From: an uncultured delta proteobacterium
GTDB taxonomy: Bacteria; Desulfobacterota; Syntrophia; Syntrophales; Smithellaceae
Length of the DNA stretch: 64,000 nt
Assembly: GCA_963753975.1 (NCBI GenBank)
Contig: CAVWEH010000002.1
Span: forward strand, 416,001 to 480,000
Direction of reading: 5' to 3'
Shown here: piece by piece, positions 1-64,000 of the stretch
How positions within the stretch are numbered: position 1 is the first letter of the stretch
How the letters are laid out: the number at the start of each line of letters is the position of its first letter
Position numbers and translations under genes: made by a program
Notes under the pieces: model-generated
What the model was told of the DNA's origin: nothing
The model's database searches: none
Seen by the model: only the letters and a program-made list of their open reading frames with translations

Positions 1-85
1 TTTTTGTTGCCAATTTTTCGCCGGTTTATATTCAAAAAACTCTGTGCGCATCCGCCGGATTTTCCCGCAGGTGTGCTCCAACGGA

Positions 86-1879
86 CTATGAGCAATTTTG
101 CTCTTCTTCCTTTTGAAATTCGCCCGGAAAACGTTCCATCATATAATCCTGAACATGAGAACGTACTTCGGAAGCGGTGCTGAATGTAAGGGCTCTGGCG
201 AACAGTTCTCTGGATTCTTTCAGCGACGCTTCCCGTATTATTCGTTTAATTCGTGGAATGGCCAGGTGGTTCATGCTCAACTCGTCCAATTGCATTCCCA
301 GAAGAATCAACGCATACAGGGGATCGCCCGCCATTTCCCCGCACATGGCTACGCGAATTTTCGCCTCATGAGCCGCGTCCACCACTCGCTTGATCAATCT
401 TAAAATAGCCGGATGCAAAGGCTCGTACAAATAAGTCAGGCGCTCATTGGCTCTGTCTATAGCGAGTGCATACTGGGTCAAATCGTTCGTGCCGATGCTG
501 AAAAAATCCACCTCTTGAGCCAGTTTGTCCGCAATTTCGACCGCGGCGGGCACTTCAATCATCGCCCCTACTTCCATTTTCGGGGCAATTTCCGCGCCTC
601 TCTCCAAAAGTTCTTTTCGGGCTTGCTCCAGCAATCTCTTTGCTTCGCGAATTTCCTCGACGCTCGCAATCATCGGGAAGAGAATTTTAACTTTCCCTAC
701 TGCACTCGCGCGCCAGACAGCCCTTAACTGGGTCTTGAAAAGCTCCGGCTCCCGGAGGCAGAATCGTATTGCCCGCAATCCCATTTGCGGATTCAGTTCT
801 TTGACATGTTTTTGGTCGGGGGTTAATTTATCGCCGCCCAAATCGAAAGTTCTGATTGTCGACCAGAGTAAATCTTTGGCGCTGACTACCTGGATGTAGT
901 TATCGTAATGATCTTCTTCCGTGGGTAAATCATGACGGCTTATATATAGGAACTCCGTCCGATAAAGACCGATGTATTCCGCGCCATGCGCAATTGCCGA
1001 AGGTATTTCTTCGACAAACTCGATATTACCTCCTACCTGCACCAGATAATTATCGGTAGTAACGGCCGGCAATTTCGCGTATTTCATATACTCGTCACTG
1101 GTCGCCAGGAAGTGCATCCTTTTTTCTTCGTACCTTTTGATCATTTCCGGATAAGGGTTAACAATGACCACTCCGGAGATGCCGTCCACAATCAATTCAT
1201 CCCCCGTTTTCACCAGCTGGGTAATATTGCCCAGGCCGGCTACGGCGGGCAGTTCCATCGCGCGGGAAACAATGGCCGTGTGTGAAGTCCGGCCGCCGAT
1301 ATCGGTGGCAAAACCGATAACTTTATCCATTTTCATTTGCGCTGTATCAGCCGGGGAAAGATCCGGCGCAATGACAATTACTTCCCCGCCGATTTCCAGA
1401 ACAATTTCTCTTTTTTCGCCGGAAAGATTGCGTAGAATTCTTTGACCGGCATACTGAACATCGCTGATACGGTCCCGGATATAAGCATCGCTCAAGCCTT
1501 CGAATACTTGTTTGTAGTGGTCCAGAGTCAAACGCACCGCCCATTCCGCGTTGATCCCCAAGCGGCGTATATATTTTATGGTGCGATTGCTGAATTTTTT
1601 ATCCTTTAAAATCATGATATGAACGTCAATGACATACAGAGGTTCGGTAATTCTTGATTTTTTGAGGTTTTCCTGAATTTCCAATAACTGGGCTTCCGAA
1701 TCTTTCAGAGACTTCCTGAACCTCTGTATTTCTTTGGGAATAGACGATGATCTCTTAAGTTTATAAAAGGAAATCTGGCTGTCCAGCGGATCGAAGCGAT
1801 AAGCCCTGCCGATAACAACACCCGGAGAAACACCGATGCCTTTAAGTGCAAATGTTTTCTTTGTTTGTTCAGCGGTCAT
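86..1879 (-). CDS. ptsI: PEP-protein phosphotransferase (PTS enzyme I)
   Basis: GGRTSHTAI phospho-His motif, GLYRTEFLY, DFFSIGTNDLTQY, MCGEMAGDP. Confidence 0.97.
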   Translation of the reverse strand: MTAEQTKKTFALKGIGVSPGVVIGRAYRFDPLDSQISFYKLKRSSSIPKEIQRFRKSLKDSEAQLLEIQENLKKSRITEPLYVIDVHIMILKDKKFSNRTIKYIRRLGINAEWAVRLTLDHYKQVFEGLSDAYIRDRISDVQYAGQRILRNLSGEKREIVLEIGGEVIVIAPDLSPADTAQMKMDKVIGFATDIGGRTSHTAIVSRAMELPAVAGLGNITQLVKTGDELIVDGISGVVIVNPYPEMIKRYEEKRMHFLATSDEYMKYAKLPAVTTDNYLVQVGGNIEFVEEIPSAIAHGAEYIGLYRTEFLYISRHDLPTEEDHYDNYIQVVSAKDLLWSTIRTFDLGGDKLTPDQKHVKELNPQMGLRAIRFCLREPELFKTQLRAVWRASAVGKVKILFPMIASVEEIREAKRLLEQARKELLERGAEIAPKMEVGAMIEVPAAVEIADKLAQEVDFFSIGTNDLTQYALAIDRANERLTYLYEPLHPAILRLIKRVVDAAHEAKIRVAMCGEMAGDPLYALILLGMQLDELSMNHLAIPRIKRIIREASLKESRELFARALTFSTASEVRSHVQDYMMERFPGEFQKEEEQNCS

Positions 1880-1885
1880 CTACGT

Positions 1886-2155
1886 TCAATCTTCTCCAAA
1901 TTTATTTTCAATCAGGTTTTCCAAAGCCTCTATAGCCTTTAATGCGTCAACACCATCGGCTTTTATTGTTAACATTCCGCCTTGGGGACAGGCGAGGGTA
2001 AGTATTCCCAGGATGCTTTTGCCGTTGGCAGTTTGTCCCTTGTGCTCCAGATGAATTTCCGCTTTAAACTGCTGGGCTACTTTTACGAACGCTGCCGCTG
2101 CCCGCGCGTGTATTCCTAATTTGTTTTTTAGCTTTAGGGTTCTAATCTCCATCAA
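1886..2155 (-). CDS. ptsH: Phosphocarrier protein HPr
   Basis: GIHARAAA His motif, ANGKSILGIL; adjacent to ptsI. Confidence 0.96.
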   Translation of the reverse strand: MMEIRTLKLKNKLGIHARAAAAFVKVAQQFKAEIHLEHKGQTANGKSILGILTLACPQGGMLTIKADGVDALKAIEALENLIENKFGED

Positions 2156-2907
2156 TTAAATAATTCTCTGCAGGAAATAATAAGAAGAAATATTACAAAA
2201 GCGCCATAAATAATATGAATTTGCGATATACCTTTTTTAATCAGGAAAAAAGAAGGCAAAATAAAAGCCAACGCCGCCGATTTTACGATTAGTCCCGAAG
2301 CTTTTACGAAAGGCCAATACCAGCCATACGTAAGCCAAATGGCCAAAATGGTCAGCGTCAGCAAAGAAAGCCAGCGAAGTTTTACGGAAACACGAGGCAA
2401 GTCCATCTGCCGGATAAACTCAATACCCTGCTTTCCCCTCCGGTAGCCTTCGATGAAACCTTTAGCCCTCAGCCAGAAGTGAGCCGGCGTATAAATTACC
2501 AAAAAAGCCAGAGGAGCGATGACAAATCCCATCAAAGCCAAATAGACGGCGACAATTGCCGCCAGAGGTTTAAGCGCACCCCAGAAAAAAGTATCGCCGA
2601 TCGCGGCGTAAGGCCCCATCAGTCCCTGTTTGACCGCAATCACATCAGAAACGTCTTCCTTACCCCGATAATCTTCTTCCAGGCGGACAACCGAGCCGAT
2701 CAGCGGCGCGGAAAAGTAGGGGTGGCTGTTATACATCTGCAAATGTCTGGTCAGCATTGATTCAGAATCCTTTTCTTGCAATCGCCATTCCCGGATAAGG
2801 GGGATTATGGCCAGGGCAAAGCCTAAGTTTTGCATCCGTCGAAAATTCAGTGCCGCATGTATAAAAAAAGACCTCAAAAAAATTTTGATCAGTACCAATT
2901 TTTTCAT
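2152..2907 (-). CDS. PTS mannose/fructose/sorbose family IID component
   Basis: NFRRMQNLGF, YNSHPY, LMGPYAAIGDTFFW motifs; upstream of ptsH. Confidence 0.9.
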   Translation of the reverse strand: MKKLVLIKIFLRSFFIHAALNFRRMQNLGFALAIIPLIREWRLQEKDSESMLTRHLQMYNSHPYFSAPLIGSVVRLEEDYRGKEDVSDVIAVKQGLMGPYAAIGDTFFWGALKPLAAIVAVYLALMGFVIAPLAFLVIYTPAHFWLRAKGFIEGYRRGKQGIEFIRQMDLPRVSVKLRWLSLLTLTILAIWLTYGWYWPFVKASGLIVKSAALAFILPSFFLIKKGISQIHIIYGAFVIFLLIISCRELFN

Positions 2908-3047
2908 TTTTTTTTCGGCCTTATTCGCATTTTATTTACCCATCAGTAAATTTTTTTTAGTGCATTTAGCTAACATAAATGACCTATTAAGTCAATTTAA
3001 TCAAGGAATCACGGGTACGAACTCCAAAGCAGAAAAAAATATTTTGT

Positions 3048-3482
3048 TTATTTGTAGCCGATTTCCGGCGTTAGTTTTACCTTGCCCTTAACGAAAACTC
3101 CACTGCCTCTGGCAATTTCTCTTTTTTCGACATCGTAGAGAATGGATTCTGCAAAATATTGGGTTCTGGTGGAATTAACGACTTTTCCGCTGGCTTTTAC
3201 AATACCCTTATCAACCGGCCGGAGGAGATAGATATTAAAACTTACAGTTAATACAAAAACATCTTCGACCAGCGAATTGACGGCGAAAAAAGCCGCGTTA
3301 TCCAGCGCCAGAAAATACATGGCGCCGTGCAGAGCGCCCGCGGCATGAAAAAGATTTTGATTTACGGGTAGGGTAATATCGGCCTGACCGTGGCTTATTT
3401 CCACGCGCACGCCGAGCATTTTTACAATCGGTGCGGAGTGCATCATGTTTTCGAGCTTTCGGTAATGAACGTCATTGGGCAT
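3048..3482 (-). CDS. PaaI family thioesterase (hotdog fold)
   Basis: HAAGALHGAMYFLALDNA motif; start moved to ATG 3482 behind a GAGGAG SD. Confidence 0.88.
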   Translation of the reverse strand: MPNDVHYRKLENMMHSAPIVKMLGVRVEISHGQADITLPVNQNLFHAAGALHGAMYFLALDNAAFFAVNSLVEDVFVLTVSFNIYLLRPVDKGIVKASGKVVNSTRTQYFAESILYDVEKREIARGSGVFVKGKVKLTPEIGYK

Positions 3483-3582
3483 TAAAATACTCCTCAAAAA
3501 CTGAAAATGGAAAATTGATTCCGCTGTGAATAGCGGCCTCAAAGTTAAGTCTAAAAGCAAGCTTGAAGAATAATGGCTTTAT

Positions 3583-4200
3583 TTATTCTTTGATATACTG
3601 CTCGGCGACTTCCCGCGTAATTTTAGTGTTTTTCGCCACATCGGCCAAGACCACGATCACCTCGGCAAGAAAATAAGAAAGCACCAGGACAATGAAGGAT
3701 ACCAGCCAGCCGCCAACAATGAACATCAGCCCGCCCATAAAATCGGAATTATATCCGGCAAAACCCGGCGTAAAGAGGCTTGACTTTCTGATAAAATAAA
3801 AGGCATTGCTGCCGATAAACCAGATAAGAATGCCGCCGGCTACGGCAACAACGACAGAGAAACAGGCATATATTTCTCCGCAGAGTTTAAGAGCGATAGA
3901 TACTATGGGGATAACGGTATAATCAGCATCCGGCAGTGCGGAAATATCACCGGCGCGAATAAACATGGTATGGACAACCATGTAAACAGCTATAACAAAA
4001 AATAACTGGAAAATAATAATTCCCAAAATTAATGAAGCGTCTTCGCCGGACATGGACTTCCAAATGCCAACGCAGGCCGCAAGACCGGCAATGCCAGTGA
4101 TTACAGCGAGTATTTGCAGAAAAATCGCAAAAGCTTTTCTAAAGAAATGACCTACCGAAATTAATTGCAGCACCGGTTTCATGAAAAGATACTTTTCCAT
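3583..4200 (-). CDS. Hypothetical membrane protein (about 4 TM segments)
   Basis: Long hydrophobic segments; AAGGAG SD before ATG 4200. Confidence 0.7.
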   Translation of the reverse strand: MEKYLFMKPVLQLISVGHFFRKAFAIFLQILAVITGIAGLAACVGIWKSMSGEDASLILGIIIFQLFFVIAVYMVVHTMFIRAGDISALPDADYTVIPIVSIALKLCGEIYACFSVVVAVAGGILIWFIGSNAFYFIRKSSLFTPGFAGYNSDFMGGLMFIVGGWLVSFIVLVLSYFLAEVIVVLADVAKNTKITREVAEQYIKE

Positions 4201-4292
4201 AAAAATCTCCTTTGCATCGAAAAAATTTGTGTTTTCTATAGCATGATTGGGTAAAGATGGCGATAAAATTATGGACACACACTTTGTTATGA

Positions 4293-6406
4293 TTATTTTT
4301 TCACCTTCAGCAGCCGGGCATTAATCGCGACGATAATCGTGCTCGCTGACATCAAGACCGCTCCCATGGCCGGACTTACGATAATCCCCGTGCTATAAAG
4401 AACCCCGGCCGCAAGCGGTATAGCCAGAGCATTGTAGCCCGTCGCCCAAGCCAGATTTTGCACTAATTTATTATAGGTGGCTTTGGACAGACCGATAATA
4501 CTGAGAATATCCTGCGGGTTGCTTTTCACCAGAATAATATCCGCCGTTTCCAGCGCCACATCCGTTCCCGCGCCGATAGCGATGCCGACATCCGCCTGAG
4601 CAAGAGCGGGAGCATCGTTAATTCCATCGCCTGTCATGGCGACAACAAATCCTTTGGATTGCACCTCTTTTACTTTTGCCGCCTTCTCACGGGGTAATAC
4701 TTCGGCAAAATATTCATCAAGACCAAGCTCGTCGGCCGACCCATCTGGCAACCAGGTGGTTGTCGCCGGTAAGCATCATACATTTTATACCTGCCGCCTG
4801 CAAACGTGCGACAGCGTTTTTCGCTTCCGGGCGGATCAAATCCGCCAGGGCAATCGCTCCGAGCAATTTGCCTTCCCTCAGAACAAAAATCACGGTTTTG
4901 CCCTGTTCATGAAAGCGGAGAATTCTGTTATCCTGAATATCCAAATTATTTTCTTTAATGTAGCGAGGGCTGACTACTTTTACGTCTTTTCCGTTCACCT
5001 TCCCTTCGGCGCCGCTGCCCGGAATGTTCTTGAAGCGCTCCGGGTGGACAATTATTTTTGCAGCCGCTACAATGCCTCTGGCAATGGGATGTTCCGAATA
5101 CGATTCGATGGACGCAGCATACATCAACAGGTCTTCCCTAGCTACTTCCCCGTCAAATATTACCACATCCGTCACACCGAACTTTCCTTCGGTCAGCGTC
5201 CCTGTTTTATCGAAAATAACCGCTTGGACGTTTCTTGCCTGTTCGAAAGCCGACTCTGTTGCGGATTAAAAGCCCGTTGACAGCCGCGATGGAAGTGGAA
5301 ACGGCAACAACCAGCGGCACCGCCAGACCCAGCGCGTGCGGACAACTGATCACCATTACCGTAACCGCCCTTTCCAGGGAAAAAGCAAAATCCTTATTCC
5401 CTATGAAAAACCAGATCAAGATTGTCAGAACGCTCACTGTTATCGCGATTACCGTAAGGAAAAACGCAAAACGGTTCGCCGTATCCTGTGTTTTCGATTT
5501 ACTTTCCTGCGCTTCTTTCACTAATCGAATAACCTGCGCTAAAAAAGAATCCTTGCCCAATTTTTTTATCAGCACAGTAAGAGAACTATCGCCGTTAACT
5601 GATCCGCCGATTACTTCCGAGCCTTTATTTTTCTTCACCGGGTTGGATTCTCCGGTCAGCATCGCTTCGTTGATATAAGTCTCGCCTTCCTCTATTTCCC
5701 CATCCGCCGGCACTTTCTCGCCCGGTTTAACAACGACTCTATCATTGAGATTCAATTCCTGCAGAGGAACATCTTTTATGCTTCCATCAGCCATTATCTT
5801 ATGGGCAGAGGCAGGCATAAGGTTTGCCAGTTTTGTGAGCGCTTTGGAGGCGCCCATTACCGAACGCATTTCTATCCAGTGCCCCAAGAGCATGATGTCA
5901 ATCAAAGTGGCGAGCTCCCAGAAAAATATCGAGCCCGGCAATCCAAAAACAACAACACTGCTGTATAAATAAGCCGTGGTGATGGCAACGGCAATAAGCG
6001 TCATCATTCCCGGCCGGGAATATTTGAATTCTTCGGCCATCCCTTTCAAGAAAGGCCAGCCGCCATAGAAGAAAATAAATGATGACAAAACAAAAAGAAT
6101 ATAAACGTCGCCCTTAAAGCGCAGAGCGTTTCCGATATCGAGCAGCATTTGAATCATGGGGGTAAGAATTAAAATGGGCCCAGTTACCGCGAGCGAAATC
6201 CAGAACCTCTTTTTAAAATCGCCGATCATATTCTCATGGCCTCCCTGATGGTCGTGATGATGATCTTGCGGAGGTTGATGGTTTGTTTGCTTATGCGGGA
6301 TTGCGGGATAAGCGCTGCCTGTATGCTGCCCGTGCATGTGCTCCTGGTGCTGGTGATTATCTTGCTTTGCTGGGAGGGGGTTTATACGTGTGATTAGATT
6401 TGTCAT
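4293..6406 (-). CDS. copB: Heavy-metal (copper, CopB/P1B-3 type) P-type ATPase, split by two frameshifts (ORFs 5207-6406, 4717-5175, 4293-4751)
   Basis: His-rich N-terminus, LTGES, CPH motif ([11 protein letters not shown]), FDKTGT near 5200-5215, [18 protein letters not shown] and MSAST. Confidence 0.88.
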
Positions 6407-7065
6407 TCCGCTGGATAGCCTACCGCCTGCACCAGAATAATTTTCTGCTGGTCGCGAAGCTTCATGTCTTTGGACAGAGCGCTTCTATCCACCATGCCGC
6501 GGACACCCGTGGCCAGTCCCCGAGAAGCGCAATATAGATATACGTTCTGGGCAATGAAGCCGGTGTCCGCAAACGAATAGACCTTTTTATCCTCATCGTT
6601 CGCATCAAAACCCATCTTCGCATAGTCCGCCACATAGATCAGCTGCAGCGGCGCGTGCGCTACCGAGCTTCTTGACGGTTGAAGAAAAGCGGTCGTGTTC
6701 TTGCGCAGATCGCTTTTCAACACAGGCTCGAGCACATGAGCTTTTGCATTATAAAGATAAAGGCCTTCTTCCATAGCGACATAGACGTCGATTTCCTGCC
6801 AGTTGCGAGCGGACGGGGCCGTGCGTTTGCCGCTGTCCGGCCGGTTGACGCCGCAGGTCGCCCACATTAGATTGGAAAGCACTTCCAGGGGCAGTTTTTT
6901 AGTACTGAATGACCGCGAAGTTTTTCTCTCCTGCAAAGATTGCATCAGGGATTTCCCGCCCCTCAGATCGGGCGATAGTAGTTTAATCGGAATCAGTTCA
7001 GCGGCAAAGGAAAAAGAAGCCAAACAAAATATGGCGGCGACACTCGAAAATATTTTTTTCACCAT
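6403..7065 (-). CDS. Nitroreductase family (SagB/ThcOx-like) protein with signal peptide
   Basis: RKTSRSF, RTAPSARNWQEI, DTGFIAQNVYL. Confidence 0.85.
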   Translation of the reverse strand: MVKKIFSSVAAIFCLASFSFAAELIPIKLLSPDLRGGKSLMQSLQERKTSRSFSTKKLPLEVLSNLMWATCGVNRPDSGKRTAPSARNWQEIDVYVAMEEGLYLYNAKAHVLEPVLKSDLRKNTTAFLQPSRSSVAHAPLQLIYVADYAKMGFDANDEDKKVYSFADTGFIAQNVYLYCASRGLATGVRGMVDRSALSKDMKLRDQQKIILVQAVGYPAE

Positions 7066-7182
7066 AATGCCCTCCGTCCTTAAATATCATTAACACATAT
7101 TTGCAAATATGGTGTTACGTTATAATTAAACAGAAACGTTGTCTAGATTACTGAAGATTAGCCGTGCAAAAATTCGGCCCCT

Positions 7183-7527
7183 TCACTTCTCTTTGGACAT
7201 CCTGGTTTTCAACATGTCCAAGAGCATTTGTACGTGGATTTGGCGGTCAGAAAATTCGATGAGCGGCATCAGCCGCGTCTCGGCAACCGTCCAAAGCGGC
7301 AAGCTGGTGATGATTCGATCGACCTCCTGCGGCGAGTTTGCCTCTACGATGAACCGGAGTGCAATACGTCCGGCCACGGGACCTCCGGCCACAATCTTCT
7401 TTTCCGCAACAAGTTGCCGGGCTCGGGCGAGAGTCGGAAAAATGATTTGCTCGATAAACGCACGGCCTGCTTCCGGCGTCGGCATTACGCCTGACTTTAC
7501 ATGGTCTAATTCGACGAGAAAAAACAC
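7183..7527 (-). CDS. Hypothetical protein, muconolactone-isomerase/YCII-like dimeric alpha-beta barrel
   Basis: GTG start after GAGGAG SD; IVEANSPQEVDRIITSLPLW resembles the MIase C-terminal pattern. Confidence 0.5.
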   Translation of the reverse strand: MFFLVELDHVKSGVMPTPEAGRAFIEQIIFPTLARARQLVAEKKIVAGGPVAGRIALRFIVEANSPQEVDRIITSLPLWTVAETRLMPLIEFSDRQIHVQMLLDMLKTRMSKEK

Positions 7528-7593
7528 CTGAATCTCCTCTAAATTCCGACCAACGCGTGCCCTTCGGCACATTGAATGATCGGGTTATCAAGT

Positions 7594-7632
7594 GGTAAGC
7601 CGGAGCAGCCTCACGGCTCGCTCCGGCTTACC
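7594..7632. repeat. Intergenic inverted repeat (hairpin; REP-like or terminator)
   Basis: GGTAAGCCGGAGC (7594-7606) / GCTCCGGCTTACC (7620-7632), perfect 13-bp arms. Confidence 0.6.
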
Positions 7633-7652
7633 GCCCGACAGATAAAGCTCTG

Positions 7653-8459
7653 CTATTTCCTAAATATTTCGGTAAGAAATTTATCCAGTTCCGCCCACGA
7701 TTTTTTATCAGCGTCGGCGTTATACCCTACCGGCATATTAAATTTTTTTGCATACTTATCGGCATCAGGATTGGTGAAACTGTGCATTGCTCCCGGATAA
7801 GAAATAAACTTAAAATCAGCCCCGGCATTGGTCATTTCCTGCTTAAATGCTGCGACTTGTTCGGGTGTCGTGAACTTATCGGCATCACCGTTTAAAACAA
7901 GAATTTTTGCCTTGATTACGCCAGGCTCGGCGGGTTTTGCCGTAGCCAGCATTCCGTGAAAACTCGCCACCCCCTTGAGATCGACGCCCTGCCGCGCCAT
8001 ATGCAGCACGACTCCGCCGCCGAAACAATAACCAATAGCGGCTATCCTTTCCGGGTCAACGGTTTTTTGCTTTTTCAGGAATTCCAGAGCCGCCATAAAC
8101 CTGCCTTCCTCTACGGAAGCATTTTTCATAACTGCGTCGGCAAACTTCCCGGCATCGTCCGGATGCCTGGCCTGCATGCCGCGTCCATACATATCAAGAG
8201 CGAGCGCTGTATAACCCATTTTCGCCAACATCCGCGCACGTTTACGAATATAATCATTAAGTCCCCACCATTCATGAACAATAAGCACGCCCGGCCTTGC
8301 GCCTTTAATATTCTCGTCATAGGCCAGGTAACCTTTCAAAACTACGTCTCCGGCTTTGTAAGTGACAGTCTTGCCTTCAATCCCGGCTCTCGCAAAAGCA
8401 GGAAGGTAAAAGGCTAATACCAGTGCGGTTGCGGCCAATACCATAAATATTCTTTTCAT
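7653..8459 (-). CDS. Dienelactone hydrolase family protein, exported
   Basis: HEWWGLN, GYCFGG nucleophile motif, YPGAMHSF; AAGGAGG SD before ATG 8459; signal peptide. Confidence 0.92.
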   Translation of the reverse strand: MKRIFMVLAATALVLAFYLPAFARAGIEGKTVTYKAGDVVLKGYLAYDENIKGARPGVLIVHEWWGLNDYIRKRARMLAKMGYTALALDMYGRGMQARHPDDAGKFADAVMKNASVEEGRFMAALEFLKKQKTVDPERIAAIGYCFGGGVVLHMARQGVDLKGVASFHGMLATAKPAEPGVIKAKILVLNGDADKFTTPEQVAAFKQEMTNAGADFKFISYPGAMHSFTNPDADKYAKKFNMPVGYNADADKKSWAELDKFLTEIFRK

Positions 8460-8641
8460 AACGGCCTCCTTATTGGTTTTTGATCCCCACATTGACCATT
8501 TTGAATTACCCCGCAGCTCTTCACAAAAAGAGGCAGACGCATCGATTGTTTGCCAATACGAATGATTTGGGGAAGCTTCGTCTGGAATAGCAAAAGTCCC
8601 CGGCATTGTTTAATGCCCGATCTAAAAAGCAAGGGGTATAA

Positions 8642-9010
8642 TTACTTTACGGTCAATGTTGAAGTTGTACTACCCCAGAGATTACAGGTCGCGGTGACCT
8701 CAAAAACATCTCCTTTTGCCGCCGGTATCTTATAAGTATAGGTAAAAAGCTCATCGGTCGGCTGGGTATCGTACTCATTTTTGCTGACGGCCGCACCATT
8801 TTTCTTGATTTCCACATATTTAATATGATGCATGCCGGCGAACAATGTGTAGTGATCTATGGTGACAGACAGTGTTTGTGTCTTCATATCATAAGCCAGG
8901 TCTACAGATTTCGGCGCAGTTGCATAAGATGGTTGCGCAATTATACACAAGAAGAAAAAGATAAAAAGAACAGCCTGCAAATATTTTGACTTAACCATAA
9001 ATTTTTTCAT
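8642..9010 (-). CDS. Secreted hypothetical protein, distant desulfoferrodoxin/SOR-like Ig fold
   Basis: Signal peptide; H..HHIKYVEI and TCNLWG motifs; AGGAGG SD. Confidence 0.6.
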   Translation of the reverse strand: MKKFMVKSKYLQAVLFIFFFLCIIAQPSYATAPKSVDLAYDMKTQTLSVTIDHYTLFAGMHHIKYVEIKKNGAAVSKNEYDTQPTDELFTYTYKIPAAKGDVFEVTATCNLWGSTTSTLTVK

Positions 9011-9174
9011 AGCCTACCTCCTGAATGATTAGTTTTCCTGTTATACCGCCAGGAATTTGAATTATTCTTACAAACTTCAGTTCCCAAAGCAATGGTGGTT
9101 AAATCTATGTAAATTGGCAGGTAAATACTACGAATGGGGAATTTATATCAATTCACGGAATCGCGCCCAATAGC

Positions 9175-9780
9175 CTACTTTGCGCGCTCGTAGGCGAACC
9201 GCGTGCGCAGGAGCACGTCCCATAGCGGCGTCGTAACGCCGAAGTTATTAGTGGGATGGCGGTGATGAATGAGATGATGAGCCGACCAGTGTTTGGCCCA
9301 CGACCGCTGAAAATGGGAGTGATGAATGGCATAATGCCAGAGCCCATAAGTGACGTAGCCGAAAGCTATCGTTCCGGTAAGGAGAAATGCACTCTCCAAG
9401 GGCACGAGCACGGCAAATATGCCCGTCAATACGAGCAGAACTATTGCGGGCAGAAAAAAAGGCAGAGAATCGTAGCCCAGTGGATTCAAATGGTGGGCGT
9501 GGTGGCCTTCCGCCATGATCCGCACCGATCCATGGAAGAGCCAGCGGTGAATGAAGTATTCGACAAAGCTAAAAAGAAACAGGCCGACTGCGACAGTCAG
9601 CAAAACCGCAAGCAAACTGAGTTCATGACGGCGCAAGCCCGCAAAGATCAACACAATACCTAAGGGAATATCGACGGCGAATTCACCCCAGTAATTGGCA
9701 CGGGTCTTGGACATATTCAAGATAAAACTCAGCACAACATCAAACACGCGTCCGATCATGTTTTTTTGCTCTTTGGGCAT
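9175..9780 (-). CDS. Sterol desaturase / fatty acid hydroxylase family protein
   Basis: EYFIHRWLFH, HHAHH, HYAIHH, HLIHH His boxes and NFGVTTPLWD. Confidence 0.9.
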   Translation of the reverse strand: MPKEQKNMIGRVFDVVLSFILNMSKTRANYWGEFAVDIPLGIVLIFAGLRRHELSLLAVLLTVAVGLFLFSFVEYFIHRWLFHGSVRIMAEGHHAHHLNPLGYDSLPFFLPAIVLLVLTGIFAVLVPLESAFLLTGTIAFGYVTYGLWHYAIHHSHFQRSWAKHWSAHHLIHHRHPTNNFGVTTPLWDVLLRTRFAYERAK

Positions 9781-9897
9781 ACTGCCTACCTCCTTCTGCA
9801 AGAGTGGCACCGGCAAATCTATTTGTCAATCAAAAACGCCGCACCGTTAAAGGCCGGTATCCAGCATACAACTTAACCTTTAACCTTGCTTCCTGAC

Positions 9898-10572
9898 TTA
9901 TTTTGGCCGTGGCATCTTGCTCTGCAGCTCTGCAATAAATTTTTTATCAAGCTCGTTGCCGCGGGGTGCAGATTCCGCCAGTTCTATCTTTTTCCATGCC
10001 TCGGCATAGTTGCCTGCGTAATATAAAACTATCGCCCAATTTTGCAAATTCAGAACATTTTGCGGCGCCTTTCTATACAATTGTTCATAGCGATTGAAAG
10101 CATCCTTTAAAAGCACATCGTTTTTAGTTGCCACAGCCGCAAATCCAATCGTTCTGGCGTGGTCAACCGCAAAATCAATATCATTTCCTACAAATTGTTC
10201 AGCTTCGGAAAATAGCTTCAGTGATTCATTAATTTTTCCGGCTTTGCCTTGAATTGCCGCCATCCCCCAGAGCGCTGTGCCGTTCTCGTTGTCCAGAAGC
10301 CAAGCCTGATTGAAACGCTTCATTGCAGTTTCCATATCGCCCTGACGGTAAAATTGCCAGCCCCGCATCGCAGCATGTTCCGCCGCTTTTTTCAGGTCTC
10401 CCTTGTACAGTTTATCAATCGCAGCGAGAAATTCTTTATCCGCTGCCTGCTGTGCTTCACTTTTCGGCATTGGACCATATTTGGGAAGTAAATTACTTTG
10501 TCCGTAAGCTGTGTTGAATGAGAATGTTGCAATAATTAATAGAGTAAAAAAAGAAATGAGAATTTTACGCAT
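9898..10572 (-). CDS. Exported TPR-repeat protein
   Basis: Signal peptide; AMKRFNQAWLLD and helical TPR-like repeats; AGGAG SD. Confidence 0.75.
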   Translation of the reverse strand: MRKILISFFTLLIIATFSFNTAYGQSNLLPKYGPMPKSEAQQAADKEFLAAIDKLYKGDLKKAAEHAAMRGWQFYRQGDMETAMKRFNQAWLLDNENGTALWGMAAIQGKAGKINESLKLFSEAEQFVGNDIDFAVDHARTIGFAAVATKNDVLLKDAFNRYEQLYRKAPQNVLNLQNWAIVLYYAGNYAEAWKKIELAESAPRGNELDKKFIAELQSKMPRPK

Positions 10573-10601
10573 ATGATCTCCTGTCTGCATTATTTTATGA
10601 T

Positions 10602-10669
10602 ATGTAGTTGTCAATCAAAGTTGTGATTTCGACTTTATCTACTTCGTTTAGTTTTATTTTGTCCGGCAT
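10602..10669 (-). pseudogene. 5' stub of an MBL-fold hydrolase-like gene (copy 1)
   Basis: Reads MPDKIKLNEVDKVEITTLIDNYI, then Ser and stop; 63/68 nt identical to 11781-11848. Confidence 0.6.
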
Positions 10670-10728
10670 TGGGATTATCTCAAAAGTGATTAATGAAGGA
10701 TAACGTTCCCCGGAATCCTCCCCTTTTT

Positions 10729-10759
10729 GTCATTGCCCGGCGTGACCGGGCAATCCAGT
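10729..10759. repeat. REP-like palindrome
   Basis: GTCATTGCCCGGCGTGACCGGGCAATCCAGT, arms ATTGCCCGG/CCGGGCAAT. Confidence 0.6.
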
Positions 10760-10778
10760 CTTAAACTCAAACCGTTCT

Positions 10779-11609
10779 CTACTTTTTTAATTTATCCAAA
10801 CCAAATGTGTTGCTCATCATTTTATCCAGCATATTCACAGGCAGCTTCTTGAGAAACGGCAGACGCGTGGATTGCTTGCCGATGCGAATGATTTTGGGAA
10901 TCTTCGTCTGGAAAAGTTTGTCAATCAACACTTTGGAAAATTCTTCCACCGGCGTCGGATCTTTCTGTGAGGAGACTGCCCGCGCTTTGATGTAACCGGC
11001 CAGCGGCGCGTAAACAGAGTCTTCACATTGCCCGATATTTTTTGCGGCAGCATCCCCGAAACTGGATTTGATCGCGCCGGGTTGCACAGTGACAACGGAA
11101 ATACCAAAAGGCGCAAGCTCCACCCGCAGAGAATCCGAAAGCAACGATACCGCGGCTTTCGTCGCGCAGTAGGCTCCGGCAAAAGGTGTGGCGCAAATAC
11201 CCGACACGCTGCTGATATTGACGATAAGACCCGAGCGCTGCTTGATCATCTGCGGAGCAACAGCCTTGGTTAAAGCGGCAAGCCCGATGACATTGGTTTC
11301 AAACTGACGCCTCAAGTCTTCCATGGAAAGATCAATCACCGGCCCGATGAGTGCATAACCGGCATTGTTCACCAGCACATCAATTTTCCTGGCTTTGGCA
11401 ATCACCTCTTCCACGCAGGCATTAATGGATTTTTGATCGGTCACATCTAACGCCGCAATTTCCATCCTTTCTTTTTTCAGATGGCGGATCGTCTCCGGTT
11501 TTCGTGCGGTGGCAAATACCTTGCACCCGCGGGAAGCAAACTCTCTGGACAGAGCCAGCCCGATGCCCGATGAACAACCAGAAATTAATACAACTGAATT
11601 TTTATCCAT
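10779..11609 (-). CDS. Short-chain dehydrogenase/reductase (17-beta-HSD-like)
   Basis: ISGCSSGIG, LVNNAG, YCATK catalytic motif. Confidence 0.93.
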   Translation of the reverse strand: MDKNSVVLISGCSSGIGLALSREFASRGCKVFATARKPETIRHLKKERMEIAALDVTDQKSINACVEEVIAKARKIDVLVNNAGYALIGPVIDLSMEDLRRQFETNVIGLAALTKAVAPQMIKQRSGLIVNISSVSGICATPFAGAYCATKAAVSLLSDSLRVELAPFGISVVTVQPGAIKSSFGDAAAKNIGQCEDSVYAPLAGYIKARAVSSQKDPTPVEEFSKVLIDKLFQTKIPKIIRIGKQSTRLPFLKKLPVNMLDKMMSNTFGLDKLKK

Positions 11610-11780
11610 GATTCTTCTCCTCATCTTGCCATTGCGAGCCCGCCGTAGGCGGATGTGGAAATCTTATTGATCTAACTGCCCCGGAATTACAAATATCTTC
11701 AAGACATTTTTTAAATACGGCTCCGATCCTACTTACCTTCGTCATTACCGTCCCGCATCTCATCAAACGCTACACCACCA

Positions 11781-11848
11781 ATGTAGTTATCAATCAACGT
11801 TGTGATTTCGACTTTATCTACTTCGTTTAGTTTTATTTTGGTAGGCAT
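11781..11848 (-). pseudogene. 5' stub of an MBL-fold hydrolase-like gene (copy 2)
   Basis: Reads MPTKIKLNEVDKVEITTLIDNYI, then diverges from copy 1 at the same codon. Confidence 0.6.
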
Positions 11849-12078
11849 GAGGTCCCTAATATTTCTTAAAACTAAGTATCTTTCTTTTCTTCTGATATTT
11901 CTGCCACATTGGTTTGATGAAATCAAGTTCCCACTGGCCTAAAACTCGCAGTTGATTATCGGAAGTCATGGTCAAAGGGCAGTTTTTATTTCTTCCAAAG
12001 CGCATATTAAAAAATTTGACCTAACTTCTTTAAAAGAAGCAATTTTTTGAAACAGATATTTTGTTCGATGTGAATAAA

Positions 12079-12106
12079 TTGACATCAGTCGATATAGGGC
12101 TAAATT
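12079..12106 (+). promoter_or_regulatory. Possible upstream sigma70 promoter
   Basis: TTGACA (12079-12084), 16-bp spacer, TAAATT (12101-12106). Confidence 0.35.
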
Positions 12107-12158
12107 TATCTAATAAATACAATATATTGTGTCTGTACAACAAAATTAAAAAAATAGT

Positions 12159-12186
12159 TTGACAAATATTTAGAAATCTATATAAT
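12159..12186 (+). promoter_or_regulatory. Consensus sigma70 promoter of the retron locus
   Basis: TTGACA (12159-12164), 16-bp spacer, TATAAT (12181-12186). Confidence 0.75.
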
Positions 12187-12194
12187 AAAGTCAA

Positions 12195-12665
12195 TCAAGC
12201 CGACGATTCGTTGGTAGCTCTTTGAAAATGAAACGGAGATATTTATGTCCGAAATTTGGCATCTCCTCGATTCCAGGTCAAGTGAGACCTTCCCTGTTTT
12301 ATAGGGGATAACAGACTGAGAAATCAGTCACCACATGAAAATGTGGTTTTTTAAAAGGCCATGGTGATGCGAGGTCCGTTGCCTATGATTCTGTATAACG
12401 CAGTCTGAACTGCGCAGAAAAGCATAGACAGCAGTCAATAAAGATTATTTTCTTGACGCCCCGTACAACCTGTCGCCACCGGTGGTTCACCCATGGATAA
12501 AATTGCGACGATTGAACAGCCGGCGGCCATAGCATGGCCGCAACCCGTGCGGGCAAAGGAATCAAAGAGCGTTCTGATTGATTTTCTTTGAAGTGAGGCG
12601 ATGCCATTTTATCAGGTGATAAGATCATTGCCTCCCTAATGCAGGGTAATCTAGAGAAAGGAGGC
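12195..12665 (+). ncRNA. Putative retron msr-msd / structured leader RNA
   Basis: No plausible + strand ORF; dense hairpins including two GAAA tetraloops; closing pairing of 12217-12225 and 12271-12274 with 12558-12570; upstream of a retron RT operon. Confidence 0.7.
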
Positions 12666-12675
12666 CATAAACCAA

Positions 12676-12957
12676 ATGATAAAGAAGGACATAAAAACAA
12701 TTCGGGCAGATATGGAGATTGTCCGAGAGAGCCAGAATATTTTATTCCGGCTAAAATTTTCAATCGCCGTTTCTACAAGATCTAGTTTGAAAGAATATCT
12801 TCGAAAAGCTAAAAGACAGTTAGTTATTAGTTTCGTGATGTGTATTCTAAAGATGTCAGCAAATTCGATTGTAAATGCAACATCAACAGTGTTTTCCAAA
12901 GCCATTTCCGTCCTTCTAGAAATATGGCTTAGGATTAAACACGAACCGATCTTATAA
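12676..12957 (+). CDS. Small basic/hydrophobic protein (93 aa), putative retron effector
   Basis: AAAGGAGG SD at 12657-12664; lies between the structured RNA and the HTH gene; hydrophobic C-terminal half. Confidence 0.6.
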   Translation: MIKKDIKTIRADMEIVRESQNILFRLKFSIAVSTRSSLKEYLRKAKRQLVISFVMCILKMSANSIVNATSTVFSKAISVLLEIWLRIKHEPIL

Positions 12958-13002
12958 AAACCTGCACGGTTTTTTAAAACAATCCTCAATGAGGTGATAT
13001 TT

Positions 13003-13332
13003 ATGAAAGTAGGAGAGATAATTAAATTGATCAGGACCAAACGGGGGATATCCCAAAAGGAAATGGCAGACCAGTTTGGAATATCGCAAAATTACTTATC
13101 GCTTATAGAAACTCATAAAAAGAGACCAAGTATAGAAACAATCGACACTTTTGCAAAGAAATTTGGCATATCAAAAGAAGCCCTTTTGTTCGTTACGTCT
13201 GAAATACCTTCAGAGCTGGACGAAAATGCTAAACAGGATTTTAAAAAATTACAAGATAATATCCTTTATCTAATACTATTCGATGCCAACCGAGGTATTA
13301 ATTGTCTGCCGCGCGCCCAAAACGCCATCTAG
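13003..13332 (+). CDS. XRE-family helix-turn-helix protein
   Basis: IKLIRTKRGISQKEMADQFGISQNYLSLIETHKKRPS is a classic HTH_3 pattern; GAGGTG SD before ATG 13003. Confidence 0.92.
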   Translation: MKVGEIIKLIRTKRGISQKEMADQFGISQNYLSLIETHKKRPSIETIDTFAKKFGISKEALLFVTSEIPSELDENAKQDFKKLQDNILYLILFDANRGINCLPRAQNAI

Positions 13333-14180
13333 AGATTAGAAAACTCGATCATCTTTCTCTTCGTCTAGGTATTGCCCTGGACGAGCTCATCGCGGTAGCT
13401 AGTTCAATAAACCAATATTATATAGTTCGAAAGCTCCGGAAAAAAAACGGCGGCTTTAGGACAATAAGTGCGCCGCAGCCTCGTTTGAAAAGAATTCAAC
13501 TTAAAATACACAAGCTGCTAAAGGAGATTATTATAGACGATGCAGCTCACTGCGGAATTAAGGGTCGTTCAAACCTAAGTAATGCAAAGCAACACACTAA
13601 TAAACCAATGTTGCTGAACCTTGATTTAAGTAGTTTTTTCCCAAGTATTTCGCATCATCTAGTTTATAACATGTTTGTGCATTCCTTGAAATGCTCTCCA
13701 GCGGTATCTCGTATACTTACTCGTCTGTCTACTTACAATGGTGAAGTGCCTCAAGGTGGGCCAATGAGTACTGACATTGCAAATTTGATTTGCTGGAAAA
13801 TAGATAAGAGGTTATCAGGGCTGGCACGCAAGAACAATATCACATATACACGTTATTGTGACGACCTCTCTTTTTCAGGACAAACAATTTCTGAGCCATT
13901 TATTACCAAAGTGAAGGGAATAATTTCAGAAAGCGGTTTCAAATTGAACGCGGAAAAAGAATCTTTTCACAAAAGAACTAACTCCACAAGGATTGTTACG
14001 GGACTGTCTGTTAACGGCCCTCGTCCCAAAATTCCTAAATCAGCTTTAAAGAAACTACGCGCCGAAATACATATATTTGACAAATATGAATCTCATAGTT
14101 TAACAGAACAGTTATTGGAAAAAAGACAGAAGCAGATACGAGGAAAAATATCTTACAGAAATTATATAGAAAAGAATTGA
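13302..14180 (+). CDS. Retron-type reverse transcriptase (292 aa)
   Basis: KKNGGFRTISAP, region X NAKQH (NAxxH), LDLSSFFPSI, VPQGGPMS, YTRYCDDLSFS, region Y IVTGLSVN; TTG start with GAGGT SD. Confidence 0.93.
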   Translation: MSAARPKRHLEIRKLDHLSLRLGIALDELIAVASSINQYYIVRKLRKKNGGFRTISAPQPRLKRIQLKIHKLLKEIIIDDAAHCGIKGRSNLSNAKQHTNKPMLLNLDLSSFFPSISHHLVYNMFVHSLKCSPAVSRILTRLSTYNGEVPQGGPMSTDIANLICWKIDKRLSGLARKNNITYTRYCDDLSFSGQTISEPFITKVKGIISESGFKLNAEKESFHKRTNSTRIVTGLSVNGPRPKIPKSALKKLRAEIHIFDKYESHSLTEQLLEKRQKQIRGKISYRNYIEKN

Positions 14181-14431
14181 CGAATCTAATTCGGGGTATG
14201 CATCTATATTGCGTTTCCATCTTCATTCACTAAAAAGCGTTACAATATTAACTCAATCTTTTCATCTACTTATACTCGCAATTTTCTTTATTTCAATTCT
14301 TTTTTTGCACTAATAAATTACAAAGGTATTATCAATTCGTCCCAAATATCGCTTCTCTTTCCTTCTTGACCCTTCCAAAATCCTTTGCCAGCCTGCAAGG
14401 CAGGAACTAACAAAAAAAGGAGGAATTTTTT

Positions 14432-14563
14432 ATGAAGCTTAACCTCCGTACAACTTTCTTAGTTCTCACACCCATCACGTCAATACTTTCCGGTTGCAGT
14501 TACATCAAAATTATTATTAATAACGAAAGCAATCGAGCCGATTGCGCAATATACCAACCGTAG
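14432..14563 (+). CDS. Small putative lipoprotein or truncated lipoprotein gene (43 aa)
   Basis: AAGGAGG SD; MKLNLRTTFLVLTPITSILSGC lipobox; below the ORF-track size cut-off. Confidence 0.4.
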   Translation: MKLNLRTTFLVLTPITSILSGCSYIKIIINNESNRADCAIYQP

Positions 14564-14638
14564 AGAGCTTATAGAAAAACTTACGGAAGAAAACTGATTT
14601 CTAAACTCTTATAACCAATGATCCACAGGAGGTGTAGC

Positions 14639-16129
14639 ATGTCAGGATTCAGCGAATATGATAAATACGACGGCCTGGGTCTGGCCCAACTGGTACAAAA
14701 AAAAGAAGTCTCTCCCTTGGAGTTGTGTGAGGAAGCGATCATACGTATGGACAGAATCAATCCCAAAATCAACGCGGTCATTTACCGCATGGATAGTTTG
14801 GCGCGCGCCGCCGCCAAAGGCTCAATTCCTAGCGGCCCGTTTTCAGGCGTGCCTTTTTTGTGCAAGGATCTGGTCTCGGCCATAGCGGGCGTTCCCATGA
14901 ACAAAGGCAGCAAATCCTGTCGCAACTATGTGCCGACGCAGGATAGTGAAATGGCCAGACGCTACAAAGCCGCGGGACTGATTGTGCTGGGAAAAACCAA
15001 CACACCGGAATTTGGCTTGATGGGCATTACCGAACCCGAACTGCACGGCCCGACGCGCAATCCGTGGAATATCGATCACACTCCCGGCGGCTCCAGTGGC
15101 GGCTCGGCGGCGGCGGTTGCGGCAGGTTTCGTACCGATGGCCTCCGGCGGCGATGGCGGCGGATCGATCCGCATTCCATCGTCTTGCTGCGCACTGTTCG
15201 GTCTGAAAGTGACACGCGGGCGAAATCCGCTCGGCCCGGAAGCAGGAGAAATCTGGCAGGGTGCGGAAGTGGAAGGTGCACTCACCCGCTCGGTACGCGA
15301 CTGCGCCGCATTGCTCGACGCGACTAACGGCGCGGACCCCGGCGCACCCTATATCCTGCCCAAACCGGCAAGACCTTATCTGACGGACGTGGGGCAAGAC
15401 CCGCGCCCGCTGAAGATTGCCTTCACGGTCGAATCACCATTCAAAATCAAAATTCATCCGGAGTGCGTTGAGGCCGTCCAGAACGCCGCAAAACTTCTTT
15501 CGAGTCTTGGGCATATTGTCGAGGAAGCCCAACCCGGCATTGATGGCGTGGCTTTGGGCAAAAGTTATATGATGATGTATTTCGGCGAAGTCGCGGCGGA
15601 TATTGAAGAACTTAAAAGTGTTGTCGGCAGACCGCTTAATCATCACGACACGGAAGAAGCCACCTGGGCTTTAAACCTTCTGGGTAAAACTTTTTCAGCG
15701 GGCGATTTTGTCCTCGCTATGCGCCAGTGGAACGTGTTTTCCCGCCGGATGGCGAAATTCCATGAAACCTATGATCTGTATCTCACGCCGACAATTGCCA
15801 CCCTGCCGCCGCGGATTGGCGAACTGCAACAGACACCGGTTGAACAGCTCTTTTTAAAAATCATCAACTCCATGAATATGGGCAAGCTGCTCAAGGCGAC
15901 AGGCATTACCGACATTATGGCCACCAAAGGTCTTTCCAAAATGCCTTTCACCCAATTGGCCAATCTGACTGGTCAACCGGCCATGTCGGTGCCGCTTCAC
16001 TGGAGCAAGGACGGACTGCCCTGCGGCGTGCAGTTTATTGGACGATTCGGTGAAGAATCCCTTTTATTCCAGTTGGCGGGGCAACTCGAACGGGCGCAGC
16101 CCTGGTTTCATAAAAGACCGAATCTTTAG
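14639..16129 (+). CDS. Amidase (amidase signature family)
   Basis: [41 protein letters not shown] before ATG 14639. Confidence 0.95.
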
Positions 16130-16512
16130 AATGCTGTTGTAAAAAATTTGAGGAAATTACCGTGGCAGTAATCACGATCAGTAGTCTGTGTCCGTAATAT
16201 GTGTTTGGGCCGACATTTGAATATATAACAGTTGTAAACTCAGGTATTGGCTTCTTCCTGTTAGCGTGATTTTCGCCATTGCTTAAAATTCTGAAGGTTA
16301 CAAATAGTAATTATTGGATTGTGGCTGCTTTAACGGACGTGTTCCCGTGTAAAAATGTCATATTTTTAACGTTGCTCAGGGTAGTTATACAGGATGACAT
16401 GATTCAATTAAAGTTTACCAAATATCTTTTTAAGACATTTTGTGATATAAATTCTTTGGCTTTCCTATACTGCCATGTGCAAAATCTTTGTATTCCTTTG
16501 GAAGGATGAAGA

Positions 16513-18951
16513 ATGAAAATGCACCGTGGCTTCATTAATTCTCGTCTTATGGGCTATGTCGTCTCGATTTGTATCACCGGGGCGGCGCTTCTGTTACACT
16601 TGGCGTTAGTGAAACTTGTTGGCGGTAATTTGCCGACATACATTTTCTTCTACCCAGCCGTGATAATCTCAGCACTTCTTGCCGGCTTTCGAGCCGGACT
16701 TCTGGCAACTGTAATGGCTGCAATTCTTGCGGATTACTGGCTTATTTCTCAGAAAGGAGGGTTTGCTATTTCGTCCCTTCCCGATGCAATAGGTCTGGCC
16801 ATTTTTTTGTTCACTGGCGTGCTTATAAGTGAAATAATCGAGCTTTACGGCCGTGCCCGGACAAAGGCAGCAAATTATGCGGCAGAGTTGGCACTCCGAG
16901 AGAGCGAAGAGAAATATCGAAATCTCATTGAAAATGCCAATGAGGCCATTATGGTGGCTCAGGATGGAAAACTGGTATTTTTCAATCCGATGACTGTCAA
17001 CCTGCTCGGCTATTCCAGTGAGGAGCTCGCGTCAAGGCCATTTGTTGATTTCATTCACCGGGATGACCGGGAAAAGGTTTATCATACATATCTTCAGCGA
17101 ATTGAAGGTAAGGAAGTTCCTTTCAGACATTCTTATCGGGCTATCCGTAAAGACGGCAACATCCTGTGGGTAGAGCGGAATGCTGTCTTGATAAAATGGA
17201 AAGGTAAACCTGCTACCTTGAATTTCTTGAGCGACATCACTGAGCGCAAGCAGGCCGAGGAGGCGTTAACCAATAGTGAAGCCCAGCTCCGCAAGGAACA
17301 GAAATTCAGCCAGCTCCTTCTTGACACTTCCCCTGCACTGATCGTGGCGATTGGTTTTGACGGAAAGACTCTGATGATGAACAAGGCGCTATTAGACATC
17401 CTTGAATATACGGAAGAAGAGATTAAAGGGTCCGACTACCTTACAACGTTTGTGCCGAAAGAAGACCAGGGAATGCTCTCCGATATATTCCGGAAGATCA
17501 TTCAGGACGGAATTGCGACAGTCAACGAAAACCGGATCATAAGCAAATGCGGCGGCACATATCTTATTGAATGGCATGGCCGGACGGTAAGCGATGAAGT
17601 TGAAGGTTTTGGCTTTTTCGTAGGAGTAGGGATCGACATTACCGCGCGCAAGAAAATGGAAGAAACGCTACGCCAAAGCGAGGAGAGATACAGAACCATC
17701 CTTGAAGATATTGAAGAAGGATATTTTGAGATAGACCTCGCCGGTAACGCAACCTATTTTAATGATTCCATATGCCGTATATTTGGTTACCCCCGTGAGG
17801 AATTGCTGCATATGAATTACAAACAGTATACAGATAAAGAGAACGGAGAAAAATGCTTTCAAATTTATAATAAGGTCTACAAAACGGGAAAATCTGACAA
17901 GGTATATGATTATGAGATTATAAGAAAAGATGGGACTGCTAGATACATGGAGACATTATTATCATTACAAAAAGATTCATCGGATAACCCGGTCGGATTT
18001 CGGGGTATTTCTCGCGACATTACCGAACGCAAGCGGGCTGACGATGCTTTAAAGAGAAACAGGGAAGAACTAATCAGGAAGAATCAGGAACTCGAGGAAA
18101 GCAGAAAGAATGTACAGCTTACGTTGGAAAGACTGGGAGTGGCCTATGAAGAACTGAAAACCACCCAGGCGAAGATTCTGCAGCAGGAAAAGATGGCTTC
18201 CATCGGACAACTGGCCGCTGGAGTTGCCCATGAAATAAATAATCCTATGGCTTTTATAGCCAGCAACCTGGGAACACTCGATAAATACATCCGCAGGTTG
18301 AAAGATTTTATCCAGGCACAGTCGGAAACAATTAAATCTCTTAAGGCCATTGAAGCTATCGAGAAACTTGATAAAAAGCGCAAAGAATTGAAACTGGACT
18401 ATACTATTGACGATATAGACCTCCTAGTTAAGGAATCCCGTGACGGTTCGGAAAGAGTGCAAAAGATTGTTCAGGAACTTAATCGCTTCTCCAGAATGGA
18501 TAATGCAGAATATAAAGAAGCTAACATCAATGAATGTATGGAAAGCAGCATTAATATTGTTTGGAATGAATTAAAACAAAAAGCCACTCTCCATAAAGAT
18601 TACGGCAATTTACCCCAGACTAAATGTTATCCCCTAAAACTGAATCAGGTTTTTATAAATCTTTTGATTAATGCCATACAAGCTATTGAGAAAAAGGGGA
18701 AAATAAAAATCAAAACATGGGAAAAAGGCGGCTCGATTTGGGTTACGGTATCCGATACGGGTTGTGGCATTACACGGGAGAATCAAAGCAAGATATTTGA
18801 GCCTTTTTTCACGACCAAGGAAGTGGGTAAGGGAACGGGTCTGGGGCTAAGCATTTCCTATGAAATTATGCAGAGACATAAAGGAGAAATTTCATTTGAG
18901 AGTAAAGAAGGAAAGGGAACGACATTTACCATCAGGATACCCCTTGCATAG
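16513..18951 (+). CDS. Membrane-anchored multi-PAS sensor histidine kinase
   Basis: N-terminal 4-TM (DUF4118-like), three PAS/PAC modules, AHEINNP H-box, EPFFTTK and GTGLGL. Confidence 0.93.
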   Translation: MKMHRGFINSRLMGYVVSICITGAALLLHLALVKLVGGNLPTYIFFYPAVIISALLAGFRAGLLATVMAAILADYWLISQKGGFAISSLPDAIGLAIFLFTGVLISEIIELYGRARTKAANYAAELALRESEEKYRNLIENANEAIMVAQDGKLVFFNPMTVNLLGYSSEELASRPFVDFIHRDDREKVYHTYLQRIEGKEVPFRHSYRAIRKDGNILWVERNAVLIKWKGKPATLNFLSDITERKQAEEALTNSEAQLRKEQKFSQLLLDTSPALIVAIGFDGKTLMMNKALLDILEYTEEEIKGSDYLTTFVPKEDQGMLSDIFRKIIQDGIATVNENRIISKCGGTYLIEWHGRTVSDEVEGFGFFVGVGIDITARKKMEETLRQSEERYRTILEDIEEGYFEIDLAGNATYFNDSICRIFGYPREELLHMNYKQYTDKENGEKCFQIYNKVYKTGKSDKVYDYEIIRKDGTARYMETLLSLQKDSSDNPVGFRGISRDITERKRADDALKRNREELIRKNQELEESRKNVQLTLERLGVAYEELKTTQAKILQQEKMASIGQLAAGVAHEINNPMAFIASNLGTLDKYIRRLKDFIQAQSETIKSLKAIEAIEKLDKKRKELKLDYTIDDIDLLVKESRDGSERVQKIVQELNRFSRMDNAEYKEANINECMESSINIVWNELKQKATLHKDYGNLPQTKCYPLKLNQVFINLLINAIQAIEKKGKIKIKTWEKGGSIWVTVSDTGCGITRENQSKIFEPFFTTKEVGKGTGLGLSISYEIMQRHKGEISFESKEGKGTTFTIRIPLA

Positions 18952-19051
18952 TGAAAACCGTCAAGAGAATTCAAATAAATATAACTCTTTCAATCGTTAA
19001 TCTTCACTTTTTTGAGCCCGCAGATTCTATTGAGTAGTAGGTGAAAGCGAT

Positions 19052-19259
19052 AACCGAACAGTACTTGATTGGACAATATCTGCGAAATCAAATATAGATC
19101 ACCGGATGTGGACAAAAAGATTTTTTTGATCAACCCCCGGATTCACGACTTCGCGGCCTACGATTTCTGGCTGAAACCTCTGGGGCTTCTGTATTTGAGC
19201 GGTCTTTTGCGTCAAAACGGCCATCAGGTTCACTTTATCGATATAGATTGCCTTGACCC
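19052..19259 (+). pseudogene. Duplicated upstream region and 5' stub of the B12-binding radical SAM gene
   Basis: Close copy of 25329-25530 (INPRIHDFAAYDFWLKPLGLLYL), truncated after CLDP. Confidence 0.8.
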
Positions 19260-19411
19260 ATGTCGGATGTTAATGTATAAAATGTATAAGAGGTGTAAAC
19301 TAAGGTATTGACTTCTTCCTGAAATCCTAGATTGACAAATTCTAGCATATTTGCAAGATTTCAATTCGTTATCGCAACAACTGTTATCAACAAATAGAGA
19401 GGAGAGTTTAT

Positions 19412-19930
19412 ATGAAAAGGAATATTTGCCTGCTCGGAGGAATTATTTTGCTGCTTTTTGTCTGGAGCACTAATTCCTGGGCTGCATACAAAATCGGTAT
19501 TATCAACATGAGGGAAATAATACAAAGTTCGGCCGAAGGAAAAAAAGCGGGAGAGGACTTAAGAGAAGTGGCGGAAAAGAAGCAATCTGCAATTTCTTCG
19601 GCGGAAAAAGAACTTAAGGAAATGAAGGACGAATTGGATAAACAAGGTTCCATTCTAACGGCTAACGCGCGCGTAGATAAAGAAGCTGCTTACCAGAAGA
19701 AGCTGCGCGACTATCAATTGCTGGTTAATGACGCCAATGAAGAACTCAAAAGGCGCGATCTGGAACTTTCTCAGAAGCTGTTTCCGGAAATAGTGAAAAT
19801 CGTACGCGCTATCGCGGAAAAAGAGAATTATACTTTGGTTATAGACATAGCCAGCACGCCGGTACCTTATTATGCTAAAGAAAATGATTTTAGCAAGAAG
19901 GTTATCGAAGAGTATAATAAATCAAAATAG
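19412..19930 (+). CDS. skp: OmpH/Skp periplasmic chaperone
   Basis: Signal peptide, KIGIINM, coiled coil, IAEKENYTLVID. Confidence 0.88.
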   Translation: MKRNICLLGGIILLLFVWSTNSWAAYKIGIINMREIIQSSAEGKKAGEDLREVAEKKQSAISSAEKELKEMKDELDKQGSILTANARVDKEAAYQKKLRDYQLLVNDANEELKRRDLELSQKLFPEIVKIVRAIAEKENYTLVIDIASTPVPYYAKENDFSKKVIEEYNKSK

Positions 19931-20028
19931 CAGGGTAAATATAATTGTTTGCAGACCACTGATAAGAATACCGCTTCAAAAATAAATCAATGGGCTAAAA
20001 AAACAGAATTTAGCAAAAGAGTATCGTC

Positions 20029-20808
20029 ATGAAACCCCTTGATTTAAAGAACAGTATTTATATACATATCAAACGGAACTTGCTACGGCCCCCCGAATGG
20101 AAAAATAAATCTGCCACCTTTTTTAATCATGTGTTCTTTTGCCTTCTTCTTGCCGCCCTGTGTTTTGTTTTTGCCGGCTGTTGGGTCATTAAAGCCCCAT
20201 ACAAGGTGGTGAAGGGGACGATTAAGGGTACGTATTATACGGCGAGAGGGGCCTACGAACTGACTGCCGGCAGCACAAAGCTCGTTTACCATATCGGTAA
20301 ATTTACCTTCAAGGTGGTAAAGGCCCCCATTGACTGGGCCCTCACGAGTGACAGCATCGAGACTATAGACGGGCTTCCCCCCAAAGAAGCGATTCGCCTG
20401 GGAAGAGTGAAAAACGCGCCCTACAGGGTCAAAGGAAAGATGTACTATCCCATGTCCGTTGCGGAAGCACGCTCCTACCAGGAGACGGGTGTCGCCTCCT
20501 GGTACGGTTATGAAACGTTGCGCGGCAAGGGTGACCGAATGACTGCAAACGGTGAGGTCTTTGATCCGAGGGAGTTGACGGCCGCCCACAAGTATCTGCC
20601 TCTTCCTACCCACGTCAAGGTTACGAATCTCGAAAACAATCGCTGGGTTATCGTGAGGGTAAACGACCGCGGTCCCTTTCCCAGCGACTTCAATACCAGT
20701 TCCGGCGAGAGGATCATTGATCTAAGCGAGGGTGCGGCAAAGAATCTGGGTTTTCATGAAAAAGGCATGGCAAGAGTAAAGGTGCAAACCATTGAGCTGA
20801 AAGATTAA
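20029..20808 (+). CDS. rlpA: RlpA family lytic transglycosylase lipoprotein
   Basis: FAGC lipobox, GVASWYG, TANGE, TAAHKYLP, VRVNDRGPF. Confidence 0.9.
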   Translation: MKPLDLKNSIYIHIKRNLLRPPEWKNKSATFFNHVFFCLLLAALCFVFAGCWVIKAPYKVVKGTIKGTYYTARGAYELTAGSTKLVYHIGKFTFKVVKAPIDWALTSDSIETIDGLPPKEAIRLGRVKNAPYRVKGKMYYPMSVAEARSYQETGVASWYGYETLRGKGDRMTANGEVFDPRELTAAHKYLPLPTHVKVTNLENNRWVIVRVNDRGPFPSDFNTSSGERIIDLSEGAAKNLGFHEKGMARVKVQTIELKD

Positions 20809-20890
20809 CTGGAAGCATATTGATGCCATGAATGATAATGAGATCGACACATCCGGTATTCCGCCGCTTCCTAAAGATTTCTTCCTGCGA
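20807..20890 (+). pseudogene. Remnant resembling a BrnA-family antitoxin N-terminus
   Basis: Frame reads NWKHIDAMNDNEIDTSGIPPLPKDFF. Confidence 0.4.
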
Positions 20891-21249
20891 GTGAGTGTTC
20901 AGAATTTTTTACGGATATACTTTATTTCAAATGGTAATCCTTAGTAACTGTTATCCATAAATTTTTAATTCCGATTAACATGCCGGACTTTTAATTGTAA
21001 TAATTAAAGGCAGGACTGGAAGACAACACCTTCAGGCTACACAGCTTATGGAATAACCGTCCTCCAGCACCAGAAATTTGGCCACATTGCAGAACATAAA
21101 AGGGCAGAATCCTAACTTTAAATGTGGTACAATATACGATAGCAGATCACCTATTGGAGATGGAAGTGAATGTCAAATCTCTTGAGATGTGAAGCGTATG
21201 TCGTGCTTCCCTCTTCACGAGATATAAGGCACAAAGGGGCAGATATATA

Positions 21250-24200
21250 ATGACAAAAGAAGCCCGTTCTACAAAGAGCAATTCAAAATCTAAAACCAGC
21301 AAGCCGCAATCCCTCAAAGTATTGATAGTTGAGGATTCGGAAGACGATGCTTTACTGCTGATCCGCGAGCTGAAAAAAGGCGGCTACAATCCGGTGTATG
21401 AACGAGTGGAAACCGCTGCCGCAATGAAAAAAGCCCTCCAGGAGAAGCAGTGGGACATCATTCTTTGCGATCATAAACTGCCGAAATTCAATGCTCCTTC
21501 AGCCATTGCCGTATTAAAGGAAACAAACATCGACATTCCTCTCATCATCGTGTCGGGCGCTATCAGCGAAGAAACGGCTGCGGAAGGCATGCGTTTAGGC
21601 GCCCATGACTATATCATGAAGAATAACCTATCGCGTCTCTGCCCCGTCATAGCCAGGGAGTTACAAGAGGCAGAAACAAGCAACAAGCAAAAACAGGCAG
21701 AGGAAACAATCCTCCACAGCGAGAAACGGTTTAAAGCATTGTATCAGGAAAGTCCTATTCCAACATTCACCTGGCAAAAAAAAGGAGACAACTTCTTCCT
21801 TGTAGATTTCAACAGCGCCGCTATCCTGTTCACAAAAGGTAAAGCGGTCACCTATAGGGGAAAGAGTGCACAGGAGCTGTACCGGGAAAGACCGGAGATT
21901 ATCGATGACATGCTTCGCTGCTTTAAAGAACAATCCACCATTAGCAAGGAACTTGTTTCTCAACACTTTGTACCAAGAAGACTCCTATCCGTTTATTATT
22001 CGTACATTCCCCCGGATTTGATTATTGTCCATATGGAGGACATCACCGAGCGCAAGCGGGCAGAGGAGGCTTTACGCGAGAGCGAAGAACGTTACCGCAG
22101 AATTGTGGACAACTCGTTGATGGGCATAGGTATTTCTTGCGGAAACCAAGTCATCTTTGCCAACCCAGCTTTGTTGCGTCTGTTCGGTTACAACGATCTC
22201 GATGAATTTATCAAGATTCCCTTGCTCAATCATGTTGCGTCAGCATCACACGAATTTATTGCCGCCCGAATGGAAAAGATTGCCCAAGGGAAACCGGTAC
22301 CAGACGAGTTTGAGTACGATATCATCCGCAAAGACGGGCTAACCAGAACCTTGCTGGCAAGCAGCCAACGCTTTACGTTGGAGGGCAAGGCATACGCTCA
22401 AACTATATTCCAAGATATCACCGAGCGCAAGCGGGCAGAGGAAGCGTTAGCCAAGAGTGAAGAAAAATTCCGCAAGGCCTTTTATACCAGCCCGGACTCT
22501 GTGAACATCAACCGCCTCGAAGACGGTATGTATATCTCAATTAATCCAGGATTTAGCAAAATTATGGGGTATACGGAAGCGGACATCATCGGAAAGACCT
22601 CAGCAGAATATAATATTTGGGCCAATATCGAGGACAGGCGAAAGCTGGTAGCCGGATTAAAAAAAGGCGGAGAGGTCATTAACCTTGAAGCCGCTTTTCG
22701 AACAAAGACCGGTGAAATCCGCTATGGATTGATGTCCGCTTCCTTGATTGATCTTAATGGTGTACCCCATATTCTCAACATTACCCGGGACATTACTGAT
22801 CGCAAGCAGGCGGAAGAAGCACTGCGCTTGAGCGAAGAGAAGTATCGCCTCGTCGTAGAGAACGCGAGGGAAGCTATCATCATTACACAGGATGTGAAGA
22901 TACTCTTTGTCAATCGCGTCGCTATCGACATGATAGGATATTCCAATGACATATCAACATCCAAACCTTTTACAGACTTTATTCATCCCGATGATCGCGA
23001 TATGGTGGTCGATAATCATATAAGGAGAATAAAAGGTGAGGAAGTTCCACCTGTTTATTCTTTCAGGGTTATTAGCCAAGATGGAACTGTAATATGGGTT
23101 GAACTTAATGCGACTCTTATTCAATGGAAGGAAAGACCCGCTACCCTGAATTTTCTGAATAATATTACCGAGCGCAAAAAGGCGGAGGAGGAACTGCGGA
23201 AAAGTGAAGAAAACTTTCGCCGTTCCCTAGATGACTCCCCGTTGGGCATCCGCATAGTGACCGCGGAAGGTGAAACAATTTATGCCAACCGGGCGATTCT
23301 GGATATCTATGGCTACGATAGCGTTGAAGAACTGAAAAAAGTACCCCTTAGGCAACGTTATACGCCGGAGAGTTATGCTGATTTTCAGATAAGAAATGAA
23401 AAAAGAAGGCAGGGTAAGTTTAGTCCTTCAGAATATGCAATAAGAATCTTGAGAAAAAACGGCGAAATCCGGCATGTTCAGGTTTTCCGTAAGGAAGTCA
23501 TTTGGAACGGCGTAAAACAGTTTCAGGTTATTTACCATGATATTACCGAACAAAAGCGAATCGAGGAAGAACTGAAAAAGAGCGAGGAAAAATACTGGCT
23601 CACCTTTTCCAGCACCTCGGATGTCATTTTTACAGTGGATTCTGAATTAAAAGTTTCCAATATCACTCCCAGTGTCGAAAAAATTTTAGGCTATAAACCC
23701 GAAGAATTGCTCAACCAGCCTTTTAAAAATTTAAATCTTATGACTCCCGAATCCAGGGAAAGAGCAATTGCTAATGTGATGCGAGTATTATCGGGCGAGG
23801 ACGTTCCAATCACTGTTTATGAATTTATAACGAAAGATGGCATACGAGGAATAGGAGAGATAACCGGCTCACCCATTATTCAAGAAAATAAAATTATCGG
23901 TGTCACCTGCGTTGCCAGAGACGTCACCGAGCGCAAGCGGGCGGAGGAAGAAAGAGAAAAGCTGCAGGCGCAGCTTCTCCAGTCCCAGAAGATGGAGTCG
24001 GTAGGACGGCTGGCAGGCGGCGTTGCCCACGATTTCAACAACATTCTCACCACTATCCTTGGCCGTACGGCACTGGCGATGAAGCGCTGCAAACCAACCG
24101 GGCCTATCCATGCCCATCTCAAGGCAATTGAGAAATCCACCCTCCGTTCCGCTGACCTCATCCGGCAGTTGCTGGCCTTTGCCCGCAAGCAGACCGTGGC

Positions 24201-25113
24201 ACCCAAAGTTTTGGACTTGAACGACACCGTGGCGAATATGCTCAAAATTATCCAGCCGTTGATCGGCGAGGATATTAATTTTGCCTGGATACCAGGCGCG
24301 AACGTGTGGCCGGTCAAGATCGATCCCACCCAGATCGACCAACTTCTGGCTAATCTTTGCGTCAATGCCCGCGACGCAATCTCTGGGGTGGGCAGAATCG
24401 CCATCGAGACCGAGAACGCCGTCTTCGATGATGCCTATTGTACTGTGCATCATGGTTTTAACCCCGGAGAATATGCAACGTTGGCAGTGAGCGACGACGG
24501 TTGCGGAATGGACAAGGATGTCCTTGATCATATCTTCGAGCCGTTCTTTACTACCAAGGAGGTCGGAAGGGGCACCGGCCTAGGTCTTGCCACAGTGTAC
24601 GGTATCGCTAAGCAAAACGAGGGATTCATCAACGTATACAGTGAACCTGGAAAGGGTTCAACCTTCAAGATCTACCTGCCTCGATTTGTGGGGGAGGCCA
24701 TGGAACCAACGGTCGAAAGTACTGCGGAAACGCCCAAAGGTCGTGGGGAGACGGTGCTACTGGTGGAGGACGATGTGGAGATTCGGGACGTTAGCCAAAT
24801 AATGCTGGAACAATTGGGTTATAAGGTGCTGACTGCCAGCACGCCGGGCGAAGCGCTCCGTCAAGCTAAAGACAAAACAGCTGAAATAGAGTTGCTGATT
24901 ACCGATGTGGTTATGCCGGAGATGAATGGTCGGGACCTGGCGAAATTGCTCGGCGAGATCAGGCCAGGCCTCAAATGCCTTTTCGCATCCGGTTATACAG
25001 CCAATATTATCGCTCACCAGGGCATTCTGGACGAAGGCGTGCATTTCCTTAAGAAACCATTCTCTATAAAAGATCTGGCGATCAAAGTTCGCCAGGCGTT
25101 GGAGCAAGAATAG
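21250..25113 (+). CDS. Hybrid sensor kinase (REC - multiple PAS - HisKA - HATPase - REC)
   Basis: N- and C-terminal receiver domains, about six PAS/PAC modules, AHDFNNIL H-box, GTGLGL. Confidence 0.95.
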   Translation: MTKEARSTKSNSKSKTSKPQSLKVLIVEDSEDDALLLIRELKKGGYNPVYERVETAAAMKKALQEKQWDIILCDHKLPKFNAPSAIAVLKETNIDIPLIIVSGAISEETAAEGMRLGAHDYIMKNNLSRLCPVIARELQEAETSNKQKQAEETILHSEKRFKALYQESPIPTFTWQKKGDNFFLVDFNSAAILFTKGKAVTYRGKSAQELYRERPEIIDDMLRCFKEQSTISKELVSQHFVPRRLLSVYYSYIPPDLIIVHMEDITERKRAEEALRESEERYRRIVDNSLMGIGISCGNQVIFANPALLRLFGYNDLDEFIKIPLLNHVASASHEFIAARMEKIAQGKPVPDEFEYDIIRKDGLTRTLLASSQRFTLEGKAYAQTIFQDITERKRAEEALAKSEEKFRKAFYTSPDSVNINRLEDGMYISINPGFSKIMGYTEADIIGKTSAEYNIWANIEDRRKLVAGLKKGGEVINLEAAFRTKTGEIRYGLMSASLIDLNGVPHILNITRDITDRKQAEEALRLSEEKYRLVVENAREAIIITQDVKILFVNRVAIDMIGYSNDISTSKPFTDFIHPDDRDMVVDNHIRRIKGEEVPPVYSFRVISQDGTVIWVELNATLIQWKERPATLNFLNNITERKKAEEELRKSEENFRRSLDDSPLGIRIVTAEGETIYANRAILDIYGYDSVEELKKVPLRQRYTPESYADFQIRNEKRRQGKFSPSEYAIRILRKNGEIRHVQVFRKEVIWNGVKQFQVIYHDITEQKRIEEELKKSEEKYWLTFSSTSDVIFTVDSELKVSNITPSVEKILGYKPEELLNQPFKNLNLMTPESRERAIANVMRVLSGEDVPITVYEFITKDGIRGIGEITGSPIIQENKIIGVTCVARDVTERKRAEEEREKLQAQLLQSQKMESVGRLAGGVAHDFNNILTTILGRTALAMKRCKPTGPIHAHLKAIEKSTLRSADLIRQLLAFARKQTVAPKVLDLNDTVANMLKIIQPLIGEDINFAWIPGANVWPVKIDPTQIDQLLANLCVNARDAISGVGRIAIETENAVFDDAYCTVHHGFNPGEYATLAVSDDGCGMDKDVLDHIFEPFFTTKEVGRGTGLGLATVYGIAKQNEGFINVYSEPGKGSTFKIYLPRFVGEAMEPTVESTAETPKGRGETVLLVEDDVEIRDVSQIMLEQLGYKVLTASTPGEALRQAKDKTAEIELLITDVVMPEMNGRDLAKLLGEIRPGLKCLFASGYTANIIAHQGILDEGVHFLKKPFSIKDLAIKVRQALEQE

Positions 25114-25384
25114 GTGCACGGTATCGCCGAACAATACAAAGAGATCATCGAGGAGCTGTATAAAAGCGGAGAGTAGCCCGTTCTTTAAATGATCCGTGAT
25201 ATAACAATCGGGGCTGTATGTTACTTCCTGAAATGTTGTTTTCTAATTTTACCTGCCATAAAGCATTTCAAACGTAAATCATTGAAATATTTATTCACTA
25301 TACCTGTTTCTTTGTCGGTGAAATCAACAACCGAACAGTACTTGATTGGACAATATCTGCAAAATCGAATATAGATCACTGGAT

Positions 25385-26741
25385 ATGGGCAAAAAGATTC
25401 TTCTCATCAACCCCTGGATTCACGACTTCGCGGCCTATGATTTCTGGCTGAAACCTCTGGGGCTTCTATATTTAGGCGGCCTTTTGCGTCAAAACGGCCA
25501 CCAGGTTCATTTTATCGACTGCCTCGACCCTTACCACCCGGCGATGCTGGCGAGAGGCCTCAAACAACCGCAGCGTCATCTCTACGGCCGGGGCAAATTC
25601 TTCCGACAGGTTATTCCCAAACCCGCGAGCTTAAAAATGATTCCGAAAAATTATTGCCGTTATGGAATTCTGCCGGAAATTTTTCGCGAGGAGCTAAGAA
25701 GCCGTCAAAATATGGACATCGTTTTAATCACTTCGATGATGACATACTGGTATCCCGGAGTTTTTGAGGCAATTAAAATAATCAAAGAAGCATTGCCTTC
25801 CGTTCCCATTGTGCTGGGCGGTAAGTACGCAACCTTGTGCCCGGAACACGCCGCAAAATATTCCGGTGCTGATTTTGTGATTTCCGGCGCGGGAGAAGAA
25901 CCAAATTCTTGCAATTGCTGCAAGGATTTATTTGACGAAGAACCATCTTTTATACCCGATGAGTGAAAACCTTGATTCTCTTCCCTACCCCGCTTTCGAC
26001 TTAATCCGCAAAATCGACCAACTACCCATTACCACATCGCGCGGCTGTCCGTATCGCTGCAGTTACTGCTCCTCGCCTATACTCAACAAAAAATTTATTC
26101 GGCGCGATCCGATTAAAGTCGCCGATGAAATCGAACACTGGCAGAAAAAATCCGGCGTGAAGAATTTCAGTTTTTACGATGACGCTCTCCTCGTTGAACC
26201 GGATAAAATGATTATCCCGCTGTTAAATGAACTCCATAAACGAAATTTGTCCTGCCAGTTCCATTGCCCGAACGGATTACATCTGAGGGAAATCAATCCG
26301 GAGTTAAGCGAATTACTTTTTCAGTCCGGTTTTGAGACAATTCGCTTCGGTTTTGAAACAGCCGATTTCCGGAGACAAAAGCAAACAGGCGGCAAAGTCA
26401 AAAATGAAGAATTAGTAAATGGCGTGCGCTTCTTAAAAAAAGCAGGCTATAAAACCGATGATATAGGAATTTATCTTCTCTGTGGCCTGCCGAATCAGAG
26501 CGCGGCAGAAGTAAGGGAAAGCATCGATTTTGTTCAAAAATGCGGCGCCAAGCCGCTTCTTGCCGAATATTCCCCCATTCCCGGCACAAAGATATGGGCA
26601 GAAGCTGTAACCGCTTCCCCCTTTGACATTCAGAACGAACCGCTATATCATAACAATTCAATGCTTGTCTGCCGGAGCGATGATTTTAGCTTTGCCGCAT
26701 ATACGGAGCTTAAAGCGGCGCTAAGAAAGAAGAGTAATTAA
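25385..26741 (+). CDS. B12-binding radical SAM protein, split by one frameshift near 25910-25960
   Basis: Cobalamin-binding-like N-terminus; TSRGCPYRCSYC CxxxCxxC motif in the second ORF. Confidence 0.88.
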
Positions 26742-26758
26742 GAAGGCTGTGTTTAATA

Positions 26759-26998
26759 ATGACTATTCTTATCTGGATTAAAAATATTGCTATCCTGTTT
26801 ATTTCTTTGTTTTTTCTGATTAGCGGCATTAATACATTGCTCGGCGCGTATAAGCTGAACGATCCGCAGGTGTTTTTGATGTATTTTTTTTCCGCTTCCC
26901 TTTTAATTTTAGTTTGTATTGTCGGGATCATCTACTTTTTCGTTCGCTTACTTCCCCAAAAACAACAAAATGGAATTGATAAAGATGAAGCAAAATAA
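26759..26998 (+). CDS. Small 2-TM membrane protein
   Basis: Two hydrophobic segments; in operon context. Confidence 0.6.
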   Translation: MTILIWIKNIAILFISLFFLISGINTLLGAYKLNDPQVFLMYFFSASLLILVCIVGIIYFFVRLLPQKQQNGIDKDEAK

Positions 26999-28481
26999 TA
27001 TTGCCCGCTTTGTTTTTGTGTTCGCGGCTGTTTTTTTACTTTTCGGCCATTCTTACGGATTTGATCTGGAAAAAAGGGTTGTTAAAGCCAAGCTGAAAAA
27101 CGGCTTAACCGTGCTGATGCTGGAGCGGCATTTAAGCCCCACTGTCTCTCTCTACATCCGGCATCGCGTCGGTTCCGTAGACGAAACTGCCGGCGAAAGC
27201 GGCGCCGCCCATCTACTGGAGCATATGATGTTCAAGGGTACCACAACTATCGGCGCTAAAAATTACCCTGTCGAAAAAAAGATTCTGGATGAGATCGAAA
27301 AAGCAGGCACTGCCCTCGACAAAGAAAAACTAAAAGGCCAAAAGGCCGATCCGAAAATTATTCAAGAACTATCCCAAAAGCTAAAGAAACTGCAGGAGCA
27401 ATGCAAAAAATATTTCATTCCCAACGAAATCGATCGTCTCTACACGAAAACGGCGGATTGGATATGAACGCCTCCACCGGCCAGGATGTTACGACTTATC
27501 AGGTCAGCCTGCCCGCCAATAAAATCGAGCTCTGGGCAAGAATTGAAGCGGATCGCTTGCTCCATCCCGTCTTTCGCGATTTCTTACACAGAACGCGATG
27601 TGGTAATGGAGGAAAGAAGGCAGCGCGTCGAAGCCGACCCCGAAGGTAAATTGTACGAACATTTTTTAAGCACTGCTTATGAAATACATCCTTACGGAAG
27701 GCCGATACTGGGCTGGACTCGAGATATAATGCATTTAAGCCCGGCAGCGGTAAAGAAAATCTTCGCCGAATATAGAGCGCCGGATAGTATTGTGATTGCC
27801 GTGGTCGGCGATATCAATCCGCGGGATACATTAAAAATAATTGAAAAATATTTCGGCCGGATTCCGGCGAACTCTGAAAAGAAAAATGTGGTCCCGGCGG
27901 AGCCTCCGCAAACCGCAGAAAGAAAAGTGGAAGTTATCTTCGATGCCAGTCCCATGATGATTATCGGCTATCACAAACCCACGGCTCCCGCCTACGACGA
28001 CTACGTTTTCGACGTTCTGGAAACAATCCTGACCACAGGCAGAACGAGCAGATTATATAATTTACTGGTAACGAAAATGGGTATCGCGGAAAGCGTGGAC
28101 GCTTCCAACGGCGTACCGGCGACAAGGTATCCCAACCTTTTTACGATTTTTGCCAAGCCCCGTTACCCCCATACCAATACGGAACTCGAAGAAGTTATTT
28201 TTCGCGAAATAGAAAAAATTAAAACTCAGCCGGTAACGGATACGGAGCTGGCCCAAGCGAAAAATCAGCTCAGAATGGATTATATTAAAAATCTTGATTC
28301 CAACAGCGAACTGGCCTCAATGTTATCTTATTATGAATTATTGCTGGGCGATTACAGATATATATCCAATTATTTAAATATTATTGATAAGGTTTCGGCG
28401 GAAGACATCCAAGGGGCGGCTAAACTTTATTTAAATAAAGAAAATTGTACGATCGCCGAATTAATTAAGAAAAAGGATTAA
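26985..28481 (+). CDS. M16 family zinc peptidase, catalytic subunit; two frameshifts near 27450 and 27580
   Basis: AHLLEHMMFKG (HxxEH), NASTGQDVTTY, ERDVVMEERR, HPYGRPILG spread over three frames. Confidence 0.88.
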
Positions 28482-28493
28482 ACGCGGACTTTT

Positions 28494-29942
28494 ATGACCA
28501 AAGAAAAAATCATTAATCTATCGACAGAATTCGTCCTCCTAGCTGTCTTTTTCTTCCTGCTGGCGGGAGGCGTTGCGCCCGCAGCAGTAGCGGCCGATAG
28601 CCTATTCGCCAATCCTGACAAAATTAAATACCCGCCGCTGAAATTTAATTTGCCGCAGGTGCAGCGGGTTCTCTTGAATAACGGCATTGTTCTGTATATT
28701 CTGGAAGACCATGAACTGCCGCTGGTTAATATCAACGCCGTCATTAGAACCGGAACAATGTATGACCCGGAAGGCAAGGAAGGCGTTGCCGAATTGACCG
28801 CCTATATGATGAGAACCGGAGGCACGGAAAAGTTAGATAGCGCGGAAATTGACTCTCGCCTTGATTTTATGGCCGCGTCGGCAGCAATAACAATGTCCCT
28901 GGATTCAGCTCAGGTCGGTTTTTCCGTTTTAAACAAAGACCTGGACCGGGGGCTCGATCTTTTGGCACAAATAATTATTCAGCCCGCTTTTGAACAAAAA
29001 AAGTTCGAGCTGGCGGTGCAATTAAAGAATGAAGATCTGCGCAGATTACAGGATGAGCCGCAAAGACTGGCTTTCCGGGAATTCAACCGCCTTATTTACC
29101 GCGGCGATCCGCGCGGCCGCTTTGCCTCCATCAAATCGCTGGCTAATATCGATCGCGATGATTTGATCAAATTTCACCGTCGTTTTTTTGAGCCCAATAA
29201 TATTATGTTTGCCGTAACCGGAGACATAACCAGGCAGCAGGCGATAGATAAATTAAGCCATTATTTTGGAAGCTGGAAGGCCGAAAACTCTCCTATCCCG
29301 ACGGCTCCGCCGCCGCAGCATTCCAATGCCGGGCTTTATTACATCAACAAAGAAATTCCTCAATCCACTATCATCACCGGCCAATTCGCCCCCGGCAAAA
29401 CCGACCATGATCTTTATACATTTACTGTTCTCGATTTTATAACCGGGAGCGGCGGTTTCCCCTCGCGAATTTTCAACGCCGTGCGTAATAACGAAGGCCT
29501 GGCCTACAGCGCCGGCAGTTTTTACCGGGCCAGACCAACGTACGGAGTTTTCGGCACTTATGCGTTGACGAAAACATCCACAACGCTCAAAACCCTCGCA
29601 TTGATTAATTCCGTGCTGGACAATATTAAATCCGACACCATAACCGGAAAAGAACTGGCCTGGGCCCAAACATCGATCAATAACGGCTTTATTTTTTCTT
29701 TTACCAGCGCCGAAAAGATCGCAGACCAGCAAATGAACATCGAATACGAAAAATTACCGGCGGATTATCTCGTGAATTACCGCGAAAGAATAGAAAAGGT
29801 AACCCTGAAAGATGTCAACAGAGTCGCCTCAAAATATCTGGATAAAACGAAAACAGCGGTTTTAATCCTGGGTGACAGCAAAAATTTCGACGAACCTTTA
29901 ACCAAATTCGGTCGGCCTATTTTAATAACCCCCGAGGAATAG
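28494..29942 (+). CDS. M16 family peptidase, non-catalytic subunit
   Basis: EDHELPLV, VRNNEGLAYS; no HxxEH; paired with the upstream M16 gene. Confidence 0.88.
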   Translation: MTKEKIINLSTEFVLLAVFFFLLAGGVAPAAVAADSLFANPDKIKYPPLKFNLPQVQRVLLNNGIVLYILEDHELPLVNINAVIRTGTMYDPEGKEGVAELTAYMMRTGGTEKLDSAEIDSRLDFMAASAAITMSLDSAQVGFSVLNKDLDRGLDLLAQIIIQPAFEQKKFELAVQLKNEDLRRLQDEPQRLAFREFNRLIYRGDPRGRFASIKSLANIDRDDLIKFHRRFFEPNNIMFAVTGDITRQQAIDKLSHYFGSWKAENSPIPTAPPPQHSNAGLYYINKEIPQSTIITGQFAPGKTDHDLYTFTVLDFITGSGGFPSRIFNAVRNNEGLAYSAGSFYRARPTYGVFGTYALTKTSTTLKTLALINSVLDNIKSDTITGKELAWAQTSINNGFIFSFTSAEKIADQQMNIEYEKLPADYLVNYRERIEKVTLKDVNRVASKYLDKTKTAVLILGDSKNFDEPLTKFGRPILITPEE

Positions 29943-29963
29943 TTTTCCTTAAAAGATCCCCCT

Positions 29964-31205
29964 ATGATTAATCCGGATAAATTTAAACAAATCACTCAAA
30001 GAATCGATTCCTACCGCGAGGCAATGATCGAACTGCAAATAGCTCTCAGCGCCGTTCCTGCCGTCGGGCCGGAAAACGGCGGCGAGGGCGAATTATTGAA
30101 GGCTAATCTACTGGAAAAACAGCTGCAGGAATTAGGCTTCAAAAATTTCCGGCATTATGATGCCCCGGATAAAAGCGTCCCCTCCGGCATCCGGCCGAAT
30201 TTCGTAACGACAATCGAAGGCAAAAATAAAACCCGCTTTGTCTGGATTATAACTCATCTGGATATAGTTCCTCCGGGAGAAATCAAGCTTTGGACAAGCG
30301 ATCCATATAAAGCTTACGTAAAAGACGGCTATATTTACGGCCGCGGCGTGGAAGACAATCAGCAGGATATGGTCGCCTCCATTTTTGCCGCCAAGGCAAT
30401 TTTGGATGAAGGAATCACATCGTCTAATTCCATCGGCCTGGCTTTTGTTGCCGACGAGGAAACATCCAGCAAAATGGGCGCCTGTTATATGTTGGATCGC
30501 GCCGATCAGCCGTTTCACCTCGCTGATTTAATTGTCGTTCCCGATTCCGGAAATCTTCAGGGAACATTAATTGAAGTCGCTGAAAAAAGCATGCTCTGGC
30601 TTTCTTTTAAAACAAAGGGGAAACAATGCCACGGCAGCAATCCGCAACTGGGCAATAACGCCTTTGTCGCGGCATCTTATCTGGTGACAAAACTGGCGGC
30701 ACTAAAAAAATCCTTTCCTCAGTCCGATCCGCTTTTCGATCCTCCCGCCAGCACCTTCGAACCGACGAAAAAAGAAGCCAATGTCGCGAACATCAATACG
30801 ATCCCCGGCGAAGATGTTTTTTACATGGACTGCCGCGTCCTTCCCGATTATCCGCTGGAGGACGTTATGGCGGCGATAAAAAAGACTATCGGCGGCATCG
30901 AAAAGAAATTCAAAGTACAAATCGAAATATCTCCCGTCCAATACCTGCAATCGCCAAAACCGACCTCTCCTATCGCTCCCGTCGTCCGGGCGCTCGCCGC
31001 AGCCATCCAGACTGTTTACGGAATAGAAGCTTTTGCCGGCGGAGTCGGCGCCGGAACCCTGGCCGCTTATTTTCGCCAGATGAATTTTCCAGTCGCTGTC
31101 TGGTCCAAAAACAACCAAACGGCTCATCAGCCGGATGAAAACTGCCTGATCGACAACATGATCGGCAATGCCAAAGTCTTTGCCCACTTGTTTTTGCAAG
31201 AGTGA
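29964..31205 (+). CDS. M20 family metallo-hydrolase (DapE/ArgE-like)
   Basis: THLDIVPPG, GRGVEDN, ADEE, AHQPDE. Confidence 0.9.
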   Translation: MINPDKFKQITQRIDSYREAMIELQIALSAVPAVGPENGGEGELLKANLLEKQLQELGFKNFRHYDAPDKSVPSGIRPNFVTTIEGKNKTRFVWIITHLDIVPPGEIKLWTSDPYKAYVKDGYIYGRGVEDNQQDMVASIFAAKAILDEGITSSNSIGLAFVADEETSSKMGACYMLDRADQPFHLADLIVVPDSGNLQGTLIEVAEKSMLWLSFKTKGKQCHGSNPQLGNNAFVAASYLVTKLAALKKSFPQSDPLFDPPASTFEPTKKEANVANINTIPGEDVFYMDCRVLPDYPLEDVMAAIKKTIGGIEKKFKVQIEISPVQYLQSPKPTSPIAPVVRALAAAIQTVYGIEAFAGGVGAGTLAAYFRQMNFPVAVWSKNNQTAHQPDENCLIDNMIGNAKVFAHLFLQE

Positions 31206-31298
31206 ATTGTGTTGCTTTGGATAAAGCTAAGTGATAGAAGCTCTCGCTTGATTTTAGGACAAAATAAGACGAATCGAAACAGGAGAGGTTGATAACTT

Positions 31299-32294
31299 TT
31301 GAAGCAAACAACTAAAAATGATTCCGTAGAGAAAATTTCTTTCGCCGATCACCATTTGCTGAAGAATCTCTGCGGCGAACATGATAAACATTTGAAATTC
31401 ATCGAGAATCTGGAACCAGTCCGGATAAGAGCCTGGGGAAATTGCATTTCCATTGAAGGCAATGAAGGCAACGTCCGCAAGATCAGCGCTCTCTTACAAC
31501 AGCTCTATTCGATAATGGAGAGGGGGTGGCAGATGCACACCTCCGATATCGATTACGCTCATCGCATTCTTTCCCAAGACGCAACCTTCGAATTAGCGCG
31601 GATATTTCTCGACACGGTTTTCATTTCTTCCAAAAAAAGGATAATTACGCCTAAAAGCATCGCGCAGAGTCTTTATATAGAATATATGAGAAAGTTCGAT
31701 ATGGTTTTCTCCATTGGGCCTGCTGGAACCGGTAAAACTTATCTGGCGATGGCCATGGCCGTATCTGCCTTACTGGAAAAGAAAGTCGAGCGTATAATTT
31801 TAGCGCGCCCCGCGGTGGAAGCAGGTGAGCGCTTGGGTTTTTTGCCGGGAGACCTGGCAGAAAAAGTTAACCCCTATCTTCGCCCCCTGTATGATGCACT
31901 CTACGATATGATGGACCTGGAAAGAGCGGGCACGCTGATCGATAAAGGATTGATTGAAGTCGCGCCTCTCGCTTTTATGCGCGGCAGGACTCTCAACGAT
32001 TCTTTTGTCATTTTGGATGAGGCGCAAAATACCACTTCCGAACAGATGAAAATGTTTCTAACGCGCCTCGGATTTGGCTCGCAAGCGGTAATTACCGGAG
32101 ATGTTACGCAGGTTGACCTGCCCCAGGAAAGAGTTTCCGGATTAATCGAAGCGGAATATATCTTAAAGAAAATCGGCCGCATCCGCTTTGTTCATTTCTC
32201 AGAAATTGACGTTGTCCGCCACCCGCTGGTTCAGGATGTCATCAAAGCCTACACCCGTTTGGACAAAGAAAGAAAAACCAACTCAAAAAAATAA
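31299..32294 (+). CDS. phoH: PhoH family ATPase
   Basis: GPAGTGKT, RPAVEAGERLGFLPG, MRGRTL, DEAQN. Confidence 0.95.
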   Translation: MKQTTKNDSVEKISFADHHLLKNLCGEHDKHLKFIENLEPVRIRAWGNCISIEGNEGNVRKISALLQQLYSIMERGWQMHTSDIDYAHRILSQDATFELARIFLDTVFISSKKRIITPKSIAQSLYIEYMRKFDMVFSIGPAGTGKTYLAMAMAVSALLEKKVERIILARPAVEAGERLGFLPGDLAEKVNPYLRPLYDALYDMMDLERAGTLIDKGLIEVAPLAFMRGRTLNDSFVILDEAQNTTSEQMKMFLTRLGFGSQAVITGDVTQVDLPQERVSGLIEAEYILKKIGRIRFVHFSEIDVVRHPLVQDVIKAYTRLDKERKTNSKK

Positions 32295-32298
32295 ATTT

Positions 32299-34653
32299 AT
32301 GAACTTTATCGACTCGGCTACAAGCAAAACGGCAACTATTTTCAAAAAACTACTGAAAAGGTATAACATCCCTTATGGTTTTTTGAAAAACAGCACTTTC
32401 CAAAGGTGGGCTAACGGTATCATTCTTTGCCTAATTTTAGCATTGATCCTGGCGCCGGAAATTCATTTTTCGGCACCGAAATTCAGAGAGGGAATGATCG
32501 TAACCAATGATATCAAAGCCGATCGTGACTTCCTCGTCGAAGATCAAAAATCGACCGAAGATAAAAAAAATGATGCTGCGGAAAACGTCATACCTGTCTA
32601 TGACTACGATGGAAAAGTTGCCGGCAATATCCGGGCAAAGTTAACCAAAGCGCTGATATCCGCCGCGGAAGATTACAAAAGTGCCCTCAAGGAAAAACCG
32701 CCGGAAGCAAGCCTCGCTGATATAAGTAAATCGCAAAGAGGCAAAAAGAGTTTGGAAGCGAATTTAGGCATTCCTTTAAGTGCGGAAGAATTTTATATTT
32801 TCAAGGAACTCAAATTTTCTCCCGAACTACAGCAAAATCTTTCCCGCGTAATTTCTTTTTTCTATGAAAGAAAATACTTAACCAACAGTGTTTTCAGCAA
32901 ACAAGAAAAGGAAAAAGGCATTATCGTCAGAAATATAAGTACTCAAACGGAACAAAAAATCAAAGATGTTTCCAAAATTTCAAACACCCAGGAAATAGAT
33001 GCAAAGCTTCTCCAAAGAGTGAATGCCTTTTTTAGCGATGATGACTATTCTACAAAAAGAGCAATATTTTCATTGGCCAAAAAATTGATCGAGCCGAATC
33101 TTACCTTTAACAAAGAAACTACGGAAAAGAAAAAACTTGCCGCCATGGAAGAAGTAAAGCCGGTGCTTTTCCAGGTGCAAAAAAATGAAATGATTGTACG
33201 GGAAGGAGAAAAAATCGGCTACCCCGAACTAATCAAATTAGAAGCCTTTTTTAAATCCACGGGAGACAATAAATTTTCCAGTTTTGCGGTGCTTACGGGA
33301 ATTTTCCTGACGGCTCTCTTTCTTTCTTTAGTTTTGTATTTTTGGCGCACCAGAAACTGGCTTAAACCTTCAAGACGCTCCAATGTCGATTTGTTTGTTT
33401 TTAGCCTTATTGTCCTGGCGCAAATATTGTTTATCAAGACAGGAATCTTCATTGCGCTTGCTATCAACAAATCCTTCCCGTCTATATCAACCGATGCGTG
33501 TTATTTTGCCATCCCTTTTGCCTGGGGAGCAATGATTATAGCCGTTTTGATCAACAGAAACGTGGCTATGATTCTCAGTGTCTTTATTTCTTTCTTGGTT
33601 GCTTTTCTTTTTGATGAAAAAATTACTTTCCCCCTTTTCTGTTTTTTAGGCTCGGTTGCCGCGTCTTATAATATTGTCGGCAGCCAGCAGCGCTCGGCCT
33701 TTTTAAGGATCGGTGTATTTTTGGGAATTATAAATATGGCCGCTATCGTTTGCCTGAATTCTCTGGCGGGAAATTTATTTAATGATTTATTGCTGCGCCT
33801 CACAATGGGATTCGCCGGAGGGATTCTCACCGCCGTGCTCGTTGCGGGAATCAGCCCTGTTTTTGAAAGTTTGTTCGGTTTCATAACCGATATCAGGCTT
33901 CTGGAACTGGCCAATCTCAATCACCCTCTTTTTCAAAGGATGATCATCGAAGCTCCGGGAACTTATCATCACAGCATTATCGTGGCCTCGCTGGTGGAAG
34001 CGGCCGGGGAAGCTATCGGCGCAAATTCTCTCCTGGCTAAAGTCAGCGCTTATTATCATGATATCGGCAAACTTGCCAAACCACAATACTTCATCGAAAA
34101 TCAGCCGAATAACGAAAACAGGCATGACAAGCTGTCGCCTAAAATGAGCAGTCTGATTATAATTTCCCACGTCAAGGACGGCTGTGAATTGGCCTCCGAG
34201 GTCAAGGTGGGACAGCAAATTATCAACATTATTCGAGAACATCACGGCACAAGTATAGTCAGTTTCTTTTACGATAAGGCTAAAAAAGATAAAGACGAAT
34301 CGATACGTTCTTTGTCGGAGAGCGATTTCCGTTATCCGGGCCCGAAGCCGCAAACAAAGGAATCGGGCCTTGTCATGCTGGGAGATGTTATTGAAGCTTC
34401 ATCACGCACTCTTCACGATCCGACGCCGGCAAGAATCCGTTCACTCGTGCGCGAAAGAATCGAGCGCCTCTATATGGACGGACAGCTTGATGAATGTGAG
34501 CTGACTTTAAAAAATCTCAATACGATAGCGGAAACATTCACTCAAATTCTAACCGGAATTTTCCACCATCGCGTCGATTACCCCGAGCACCCCAATAAAG
34601 AAGTAACCGGCAAAAAAGAAATCAATGGCCATACAGATTCAAAGCAATCATAA
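32299..34653 (+). CDS. 7TM-HD family phosphohydrolase (PgpH-like)
   Basis: Extracytoplasmic domain, TM block, APGTYHHS, YYHDIGK, HHGTS, FRYPGPKP; between phoH and ybeY. Confidence 0.9.
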   Translation: MNFIDSATSKTATIFKKLLKRYNIPYGFLKNSTFQRWANGIILCLILALILAPEIHFSAPKFREGMIVTNDIKADRDFLVEDQKSTEDKKNDAAENVIPVYDYDGKVAGNIRAKLTKALISAAEDYKSALKEKPPEASLADISKSQRGKKSLEANLGIPLSAEEFYIFKELKFSPELQQNLSRVISFFYERKYLTNSVFSKQEKEKGIIVRNISTQTEQKIKDVSKISNTQEIDAKLLQRVNAFFSDDDYSTKRAIFSLAKKLIEPNLTFNKETTEKKKLAAMEEVKPVLFQVQKNEMIVREGEKIGYPELIKLEAFFKSTGDNKFSSFAVLTGIFLTALFLSLVLYFWRTRNWLKPSRRSNVDLFVFSLIVLAQILFIKTGIFIALAINKSFPSISTDACYFAIPFAWGAMIIAVLINRNVAMILSVFISFLVAFLFDEKITFPLFCFLGSVAASYNIVGSQQRSAFLRIGVFLGIINMAAIVCLNSLAGNLFNDLLLRLTMGFAGGILTAVLVAGISPVFESLFGFITDIRLLELANLNHPLFQRMIIEAPGTYHHSIIVASLVEAAGEAIGANSLLAKVSAYYHDIGKLAKPQYFIENQPNNENRHDKLSPKMSSLIIISHVKDGCELASEVKVGQQIINIIREHHGTSIVSFFYDKAKKDKDESIRSLSESDFRYPGPKPQTKESGLVMLGDVIEASSRTLHDPTPARIRSLVRERIERLYMDGQLDECELTLKNLNTIAETFTQILTGIFHHRVDYPEHPNKEVTGKKEINGHTDSKQS

Positions 34654-35089
34654 TAAGATCAGGATAAACACGCGTAAGCTTCGCCCGGTGATCTCAAAAA
34701 TCATGAAGATTCTTGATTGCGCGGACAAGGAAATCAGCATTAATTTTGTCGACGACGCAAAAATAAAGCAACTAAACAAACAATATCTGGGTAGAGACAA
34801 GGCCACCAACGTTCTTTCTTTTTCTTTGCGGGAAGATGAATACGGCGACATCAATCCCCAAATTTTAGGCGACATTGTTATTTCCGTCGAGACTGCTCAA
34901 AAAGACGCCGCCTACGGTAATCTTACAGTCGATCAGGAAATAGATTTTCTCATTATCCACGGCCTGTTACATTTATTGGGCTATGATCATGAAAATACGA
35001 CTAAAAAAGAAACAAACAAAATGCGCAAAAAAGAAAAAGAATTGTTTAATATCGTTTGCGGTGGCAGCGAGATAAAGCTAATTCGATAA
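34625..35089 (+). CDS. ybeY: rRNA maturation endoribonuclease YbeY
   Basis: IHGLLHLLGYDH motif. Confidence 0.95.
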   Translation: MAIQIQSNHNKIRINTRKLRPVISKIMKILDCADKEISINFVDDAKIKQLNKQYLGRDKATNVLSFSLREDEYGDINPQILGDIVISVETAQKDAAYGNLTVDQEIDFLIIHGLLHLLGYDHENTTKKETNKMRKKEKELFNIVCGGSEIKLIR

Positions 35090-35239
35090 AGCTTCCCGCC
35101 TGCCAGCGTCCTTCTTCCCTTGACAGGTATTTTTATTTTTCTTATACATATCGTGATCCAAAGCGAGTTATGGTTACTAAAAATATACATTAAGTTATGA
35201 AGCTTAAAAAATTTGACAACCTACCGGAGGTAACAAACG

Positions 35240-35992
35240 ATGGAATTATCTTTAAAGAATAAAGTTGTTCTGCTCACCGGCGCAAGCCGTGGAATCGGCC
35301 AGGCGGCGGCACTAGGTTTAGCCAAGGCCGGTGCCGATCTGGCCATAGCCAGCCGCAAACTTCCCGACCTGGAAAAAGTAGCGGCAGAAATAAAAAAATT
35401 AGGGAGGAAATGCGTGCCGATAGCCACCCATGTCGGCAGGTTAGAAGAAATAAACTCTCTGGTGAAGAGAGCTCTGGACGAGTTCGGAAGAATCGACGTC
35501 CTGGTAAATAATGCCGCCACAAATCCCTCCATGGCTTCGGCAATCGACGTAGACGAGCGCGCCTGGGATTCGATTATGAACCTGAACCTCAAGGGCTTGT
35601 TTTTCTTGAGTCAGGCAGTGGCCAGAATAATGAAGGAAAAAGGCGGAGGTAAAATTATCAACATTGCTTCTATCGCCGGGATTTCTCCCGATATATTGGC
35701 CGTTTACTCTATAAGCAAGGCAGGGGTAATCATGGCCACAAAGGTAATGGCCCAACAATGGGGTCAATATAATATCCGGGTTAACACCGTCGCCCCGGGC
35801 TTGACGAAAACCAAATTCAGCGAGGCGCTTTGGGGAAATCCCGACATTCTTAACATAGCGATGAGCAGGACTCCTTTGGCACGACCGGCAGAACCAGAGG
35901 AGATGGTCGGGGCCATTCTTTTTCTGGCTTCCGACGCTTCCAGTTATGTGACCGGACAGGTTCTTGCCGTAGACGGCGGGACAACCATATAA
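35240..35992 (+). CDS. SDR family oxidoreductase
   Basis: TGASRGIG, NNAATNP, YSISK. Confidence 0.93.
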   Translation: MELSLKNKVVLLTGASRGIGQAAALGLAKAGADLAIASRKLPDLEKVAAEIKKLGRKCVPIATHVGRLEEINSLVKRALDEFGRIDVLVNNAATNPSMASAIDVDERAWDSIMNLNLKGLFFLSQAVARIMKEKGGGKIINIASIAGISPDILAVYSISKAGVIMATKVMAQQWGQYNIRVNTVAPGLTKTKFSEALWGNPDILNIAMSRTPLARPAEPEEMVGAILFLASDASSYVTGQVLAVDGGTTI

Positions 35993-36152
35993 AACCGACG
36001 TGGAGGATTGGCCGGCCCCGCACCGACCCTCTCTCGGTTTTATCCGGATGACGGAAAAAAATAATCTGAACGCCGTTGCCGGCACATTTCCACTTACAAT
36101 TTTTTTTTGAAAAAAGGCTTGAAGTAAAATTGCCGATAAAGTATAATGTAAT

Positions 36153-36768
36153 CATGCAAAATGACTCGATCATATATGGCGGAAGTTTACCTCTGCGAAT
36201 CGTTATTACGGCTCTAGCTATCTTAACGCTTACAACGACAGAAGTTATTTATGCCGATATTTACAAGTACGTCGATAGTGAAGGCGTTTTACATTTAACT
36301 AACGTGCCTTCAATTCCTAATGCTAAGTATGTGCTGATTCTCCGAGAAAAACGGGTTCTTTTTCAGTCGGACATTGACGTCAACAAATTCGATTATATAA
36401 TTTCAAACGCTGCCAGAAAATTTAGAATTGACCCGGCCTTAATTAAAGCAATAATCAAGGCGGAATCCAACTTTAATCATGAAGCCATTTCACCTACGGG
36501 AGCGCAGGGTTTAATGCAATTAATGCCTGCAACGGCATACGCTCTTCAGATTGAAGATGTTTTTCACCCTGAAAATAATATTGAAGGCGGTGCTCGTTAT
36601 CTGCGGTATCTTCTTAATACTTATAGGGGTGATTTGAAGCTTACTCTTGCCGCTTACAATGCCGGCGAAAGAGCTATTGCTAAATATAACAATCACGTCC
36701 CCCCTTACAGGGAAACACAAAATTACATCAAGCGCGTTTTGAGTTACTATGAGTCATTCAAACAATAA
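36153..36768 (+). CDS. Lytic transglycosylase (SLT domain)
   Basis: IKAESNFN, GAQGLMQLMP, AAYNAG, ETQNY; start uncertain. Confidence 0.9.
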
Positions 36769-36770
36769 GT

Positions 36771-37334
36771 TTATCCCCTCTTTTCTTCGACATATAAATA
36801 TTTTCTCAACTTAGACAACTTTTTTTCTTTAATTCCTTTAATCTCCATTAATTGCTCAATATTTAGAAACCGGCCTAACGTGCGCCGAAGGTCCAATATT
36901 TGTTTTGCCGTTACTTCGCCAATCCCGTTTATCAGTAGCAAATCTTCTTCCCCAACTTTATTAATATCAAGGCGCATTCCTAAGGCAAGCCTTTTGTCGG
37001 TTTCCATTTCCGTCACTGTAATATTATTCTTTTCGGCGGCGGAGCCGATCGTTATTTTCATCCCGTCAACAAGCTGAAAATCTGGAGACGAAAATTCTGC
37101 GATACCAGCGGTTTTCAGAAACTCACTGGCGGAGGTTTCAGGACTAACGAAATAAATTCCTTTGGTCTCGTCATTTTGCACAACTTCTACTGCCAGCGAA
37201 TTACCCAATTGATCCGTAAAAAGAGGAGTTTTATGGCTGATGAATGAATTGTAAAGAAAACTAAGAAAGGGAATAATCGCCAAAGTTAAGCAAAAAGCGA
37301 CTAGCCCCTTTATTTGATTTTCGGAAATAATCAT
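36771..37334 (-). CDS. ComEA-like helix-hairpin-helix protein
   Basis: N-terminal TM; LDINKV, INGIGEVTA, IKGIKEK HhH motifs. Confidence 0.8.
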   Translation of the reverse strand: MIISENQIKGLVAFCLTLAIIPFLSFLYNSFISHKTPLFTDQLGNSLAVEVVQNDETKGIYFVSPETSASEFLKTAGIAEFSSPDFQLVDGMKITIGSAAEKNNITVTEMETDKRLALGMRLDINKVGEEDLLLINGIGEVTAKQILDLRRTLGRFLNIEQLMEIKGIKEKKLSKLRKYLYVEEKRG

Positions 37335-37338
37335 TGAA

Positions 37339-38560
37339 TTATTTTTTCTTTTCCAGTCCGAAAGCATCATGAAGGACCATTACGGCAAGCTCCGTATACT
37401 TTCTTTGGATAACACAGGAAATTTTAATTTCCGACGTGCTGATCATCATAATATTGACGCTTTCATTCGCTAGTGTGGTAAACATTTTCGCCGCTACACC
37501 GGAATGACTGGCCATCCCTACACCGATTATGGATACTTTGGCTACCTGATCATCAACTTCGACTTTTTTCGCCCCTACCGATTTAGCTGCATTTTCGACT
37601 ATCTTTTGCGCATCCTTCAAATCTTTCTTGGATACCGTAAAGGTAAGATCGGTAAATCCTTCCAGGCTGGCGTTTTGAATAATCATATCGACGATGATAT
37701 TTTTATCCGACAAAGGCGTAAATAAAGCGGCTGCTACGCCCGGTTGATCCGGAACATGAACCACCGTAATTTTAGCTTGATCACGATCATAAGTTATACC
37801 TGAAACTATTTCTCTTTCCATATCCTTATCCTCCTTAGTCACAAGCGTTCCTCCTTCATCCGAAAACGTTGATTTTACGTAAACAGGAACATCATATTTC
37901 TTGGCCATCTCTACGGAACGGGGCTGTAAAACCTTCGCGCCCGTTATGGCTATTTCCAACATTTCATCGTATGATATTTTAGTCGAGTCTCCGCGCCTTA
38001 TTGCAGATATTGGGATCTGTTGTATAGACGCCGTCCACATCGGTATAAATGTCGCATTGATCTGCGTTCAAAGCGGCAGCAAGAGCTACCGCACTTGTGT
38101 CGGAACCGCCGCGCCCGAGAGTTGTAATATTATTGTCTTTGTCCACACCCTGAAAACCGGCAACAACAACAATATTTCCCCGCTTTAGTTCCTTCTTAAT
38201 TTCTTCCGTATCAATAGACACAATGCGGGCTTTTTTATAGGCCTTGTCGGTTATTATTTTAACCTGAAATCCCAAGAATGATCTTGCGCTGTAACCCAGG
38301 GAATTTAAAACAATGGCCAGCAGGGTTACTGTAACTTGCTCACCCGTTGATATTAAGGAGTCATACTCCCTTTCATCAGGCGATTCAGCAGCCTTATGAG
38401 CCAGGGCGATGAGCCTGTCGGTTTCCCCGGCCATCGCCGATAAAACCACGACTATTTCATTACCCGCTTTTTTTCCCTGAATCACTTTTTGCGCTACATT
38501 TTTTATTTTATCGATATCTGCGACCGATGTCCCGCCGAATTTCTGAACAATTAAAGCCAT
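37339..38560 (-). CDS. lysC: Aspartate kinase; 1-bp frameshift near 37981
   Basis: [25 protein letters not shown]-terminal ACT domains (STSEIKIS). Confidence 0.93.
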
Positions 38561-39051
38561 TTTCGACTCGCCTCCATTTCCATATCTATTGCCAATTCTT
38601 TCAATCTGCTTTTCAAACCCTGGATCTTAATATTACGGATATTTTCATCAACATATTCAAAGCTCACAAAAAAAGTATCAACCGGAAGAACTGGAGCTAT
38701 TTTTTCCGCCCACTCGATGACAACAACACCGTTTCTGGAAAAATACTCTTCATAACCTAAATCTTCGAACTCGGAATATCCATGTAGCCGATAAACATCG
38801 AAGTGGTAAAGATCGCATCTGGCCGGATATTCATTAATCAAAGTAAATGTCGGGCTGGTAATTTGATAGCTTTCGCTTACTCCCAGACCACGGGCAATTC
38901 CTGCGGTAAAACAGGTTTTCCCCGAACCAAGTTCACCGGATAGAGCCAGAATATCGCCTTCCCTTAATTTGTCGCCAAGAAGACGCGCTATTTCCATAGT
39001 TTGTTTTGCGCCGTGAGATATTATTTCAATTGTTGCTTTTTCCCTGTTCAT
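38551..39051 (-). CDS. tsaE: tRNA threonylcarbamoyladenosine biosynthesis ATPase
   Basis: [25 protein letters not shown]. Confidence 0.95.
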
Positions 39052-39074
39052 TTAAAATGACAGTAATCCGGCAT

Positions 39075-39458
39075 TTATTTTTTTTCCAGTACAACGAAAG
39101 CAGTAGCGTATTTTTTTGTATGTGTCAAACTCAAGTGAATCTTTGTTATTTTCTTTTTTTCCATTTGATCTTTCGCTCCGCCCCATAAAACAAGATCAGG
39201 TTTTCCCTTTTCGTCATGTACCACCTCTATTTCTCTTAACTTTGCGCCCATACCCAAACCAAGCCCTAAAGCTTTTAAAAAAGATTCTTTGGCTGCAAAT
39301 CTTGCCGCATAATGCACTGACGATTGACTATGCCTGGCACAATATTCAACTTCTCTATCGGAAAAGACTCTTTGCAAAAATTTTTGACCCCATTTTCCAA
39401 TGATCTTTTCCATACGGCAGTTTTCCACTAAATCTATGCCAATTCCATAAACCATCAT
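39075..39458 (-). CDS. acpS: Holo-ACP synthase
   Basis: GIGIDLVE, AARFAAKESFLKA, SLTHT; start approximate. Confidence 0.93.
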   Translation of the reverse strand: MMVYGIGIDLVENCRMEKIIGKWGQKFLQRVFSDREVEYCARHSQSSVHYAARFAAKESFLKALGLGLGMGAKLREIEVVHDEKGKPDLVLWGGAKDQMEKKKITKIHLSLTHTKKYATAFVVLEKK

Positions 39459-39465
39459 ATTCCCT

Positions 39466-40659
39466 TTATGCGTGAACAATCGCATCAGTGATTACGGCAA
39501 CTCTTTTCATTGCGGCAACATCATGCACCCGGACAATATGGCACCCATTCATTATTGCCGCGGCAACGGTCGCCGCTGTTCCTTCCGATCTTTGCCGCGG
39601 TTCGCCACCGGTTAGTTTCGCGATAAAAGATTTCCTTGAGGTTCCAATCATCACCGGCATGCCTAAAATCTTTAATGCGGAAAGGTTCTTGATAATTTTA
39701 TAATTGTCCTCCGCTGTTTTTCCAAAGCCAATTCCCGGATCGATGACCAGATGATCCTTTTCTATACCCGCCTTTACGGCTTTTTCACTGCTTTTTTTAA
39801 GATAAGCTATAATTTCCCCCATTAAATCGGCGTATGCTAAATTGCCTTTTTGCATATTTTGCGGCGTTCCCCGCATATGCATAAGAACGAGAGCGGCTCC
39901 GGTCTCTTTGATGACTACAGCCATTTTTTTATCGCCGTTGAGCGCGCTTATATCGTTAACTATTTCTGCTCCTGCGGCAGCCGCCACTCTCGCGACCTCA
40001 GCTTTTTTTGTATCAACGGAGATGGGAACTTTTAGCTGTTTTGCCAGGCTCTCAATTACCGGGAGGACTCTTTTCAATTCAGCTGCGGCTGAAACAGATT
40101 TAGCCCCCGGACGCGTCGATTCTCCCCCGATATCGATAATATCCGCGCCTTCGGCCGCCATTTGTAATCCATGTTCAATTGCTTTTTGCTGAGAGTAAAA
40201 AAGCCCGCCATCGGAAAACGAATCTGGCGTAACATTCAAGATGCCCATAATCAGGGTTTTATGGCCTAAAGTAAGTTTGCCGCGGGATGTTTTCCAGATG
40301 TATTCGTTTCTGCCGATATTGACCAATATTTCGGATATGTCGCGAGCAATTAAACTTAACCCGAAAGGCTGTTTCTCGATTTTATTTGCCAGTGCCAAGA
40401 TCTGTTTTAGTGTGCCCATAATCAAAATATCGCTTGCGGGAATACTGCACGACACGCTTCCCCGGGCAACGGCGGCATCTCCGCCAATCGACAACATCTC
40501 TTGCTTGATGATATTAGCTATTTTACAGGGTTGGTTTTCAATTAAGATATTGACGTTTATTGTCTTTGCCGCCATGGCGTCAACGCCATGGGGATCGACG
40601 CCGATTTTTCTGAATATTGCGAGAGCTTCTTCCAGGTTCTTTATTTTAATTAATTTCAC
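39466..40659 (-). CDS. folP: Dihydropteroate synthase with N-terminal extension
   Basis: MGILNVTPDSFSDGG, GGESTRPG, DPGIGFGK, SRKS, RVHDV. Confidence 0.95.
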   Translation of the reverse strand: MKLIKIKNLEEALAIFRKIGVDPHGVDAMAAKTINVNILIENQPCKIANIIKQEMLSIGGDAAVARGSVSCSIPASDILIMGTLKQILALANKIEKQPFGLSLIARDISEILVNIGRNEYIWKTSRGKLTLGHKTLIMGILNVTPDSFSDGGLFYSQQKAIEHGLQMAAEGADIIDIGGESTRPGAKSVSAAAELKRVLPVIESLAKQLKVPISVDTKKAEVARVAAAAGAEIVNDISALNGDKKMAVVIKETGAALVLMHMRGTPQNMQKGNLAYADLMGEIIAYLKKSSEKAVKAGIEKDHLVIDPGIGFGKTAEDNYKIIKNLSALKILGMPVMIGTSRKSFIAKLTGGEPRQRSEGTAATVAAAIMNGCHIVRVHDVAAMKRVAVITDAIVHA

Positions 40660-40734
40660 AGGATCGTACCGCTCGCAAATTAAAAGTAAATATTTCTTTC
40701 GGACAAGTCACAAAGGATATGATCGAGACAATAT

Positions 40735-42549
40735 TTACGAAGCGGCCGGTTGTCCGTCAGGCAGCGCGCTGCCAATCAAAGCATCTATTTCCGCTGTATT
40801 TAACACTTCTTTTTCCAGTAGTTCCGTAGCTATCTTGTGCAGTATTTCAATATGGTCGGTGAGAAGTTTTTTTGCTTTTTCATAGTTTCGCGTGACAATA
40901 GCTACGACTTCTTCATCGATATTTTTTGCCGTTTCTTCGCTGTAATCCTTATGCGTGGCAAATTCGCGTCCTAGAAAGATTTGCTCTTCTTTTTTGCCGT
41001 AGCTCAACGGCCCCAGTTTATCGCTCATGCCCCATTCGCAGACCATTTTCCTGGCCAGATTCGTCGCCCGCTCGATATCGTTGCCCGCACCGGTAGTAAA
41101 ATCATGCAAAATTATTTCTTCAGCAGCTCGTCCGCCTAATAAAATCGCAATGTTATTATCCAAATACTCGCGGGGATAGGTATGTTTTTCATCAATCGGT
41201 AACTGCTGGGTCAAACCCAATGCCCGGCCCCGGGGAATGATTGTAACTTTATGGATCGGATCCGTTCCCGGTATCAAACGCGCAACCAGGGTATGGCCTG
41301 ATTCATGATAAGAGGTGTTGCGCTTTTCCTCATCGCTAATCACCATGCTTTTTCTTTCCGTTCCCATTAAAATTTTATCCTTGGCAAATTCGAAATCGCT
41401 CATATTGACTTTTTCTTTATTATCCCGGGCGGCATTGAGCACTGCTTCGTTAATGAGATTTTCTATATCGGCTCCGGACGTTCCCGGTGTTCCGCGGGCC
41501 AAAACCGCAAAATCAACATCTTCCGCAATCGGCGCTTTGCGGGCATGAACTTCAAAGATTTTTTCCCTGCCCTTTATATCCGGAAGCGGCACGACAACCT
41601 GCCGGTCAAATCGGCCCGGACGCAGTAATGCCGGATCGAGAACATCGGGTCGGTTGGTAGCGGAAATAAGGATCACGCCTTCATTAGATTCAAAGCCGTC
41701 CATTTCTACGAGGAGTTGATTTAGGGTCTGCTCCCTTTCATCATGCCCTCCTCCGAGACCCGCGCCGCGATGACGGCCGACGGCATCGATTTCATCGATA
41801 AATATTATGCAGGGAGCATTCTTTTTTGCCTGACTGAACAAATCGCGGACACGGGAGGCGCCCACACCGACGAACATTTCGACAAAATCGGAGCCGCTGA
41901 TGCTTAAAAACGGCACTTCCGCTTCACCGGCAATTGCCCGGGCTAAAAGCGTTTTGCCCGTCCCTGGCGGGCCAATTAACAGCAATCCTTTGGGAATTCT
42001 CCCTCCTAACCTCGTATATTTCTTGGGATCTTTTAAGAAATCGATGACTTCCTCTAACTCCGCCTTGGCCTCATCGATGCCGGCGACGTCGGCAAAGGTA
42101 ACTTTTTTCGACTTATCGGTAATTAAACGCGCCCTGCTTTTGCCGAAGGACATTGCTTTCCCGCCGCCAGCCTGCATCTGACGCATGAAAAAAATCCAGA
42201 CGCCGATCAGGAGAATCATCGGAAACCAGGAAACCAAAACAGTTACATACCAGGGTGACTCATCCAGCGGTTTGGCGGTAATTTTCACACCTTTTTCTCT
42301 AAATTCTGTCACCAGCTTATCGTCTTTGGGAGCATACGTTTTAAAAATATTCCCGTTAGCGAGCTTGCCGGTAATATTTTCTCCCTGGATGGTTACTTCA
42401 CTGATTTCCCCTTTATCCAGATAGGAGAGCATCTCGCTATAAATTAAGTCTTTCTGCCCCGGTTTTGGTTGATTAAAAAGCTGCCAAACAAGCAAAAAGA
42501 CGAGCAGTAAGGTAAGCACAAGAGCAACATTTTTTTGCGACTGATTCAA
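40735..42549 (-). CDS. ftsH: ATP-dependent zinc metalloprotease FtsH
   Basis: Two TMs, [21 protein letters not shown]. Confidence 0.97.
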
Positions 42550-42645
42550 GATTTTTCCCCTTAAATTAGTTATCCGGATTTATCCTTATAATAATATCCA
42601 ATTTAACTCAAATAATTTCTGATGATTCCATAAAACCACGCCTGG

Positions 42646-44040
42646 TTAACTTGGCGCTTTTTTATGAGCAATAATTTCCAATTCTAGAATATTTTTTGTG
42701 TCCTCGGTTATTTTAACGCGGTCGCTCAGGTGCATCTTCTCGATCCAGACTACGGAAATCCGATCGGCAATCAGCATAATTTCATCGCGCTCATTCCGCG
42801 GAATTTTGCGATCAATAAAAAATGTTTTGATCTTTTTGCGCCCCTTCATACCCAAGGGCTGAAACCAATCTCCATCTCTTCTATTGCGCAATATCAAAGG
42901 TCGACTAATCTTATCCAAATCCATATAAACTTTATTTTCACTTCCGCAATCAATATAATCTATATTTATGGTTTGTAAATGGAAAGTCACGTTGCGATCT
43001 TTAATATTAATAGAATCCGGAATTTTCATAGTGTATTCATATTTTATGCGTTTTAGGGATGCCTTCTTTCTTTCCAGAATTAAATTGTCATATTCGCGCC
43101 GGGCTTCGATGCCGAAAGGAAGAGAAACTTTTTTCCCTGACCCTTTCCTTTGTGCCAAATTTTCCAAAGATTTTATATGAATAAAAGAAAACCCGTTTTT
43201 TTCCGGGTTTAGACTTTCCGAGAGAGCCTTAAAAAATCTCCGCCGTACGGCCAGGGGCAGTTTGTTTATGTAAGTGATATTTAATGAAATTAGATTTTTC
43301 TTCCTTTGAATGTATGGAGAATCCATAGCTTCCAGGGCGTACTGCCCGATGAATTCATCTTCGTTGCGCAGTATTTCCGCCGTTTGCGCCAGATTCTCTT
43401 CAATCTTAGGATTAAACTTTTCTTTTATATAAGGAATCAATTCCCCGCGAATTTTATTGCGTAGATATTGCTTGCTTTCGTTGGAGCTATCCCGGCGATA
43501 TTGAATTCCTCTCGCATTTAAAAAAGCAATAATTTCCCGACGGGATACTTCAATCAGCGGACGAATGTATCTACCTTCCCGCATGGGCAGAATACCTTTG
43601 AGACCTTCCATACCGCTGCCGCGCAAGAGATTAAGCAAAACAGTTTCGGCCTGATCCTGCAAGTTATGCCCTAAAGCAATTTTTTTCGCCCGCTGCTCTT
43701 GGGCAACTTTATTTAAGAAGCTATACCTTTGACGCCGGTAATAATCCTCCGGTGAAACACCCCTCTCCACTCCGGTTTTATCTATTTTGCGTGCAACAAA
43801 AGCCACGCCCATTTTTTTCGACAACTCACGGGAATATTTTTCGTCTTCGTTTGATTCCTCCCCCCGCAACCCGTGATTGAGATGGGCAGCTATCAAATTA
43901 AATCCACTTTTCTCGGCAATTTGGGTAAGAATTACTAAAAGCGCCGTAGAATCCGGGCCGCCGGATAGGGCGACCACCACCTTATCGCCTTTATCGAGCA
44001 GATTGTATTTTTCTATGGTTTGCTTAACTTTGTTAATCAT
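42646..44040 (-). CDS. tilS: tRNA(Ile)-lysidine synthetase
   Basis: SGGPDS, HNLQDQAET, IRPL, DSSN, RNKIR. Confidence 0.95.
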   Translation of the reverse strand: MINKVKQTIEKYNLLDKGDKVVVALSGGPDSTALLVILTQIAEKSGFNLIAAHLNHGLRGEESNEDEKYSRELSKKMGVAFVARKIDKTGVERGVSPEDYYRRQRYSFLNKVAQEQRAKKIALGHNLQDQAETVLLNLLRGSGMEGLKGILPMREGRYIRPLIEVSRREIIAFLNARGIQYRRDSSNESKQYLRNKIRGELIPYIKEKFNPKIEENLAQTAEILRNEDEFIGQYALEAMDSPYIQRKKNLISLNITYINKLPLAVRRRFFKALSESLNPEKNGFSFIHIKSLENLAQRKGSGKKVSLPFGIEARREYDNLILERKKASLKRIKYEYTMKIPDSINIKDRNVTFHLQTINIDYIDCGSENKVYMDLDKISRPLILRNRRDGDWFQPLGMKGRKKIKTFFIDRKIPRNERDEIMLIADRISVVWIEKMHLSDRVKITEDTKNILELEIIAHKKAPS

Positions 44041-44069
44041 CTTTATTCCCGCGTCCCTGCCAACCACGT

Positions 44070-44426
44070 TGGCGGGATTGTTCCTCTTACGCTTCGAGCT
44101 TCACTTTATTCGTTCTCAGCGATAGTCACGATCGCTTCGCTTCTAAAAGTTGAGTCTCATTACTTCACTACGCTCGTTTGCAGCAAGATTCACAATCGCT
44201 TCGCTCCTGGGATAATTTCCAATAGCCAAAGGCTATTGGATACCACTGTATGCTTTGCATACAGGATAATTCCACTTGCGCTTCGAGCTTCACTTCATTC
44301 GCTCTTAGCGAGTGTCATTAATTCGACTAGAAAACTTCAATACGCCTATAGTGACCTTTAGGTTATCTGCTTTTGAAGTTTAAGTCTCATTACAACTAAC
44401 GCTTCCTATAGTCAGCGAGTTTCATT
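44070..44426. repeat. Mosaic intergenic repeat cluster
   Basis: 44331-44398 matches 50794-50861 at 64/68 nt; 44209-44242 matches 50750-50783; recurring CGCTTCGCT and GAGTCTCATTA motifs. Confidence 0.75.
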
Positions 44427-45074
44427 AATCAAATAACAAATTGACTTCCAAAAGGCTATCGCAATAATAATCGGCTTTAAGACTCAGCAAATCCTGCCTA
44501 TTTCCCAGACCGTTTAAATAAGAGCAGCTCATTATCCCGGAATTCTTAGCGATAGCAATATCGTTAACGCCATCGCCGATAATGACGGTCTTTTTTTTCG
44601 CTGTTCCATACTTATTCAATAAATAATCGATTAAACGCGGATCCGGTTTTTGATACGGCGTGGAATCCGCTCCAATTATTTCCGCAAAATAGCTCTCTAT
44701 ATTCAATCCCTGGGCGATGGCCTGAGCGTGAATTTAAAACGCTTATTCGTCAGGATAACTTTCAGCTTGTCTTTAAAATGTTTCAAGACATCTTCGGCAT
44801 ACGGACGAAGCCGGGTATTGTCCAGAAGATGTTCGGTGTAATAATCACTAAAAATCCGCATTGCTTTTTCCCGGTATTTTATATGATCTTGTCCCAACGC
44901 TTTTTCGATTAAATGGTCGATACCATCGCCGACAAAGCTGATGATTTCTTCCTCCGATCGGCCTTCAAGATCCAGCGCTTTCAAAGTAAAATTTATTCCC
45001 TGAGTCAAATCAGTGCTACTGGAAACAAGGGTGCCATCGAAATCAAATATCATTAAATCTACTTTTTTCATCAT
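44425..45074 (-). CDS. HAD family hydrolase (phosphoglycolate phosphatase-like); frameshift near 44710
   Basis: FDFDGTL, LTNK, QKPDP, IGDGVND. Confidence 0.88.
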
Positions 45075-45193
45075 ATTTCCTGCGGTATATATAGCGAAGT
45101 GCCTCGACAAACACAAGTTTGTTCCCATAAAAATAGTTTGACTACGTTCGTGGCCTATGTTATTAAGAACGCCACCGCTTGGATCCTTAATTA

Positions 45194-45266
45194 TCGACTG
45201 AGACGGTATTAATTTATAATTACACTGTCGAAAAAAGGTCTTCCTTTTGCGGAAGGCCTTTTTTAT
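45194..45266 (+). promoter_or_regulatory. Leader hairpin and intrinsic terminator upstream of pantothenate genes (pan RNA motif candidate)
   Basis: TCGACTGAGACGGT...ACTGTCGA stem, then AAGGTCTTCC/GGAAGGCCTT and a T-run just before the start codon. Confidence 0.55.
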
Positions 45267-45279
45267 TTATATTTGAACG

Positions 45280-46182
45280 ATGAGAAAAGAATATTCTAGA
45301 AAATTTGCCATACTCGGCCTCGGCATGGTGGGAACTGCCATTGGCTATTTACTTACAAAAGCCGGCTATGAAATTGCCGCCGTTTTCGACAAATCTCCCT
45401 CTGCTTTAAAAAGAGCCATGCTTTATACCGGGGGTAGGGCTTCGCATACGTCTCGCGAAGCCTTAGAGAAAGCTGATTTTATTTTAATTACTACCCCCGA
45501 TGATATCATTTCTTCTGTTTGCCGGGAGATTACTCTTTCTCCGGCAATAGAGGGGAAATTTGTTTTCCACATGAGCGGCGCCGGCGGACTTGATCTTCTG
45601 GAGGCCGCCGGGAAAGCCGGCGCAGTTATCGCCAGTATTCATCCTTTGCAGAGTTTCTCTTCCATCGATCAGGCCATACAAAATATCCCCGGAAGCTATT
45701 TTGGAATTACGGCAGATAAAAAAGCAGGGATGATTGCCAAAAAAATTGTCCGCGATTTGGGCGGCATCCCGCTTTTTATTTCCAACGAGCAAAAGCCCCT
45801 CTACCATGCCGCTGCCTGTTTTGCATCCAATTACCTGGTTTCTTTGATGAGCGTTGTAGAATCAATTTATCGGGCTATCGGCTTTACTGAAAAAGAGGCA
45901 AAAAAAGCCTATCTGCCGCTGGTTTACGGCAGCCTCAAAAACATCGAACGCTCCGGTTCCATTCAGGCGCTTACCGGCCCTATCGCCCGCGGCGATTGCG
46001 GACCTGTCGAAAAACATTTAGCCGCAATTGATGAAATATTGCCCCAATATTCTACTTTGTACCGCTGTCTGGGATCAATAGCTCTTCAAGTCGCGCAACA
46101 AAAAGGCAACCTGAATCAACGTCAGGCAAAAAAAATCAACGATCTTTTGAAAGGAGTTTCAAACAATGAGCAGTCAAAATAA
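45280..46182 (+). CDS. Rossmann-like/DUF2520 protein (PanG-type ketopantoate reductase candidate)
   Basis: [37 protein letters not shown]; overlaps panB. Confidence 0.85.
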
Positions 46183-46984
46183 AGGAAGCCGCAAGACAAC
46201 GGCTGATATAAAAAAAATGAAGGCGCAGGGTGAAAAGATCACCGTGCTTACGGCTTATGACTATCCCCTGGCTTCGCTGCTCGAGGAATGTAATATCGAT
46301 ATGATCCTGGTCGGCGACTCACTGGGAATGGTTGTTCTTGGTTACGATACTACTCTGCCTGTCACTATGGAAGATATGCTACACCACACGAAAGCAGTCT
46401 CCCGGGCCGCCGCTAATTCCTTGATTATTGCCGACATGCCTTTTATGTCTTATCAGGTCTCCCGAGAATTAGCGCTCACCAATGCCGGCCGCTTTTTGCA
46501 GGAGGCTGGCGCCCAGGCGGTCAAATTAGAAGGTGGCAGAGAACAAGCCGAGACCGTGCGAAGAATCGTTGCCGCGGGAATTCCGGTTATGGCCCATCTC
46601 GGTCTCACGCCTCAATCCATTCATCAAATTGGCGGATTCAAGGTACAGGGGAAAAATGAAGATTCAGCTCACAGAATTATCGAAGACGCAAAAATTCTGG
46701 AAGAAGCAGGCGCCTTCTCGCTGGTTTTGGAATGCATCCCGGAAAAGCTCGCTTCCGAAATAACCAATTCTCTTACCATTCCCACGATCGGTATCGGTGC
46801 GGGTGTCAATTGCGACGGCCAGGTTCTCGTAATTAACGATATGCTGGGAATATACGATAGATTTACTCCTAAACATGTAAAAAAGTACGCCAACTTGAAT
46901 TTGGAAATAAAAAAAGCAGTTGAAACTTATATTGCGGAAGTAAAGAACGGCGTTTTCCCCGATAGTGAACACAGCTTCAAATAG
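46166..46984 (+). CDS. panB: 3-methyl-2-oxobutanoate hydroxymethyltransferase
   Basis: [33 protein letters not shown]. Confidence 0.97.
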
Positions 46985-47069
46985 CTATCAGGAAAAAAAC
47001 AGCAACCGAAATTTGCAATACCGATTCGCCTCTCATTTTTCAGCTTTTATGCAAAGGTCATTCGCGATA

Positions 47070-48131
47070 TTAACCTGGAGAAATTATTATCTTCGCATTT
47101 TCCCGTAACTTTTTTATCAGAGCCGTAAAAGCATCAGCTTGCTTCTGTTTTTCCAGATAATCTGAAATTTTGCTTTTGACTTCTTCCAGAGCTATTGTTT
47201 TCTGCGGATTATGCTCTAAAACCTGAATAATGTGATATCCGTAGTCCGTCGTTATGACGGGGCCGATTACATTTTTTTCCTGCGAGAAGGCGGCGTTTTC
47301 AAAAGGTTCTACCGTCTGCCCCTTAGTAATATTACCCAGATCACCGCCTTTGTCCTTGCTGGGGCAATCGGAATTTTTACGGGCAACTTCGGCAAAATCA
47401 GCGCCATCTATAATTTGCTGGCGCAAATTTTCCATTTTTGCTTTCTTTTCCGCTTTTACTTTATCGTCGTCCCCTTTGTTAATTAACACAAGGATGTGAC
47501 GAACGTGAACATTTTCCGGAACAGTGAACTTATCAATGTTATCGCTATAAAATTTGTTTATTTCCTTTTGTGACGGTTTGGCATTATCGCCCAGTTCCAT
47601 AAGCACGATCTTTTTGACCTTGATGTCGGAAGCTAAGGCCTTATTAAGTTCCTCCATGGTTAAATTATTTTCTTTGAGAAAATCCGCAAACTTTTTATTC
47701 GCCGGAAGATTCGCCTTTATTTTGTTTATTGATTCATTAATTTCTTTTTCATCGGCTTCAATTTTTCTCTTTTCTATTTCATTGTTCAATACCGTGCGGA
47801 TGATGAAATTTTCCAACAATTGTTTCTTAAAGCTAGCTTTAACTTCTTTAGTTTTACCTTTGGGAATCTTGTCTTTATAAACTTTCATCAGCGCTTTTAC
47901 ATCTGTTTCCAACTGTGCTTTTTTTAAAACTTTCCCGTCAACGCTGACAGCTATATCGCCTGTTTCGGCTTGTTTAGCTATGTCAGCCTGGGTAGCGCTG
48001 GAAGTTTGAATCTGGTTTGTACCTGCTGCCGGAACCGGATTTTCTTTCTTTTCTTTATTATCGCCGCAACCTGATACAAAAATAAATAAGATGAAAATCG
48101 CTATCCAGCTTTTATTGATTATGTCTTTCAT
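47070..48131 (-). CDS. Parvulin-type peptidyl-prolyl isomerase lipoprotein (PrsA/SurA-like)
   Basis: VSGC lipobox, VRHIL, SDCPSKDKGGDLG, GYHII. Confidence 0.9.
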   Translation of the reverse strand: MKDIINKSWIAIFILFIFVSGCGDNKEKKENPVPAAGTNQIQTSSATQADIAKQAETGDIAVSVDGKVLKKAQLETDVKALMKVYKDKIPKGKTKEVKASFKKQLLENFIIRTVLNNEIEKRKIEADEKEINESINKIKANLPANKKFADFLKENNLTMEELNKALASDIKVKKIVLMELGDNAKPSQKEINKFYSDNIDKFTVPENVHVRHILVLINKGDDDKVKAEKKAKMENLRQQIIDGADFAEVARKNSDCPSKDKGGDLGNITKGQTVEPFENAAFSQEKNVIGPVITTDYGYHIIQVLEHNPQKTIALEEVKSKISDYLEKQKQADAFTALIKKLRENAKIIISPG

Positions 48132-48248
48132 TAAGTTCCTCCCCCAATTACCAATGGCCACTTTTTGATTTAAAGAATTTATATATGTAAAATGTACATA
48201 CCCGTCAAGAAGATTATCCTGAATTTTCGATTTTTATCTATCTTATCG

Positions 48249-49604
48249 TCATGTTATTGTCCGTAAATATTGTAATATCTTCATCTGATCCTCCAGTTCG
48301 GGAATTTTTTCCTCTAAATTTAAATTAAGCTCAGCCATCCCCTGCAGGGAAAGAATACGGTTTAAAGCTACAAACATATTGATTTGAGGATAGACTTCGT
48401 AAGTAAAATAGTTAATCAATTTTAAAGTTTTAAAACCATCAAACCAATTATTAAAATGACGGATAAGCGTTCTTTCATCTTTTACATTGCGGCGTATTTT
48501 TGACCAAACAGCGGCAAAGCGGCAATTTTCCAGGAAAGTCGCGAGCTTTGGATGTATACGCCGAGCCTCCGTCAAAAGCTCATATTCACTAAAATTATAC
48601 GGATTTTTCATAAGTTCCAGCCAGCGGGCCAGGATGACGAATATTTGCGGGTCGTATAAAAGATATTCCTGCTCTTTTCCGGAGAGGAATCTTTGCACTC
48701 GGCTACCCGTTCCAAAAGGAACACGCGTGGAAGGGCGCGCCGAAGGATAAACGCATGTCTCTTTAATATAACCAATTTCACCTATTTTGGCCAGTTTACT
48801 GAGAAAATAAAAATCCTCTCCCGCTTCACGTTTGTTCATTCCTCTTACTTCCGCATAAGCTTCTGTTGAAGTTATTATAGTCGAACCTATGGAATGGAAT
48901 GCCCAGGGAGATTGCGCGTATTTTAAGCCCAGCACAAAGTAGCGTAAAAATATTTCATAGCAGCAAATCGCCGCTTTTTCTTCATAATTCAACGGCGTCT
49001 GATGCTCATAAGAGATGATTGCTGCTTTGACTTTTTGCGTAAAATATTTTTTTATTACGGACAAATAATTCTTTTGCACCAAAGTATCGGCATCCAGACT
49101 GAAAATTAGATTACGCTCGGCGGAATCGTTTCTCAGCAATTGCAAAGCTGCATCCATGCCGATTTTTCGCGCCATCCCCACGCCGCCGACGCTTTGCGGC
49201 ACCTCGCGGCCTTTCGACGAAGCGTCAATATAACCGAGCTTTAATTTCGTTTCGGCCAATAATTGTAAAATGTGATTTAATCCCTCGTCAGAACCCGATC
49301 TTCTCAAAGGCTTTCTTTTCACCAATGCTTCCAGATAATTCATTGTGTCCAGATTGTTGGTTATTGCTGACGGGGGCGAATCGCTTTTATTATTAATTAC
49401 ACACAAGATAAAAGAATGTTCCAAGGATGAAGGTTCATTTATTGCGATAGAAGCCAAAGTGGAAAAAAGCATTTCTTTTTCCGCATAAGCCGGTATTACG
49501 ACGACTTGCGTAATATTTTCCGTATTATTGGCAATTAAATTCCATTTTCCAACTGTTGAATAATTTTGCAGATAAGTATCAATCAAAAAAGGTTTATTCA
49601 TCAC
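48249..49604 (-). CDS. Glycosyltransferase family 2-like protein
   Basis: VVIPAYAE, GVGMARKIGMD, LDADT, AGEDFYFL. Confidence 0.8.
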   Translation of the reverse strand: MMNKPFLIDTYLQNYSTVGKWNLIANNTENITQVVVIPAYAEKEMLFSTLASIAINEPSSLEHSFILCVINNKSDSPPSAITNNLDTMNYLEALVKRKPLRRSGSDEGLNHILQLLAETKLKLGYIDASSKGREVPQSVGGVGMARKIGMDAALQLLRNDSAERNLIFSLDADTLVQKNYLSVIKKYFTQKVKAAIISYEHQTPLNYEEKAAICCYEIFLRYFVLGLKYAQSPWAFHSIGSTIITSTEAYAEVRGMNKREAGEDFYFLSKLAKIGEIGYIKETCVYPSARPSTRVPFGTGSRVQRFLSGKEQEYLLYDPQIFVILARWLELMKNPYNFSEYELLTEARRIHPKLATFLENCRFAAVWSKIRRNVKDERTLIRHFNNWFDGFKTLKLINYFTYEVYPQINMFVALNRILSLQGMAELNLNLEEKIPELEDQMKILQYLRTIT

Positions 49605-50509
49605 AGAAATTTCATTACGGTTTCTTTCAATAAAGGATAGTTATTGGCCGGAATCCAGTGAATAACTATCCCCTTTTTCTCCATCCGCCGAAACCACGTT
49701 TCCTGTCTTTTGGCAAATTGATGGATGCTGGTATTTAATTTATTTATCATTTCGTCAAAAGTAATTTTGTTTTGCAGGTATTGAGAAATAAAACGATACT
49801 CCAAACCGAAGCTCTCCAATTTTTCCCAGGCTAATCCGGCGGAATGCAGGTTTTTTACTTCTTCCATCATCCCCTGCGCCAGCCTTTCTTTCAGCCGCGA
49901 CGTAATACGCTTTCGCAAGACTGACCTTTCCCAGCTTACGCCCAGCACGACGGCATCTATATTCGGCTTCTCTTGTTGCTCTTCACCTTTTACAGCGCGT
50001 GCTCTTTCAATCTCGATTGCCCGGATTAGCCTCTCCGGATCATCAAGATCGGTCTTATTGTGCAGGCGCGGCTTGAACACCCGGAGTATTTCCTGCAGTT
50101 CTTTTTTCGATTGGCGGCTTAATATTTTTCGTAATTCGTAATCAGGCGGGGCTTCGGGCATATTATAGCCGGTCAGTACTGATTCCAAATAAAGTCCCGT
50201 TCCCCCGACCATAATCGGCATAATTTTCTTCCGGCGGAGCTCGGTAAATATTTTATAGAATCTATTTTGAAACTCAAATAAGCTAAATTCTCTCTGAGGA
50301 TCTATGATATCTATCAGGTGACAGGGAATTTTCCTACCGCAGATAAGATACTCGTTTAAATCTTTCCCTGTCCCGATATCCATGCCTTTATAAATCTGGC
50401 GGGAATCGGCGGAAATTATTTCCCCCTGCAAATCATAGGCAAGTCGAACCGCCAGTTGAGTCTTACCCGAGGCGGTCGGGCCCAAAATCACAATCAAATT
50501 TTTCGCCAT
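49601..50509 (-). CDS. miaA: tRNA dimethylallyltransferase
   Basis: GPTASGKT, DSRQIY, VGGTGLY, FAKRQETW. Confidence 0.95.
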   Translation of the reverse strand: MAKNLIVILGPTASGKTQLAVRLAYDLQGEIISADSRQIYKGMDIGTGKDLNEYLICGRKIPCHLIDIIDPQREFSLFEFQNRFYKIFTELRRKKIMPIMVGGTGLYLESVLTGYNMPEAPPDYELRKILSRQSKKELQEILRVFKPRLHNKTDLDDPERLIRAIEIERARAVKGEEQQEKPNIDAVVLGVSWERSVLRKRITSRLKERLAQGMMEEVKNLHSAGLAWEKLESFGLEYRFISQYLQNKITFDEMINKLNTSIHQFAKRQETWFRRMEKKGIVIHWIPANNYPLLKETVMKFL

Positions 50510-50659
50510 ATTTTAGCTGCCCATATCCAATACATATATCTTTATGCTTAGTTTATTTTTGGGCCAAAAGAAGAGCGGCGGCGTTTTATAACCAGCTCAG
50601 CGCTTTTCCACTTTGGGAAATTTTATTTACGGCAGGATAATGCGGCTGCAAGTTTAAGC

Positions 50660-51092
50660 ATGTGTGACCTCTTGTGACCTTCAGGTTATTAGATTATGCA
50701 CTTCATTTTTGAAAACTCGAGCCTCATTATCCCCATTCGCTCCGCTCAGGGGATAATTTCCAATAGCCACCGGCTATTGGATAATTCGGCTATAAAACTT
50801 CAATGCGCCTATAGTGACCTTTAGGTTATTTGCTTTTGAAGTTTTAGTCTCATTACAGCTAGCAGATATTTCTGTACTGCGCTTGAAACATCTGAGTTTC
50901 ATTGATTCGTCCAACAAATTTCAGCGCGTCCATTATCCCGATAAGCTTCGCTATCGGGATTAATTCGGCTCGCGAGCATTATTTCGCTATGCTTGTAATG
51001 TTTGAGTCTCATTATCCCTCGTCGCTTCGCTCCTGGGATAATTCGTCCATCAAATTTCAGCGCGCTTCGCTTCTGAAATTTGGGACTCATTA
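50660..51092. repeat. Mosaic intergenic repeat cluster, same family as 44070-44426
   Basis: Several GAGTCTCATTA-type units, GTGACCTTTAGGTTAT core and short GC hairpins. Confidence 0.75.
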
Positions 51093-51122
51093 AAAAAAAT
51101 GCCCCATCTTCTGGGGCATTTT
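51092..51122 (-). terminator. Intrinsic terminator of the cold-shock gene
   Basis: AAAATGCCCCA/TGGGGCATTTT hairpin with a T-run on the minus strand. Confidence 0.75.
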
Positions 51123-51153
51123 CCATTCAAATTAAGTTTATTAATTGGAATTA

Positions 51154-51354
51154 TTATAGCGGCTGAACATTCGTTGCGCTGGGACCTTTGTTTCCTTGTT
51201 CAATATCGAAACGAATTCTTTGACCCTCATAAAGAGTCTTAAATCCTGTTCCTGCAATGGCGCTATAATGAACAAAAACATCTCCACCTTCGTCGTTTTC
51301 AATAAACCCAAAACCCTTCTTCTCGTTGAACCACTTCACTTTTCCTTCTGCCAA
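51154..51354 (-). CDS. cspA: Cold-shock protein
   Basis: [25 protein letters not shown] start. Confidence 0.95.
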
Positions 51355-51764
51355 AGCTAAAACCCCCCTTTCAAATATTTGCTTCTCGCCGGATAAAATC
51401 CCCGAGAAACTAAAAAAACCGCACGAATTCCGTTTCTCACTTCAAGAATTCCTTGCGGTTAATTTTTTTCTTCCCAAAACTCAACACTAACTACTTCCTG
51501 ACAAAAGTCGCCCTTACAATCCATAATAATATTGCGACTTTCCGACATTCGATTATTTCGTAGCACTATTTTTCTTCAAAATCAAGTTTTTTTCGCAATT
51601 TTTATTTGTGAAACTCCAATTCTAATGAAACTCAGATATTATCCCGTTACGGGATGTCGTGTCTTTGAAAATAGCCTCTGGCTCCTTTCAGAGGTGCTCC
51701 ACAAATGCAGTAAAGCAATATCTGTAAGTTGAATTATCCCACGTGCGAAGCTAAGTGGGACTAC

Positions 51765-51961
51765 ATTGTAATGAGACCAAGTTTCAGAAACAAAGTTCAT
51801 AACCTAATAACCTGAAGGTCACAAGAGGTCACGTCGCCGCTGAAATTTGCATTCGACTTATACCGCTTGGAAGCGGTGAACAATCCGTTTAGCGGAGGGT
51901 ATAACGCCCCGCAGCTTGCTGCGAATCGATCCCAAAACTTGCTTTGGGGTTCATACCCGTG
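51765..51961. repeat. Inverted copy of the mosaic repeat plus a REP-like palindrome
   Basis: 51804-51832 is the exact reverse complement of 50664-50692; 51932-51961 resembles the reverse complement of 56296-56325. Confidence 0.7.
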
Positions 51962-51972
51962 ATTTTTTTTAT

Positions 51973-52587
51973 TTAATTAAGCTTTTTTACGTATTTTTTT
52001 AAAACATTTATAAGCTTTTTTTCTTTTCCCAGATAAAAATGATCGGCACCGGGAACTATCATCAATTTTGCCTGTATTTCCTTAATTTGTTTTTTTATAG
52101 CTTCCAGATCACAAAACTGATCCTGATCTCCACAAATAATTAAACCGATATTATCGGTTAATTTTGCCCAATCAAAATCAAAATAATTATTGGGCGGTGA
52201 AACAAATACGCTGTCCGTGAAAATATCGCTATTTCGCTCCATGACCCTTGACCCGACCCAGGAGCCAAAGGAATAACCGGCAAAGAATATCTTGGACAGT
52301 CCGGTATTTATTAAATATTCGCGGGCGGAAAGAATATCCTCCATTTCCCCTTTTCCTTCGTCATATATACCCGTACTTCGGCCAACACCGCGGAAATTAA
52401 ATCTCAATGTGGTAAAATTTTCGGCGCCAAATGCTTCCTGAATCGCTTCTACTACGTTGTTCTGCATGGAACCGCCCATAAGGGGATGCGGATGACAAAT
52501 AATGACTCCTCGTTGCCCCGAAGATTTATGCAATAAACCTTCGATTACCAGAGAATTATTTTTAATAAATATCCGCTCTTCCGGCAT
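51973..52587 (-). CDS. Alpha/beta hydrolase
   Basis: HPHPLMGGSM, RFNFRGVG, GYSFG, GADHF. Confidence 0.9.
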   Translation of the reverse strand: MPEERIFIKNNSLVIEGLLHKSSGQRGVIICHPHPLMGGSMQNNVVEAIQEAFGAENFTTLRFNFRGVGRSTGIYDEGKGEMEDILSAREYLINTGLSKIFFAGYSFGSWVGSRVMERNSDIFTDSVFVSPPNNYFDFDWAKLTDNIGLIICGDQDQFCDLEAIKKQIKEIQAKLMIVPGADHFYLGKEKKLINVLKKYVKKLN

Positions 52588-52594
52588 ACTTCCT

Positions 52595-53566
52595 TCATTC
52601 AGATCGAACCGTTAAATGACAGGCACAAAATCTTTCATCTTCAATTTGTTTTAAGACAGGCTCTTGTTCGGAACAAATCGCTCTCTTATCAGGACAACGG
52701 TTCTGAAAATCGCAGCCGCAATCATTATCCGCCCCCGCTTCACCTTTTATTGCCATTATCCTTCCTTTTCCTGCCGGATTGCACCCGGGCAGGGCCGAGA
52801 GCAGCATCCGCGTATACGGGTGAAACGGATGCTCATAAATCTCTCTCGTTCCCGCTAATTCCACAATCCGGCCTAAATACATAACGGCAATGCGATCGGA
52901 CATATGACGAATCACATTAAGATCGTGAGAAATGAATAAATAAGTCAGGCCAAAATCCTGCTTTAAATCTTTGAGCAAATTCAGAATCTGAGCCTGAATG
53001 GACACATCCAAAGCGGAAACGGGCTCATCGGCAATAATCAATTCGGGCTTAAGAACAAGCGCCCGCGCTATTCCGATACGCTGTCTCTGTCCGCCGCTGA
53101 ACTCATGCGGATAACGATTCGCCTGTTCTTTTCCGAGACCGACTTTCCCCATCAATTCGGCCACAGCTTCCTGGCGCTCCCCTTTATTGCCGACTCGATG
53201 TATGGTTAAGGGTTCTTTGATTATGCTTGCCGCCGATTTACGGGGGTTGAGAGAGGAATATGGATCCTGAAATATTAATTGCACATTGCGGCGGTATGCT
53301 TTTAGGGTTTTTCTATCATATAAAAAAATATCTTCGCCTTTAAAATAAATATTACCGGAGGAAGGTTTTTCCAATCTGACAATCAGGCGAGCGAGAGTGG
53401 ATTTTCCACAACCGGATTCGCCGACCAGGCCCAATGTTTCTCCTTTATATATTTGCAAACTGACATTATTTACAGCGGGAATAACTCTTTTCTTGGAATT
53501 CAATATCCCGCTCTCCAAACTATATTTTTTATTTAATTTCCGAATTGCAATTAATGATGGGGTCAT
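52595..53566 (-). CDS. Oligopeptide/dipeptide ABC transporter ATPase (OppF/DppF-like)
   Basis: GESGCGKS, FSGGQRQR, DEPVSALD, HPYT, Cys-rich C-terminus. Confidence 0.92.
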   Translation of the reverse strand: MTPSLIAIRKLNKKYSLESGILNSKKRVIPAVNNVSLQIYKGETLGLVGESGCGKSTLARLIVRLEKPSSGNIYFKGEDIFLYDRKTLKAYRRNVQLIFQDPYSSLNPRKSAASIIKEPLTIHRVGNKGERQEAVAELMGKVGLGKEQANRYPHEFSGGQRQRIGIARALVLKPELIIADEPVSALDVSIQAQILNLLKDLKQDFGLTYLFISHDLNVIRHMSDRIAVMYLGRIVELAGTREIYEHPFHPYTRMLLSALPGCNPAGKGRIMAIKGEAGADNDCGCDFQNRCPDKRAICSEQEPVLKQIEDERFCACHLTVRSE

Positions 53567-53576
53567 TTGGTATCAG

Positions 53577-54578
53577 TTAATTTGGTTTTCCTTCTTTTTG
53601 TATGTCGGATTTCCGGCACGCGACAAAATGCCCCGGCTCGATTTCATTCAGCAATGGCTCTTCTTCGCCGCAGTGCTTATCCGCATAAGAACACCTCTCA
53701 GAGAAACGACAGCCGGGAGCAAGATTGTACAAACTGGGAACAGATCCCGGAATGGTCTGGAGATATGTCCTCTGCTCTTTATCCGAGCCTGCGCACCGGG
53801 CCGGAAGCGAAGCGATCAAACCTTGGGTATAGGGGTGCGAGGGCTTTATGAAAATTTGTTCGACAGTCGCACTCTCGACGATTTTACCGGCATACATTAC
53901 CGCAATCTTCCGGGCCTCCTGAGAAATAACGCCCAGATCATGCGAAATCAAGACAACCGTCATTTGATTTTTTTTCTTGAGCTCGGAAATCAGATTCAAA
54001 ATTTGCGCCTGGATAGTAACATCGAGCGCAGTGGTGGGTTCATCGGCTAAAAGCAGCCGGGGATGGCAGGACATGGCCATCGCTATCATTACCCGCTGGC
54101 GCATCCCGCCGCTCAACTGATGCGGGTAATCTTGCGCCCGCTTTTCCGGATCGGGAATTCCTACTTCCCGCAATTGCTCGCGAGCCAGCGCCAGGGCATC
54201 TTTTGCCGGAAGGTTTCTATGCAGTCGGACAGCTTCGGCGATTTGTTCTCCGACACGAAATACCGGGTTTAGTGAAGTCATTGGTTCCTGAAAGATCATG
54301 GCAATTTCGCTGCCGCGTTTGGCGCGCATTTCTTCAGAGGACAGTGCTAATAAATCCCCGCCGGAAAATAACACCTGGCCATTAATGATTTTGCCGTTTG
54401 TGGGGAGGAGGCGCATAATAGAAAGAGCGAGCATTGTTTTTCCACAGCCGGATTCGCCGACAATCCCCAGCGTTTCGCCGGAATCAATGCTTAACGATAC
54501 TCCATCAACAGCTTTAATTCTTCCCCGGGCGGTATCAAATATCGTCACTAAATCTTTTATTTGCAAAAGCGGCGCCAT
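53577..54578 (-). CDS. Oligopeptide/dipeptide ABC transporter ATPase (OppD/DppD-like)
   Basis: [24 protein letters not shown]; start moved to MAPLLQ just after pepA. Confidence 0.92.
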
Positions 54579-54582
54579 AGAT

Positions 54583-56097
54583 TTAATTTCCGGCGCGATT
54601 GCACAAAAATTCAACCAGCAACCGTACAGCAACTCCCGATGCCCCTTTGGGGATGTAATCTTTATCCTTATCGGTCCAGGCCGGGCCGGCGATATCCAAA
54701 TGCACCCAGGGAAAATCTCCCACAAATTTGCTTAAAAACGCCGCGGCGGTGATTGTACCGGCTGCGCGTCCGCCGCTGTTTTTATAATCGGCAATATCGC
54801 TTTTGATTTGCTCATGATATTTTTCCCACAAAGGCAGTTCCCAAACAAGTTCGCCGGTCGTTTGGGCGGCCTTATTTATTTCACTTTTGAGCTGATCATT
54901 GGTGCCCAGCATACCGATTACATCATCTCCCAGCGCAATGATACAGGCACCGGTAAGAGTGGCAACATCAATAATCGCCGCCGGCTTATATTGGGAAGCG
55001 TAGGCCAGCGCGTCGGCTAAAATCAGCCGGCCTTCGGCGTCGGTATTGATAACTTCAATAGTTTTCCCGGAATATGATTTCAAAATATCGCCCGGTTTAT
55101 AAGCCGTACCGCTGGGCATATTTTCCGTGGCCGGAATAAGCCCGACAATGTTGAGCGGCAATTGCAAATCAGAGGCGGCCATAATTGTGCCCATTACCGC
55201 GGCTCCGCCGGACATATCCGATTTCATTTCGTCCATCTTCTCGGCGGGCTTGAGGCAAATTCCTCCGCTATCGAAAGTCAATCCTTTGCCCACCAGCGCA
55301 ATGGGCGCTACGTTTTTTTTGCCGCCGGTATATTCCAGGATAATGAATTTTGGTTCCTGATTGCTTCCGGAGGCTACTCCCAGCAGAGAATTCATCCCCA
55401 GCTCTTTCATTTTGACTTTATCCAACACTTTGCAGGAAACATTTTTCCGAGCGGCAATTCCTTGCGCCTTTTTCGCGAGAACTGTCGGCGTCATTTCGTT
55501 TCCCGGGGCGGAAACCAGGTCGCGCGTAAAATATACGGCTTCGGTAATCACCTGTGTTTTTTTAATTGTGGCCGCGATCAGAGAATAATCTTTTTCTTCG
55601 GCGATAATATTCAATTGTTCCATACTTTTTAAATCGTCGCGATCAACAGTTTTGAAAGGCGTGTATTGATAAAGCCCTAAAAGGGCTCCTTCTGCTACGG
55701 CTTGCGCAATTTTATCTTTGGCGTGGGGAATAAGATTCCAATCAATGGAAGTTGCCGCCTCTTTGATGTTTATACTGCGTAAATGCTGCATTACTCTGGC
55801 CAAGGCGATACGAAGTTTTTCCAGATTAAATTCGCCTTGTTTGCCTAAGCCAACCAGGGCGATTCTTTTTGCCGGGAGCATTTCTCTGGTATAGATTACG
55901 GATATTTGGGAGGGTTTGGCCTCAAAATCATGGTTAGCAATCAATTCGCTGATTAATCCGCCGGTTTTTTGATCAATCTGCAACGCGTTGCCGGTCAATT
56001 TCTTTTGGTCTTCAAACAACGCTAAAATAATGGCCTGACTTTTTGTTTCAGCAAGCTTCCCCTTCTGGACAGATATTTTCACCTCGATCCTCCTCAT
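54583..56097 (-). CDS. pepA: Leucyl aminopeptidase (M17)
   Basis: VGKGLTFDSGG, MKSDMSG, NTDAEGRL, ATLTGA. Confidence 0.95.
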   Translation of the reverse strand: MRRIEVKISVQKGKLAETKSQAIILALFEDQKKLTGNALQIDQKTGGLISELIANHDFEAKPSQISVIYTREMLPAKRIALVGLGKQGEFNLEKLRIALARVMQHLRSINIKEAATSIDWNLIPHAKDKIAQAVAEGALLGLYQYTPFKTVDRDDLKSMEQLNIIAEEKDYSLIAATIKKTQVITEAVYFTRDLVSAPGNEMTPTVLAKKAQGIAARKNVSCKVLDKVKMKELGMNSLLGVASGSNQEPKFIILEYTGGKKNVAPIALVGKGLTFDSGGICLKPAEKMDEMKSDMSGGAAVMGTIMAASDLQLPLNIVGLIPATENMPSGTAYKPGDILKSYSGKTIEVINTDAEGRLILADALAYASQYKPAAIIDVATLTGACIIALGDDVIGMLGTNDQLKSEINKAAQTTGELVWELPLWEKYHEQIKSDIADYKNSGGRAAGTITAAAFLSKFVGDFPWVHLDIAGPAWTDKDKDYIPKGASGVAVRLLVEFLCNRAGN

Positions 56098-56289
56098 TTG
56101 TTCCCGTAAAAAGGTTTAGTTATTAAATATATCTTTGCGGAAGATAGCATATAGCCCTAAAAAGTCAATCCCGCAGCTGGGAATCCGCCAGCTCCGGCCG
56201 CAATGGGAAAACTCCGTGAGTCGCGGGAGATCGCATTAATTTTTAGGGAGCCACCGGCTCCTGCTCGGAGGGGGCTCCACTGATCGGAC

Positions 56290-56515
56290 GGCACCCACGG
56301 GTATGAAGTCCAAGGCAAGCTTTGGACCCGAACTTCATCCCAAGGAAAGGGATATTATCCCCTTGCTCATGAGTGACAATTCGGATAATAAATTCTGATA
56401 CATTTTTTTCGGAATTTGAGTCTCATACCCTCCGCTTTGCGGGATTGTTCAACTTGCCAATTTCGACGTGTGACCTTTAGGTTATGCGCTTCGCTTTCGG
56501 AATTGGAGTTTCACG
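56290..56515. repeat. Mosaic intergenic repeat / REP-like cluster
   Basis: CACGGGTATGAA..CCAA.GCAAG.TTTGG, GAGTCTCATA and GTGACCTTTAGGTTAT motifs. Confidence 0.6.
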
Positions 56516-56544
56516 AATGAAAAATCGAGGAAATATGTTGGTAT

Positions 56545-57444
56545 TTACTGCAAGGTTATAGCGTTGCGGCGCAGGCAGGCGCTAATGTTTTTCTCATTAG
56601 TCTTTAAAATGAATTTCAGGTAATTGATGTTTTTTTCTATCGCTTCGGCATAAAGATTTCTTTCGATGTTCCATCTTTCCCGGAAATGATTAACCATATG
56701 CCGATTGACGTTGCCCAAATCTTTCTCCAGGCGGGTCTTGGTAATATAATAAAAATTGGTGGTTTTTTTCAAAAGATCAAACTCGTCTTGAAAACCGGGA
56801 ACTTTGCCTTCCTCAAATTCATGAAAGAGGGGAATCAGTTTTTCCAGATAAAGCCTGTCGGCCATCTGCCCCAGCAAGTCCGCCGTTCCGAGAATCTTGC
56901 CGATAATCTCTATATTGGCCGAGGAAAAAGTAATTTTCTTAATGTCTATGCTTAGACCGGTGCAATTCAATATGTCCGCAAAGTTCTCTAAATCGCCCCG
57001 AAAATACTTTTCCTGTGCGTAATAGTCCTGTACAAACATTATGCTTCTTTTGATGTGCACAAGAGTGTATTTGGCGCCGGTGCCGGCATTATCATCTTCC
57101 GGTTGAATATAGCCAGTATCGTGCATCAGCGCGCTGATCAAGCCCAGATTTATTTCCTTATCCGTAAACTTTATCCCCTGCAAGGAAGCGCCGTGAATCA
57201 GACGCGCCATGGCCAGAAGAACCTGCATGGTGTGCCGGACGTCATGGTAACCAGTGTTGCATGAGCGATATCCGGGATAATGCCCGCGAAATAATCTTTC
57301 TACATCGCGGAAAGCCCGGTCAAAATATTGAAAATCAAACTGAGGATTAATCAAAGAGGTAATAAACTTAACCTCTCTGATAATCGCGTTATTGTCGCGA
57401 ATATCCAAAAGTTTAATCTTCAAAGAATTATCGTCATTCATCAC
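56545..57444 (-). CDS. HD-domain metal-dependent phosphohydrolase
   Basis: YHDVRHT, LMHDTGY, GTADLLGQMA. Confidence 0.85.
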   Translation of the reverse strand: MMNDDNSLKIKLLDIRDNNAIIREVKFITSLINPQFDFQYFDRAFRDVERLFRGHYPGYRSCNTGYHDVRHTMQVLLAMARLIHGASLQGIKFTDKEINLGLISALMHDTGYIQPEDDNAGTGAKYTLVHIKRSIMFVQDYYAQEKYFRGDLENFADILNCTGLSIDIKKITFSSANIEIIGKILGTADLLGQMADRLYLEKLIPLFHEFEEGKVPGFQDEFDLLKKTTNFYYITKTRLEKDLGNVNRHMVNHFRERWNIERNLYAEAIEKNINYLKFILKTNEKNISACLRRNAITLQ

Positions 57445-57590
57445 TATTGATAGATTTCCTAACGGTATTTATAGAGCTAAACTCCAGCTGCTTGTCCGAC
57501 AACACAACCCGATACATAACCTAATACACTAAAGAGCACGCAAGGTCATACGTGCCTGGACAGGCCGGTGAAATCCAGTCCTAACTTTCC

Positions 57591-57623
57591 CTGTCCTTCT
57601 CCGGCAAAACCGGAGAAGGACAG
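57591..57623. terminator. Perfect 14-bp inverted repeat downstream of the adhesin gene (terminator-like)
   Basis: CTGTCCTTCTCCGG-CAAAA-CCGGAGAAGGACAG. Confidence 0.55.
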
Positions 57624-57701
57624 AAGACCATAAATTTTCCATATCAGCTTTTGTAAACCCGGCAACGACAAGCAATACTCTCTACTCCTTTTGTCTTTTG
57701 C

Positions 57702-59740
57702 TTAACGGTCACTGACGGTATCATTTGCACCGTTGTAGTAAACCGAACAATTGCCGTTACCGCCATTGGCGACAATATCGACGTTCATCGCCGCCGTGTA
57801 GTCAATAGAACCTAGCGCAGTGCCGCAACTACCGTTGGTCGTGTTATACCTGGTTACTGTTTCGCCCGGAGCCAGTCGATAGGTATTGGTTGTAATTTGA
57901 CCGCCGCTAGCTACTTGCCGGCACCCTGATCCGGTAACTCTAAAGTCACGCGTGCCGCCGGTATTATTATACACTGTATAATTCACGCAGCCGACATAGT
58001 AAGTAGCCGAGCAGGTACTGCTGCCGTTGGCATTGGTGACCGTCAGCGTATCGGTTATCGCTCCGGCAGTGGTCTGAGTTGCCGTTATGCAGGAGCCACC
58101 GGTGGAATTGGTAAAGGTTGTGCATGCTCCGAGCCGCGTACCCGTAAAACTGCCATTGGCAGGACCGTTGGCAATCGTCCAGGTAAGGGTCGGTGTGGCG
58201 TTATAGGGCACGATGTTCGCGCTGGCCATAAGCGTACAGGTCGGCGGACCGGCGGCCTGAGTCACTGTAAATATCTGACCGCCGATGGTTATCGTGCCGG
58301 TTCTTGCTGCGCCGGTATTGGCGGCAATGCTGTAGGTCACCGTTCCGGGGCCGGTGCCGCTGGCGCCGCCGGTAACCGTAATCCAGGAGTTGTTGCTCAC
58401 TGCCGTCCAGGCGCACGAGGCGGAAGCTGTCGTTACAGCGACGGTTTGACCGGCGGCGGCGCTATAGGTATACGATGCGCTGGTAGGATTGATCGAACTA
58501 GGGGGAAAATAAAAAACAAAGTTATTAATCTGAATATTTTCTGTCGCACCTCCGGTGCCTACAGTGAAACCGAAAAGAATATTATTGAAAAGTGTATTGA
58601 GCGCCGCATTTAGTATTTGTGTCCTATCTATTTTCGGCAGGTAACTACTATTATTATAGGGATTAAAAACATCCTGGAAATAAACATATTCACTAACGGG
58701 ACAAGCGGTGCAGGGTGTAGCTGTACACGATTCACAATCAACCCAGGCTTTCATTTCATAGGAATAAGTGGCTGGTATTCGGATAACTTCAATGCGGACA
58801 CGATGGGTTTGGTTGTCTTCCAGCCAGTTGTATGTGGACGTACCTTTGGCCCGTTCGTAATAGCCGCCCAATCCGGATCCATTTCCAGTGGATGCTGAAT
58901 TATAGGGAGATGCAGTAGTCCCCGCGCCGGCGCCATGGATGTTGTCATCGAAACTGGCCTGAGGAAAGCAGGTGGGGCACGGGCCCGTTGGGCACGCAGT
59001 GGAGCCCGTTGCACACATAGTGGTCGCGGCTGGATTGGCACCCCAAAACAGCACCGCAATATGATTATTAGCAGTATCATTTCTGCCGCCGCTGCAGCCG
59101 TTATCTGTCATGACGGTGGTATTCGCATAGGTGTCGAATTCCAGCGCCATTTTGGGAGGTTGCAAACCTAGTCCATCCAGGGGTGGCGGTGTTGGGTGGG
59201 GTGAGTCTGATGAAGCGGCCGTATTACCCGGTCCCGCATAGCCATTTAATTCACCCATGTTGACTGTTGCGTTAGGGGAACCGCCTCTAAAAGTTATATT
59301 ATTATTGGAAGCATTAATTATGGTGAAATTAAAGCCGTCGCCATAGGTACCGGCACTATCCGGTGTAGTGATTATGAATTCAAAATAAGCCCGAAAACCA
59401 AGGCCAAAAGGGCATACTCCATTAGTGCAGGCGTTACAAGTACCGGTAGTTGTTCCGCCGTACCAGATAGCGCCCGAGCCACCGCTAACATTGTTCCCCA
59501 GGACTATGGTCCCCGTGTTTGGATCAACTGTAATTGCAGAGGAGTAGGGGTAGGGGGATTTGCATTAACAATCGGCGGAAAGGCTGAACCGCCCGGCGGT
59601 GTAAATGGTGGACCACCCGCCGACACCTGAATATTTCTATCCCAGGTATACGCAGTAATCGTTTTCTGCGCTGCCGGTAAAGTTGCCGGTAAATTAAGAA
59701 TAATTAATAAAGTAATAAAAATAATAGTTATCTTTTTCAT
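57702..59740 (-). CDS. Secreted adhesin-like protein (L-type lectin-like, BACON, Cys/Thr-rich); frameshift near 59505-59550
   Basis: AGGAGG SD and signal peptide at 59740; the frame of ORF 57702-59258 extends upstream through GAIWY, FRAYFEF, GDGFNF, then ALEFDTY and NHIAV; BACON-like CAWTAVSNNSWIT..RTGTITIGGQIFTVTQ. Confidence 0.7.
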
Positions 59741-59773
59741 ACTTTCCTCCTGAAAGCGTTGTTTTTCAACTTT

Positions 59774-60764
59774 CTACTGGCCGTAAGTTGACGCTGATCT
59801 AAAGCCTACGCTCTTTCCCACGTATATTTGTGTTACTCCACTGATAGCAGTTAAAGGCCATTGCGGGTTCGGGAGTGTCGCGCCGGCAATGGGCTGGATG
59901 TTAGTTAATCTAACCGTATGCTGGTGTGGAAGTATCGCGCAAATCATAAGAATACTGAGACCATATAGCAGCGTTCAACACAAATATAGTCCCTTTTTGG
60001 GGAGGAAATATTTTTGCCGTAAGATCATTAGTATCCGCTGAATCCAAAGTCAGATATCAGGTCGCCTCCCTGACTGACAGTTTGCGGCGTGGAAGTATAG
60101 GTATTATTACCTATATAAAATTCATCACCCGCGTAAATTTGGTTCGGTGCAACCGGGAACGACGGAATTGAGAAAGTAACCGGTGTGCCGCCACTGGCAG
60201 CGTTAAAAGCGTATGGACAGGTGAAACAGTGGTATAAGAAACGAAAGTGGTAGTGGGATCGCCTACCCATGCCGAAGGTCTGCCTGCACGTACATCCTCT
60301 ATTTTAAGAAGACCGGTGGCGGGGAAAGTTATTGCCGTGGTACCGGTATCATCTATGGGCGGTACAGCGCCGGGTAAGTAAAGAGTTATCGAACTTGTCG
60401 GCACTGGTATAGCGGCAGGAGCATATAACCAGTAAGGATAAATTTGTATTTGAATAGTGCTGACGTTGTCCGGCATTGTAAATGTTTGGTTGTGAAGATT
60501 AGCCAATTTATTATCAGCAACTGTAGTACTTGTGTGGAGAGCAGCCTTGTATTCACTGGCCGCAATCCTTATGCCCGATTCCGCTAAATAAAATGCCTTC
60601 GCTGCCCTCTGGGCGATAACCTGATTTAAAGTAGCGGTGAATGTCAGTGCATACAGTGCAATGCCGAGAACAGCTATGACGAGCATCGCAATGATGATAA
60701 TTAATAAAGCGGCGCCCGCTTGTTTTCTTCTTCCGGCAATGTATTTCATTTTAAATTGATTCAT
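59774..60764 (-). CDS. PilX/GspK-like minor pilin, frameshifted
   Basis: QAGAALLIIIIAMLVIAVLG prepilin-like leader without E5; AFYLAESG; continues in other frames (60028-60270) to a stop near 59774. Confidence 0.65.
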
Positions 60765-60779
60765 ATATTTTAATTTTTT

Positions 60780-61394
60780 TTAGTTGAGCTGCGGTGCATT
60801 GGGAACACCGTTTGCCCGGGGATTTATCGTACCTTTGTAATCTAAATGATTGCCGCTGCTCAAAATATCCAGAGAAATCCAGACTTGTATTGTTCCCAGA
60901 TAATTTGCATTGCCATTACTATTGCCAAATCCATCTGCTGTACTCCAGGCCGCTGTTCCAGTTGATCGAAAATAGCTAAGGAAAGGATTGCCGCCGTTAT
61001 TGGCGGTTAATCCATTAATTAAAACTTGTGCCGCTACTACCGGATTTGTTCCCTCCAGTGTTATTTGATTGCTGGTATTGTCTCTCTTAATACTATACTG
61101 ACACCCTGCCGGTAAGGCCACGGTGCACGATGGCACTGTTTTTTGGGTCAGTGTATAATCAATTCGATCGGCAGAAGCGAATGTTACGGCCGTAATATCG
61201 GTAATCTCTCTATTGATACGCGCCATCGCCAACTGTGCTTTTTGCGATACTTGGTCGGCATCACGGGCAAAAACAAAACTTTGCACGCCATAAATGATGG
61301 CGCTGCTTAAAACAACTGCCATAATGCCTAGAATTATAAGGACTACGATTATTTCAATTAGTGTAAAGCCCCATTCGCCCTTTAATTGTTTCAT
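60780..61394 (-). CDS. Prepilin-type minor pilin (PilW/PulJ-like)
   Basis: GFTLIEII N-methylation motif. Confidence 0.85.
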   Translation of the reverse strand: MKQLKGEWGFTLIEIIVVLIILGIMAVVLSSAIIYGVQSFVFARDADQVSQKAQLAMARINREITDITAVTFASADRIDYTLTQKTVPSCTVALPAGCQYSIKRDNTSNQITLEGTNPVVAAQVLINGLTANNGGNPFLSYFRSTGTAAWSTADGFGNSNGNANYLGTIQVWISLDILSSGNHLDYKGTINPRANGVPNAPQLN

Positions 61395-61401
61395 TTCTCA
61401 C

Positions 61402-61796
61402 CTATGGCGTAAATATACTCTGTAGTGTTTGCTGCCCATCGGTCAAAGTTACCAGAAGGACATTTTGCGTTGTAAAAGTTCCGTCGTTGCTTTTCAGTGT
61501 AAAAGTACACATGTATTGGCGGCATCAACAAAGTCCTGTCCGTCAACATTTCCTGTTTTAAAGGCACCACATAAATCAGTTATTGTGCCGCCACCTGTTT
61601 GCAGCGCCTGCCGATAATTACTGGTTATAATTTCCATTTGCTGAATGATCTTATACTGATTGTTTACTAAACCGGCGGCGGCAGGGCTTTGCGTAAATGA
61701 TTTACCCATATAAGAGGCAAAAAGCGCCGCGGCTACAGCCACAATAGTAATAATTACAATGACTTCAATAAGAGTAAAACCTCGGCTTCGCTTCAT
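61402..61796 (-). CDS. Prepilin-type minor pilin (PilV-like); frameshift near 61500
   Basis: GFTLIEVI; alternative frame continues LLVTLTDGQQTLQSIFTP to a stop at 61402. Confidence 0.75.
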
Positions 61797-62332
61797 TGTA
61801 TGTATCCTGTTAATGGCGTTATAGTTACGGCAATGTTAGGAGTAGCCGCATTAAGTGGCTGTACATTAATTATCGCAGGATTGGTATCGCTCACAGGTGT
61901 ATTATTTGTCGCGCTGACGTAGGCAGTGTAGGGAATCCCGCGATTATCGAAATAAATAGTAAAATTAGCAGTAAACTTAATTTGTTTTGTAGTAAGATTT
62001 ATAGTTCTATCGGGGTTAATGTACGTATCGTTTTCCGGCAGTCGTATATAGCTAGCAGGGTTTGCAGCGTTTGTTCCTTGAAAGAGCCAATAGCTACTGC
62101 CGTTGCTACTTATTCCCCAGATAGTTATACCGGCTTGGGGGTTTGAATTCATGGCTAATGTCTGGGCATAACGCAGATGTGATTTTAATACATCTGCGCC
62201 CCCATATACCTCGGCATCGTAATTGACGGAACGACTGACGGCAATAACTGCCAAAATGCCCAGCACGACCAGAATCGCGATAATCTCCAAAAGCGTAAAG
62301 CCTTTTTGTGTTATCTTAAAAATTTTCTGCAA
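61793..62332 (-). CDS. Prepilin-type minor pilin (FimT/GspH-like)
   Basis: GFTLLEII, LRYAQTLAM, IYFDNRGIP, ITPLTGYI. Confidence 0.85.
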   Translation of the reverse strand: MQKIFKITQKGFTLLEIIAILVVLGILAVIAVSRSVNYDAEVYGGADVLKSHLRYAQTLAMNSNPQAGITIWGISSNGSSYWLFQGTNAANPASYIRLPENDTYINPDRTINLTTKQIKFTANFTIYFDNRGIPYTAYVSATNNTPVSDTNPAIINVQPLNAATPNIAVTITPLTGYIQ

Positions 62333-62936
62333 AGTCGCTCCCCATAGTTAATAAACCTGATTTTATAAAATTCTGGATAGAACTTATTAATAAAATACCC
62401 AAGACGATGGCCAGTGTCGTGAAGCCAAGGGTGAAGGCTAAAGCCACCGGGAAAACAAGTATAAATTCCATAATGGCAGCGTTTAAGGCAATAAAAACCG
62501 TATGCGCGATAATTCCATACTGGGCAAAGATTATCGTTCGTGGTTTTTGTGATACCATTACCGCCATAGATATTATTAAAATAGCGCTCAAAATAGATAA
62601 ATAAGGCTGAACTCGTAACCACACATTAATATTGCTATGAATAAGGATATCTTCCATGCCCCAAATGACAAATAATCCCGTGAGCAAATAAAATAATCCG
62701 ATAATAAATAGGAGAAAGCTGCATTGCTTAGGAGACATAATTTTACCGGAAAGAAGGCCGACCGCATCAGAGCTGAGCTCACGAGGCTGGAATAAAAAGC
62801 GGTTAAATTTATACATGGCCCCACCTTCCACTTTCTTAACGCCAACCATTACTTGAGTGACTAAATTATCCGGTGGTTTAATTATTTTTTGACTCTCTAT
62901 TTTTTCCATCATATCGGCGAACTTTTCCATATTCAT
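62316..62936 (-). CDS. Membrane protein, putative anti-sigma factor
   Basis: PPDNLVTQVM N-terminal motif plus about 4 TMs; downstream of an ECF sigma gene. Confidence 0.55.
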   Translation of the reverse strand: MNMEKFADMMEKIESQKIIKPPDNLVTQVMVGVKKVEGGAMYKFNRFLFQPRELSSDAVGLLSGKIMSPKQCSFLLFIIGLFYLLTGLFVIWGMEDILIHSNINVWLRVQPYLSILSAILIISMAVMVSQKPRTIIFAQYGIIAHTVFIALNAAIMEFILVFPVALAFTLGFTTLAIVLGILLISSIQNFIKSGLLTMGSDFAENF

Positions 62937-63029
62937 ATTTTATCCTGAAATCTATTCCATTAAGATATACATATTTCAGCGGTAAATAGTCACAAAATAT
63001 TCTTTGCATCCTTTACCTCTACCTAACTG

Positions 63030-63199
63030 AAAAAGGGCCTTATGAGGCGCGAATTGAATACTTTTCGGGCACCATGCCCTCGTAACTGAGCGACCGCAAA
63101 CACAACTGTCTGAGCCGCCATGGCGGTGAGTTTTGCGTTTGCAACGAAGCTAGAGGAAGCATGGTCGAAAAAGATTCTGAGCGCGAATAAGACCATTTT
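63030..63199. repeat. About 170-bp imperfect fold-back element
   Basis: Nested complementary arms (CTTAT/ATAAG, CTTTTCG/CGAAAAAG, ACCATGC/GCATGGT, GCAAACACAA/TTGCGTTTGC) around CCGCCATGGCGG. Confidence 0.65.
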
Positions 63200-63739
63200 T
63201 CAAAGTTCTTCATTCATCAATTCTTTTAATTTTTCCAATCCGCGGTAAATACGCATTTTGACGGCACTAATAGATTTACCGGTAATTTCGGCAATCTCAT
63301 CAAAAGATAATCCCTGCCGATATTTCATAATCAGTAGCGCCCTGAGTTCATACTCCAACCGCAAAAGACAGGCAGTTATTTCTTGAGTTTCTATCAATGT
63401 GGTTTCCGGCGAAGGACTATCATCGGCCAATGAATGTGCGCTGAATGCTTCAGAAATATTGTGTTTTTTATTTTTTTTCCGAAGGTGGCTTTTGATTAAA
63501 TTAAAGGCAACGGTGTAAAGCCAGGTAAAGAATTTCTTGCGGGTGTCGTAACGCCACAAATATTGATAGGCCCGGATAAATGTTTCCTGTGTTAAATCCT
63601 CGGCGTCTCCCAGGTTGCCGGTCATGCGGTAAGCTAAATTATAAATAGGTGTTTTATATTTTTCCACCAGTAAAGCATATGACTGCCTATCTCCCTTCAA
63701 AATTTGAGCAACAATTTCCGCATCGAGTTTTTGATCCAT
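63200..63739 (-). CDS. ECF RNA polymerase sigma factor
   Basis: DAEDLTQETF, FFTWLYTVAFN, LSFDEIAEITG, VKMRIYRG. Confidence 0.95.
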   Translation of the reverse strand: MDQKLDAEIVAQILKGDRQSYALLVEKYKTPIYNLAYRMTGNLGDAEDLTQETFIRAYQYLWRYDTRKKFFTWLYTVAFNLIKSHLRKKNKKHNISEAFSAHSLADDSPSPETTLIETQEITACLLRLEYELRALLIMKYRQGLSFDEIAEITGKSISAVKMRIYRGLEKLKELMNEEL

Positions 63740-63919
63740 CGCCGCTTTCTATCCGGTAATGATACTTAAATTCCCCCATATGCCGCATAGACAATATTCT
63801 ATAATATGATATTCCGGCCTTCATCGAATATCAAGTAAATTCAAATATTATGATGAAATATTTTTGGACAAATTCCATTAAAAATAGTAAGTATAGTCTA
63901 CAAAAATACGGGGTTTTTC

Positions 63920-64000
63920 ATGTTATACAATAAAACTGTCGCGGTCGTTGTTCCCACATATAACGAAGAGAAACAAATCGGTCAGGTGTTGGAGACAATG
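63920..64000 (+). CDS. Glycosyltransferase family 2 (partial, runs off the window)
   Basis: MLYNKTVAVVVPTYNEEKQI. Confidence 0.8.
   Translation, partial: MLYNKTVAVVVPTYNEEKQIGQVLETM

Follow-up and report, generated by a model that had tools for sequence, protein, structure and literature searches.

A separate lineage of type VI-like retrons in a Smithellaceae genome, with a long RNA predicted to enclose the gene of a putative small toxin

The locus described here lies on the forward strand of a window of 64,000 nucleotides (the whole stretch of DNA that was analysed) from the genome of an uncultured Smithellaceae bacterium (contig CAVWEH010000002.1). All features below are on the + strand and positions are those of the window. 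Upstream, a sigma-70-type promoter, TTGACA-16-TATAAT (12159–12186), shows 12 of 12 consensus matches, a second, weaker site at 12079 shows 10 of 12, and a TTGAC..TA...T element was found at the equivalent position in all 15 complete homologous loci. The main promoter and the AT-rich island around it had been proposed in a sequence-only reading of this DNA, and both were recovered, the G+C content being 0.29–0.47 across 11800–14600 against ~0.5–0.6 in the flanking genes. The island has an SDR oxidoreductase gene as neighbour on one side and an amidase gene on the other. Its flanking DNA was matched in 13 of 30 related genomes; because the island DNA itself was matched in none of these 30, and because an RT at E ≤ 1e-30 occurs in eight of 400 other genomes of the phylum, only one of these RTs being close (48%), the island was probably acquired recently by horizontal transfer, in a part of the genome that varies. 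Gene fragments are present in the region around the locus. An integron cassette was considered for the flanking repeats and rejected: they consist of the duplicated start of a gene and of a repeat resembling a promoter, and by eye do not look like attC.

The array ends with two overlapping genes. A Cro/C1 (XRE) helix-turn-helix (HTH) protein of 109 aa from its ATG is encoded at 13003–13332, and its end is overlapped by the gene of a 292-aa reverse transcriptase (RT) with a TTG start (13302–14180). The HTH ribosome site is covered by a small hairpin (12984–12994), which visual inspection showed in 14 of the 15 alignment rows, L019 being the exception. The RT carries NAKQH (aa 94–98), an intact YCDD (185–188) and VTG (232–234); NAxxH and VTG are what we take to be regions X and Y of retron RTs, and the DD and TG are invariant among 29 aligned RTs. 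The XRE gene and the RT with its three motifs, already noticed from the letters, were confirmed from the open reading frames and the alignment, and the system appears intact at the sequence level, with open frames and conserved catalytic motifs. According to PADLOC, RT_VI is the first model for the RT (264.7 bits) with a lead of only 15 bits over RT_III-A (249.2), and HTH_VI is the first model for the HTH protein (80 bits, the next model reaching 36). The best RT matches in NCBIfam and in the PDB are retron RTs. An assignment to the DRT, Abi or group II intron RTs was rejected, with 47–51 bits against 190 for a retron model. The HTH protein is 46–53% identical to 15 homologs. Its start lies 299 nt before that of the RT, against 304 nt in most homologs, and the window copy therefore has a different, longer HTH tail; HTH tails overlapping the RT also occur in L015 and L029. 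The first RT residues of the window copy differ from those of its closest relatives.

Between the promoter and the HTH gene, a 93-aa small protein (SP) is encoded at 12676–12957, preceded by an AGGAGG Shine-Dalgarno sequence (SD) at 12659–12664, 11 nt before the ATG; an ORF of this length with an AGGAGG SD had been reported at first. Its homologs are 77–95 aa long and 27–34% identical to the window copy, and pN/pS amounts to 0.14–0.44 in all eight close pairs from three lineages; the SP gene is real and subject to purifying selection. A basic character is common to the 16 members (charge +4 to +11), whose hydrophobicity is no more than moderate (best 19-residue mean 0.75–1.68). The predicted fold is all-helical, with two long helices (pLDDT 70, pTM 0.33), and a PDB structure search with this model returned no match. 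The family was recovered only through neighbouring RT loci, since a single-sequence search, with two candidates, found only the SP itself; its profile then matched 43 representatives among 1.84 billion proteins, and the family occurs in two of 401 genomes of the phylum, adjoining the RT both times. The effector had been called unrecognised, which stands at the family level: none of 16 members matched the PADLOC SP_VI models at E ≤ 1 (the control SPs of L086, L087 and L074 match them at E ≤ 1e-30 and that of L084 at 4e-4), none of 40 matched Pfam, the ESM Atlas gave no usable hit for two of two members, and the profile scored at best 6.4 bits against 11 other type VI SPs, a homology that is not convincing. 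It does not stand as a surprise, given that type VI retrons normally have small helical SP toxins whose families are unrelated, according to the accessible part of the Retron-Sen3 preprint (bioRxiv 10.64898/2026.04.27.721009). By analogy with Retron-Vpa2 and Retron-Sen3, the SP would be a toxic effector, of a family that has no name. A complex of SP and HTH protein was predicted with a score of 0.47 versus 0.00 for the best of three controls, runs agreeing in at least 90% of contacts and the partner pLDDT being at least 74. In the calibration, the mark was reached by 116 of 157 solved complexes and two of 215 mismatched pairs, and scores of 0.60 or under comprised 18 of the 157 solved complexes and both mismatches; the prediction thus hints at an SP–HTH contact.

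When the RT alignment was used as query, 22 related loci were obtained at 43–56% RT identity, namely all five from genomes, 17 of the 32 from metagenomes and none of the eight viral ones, while a genome scan with a single RT query confirmed none of 75 candidates. Where a host is named in the title, it is a Desulfobacterota metagenome-assembled genome (MAG) or, once, a Patescibacteria MAG. Promoter, RNA, SP, HTH and RT are all kept in 15 of the 22 loci, so that homologous RTs are indeed accompanied by the upstream RNA and the small ORF. Among the other seven, one breaks off within the RNA at the end of its contig, L032 is devoid of the 5' part of the RNA and five end too soon.

From the promoter, a hybrid RNA of ~780 nt (12193–12975) is predicted, made of a leader, the SP coding region, a repeat (IR2) and a U-tract, with ends placed by analogy with Vpa2 and Sen3. 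No Rfam family was found for it (one chance hit, E 4.4). The leader comprises 483 nt (12193–12675), and its fold (12193–12680) reaches –162.2 kcal/mol with z = –6.35, matched by none of 100 shuffles. According to the 15-row alignment and to folds, it opens with a conserved 5' stem-loop (12199–12215; four consensus pairs that stay intact in all 13 rows, two of them with a two-sided change), followed by GCTCTTTGA (12217–12225), which is invariant in 15 of 15 rows and complementary to a loop motif at 12562–12570, a predicted pseudoknot. Two leader arms come next, P0a (12230–12240), predicted to pair with SP codons at 12763–12773 (pair probability 0.98), and P0b (12242–12250), predicted to pair with 12687–12695 (0.96), the latter pairing covering the AUG in several homologs. 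Strand X (12257–12269), the 5' arm of helix P1 according to folds and cognate pairing, then precedes four conserved hairpins in the folds, H1–H4 (12275–12347), a candidate msr that would bind the RT, and a variable region of 196 nt (12349–12544), a candidate msd template by its layout, which matches Vpa2-like loci. This region holds a long stem-loop and a small hairpin adjoining IR1 (12545–12553), which would form a priming duplex with IR2 across the SP gene. Further downstream stand a hairpin with an AGAGC loop, strand Y (12595–12606), which is the 3' arm of P1 and the alternative partner of the anti-SD (an anti-anti-SD), another hairpin, strand Z (12626–12636), the anti-SD, which could pair either with the SD (W, 12659–12665) or with Y, then the SD and the SP gene. 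After these come IR2 (12961–12969), recognised by covariation with IR1 and by alignment, a U/A tract (the U-tract, up to 12975 in the window) and the HTH-site hairpin.

The first reading had described ~470 nt of non-coding hairpins. A structured leader of 483 nt is present, but the RNA extends beyond it, as the pairing runs into the ORF and past its stop. Judged from these pairings, what is present here is a Vpa2-type hybrid RNA enclosing the SP gene and no separate msr-msd. Likewise, an RNA much longer than usual was claimed, which holds against Vpa2 (~470 nt) and Sen3 (~280 nt), although the range of 150–250 nt that was used is not the right measure, and the leader of L003, another type VI-like locus, already measures ~460 nt. 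Compared with 14 homologs, the window has the longer leader (483 vs 387–422 nt) and the longer whole RNA (~778 vs 649–730 nt), the extra length being that of the variable stretch (196 vs 97–151 nt).

The helices were then assessed by comparing cognate with swapped arms, using one sequence from each of nine lineages. Own arms paired better than swapped ones for IR1/IR2 (–14.1 vs –6.5 kcal/mol, the cognate partner being best in seven of nine lineages), P0a (–17.7 vs –10.7), P0b (–15.5 vs –8.4) and P1 (–20.5 vs –14.1), each with p ≤ 3e-5, as well as for anti-SD/SD (–11.2 vs –9.1 kcal/mol, p 0.002) and Y:Z (p 5e-4), the significance being overstated because the helix windows were chosen by eye after the alignment had been seen. 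In addition, kin are not independent in these tests, folding ignores pseudoknots, and the IR1 windows of L028 and L030, which sat on the wrong AGAGC and scored low, were kept in the means. For Y:Z, the cognate partner was best in only two of nine lineages. On the alignment, 82.5% of the Y:Z cells are paired, six of nine pairs show a two-sided change, and the score of 0.423 (≤ 0.219 when slid) was reached by none of 500 shuffles; the consensus fold computed without X pairs Y with Z, and the Y:Z helix reaches past the part of Z that covering the SD requires. The pair between GCTCTTTGA and the loop shows no covariation inside the lineage (p 0.36), where the motif is invariant, and one compensatory change in the distant L004. 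This pair and IR1/IR2 cross other helices and would be pseudoknots. All helices are kept in the window copy. In the lineage of L014, L016 and L017, there is no good P1 (–5.3) and X folds directly onto the SD. L004, with 33% RT identity and a different SP of 56 aa, matches the 5' RNA model at E 1e-6 and shows the same RNA elements, a 13-bp Y:Z helix being recognisable by eye. Over 38 sources, the 5' RNA model found lineage members and L004 only, and the 3' model lineage members together with weak matches at E ≥ 0.05.

For classification, 28 near-full-length RT relatives were obtained at 46–72% identity, followed by a gap down to ~36%; of the 23 lineage RTs scanned, drawn from these full-length relatives, 22 have RT_VI as top PADLOC model. 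Reference loci were taken from named plasmids and phages and typed by neighbours and PADLOC (V by the Se72 effector, IV by 2TM_IV, VI by SP_VI hits or SPs of 48–54 aa). Rows were dropped for speed, leaving 48 and 40 in the two trees, with Vpa2 and Sen3 absent from both. Clade 3, which in these trees consists of types IV, V and VI and the window RT, is separated from types III-A, XIII and XI with support of 97/98 and 100/99, respectively. The window RT lineage is itself supported (99/97 and 100/96) and nested in none of the reference groups, and both trees leave the branching at the base of clade 3 open. In this sample and with distant outgroups, the 29 type VI-like rows were rejected as one clade (p-AU 0.0005, with three IV/V rows only), which may bear on type VI as a whole, because three control rows bearing SP_VI group with IV and V (100/100); the rows that do so are cl2075/cl3272-like. 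In the Sen3 preprint, as far as its text was accessible, the tree is rooted on IV and V and type VI is monophyletic (bioRxiv 10.64898/2026.04.27.721009). No member of the cl3897 lineage that it names was identified. The sequence-only proposals that the RT is a retron RT and that the locus is of type VI were therefore upheld by clade 3 membership in two trees and by RT_VI and HTH_VI as best PADLOC models.

The anatomy agrees with this placement. A gene for a small helical protein lies between the RNA and the HTH gene, and the HTH gene overlaps the RT gene; from covariation, the SP coding region appears embedded in the RNA with an inverted repeat after the SP stop. As in retrons generally, a structured RNA with an inverted repeat lies adjacent, IR1/IR2 being the helix presumed to prime. 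The locus is thus almost certainly a type VI retron by its sequence anatomy and very probably functions as a retron. The available text of Mestre et al. (2020; PMC7736814) gives a type VI set of 158 entries, which the locus resembles in its clade 3 RT, its Cro/C1 HTH protein (91–110 aa in that set) and its small helical accessory protein, and from which it differs by an SP that falls outside the modelled clusters and exceeds their 75–79 aa. What is new is the separate lineage, the SP family without a model and the longer RNA, type VI itself being already characterised with Vpa2 and Sen3; the new subtype first suggested thus survives as a new lineage or variant and not as a new kind. The literature search found nothing on this lineage, members of which may be listed in the supplements of both preprints and of Mestre et al. 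(2020), and the accessible text of the SPIRE survey (PMC13712802) nowhere mentions 'Desulfobacter'.

Both studied members share features with the window locus, so far as the accessible parts of the two preprints describe them. Retron-Vpa2 has a hybrid RNA of ~470 nt in all and a 55-aa SP, and its proposed trigger is a 7-nt direct repeat shared by the template loop and a riboregulator loop (bioRxiv 10.1101/2025.10.22.683967). Like Vpa2 as described there, the window locus has the order RNA-SP-HTH-RT, a hybrid RNA that would enclose the SP gene, a ribosome site and start codon in predicted stems, and a repeat after the SP stop that could pair back to the template arm. Unlike in Vpa2, the RNA measures ~780 nt, the SP is an unrelated protein of 93 aa, and the leader is predicted to pair into the SP codons and to contain an X-Y-Z-W relay. 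No direct repeat of at least 7 nt common to the 15 lineage RNAs was found, so that Vpa2's repeat is without counterpart; a 5–7-nt direct repeat is visible by eye in the Vpa2-like loci L072, L073, L076 and L077, and in Vpa2-like loci the repeat-bearing small hairpin stands directly before IR1. The window RT falls outside the phage-borne group with SPs of 48–54 aa, taken here as presumably Vpa2-like, Vpa2 itself not being in the tree. Retron-Sen3 belongs to the type VI lineage cl2075; its 79-aa SP is made constitutively, its 5' stem-loop is essential and its RNA lies within ~280 nt of the SP start (bioRxiv 10.64898/2026.04.27.721009). To judge from that partial description, the window locus is like Sen3 in its 5' stem-loop, its IR1–IR2 pairing across the SP gene, its variable internal stem-loop, an RNA constraint on the SP coding region, a helical SP of similar size and the predicted SP–HTH contact. 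It is unlike Sen3 in its leader (483 vs ~280 nt), in a host without detected RecC, in an SP that fails to match the SP_VI models matched by control SPs, and in an RT far from the SP_VI-matching control loci in the trees.

The folding energetics bear on how the SP would be controlled. For the window RNA cut at SP codon 45, the predicted cost of opening the SP start is 11.6 kcal/mol, against 4.1–4.4 kcal/mol without the 5' leader and 8.2 kcal/mol when Y is also removed. Opening is costlier in the full RNA than without the leader in eight of nine lineages and costlier than with a shuffled leader in seven of nine (L022 and L028 do not exceed this control), and removal of Y raises the cost again in nine of nine. 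On balance, we lean towards the reading of a horizontally acquired, intact type VI retron that would act through abortive infection and control its toxin at the level of translation. One promoter would give a hybrid RNA of ~780 nt in which the SP message is combined with msr-like hairpins and a variable template, and transcription would continue through the HTH and RT genes. In the resting state, the RNA would be shut, P0a and P0b holding the SP start region, X holding Y in P1 and Z covering the SD, while the HTH protein, bound to the RT-RNA complex, may restrain the system as in the studied members. IR2 would pair with IR1 after the SP stop, and the RT would therefore copy the stretch just upstream of IR1 into a DNA of at most ~195 nt; this copying start is suggested by the small repeat hairpin adjoining IR1 in Vpa2-like loci, taken with the DNA map in the accessible part of the Vpa2 preprint. 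Upon phage infection, reverse transcription or build-up of the DNA would open the leader, Y would capture Z, the freed ribosome site would allow synthesis of the SP, and the cell would arrest. Transcript ends, priming site, template, HTH role and defence are inferred from Vpa2 and Sen3, and the X-Y-Z-W switch and its trigger are put forward as a hypothesis. The RT-made DNA is the likeliest agent of leader opening, because defence needs RT activity in both systems as far as their preprints were accessible; its link to the switch is a guess, since the 7-nt direct repeat of Vpa2 is not common to the 15 RNAs.

Structure around the SP start is not proof of translational control, because Sen3, on a similar scaffold, makes its SP constitutively according to the accessible text. 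Control could thus be of the Sen3 type, with an SP that is always made and neutralised by direct HTH binding, a constitutive DNA, RNA folds serving priming and scaffolding, and post-translational release once a host recombination nuclease is inhibited. The predicted SP–HTH complex hints in this direction, the 5' stem-loop and IR1–IR2 are described for Sen3 in the part of the preprint at hand, and on the same source the SPs of 77–95 aa with long helices are closer to the 79-aa SP of Sen3 than to the 55-aa SP of Vpa2. However, the SP start lies under several covarying helices and is released by an alternative one, and a search of the genome (95% complete) revealed no RecC, so that RecBCD surveillance cannot apply as such and the trigger needs recasting in this host. 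In this genome, a PD-(D/E)XK gene adjoins a helicase-like ORF, a pair that we assume to be AddAB-like from its motifs. Sen3-type control is a genuine possibility, if a somewhat unlikely one. The two layers, translational and SP–HTH, are not exclusive, and translational control would by a slight preference be the main one.

In a bolder version of translational control, which we hold to be unlikely, the locus would represent a deep-branching sixth lineage of type VI that has a toxin family to itself and controls it in a third way, by a strand-exchange relay set off once DNA made by the RT has opened the leader. The relay would pass from X:Y and Z:SD to Y:Z and a free SD, two pseudoknots docking both RNA ends at the priming site, and the toxin message would be unlocked mechanically by reverse transcription, with no need for the repeat of Vpa2. 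Since a U-tract immediately follows IR2 and a conserved G is missing at this place, the 3' end of the RNA could itself serve as primer. Priming could instead be canonical, with P1 (X:Y) as the a1/a2 repeat, a G after X as primer and the RT starting just upstream of Y; the DNA would then include sequence complementary to the AGAGC loop and to IR1, and could act in trans to displace IR2 and the 5' motif. P1 does enclose the hairpins and the variable region as a1/a2 does, it covaries, and an invariant G lies near the base of H1, but no conserved unpaired G follows X, and the repeat hairpin directly before IR1 in Vpa2-like loci, given the Vpa2 DNA map in the accessible text, fits IR1/IR2 priming, which makes canonical priming quite improbable. 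Finally, a decaying or silent window copy of a real array, to which the altered HTH tail, the deviating first RT residues, the gene fragments in the region and the loss of the RNA 5' part in L032 could point, is very improbable indeed in view of three open frames, intact catalytic motifs, a perfect promoter, the full set of helices and the HTH tails that overlap the RT in L015 and L029 too.

How type VI toxins are turned on differs between the two studied members, and in the accessible parts of their preprints neither defines an RNA switch or a priming site. In this respect, the lineage offers base-pair predictions backed by covariation (IR1/IR2, P0a, P0b and X-Y-Z-W), which are testable by compensatory mutants. 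It also adds what would be a new family of small toxins in anaerobic environmental bacteria, missed by the SP profiles. If the relay is true, it would constitute a naturally occurring translation switch gated by cDNA; otherwise, the locus would simply add one more type VI retron.

An invariant 5' motif of the retron RNA is predicted to pair as a pseudoknot with the hairpin loop beside IR1, the RNA strand that pairs with IR2 across the gene of the small protein (SP). By eye, a 5' motif and a possible partner near IR1, upstream of the SP gene, were also found in five other type VI loci (L072, L073, L086, L087, and L075), the match of the RNA model in L087 being weak (E 0.77). Motif and partner read GAGAG and CTCTC in the Vpa2-like group, and GTTCTTT is present in others of these loci. 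Because these loci carry both the 5' motif and a possible partner, there is a hint that the pseudoknot is type-wide in type VI retrons. The type itself may be paraphyletic, as judged from reverse transcriptase (RT) sequences, since the type VI rows with SPs like those of the published clusters cl2075 and cl3272 grouped with types IV and V (100/100) in an RT tree holding three type IV/V rows.

Upstream of the retron, a gene-start fragment of the first ~22 codons lies on the minus strand in two copies (11781-11848 and 10602-10669, 93% identical), which presumably resembles the start of a metallo-beta-lactamase-fold gene. Full or longer versions were found in same-genus genomes (318 aa in locus L065 and 114 aa in L064). 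Clusters of this fragment recur in relatives, and this recurrence suggests a site of repeated insertion. Elsewhere in the window, the 3' part of an SDR gene is duplicated 2.3 kb apart (8519-8590 and 10845-10916, 81% identical), as is a gene start over 205 nt (19037-19241 and 25314-25518, 90%), both copies of which come after a large histidine-kinase-like gene. Besides, a heavy-metal ATPase-like ORF (5207-6406) encodes merely 399 aa, and together with the next ORF (4717-5175, 152 aa) possibly represents one frameshifted gene. On the 3' side of the RT, an AT-rich repeat of ~40 bp (14271-14311) has five further matches in its own genome and many in relatives. By eye, its minus strand carries a -35/-10 promoter-like sequence pointing at the RT 3' end; the sites listed by a promoter scan of this region were all on the plus strand.

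Variant architectures were observed among related RT loci. Within the lineage of the window retron, P0029 is a natural fusion of 414 aa between the Cro/C1 (XRE) protein (HTH) and the RT, which could alternatively be an artefact of sequencing or gene calling. An RT resembling the PADLOC model RT_VI, with a small ORF immediately upstream and without intervening HTH gene, was found in L005 (1378-2563, minus strand) and L071 (1261-2358), the former being placed in the sister group of this lineage in the 40-row RT tree. Finally, the SP-HTH-RT array of L032 (491-1190) has most of its RNA exchanged for unrelated DNA. If the SP is toxic, it would be expected there to be silenced or held by the HTH protein.

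Follow-up and report, generated by a model that had tools for sequence, protein, structure and literature searches.

The window analysed here, a 64,000-nt stretch comprising positions 416,001-480,000 of the forward strand of contig CAVWEH010000002.1 (GCA_963753975.1), belongs to an uncultured delta proteobacterium (Desulfobacterota; Syntrophia; Syntrophales; Smithellaceae). It contains, in this order, a promoter, an RNA and the genes for SP, an HTH protein and a reverse transcriptase (RT), which is the layout of a Type VI retron:

12159..12186, + strand: sigma-70 promoter TTGACA-16-TATAAT, matching the consensus at 12/12 positions; RNA start probably near 12193
12657..12664, + strand: SP Shine-Dalgarno (SD) AAAGGAGG, read from the sequence
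12676..12957, + strand: SP, 93 aa, probable toxin by its place in a Type VI locus; 15 homologs in the equivalent position share 27-35% identity
12984..12994, + strand: CCTC-AAT-GAGG hairpin over the HTH ribosome-binding site; CCTC-N3/4-GAGG in most rows of alignment A2
13003..13332, + strand: Cro/C1-type HTH; best PADLOC match HTH_VI (E 3e-23), Pfam HTH_3
13302..14180, + strand: retron RT, 292 aa; best PADLOC match RT_VI (E 2e-79)

A promoter-like site occupies the same position in most homologs. The HTH frame is open from a GTG at 12994, and the ATG at 13003 agrees with the homolog starts; the gene overlaps the start of RT and encodes a Cro/C1-type HTH as in cluster 2_1. The first-pass annotation had read the RNA as that of a retron, and the downstream RT bears this out with intact NAxxH (residues 94-98; N94-A95-K-Q-H98), YCDD (185-188) and VTG (232-234; V232-T233-G234) motifs; its nearest solved structures in the PDB are retron RTs. 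The RT_VI score lies a mere 15 bits over that of RT_III-A. In a quick tree of 110 rows drawn with no outgroup root, the group of the window (SH-aLRT 97, including L038, L258 and L259) forms a separate branch, joined to the Vpa2-like and Sen3-like groups at a fork that the tree does not resolve, and a branch with support of 91 sets apart 26 retron RT rows without an HTH. Sequence comparison lends moderate support to placing the RT in clade 3. A 414-aa relative, P0028, has HTH domains fused to the RT (46% identity). Membership in Type VI is almost certain for this locus, which does not constitute a new class of system.

SP is evidently a conserved gene. It is predicted to form two helices (2-31 and 35-88), and no fold was assigned because the confidence of the AlphaFold model is low (pLDDT 66.9). 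Searches with SP of Pfam, PADLOC, Atlas and Foldseek-PDB returned no match. Across the family, 0/16 members matched PADLOC at E 0.1; control SPs from L245, L251, L190 and L144 do match PADLOC SP_VI models. By the PADLOC comparison SP falls in none of the described clusters (cl2075, 2760, 3272 and 3897). Cluster membership is not required, however: the SPs of the 'Large' lineage also lie outside these clusters, as the text of one preprint describes (bioRxiv 10.64898/2026.04.27.721009), and the SP of L242 likewise has no PADLOC match. SP appears to be a new family within Type VI retrons.

The retron cassette is accessory. Its GC content is 37.5% versus 44.2% for the genome, where it is single-copy; the best other match to it in 300 same-order genomes has 32-33% identity, and a same-genus locus, L280, lacks the cassette, its two short flanking elements being separated by about 57 nt. 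A plasmid search gave a best identity below 60%, with top rows at 30-38%. A 60-nt element is found at 10601-10660 and 11781-11840 (97% identical), flanking an SDR gene at 10779-11624; it has just these two copies in the genome, and another marks the retron-free site in L280. A 35-46 nt element lies at 14260-14312, just 3' of RT, with four more copies on contigs C4 and C5 and one in L280. These two kinds of element form the bounds of the cassette. In the host genome (95% complete) there was no match to recC and none to recB over the cut-off, so the trigger may differ from RecBCD inhibition. By the accounts in their preprints, each of the two characterised Type VI systems responds either to recombination proteins of phages or to inhibition of RecBCD.

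A contig scan with a single sequence as the query found no loci, but an alignment of 29 RTs used as the query succeeded, yielding 21 loci with RT identities of 44-56%. Seven were set aside: L036, L037, L117 and L124, where the upstream DNA is too short or unrelated (L036 has no HTH in its 325 nt); L112, which has the 3' part only; L122, whose 5' RNA is replaced; and L114, identical to L034. The order RNA-SP-HTH-RT recurs in 14/14 close loci that have the whole upstream region, and the named loci among them are Desulfobacterota. Together with the window these make up the 15 loci referred to below; swap tests used 10 of the 15 rows, avoiding near-copies, and alignments A3 and A5 used 13. Across loci, the RNA measures 685-813 nt between its inferred start and that of HTH. 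L122:1-500 is a natural leader-less allele, which keeps SP-HTH-RT and the anti-Shine-Dalgarno (anti-SD) hairpin, the promoter and 5' RNA having apparently been replaced. L259 (reverse strand, about 685-2358), the sister of L038, carries RNA, SP and RT with no HTH ORF separating the two genes. In L119, L121 and L258, an ORF that looks integrase-like by eye from its translation adjoins the cassette upstream of the RNA.

The transcript is predicted to be a hybrid RNA of ~790 nt, about 12193-12980, which carries the SP gene and of which 12195-12592, the region outlined by the first-pass annotation, is the 5' half. Folding of that region is more stable than chance would give (MFE -134.5 kcal/mol, z -5.68, 0/100 dinucleotide shuffles as good), as is that of the extended 12193-12995 (z -8.81, 0/20 shuffles as good), and every short motif quoted in the annotation was found where it had been placed. 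The 5' domain comprises:

12199..12215, + strand: 5' stem-loop SL0, counterpart of the essential Retron-Sen3 5' stem-loop; pair probability 0.89-0.97
12217..12225, + strand: invariant GCTCTTTGA, 5' arm of an a1/a2-like helix; present in 15/15
12275..12347, + strand: four short msr-like hairpins, probably for RT recognition; all 15 loci fold four (z -2.1 to -5.6)
12357..12544, + strand: variable region, a long branched stem and shorter hairpins, probable msd template; 104-205 nt over the 15 loci

SL0, absent from the first-pass structure, has 4 pairs that are 100% paired over 13 rows, 2 of them changed on both sides. The short 5' hairpins had been taken for msr, and they are indeed conserved, msr-like and covarying: in SL0 and the four hairpins together, 20/26 pairs changed on both sides, a level that 0/500 shuffles reach and from which slid controls fall to 4-7, although this test leans in favour because the structure was derived from the same sequences. 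RNAalifold missed hairpin 3 on A3 owing to misalignment, and per-sequence folding recovered it. With the region folded alone, mean pair probabilities were 0.86 for AGGTC/GACCT, 0.82 for CCCTGT/ATAGGG, 0.99 for GACTGA, 0.97 for ACCACAT, 0.88 for GTCAA/TTGAC, 0.76 for GCGGCCAT and 0.88 for GCTCTTTGA/TCAAAGAGC, and the long stem at 12378-12432 was present in MFE and centroid both here and in the extended fold; the CCATGG outer helix (12359/12496) had a pair probability of 0.00. An msd at ~12355-12557 fits the variable stem region behind the hairpins, the likely template, which is longest in the window among the 15 loci and in most homologs is a long stem followed by a hairpin (z -0.1 to -6.4).

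A covariance model of the 5' domain matched only Type VI loci among 79 sources, with a single match in its own genome. The model finds L258 (42 bits), which was outside the training set, and weakly matches all five enterobacterial Sen3-like loci, L245-L248 and L250 (E 0.01-0.05); it had no match among the 79 sources to L239, L240 and L242, which are called Vpa2-like from their SP size and RNA length. The window gave 0 matches to Rfam.

The first-pass annotation had closed this RNA with a split 13-nt inverted repeat, and one half of it endures: GCTCTTTG/CAAAGAGC is complementary in 15/15 loci. The TTCC/GGAA half is not conserved (cognate mean -2.2 versus shuffled -1.5 kcal; permutation 5082/20000; pair probability 0.41), and the GGAGAT/ATCTCC hairpin said to be looped out between the halves is a 6-bp stem in the window only, with a pair probability of 0.39; its swap test gave 205/20000, yet with a cognate energy of -4.4 versus -3.7 kcal when shuffled. 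Complementarity of GCTCTTTGA to the CAAAGAGC site at 12563-12570 extends over 5-9 bp in 15/15 loci (cognate -10.1 versus shuffled -3.9 kcal), with no covariation of this helix within the close clade (3700/20000). In L038, L258 and L259, which were not used to define the helices, a 7-8 bp complement of the 5' arm with compensatory changes lies at -102, -94 and -103 from the SP start, respectively; complements this short can also occur by chance, so it is by their position that these lend support.

The inner end of the closing helix is the canonical place of the branching G. Once the TTCC half is dropped, G12224 is the base at that end and hence a candidate. It is invariant in 15/15 close loci, with the base opposite differing in 4/15; the position is also G in L038, L258 and L190, U in L259, A in the Sen3-like L247 and C in L141. 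G12276, the branching G originally proposed, is an unlikely branch point because it is a stem base paired in 13/13 rows, with A-U in L111. We tentatively regard G12224 as the better candidate, with somewhat less than even odds that it is the branch point. Neither Type VI preprint, as far as its text was searched, maps that point (10.1101/2025.10.22.683967; 10.64898/2026.04.27.721009).

An RNA end near 12592 does not fit the data. Covarying helices run into and beyond the SP coding sequence, and no terminator-like site was found at 12592. Folding the longer transcript, up to the HTH start, removed the split closure from the nested ensemble (0.00 and 0.04) in favour of a 17-nt repeat, 12257-12273/12590-12606, that straddles the proposed boundary. 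We compared cognate with swapped partners in 10 representatives by 20000 permutations, in windows picked after viewing the sequences and with statistics that ignore kinship; mismatched controls gave 12069 and 4614 of 20000. Several long-range helices that the first-pass annotation lacked (P-start, P-CDS, P-close, IR1/IR2 and anti-SD) emerged, with these strands:

12228..12240, + strand: leader strand of P-CDS, partner 12762-12773 in the SP coding sequence; swap test 0/20000
12242..12250, + strand: leader strand of P-start, partner 12687-12695 (SP codons 4-7); swap test 1/20000
12257..12273, + strand: 5' strand of P-close, which closes the msr/msd arm, partner 12590-12606; swap test 0/20000
12545..12553, + strand: IR1, partner IR2; swap test 0/20000, cognate the best partner in 10/10
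12554..12590, + strand: hairpin with CAAAGAGC (12563-12570), 3' arm of that a1/a2-like helix, in its upper part or loop; swap test 2/20000
12590..12606, + strand: switching strand, pairing with 12257-12273 or with anti-SD 12628-12635; swap tests 0/20000 and 4/20000
12628..12636, + strand: anti-SD; SD pairing 44/20000, 5.6 expected bp
12961..12969, + strand: IR2, behind the SP stop codon, partner of IR1

P-CDS has a cognate energy of -16.6 versus -10.7 kcal for non-cognate partners, in a register that in the window is shifted relative to the other 9 representatives. Leader-CDS pairing recurs in L038 and L259 (0/200 shuffles each) and is less clear in L258 (19/200). P-start contributes 9.1 expected bp to the window ensemble and is absent in L031. 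P-close is the longest inverted repeat in 12100-13100 and reaches -16.8 kcal or better in 12/15 loci; it is weak in L032, L034 and L035, where the hairpin at 12554-12590 is also absent or weak. The 5' strand of that hairpin contains AAAGGA, repeating the SP SD, and a 6-8 nt SD-like repeat stands in the same register in 8/15. IR1/IR2 has 6 positions with at least 2 Watson-Crick pair types among 12547-12554 and neighbours, and is not significant in the distant loci L038, L258 and L259 (48, 172 and 119 of 200 shuffles). The covariation of P-start, P-CDS and IR1/IR2 points to an extended structured transcript in which the SP gene is embedded. Three further candidates were rejected: pairing of IR1 with the anti-SD region, which is weak (668/20000); the pairing in the MFE of 12217-12225 with the HTH ribosome-binding region, where homologs have a local hairpin instead; and a putative ORF of 19 codons in the leader, at 12245, which together with its GGAGATATTTATG/GGTGATATTTATG repeat is window-specific.

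Two cognate-specific partners for strand 12590-12606 imply that the RNA adopts at least two states. The two pairings of this strand compete in the ensemble, with 9.0 expected bp for P-close versus 3.3 for the anti-anti-SD helix (12595-602/anti-SD). Folding was nested only, and the program does not model pseudoknots, in which helices as short as these crossing ones could coexist. In the nested MFE (-246.5 kcal) the leader and anti-SD cover the start of SP, leaving the SD unpaired at 0.19 and the start region at 0.36. Forcing the a1/a2-like helix or IR1/IR2 brought in the anti-anti-SD helix and gave MFEs of -240.1 and -240.5, a cost of about 6 kcal, or 8-10 in ensemble energy; unpairing rose to 0.45 and 0.37 for the SD and to 0.68 and 0.82 for the start region, respectively. 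Blocking the template region in silico left the SD shut (unpaired 0.14-0.22), so removing the template does not by itself account for activation. The nested ensemble of L120 has no long-range helices, and L032, L111 and L115 favour the open pairing at rest.

These models suggest that SP is probably repressed at the RNA level. We hold it nearly as probable, and somewhat better than an even prospect, that the RNA is a Type VI hybrid RNA whose leader/anti-SD switch gates both SP translation and priming. In the resting state, the leader and anti-SD would bury the SP ribosome-binding site and first codons; this fold would keep GCTCTTTG off CAAAGAGC, or permit their helix only as a pseudoknot, and HTH and RT would be bound as in Retron-Vpa2. 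Phage infection would then shift the RNA to a fold with GCTCTTTG/CAAAGAGC and IR1/IR2. The RT would prime, most likely from G12224, and copy from about 12562 back through the variable stem, a predicted length of about 200 nt in the window and 115-178 nt in homologs. With 12590-12606 capturing the anti-SD, SP would be translated and the cell would arrest (abortive infection).

Two characterised systems bear on this reading. Retron-Sen3 (Type VI cl2075, 10.64898/2026.04.27.721009) shares, by its published description, the order ncRNA-SP-HTH-RT, a conserved 5' stem-loop directly preceding the 5' repeat, a long variable stem as candidate template, an IR1 at the 3' end of that stem pairing with an IR2 behind the SP stop, a sequestered SP ribosome-binding site and two predicted conformations. 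In contrast to the Sen3 element, described as lying within about 280 nt, the window has ~480 nt from inferred start to SP start, and it has four short hairpins before the template. The partner of its 5' repeat is a site of its own, ~110 nt before the SP start; in the Sen3-like L247 the 5'-repeat complement lies in the ribosome-binding site or first codons. Relative to the Sen3 description, the leader in the window lineage pairs 60-95 nt into the SP gene, the SPs are 78-96 aa with no SP_VI match, the RT is a separate branch, and the window's host has no recC match and none to recB over the cut-off.

Retron-Vpa2 (Type VI 'Large', 10.1101/2025.10.22.683967) shares, as its preprint describes, a single structured hybrid RNA that holds both template and SP coding sequence, a ribosome-binding site and start region in stems, and a 3' end that pairs back to the first arm. 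The RNA of the window is about 790 versus about 470 nt there, the predicted template about 200 nt versus an msDNA of 63/86 nt, and SP 93 versus 55 aa, and the 5' domain is closer to the Sen3 type than to the Vpa2 type. The conserved 7-nt loop-to-loop direct repeat described for Vpa2 (msd loop/riboregulator loop) was not found among the 15 loci; only the AAAGGA stem repeat was (8/15). By eye, the RNAs of L239, L240 and L242 (enterobacterial Type VI, SPs of 50-51 aa) contain a GGGCGA direct repeat, possibly the one reported for Vpa2. Of the 40 viral-contig loci L191-L230, most carry Type VI HTH-RT cassettes that belong to the Vpa2-like branch; several lie between phage tail genes. With canonical msr-msd RNAs, as outlined in PMC7736814, the window RNA shares a terminal repeat around short msr hairpins and a long msd stem, together with NAxxH and VTG in the RT; it differs from that description in having four hairpins and not one to three, in including the effector gene, and in an invariant a1/a2-like helix of 8-9 bp that crosses other conserved helices.

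Translational repression inside the hybrid RNA has been shown for Vpa2 (10.1101/2025.10.22.683967). For Sen3, by the account in its preprint, SP is constitutive and control comes after translation from a protein antitoxin (10.64898/2026.04.27.721009). A Sen3-like explanation of the window, distinctly less likely in our judgement than an RNA switch, would accordingly have ssDNA and SP made constitutively and HTH acting as protein antitoxin, with the crossing helices serving as folding intermediates or as a scaffold, one pseudoknotted RNA fold for an RT-HTH complex, and merely dampening SP translation. SL0 and IR1/IR2 are Sen3 features; the 5'-domain model weakly matches L245-L248 and L250, and no Vpa2-like loci, the SP of L245 being a PADLOC SP_VI (E 4e-39); and the described Sen3 model has a sequestered ribosome-binding site with SP nonetheless constitutive. 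The crossing helices, moreover, span just 8-9 bp, and as the transcript lengthens it adopts the a1/a2-like fold first, with P-close prevailing later. However, P-close and anti-anti-SD share 12590-12606 and are both cognate-specific, which argues for at least two states, the nested ensemble leaves neither IR1 nor either a1/a2 arm especially free, and the SP of the window is of a different family.

Far less probable is the stand-alone msr-msd of the first-pass annotation, ending near 12592 with the split 13-nt closure and branching at G12276: it is the MFE of 12195-12592 alone, is favoured for transcripts ending at 12575-12592 or 12640, and has G12276 as G in 14/15 loci, but two of its elements (TTCC/GGAA and GGAGAT/ATCTCC) are not conserved, G12276 is paired in 13/13 with an A-U swap, and covarying helices extend past 12592, where there is no terminator-like site. 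Equally improbable is a mere cis-regulatory toxin leader that the RT does not copy, or an inactive locus: most of the strong covariation concerns the SP translation start and there is no Rfam family, yet the RT motifs are intact, the RNA model matches Type VI loci alone among 79 sources, and Vpa2 and Sen3 are both described as making RT-dependent ssDNA from the equivalent RNA.

A literature search found no paper on this lineage, although the preprint supplements (the Vpa2 Fig S4 covariance model and the Sen3 tree) may include such loci. No ncRNA was originally identified for Type VI, according to successors of Mestre et al. 2020 (PMC7736814), and in the literature searched Type VI retron RNAs are characterised in just two preprints, of 2025-2026. 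As described there, the two disagree on mechanism, translational control for Vpa2 versus a protein antitoxin for Sen3, and their text leaves the priming site and RNA switch unmapped. New here are the SP family, an RNA about 1.7 times the length of that of Vpa2 and a host with no detectable RecC. The lineage gives a helix-by-helix covariation map, with two mutually exclusive anti-SD pairings and a candidate priming helix, which makes both questions, that of the priming site and that of the switch, accessible to single and compensatory mutations. More speculatively, and on balance with doubt, the loci may belong to a Type VI lineage, centred on Desulfobacterota and so far undescribed, whose single RNA switch couples priming with toxin translation and would work with a trigger other than RecBCD inhibition, given that the host shows no RecC. 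In such a coupled switch, the invariant 8-bp priming helix would arise in the very fold that frees the SP ribosome-binding site, and the resting fold would block both. If true, this would explain the absence of basal msDNA in some Type VI retrons and would tie reverse transcription to SP synthesis.
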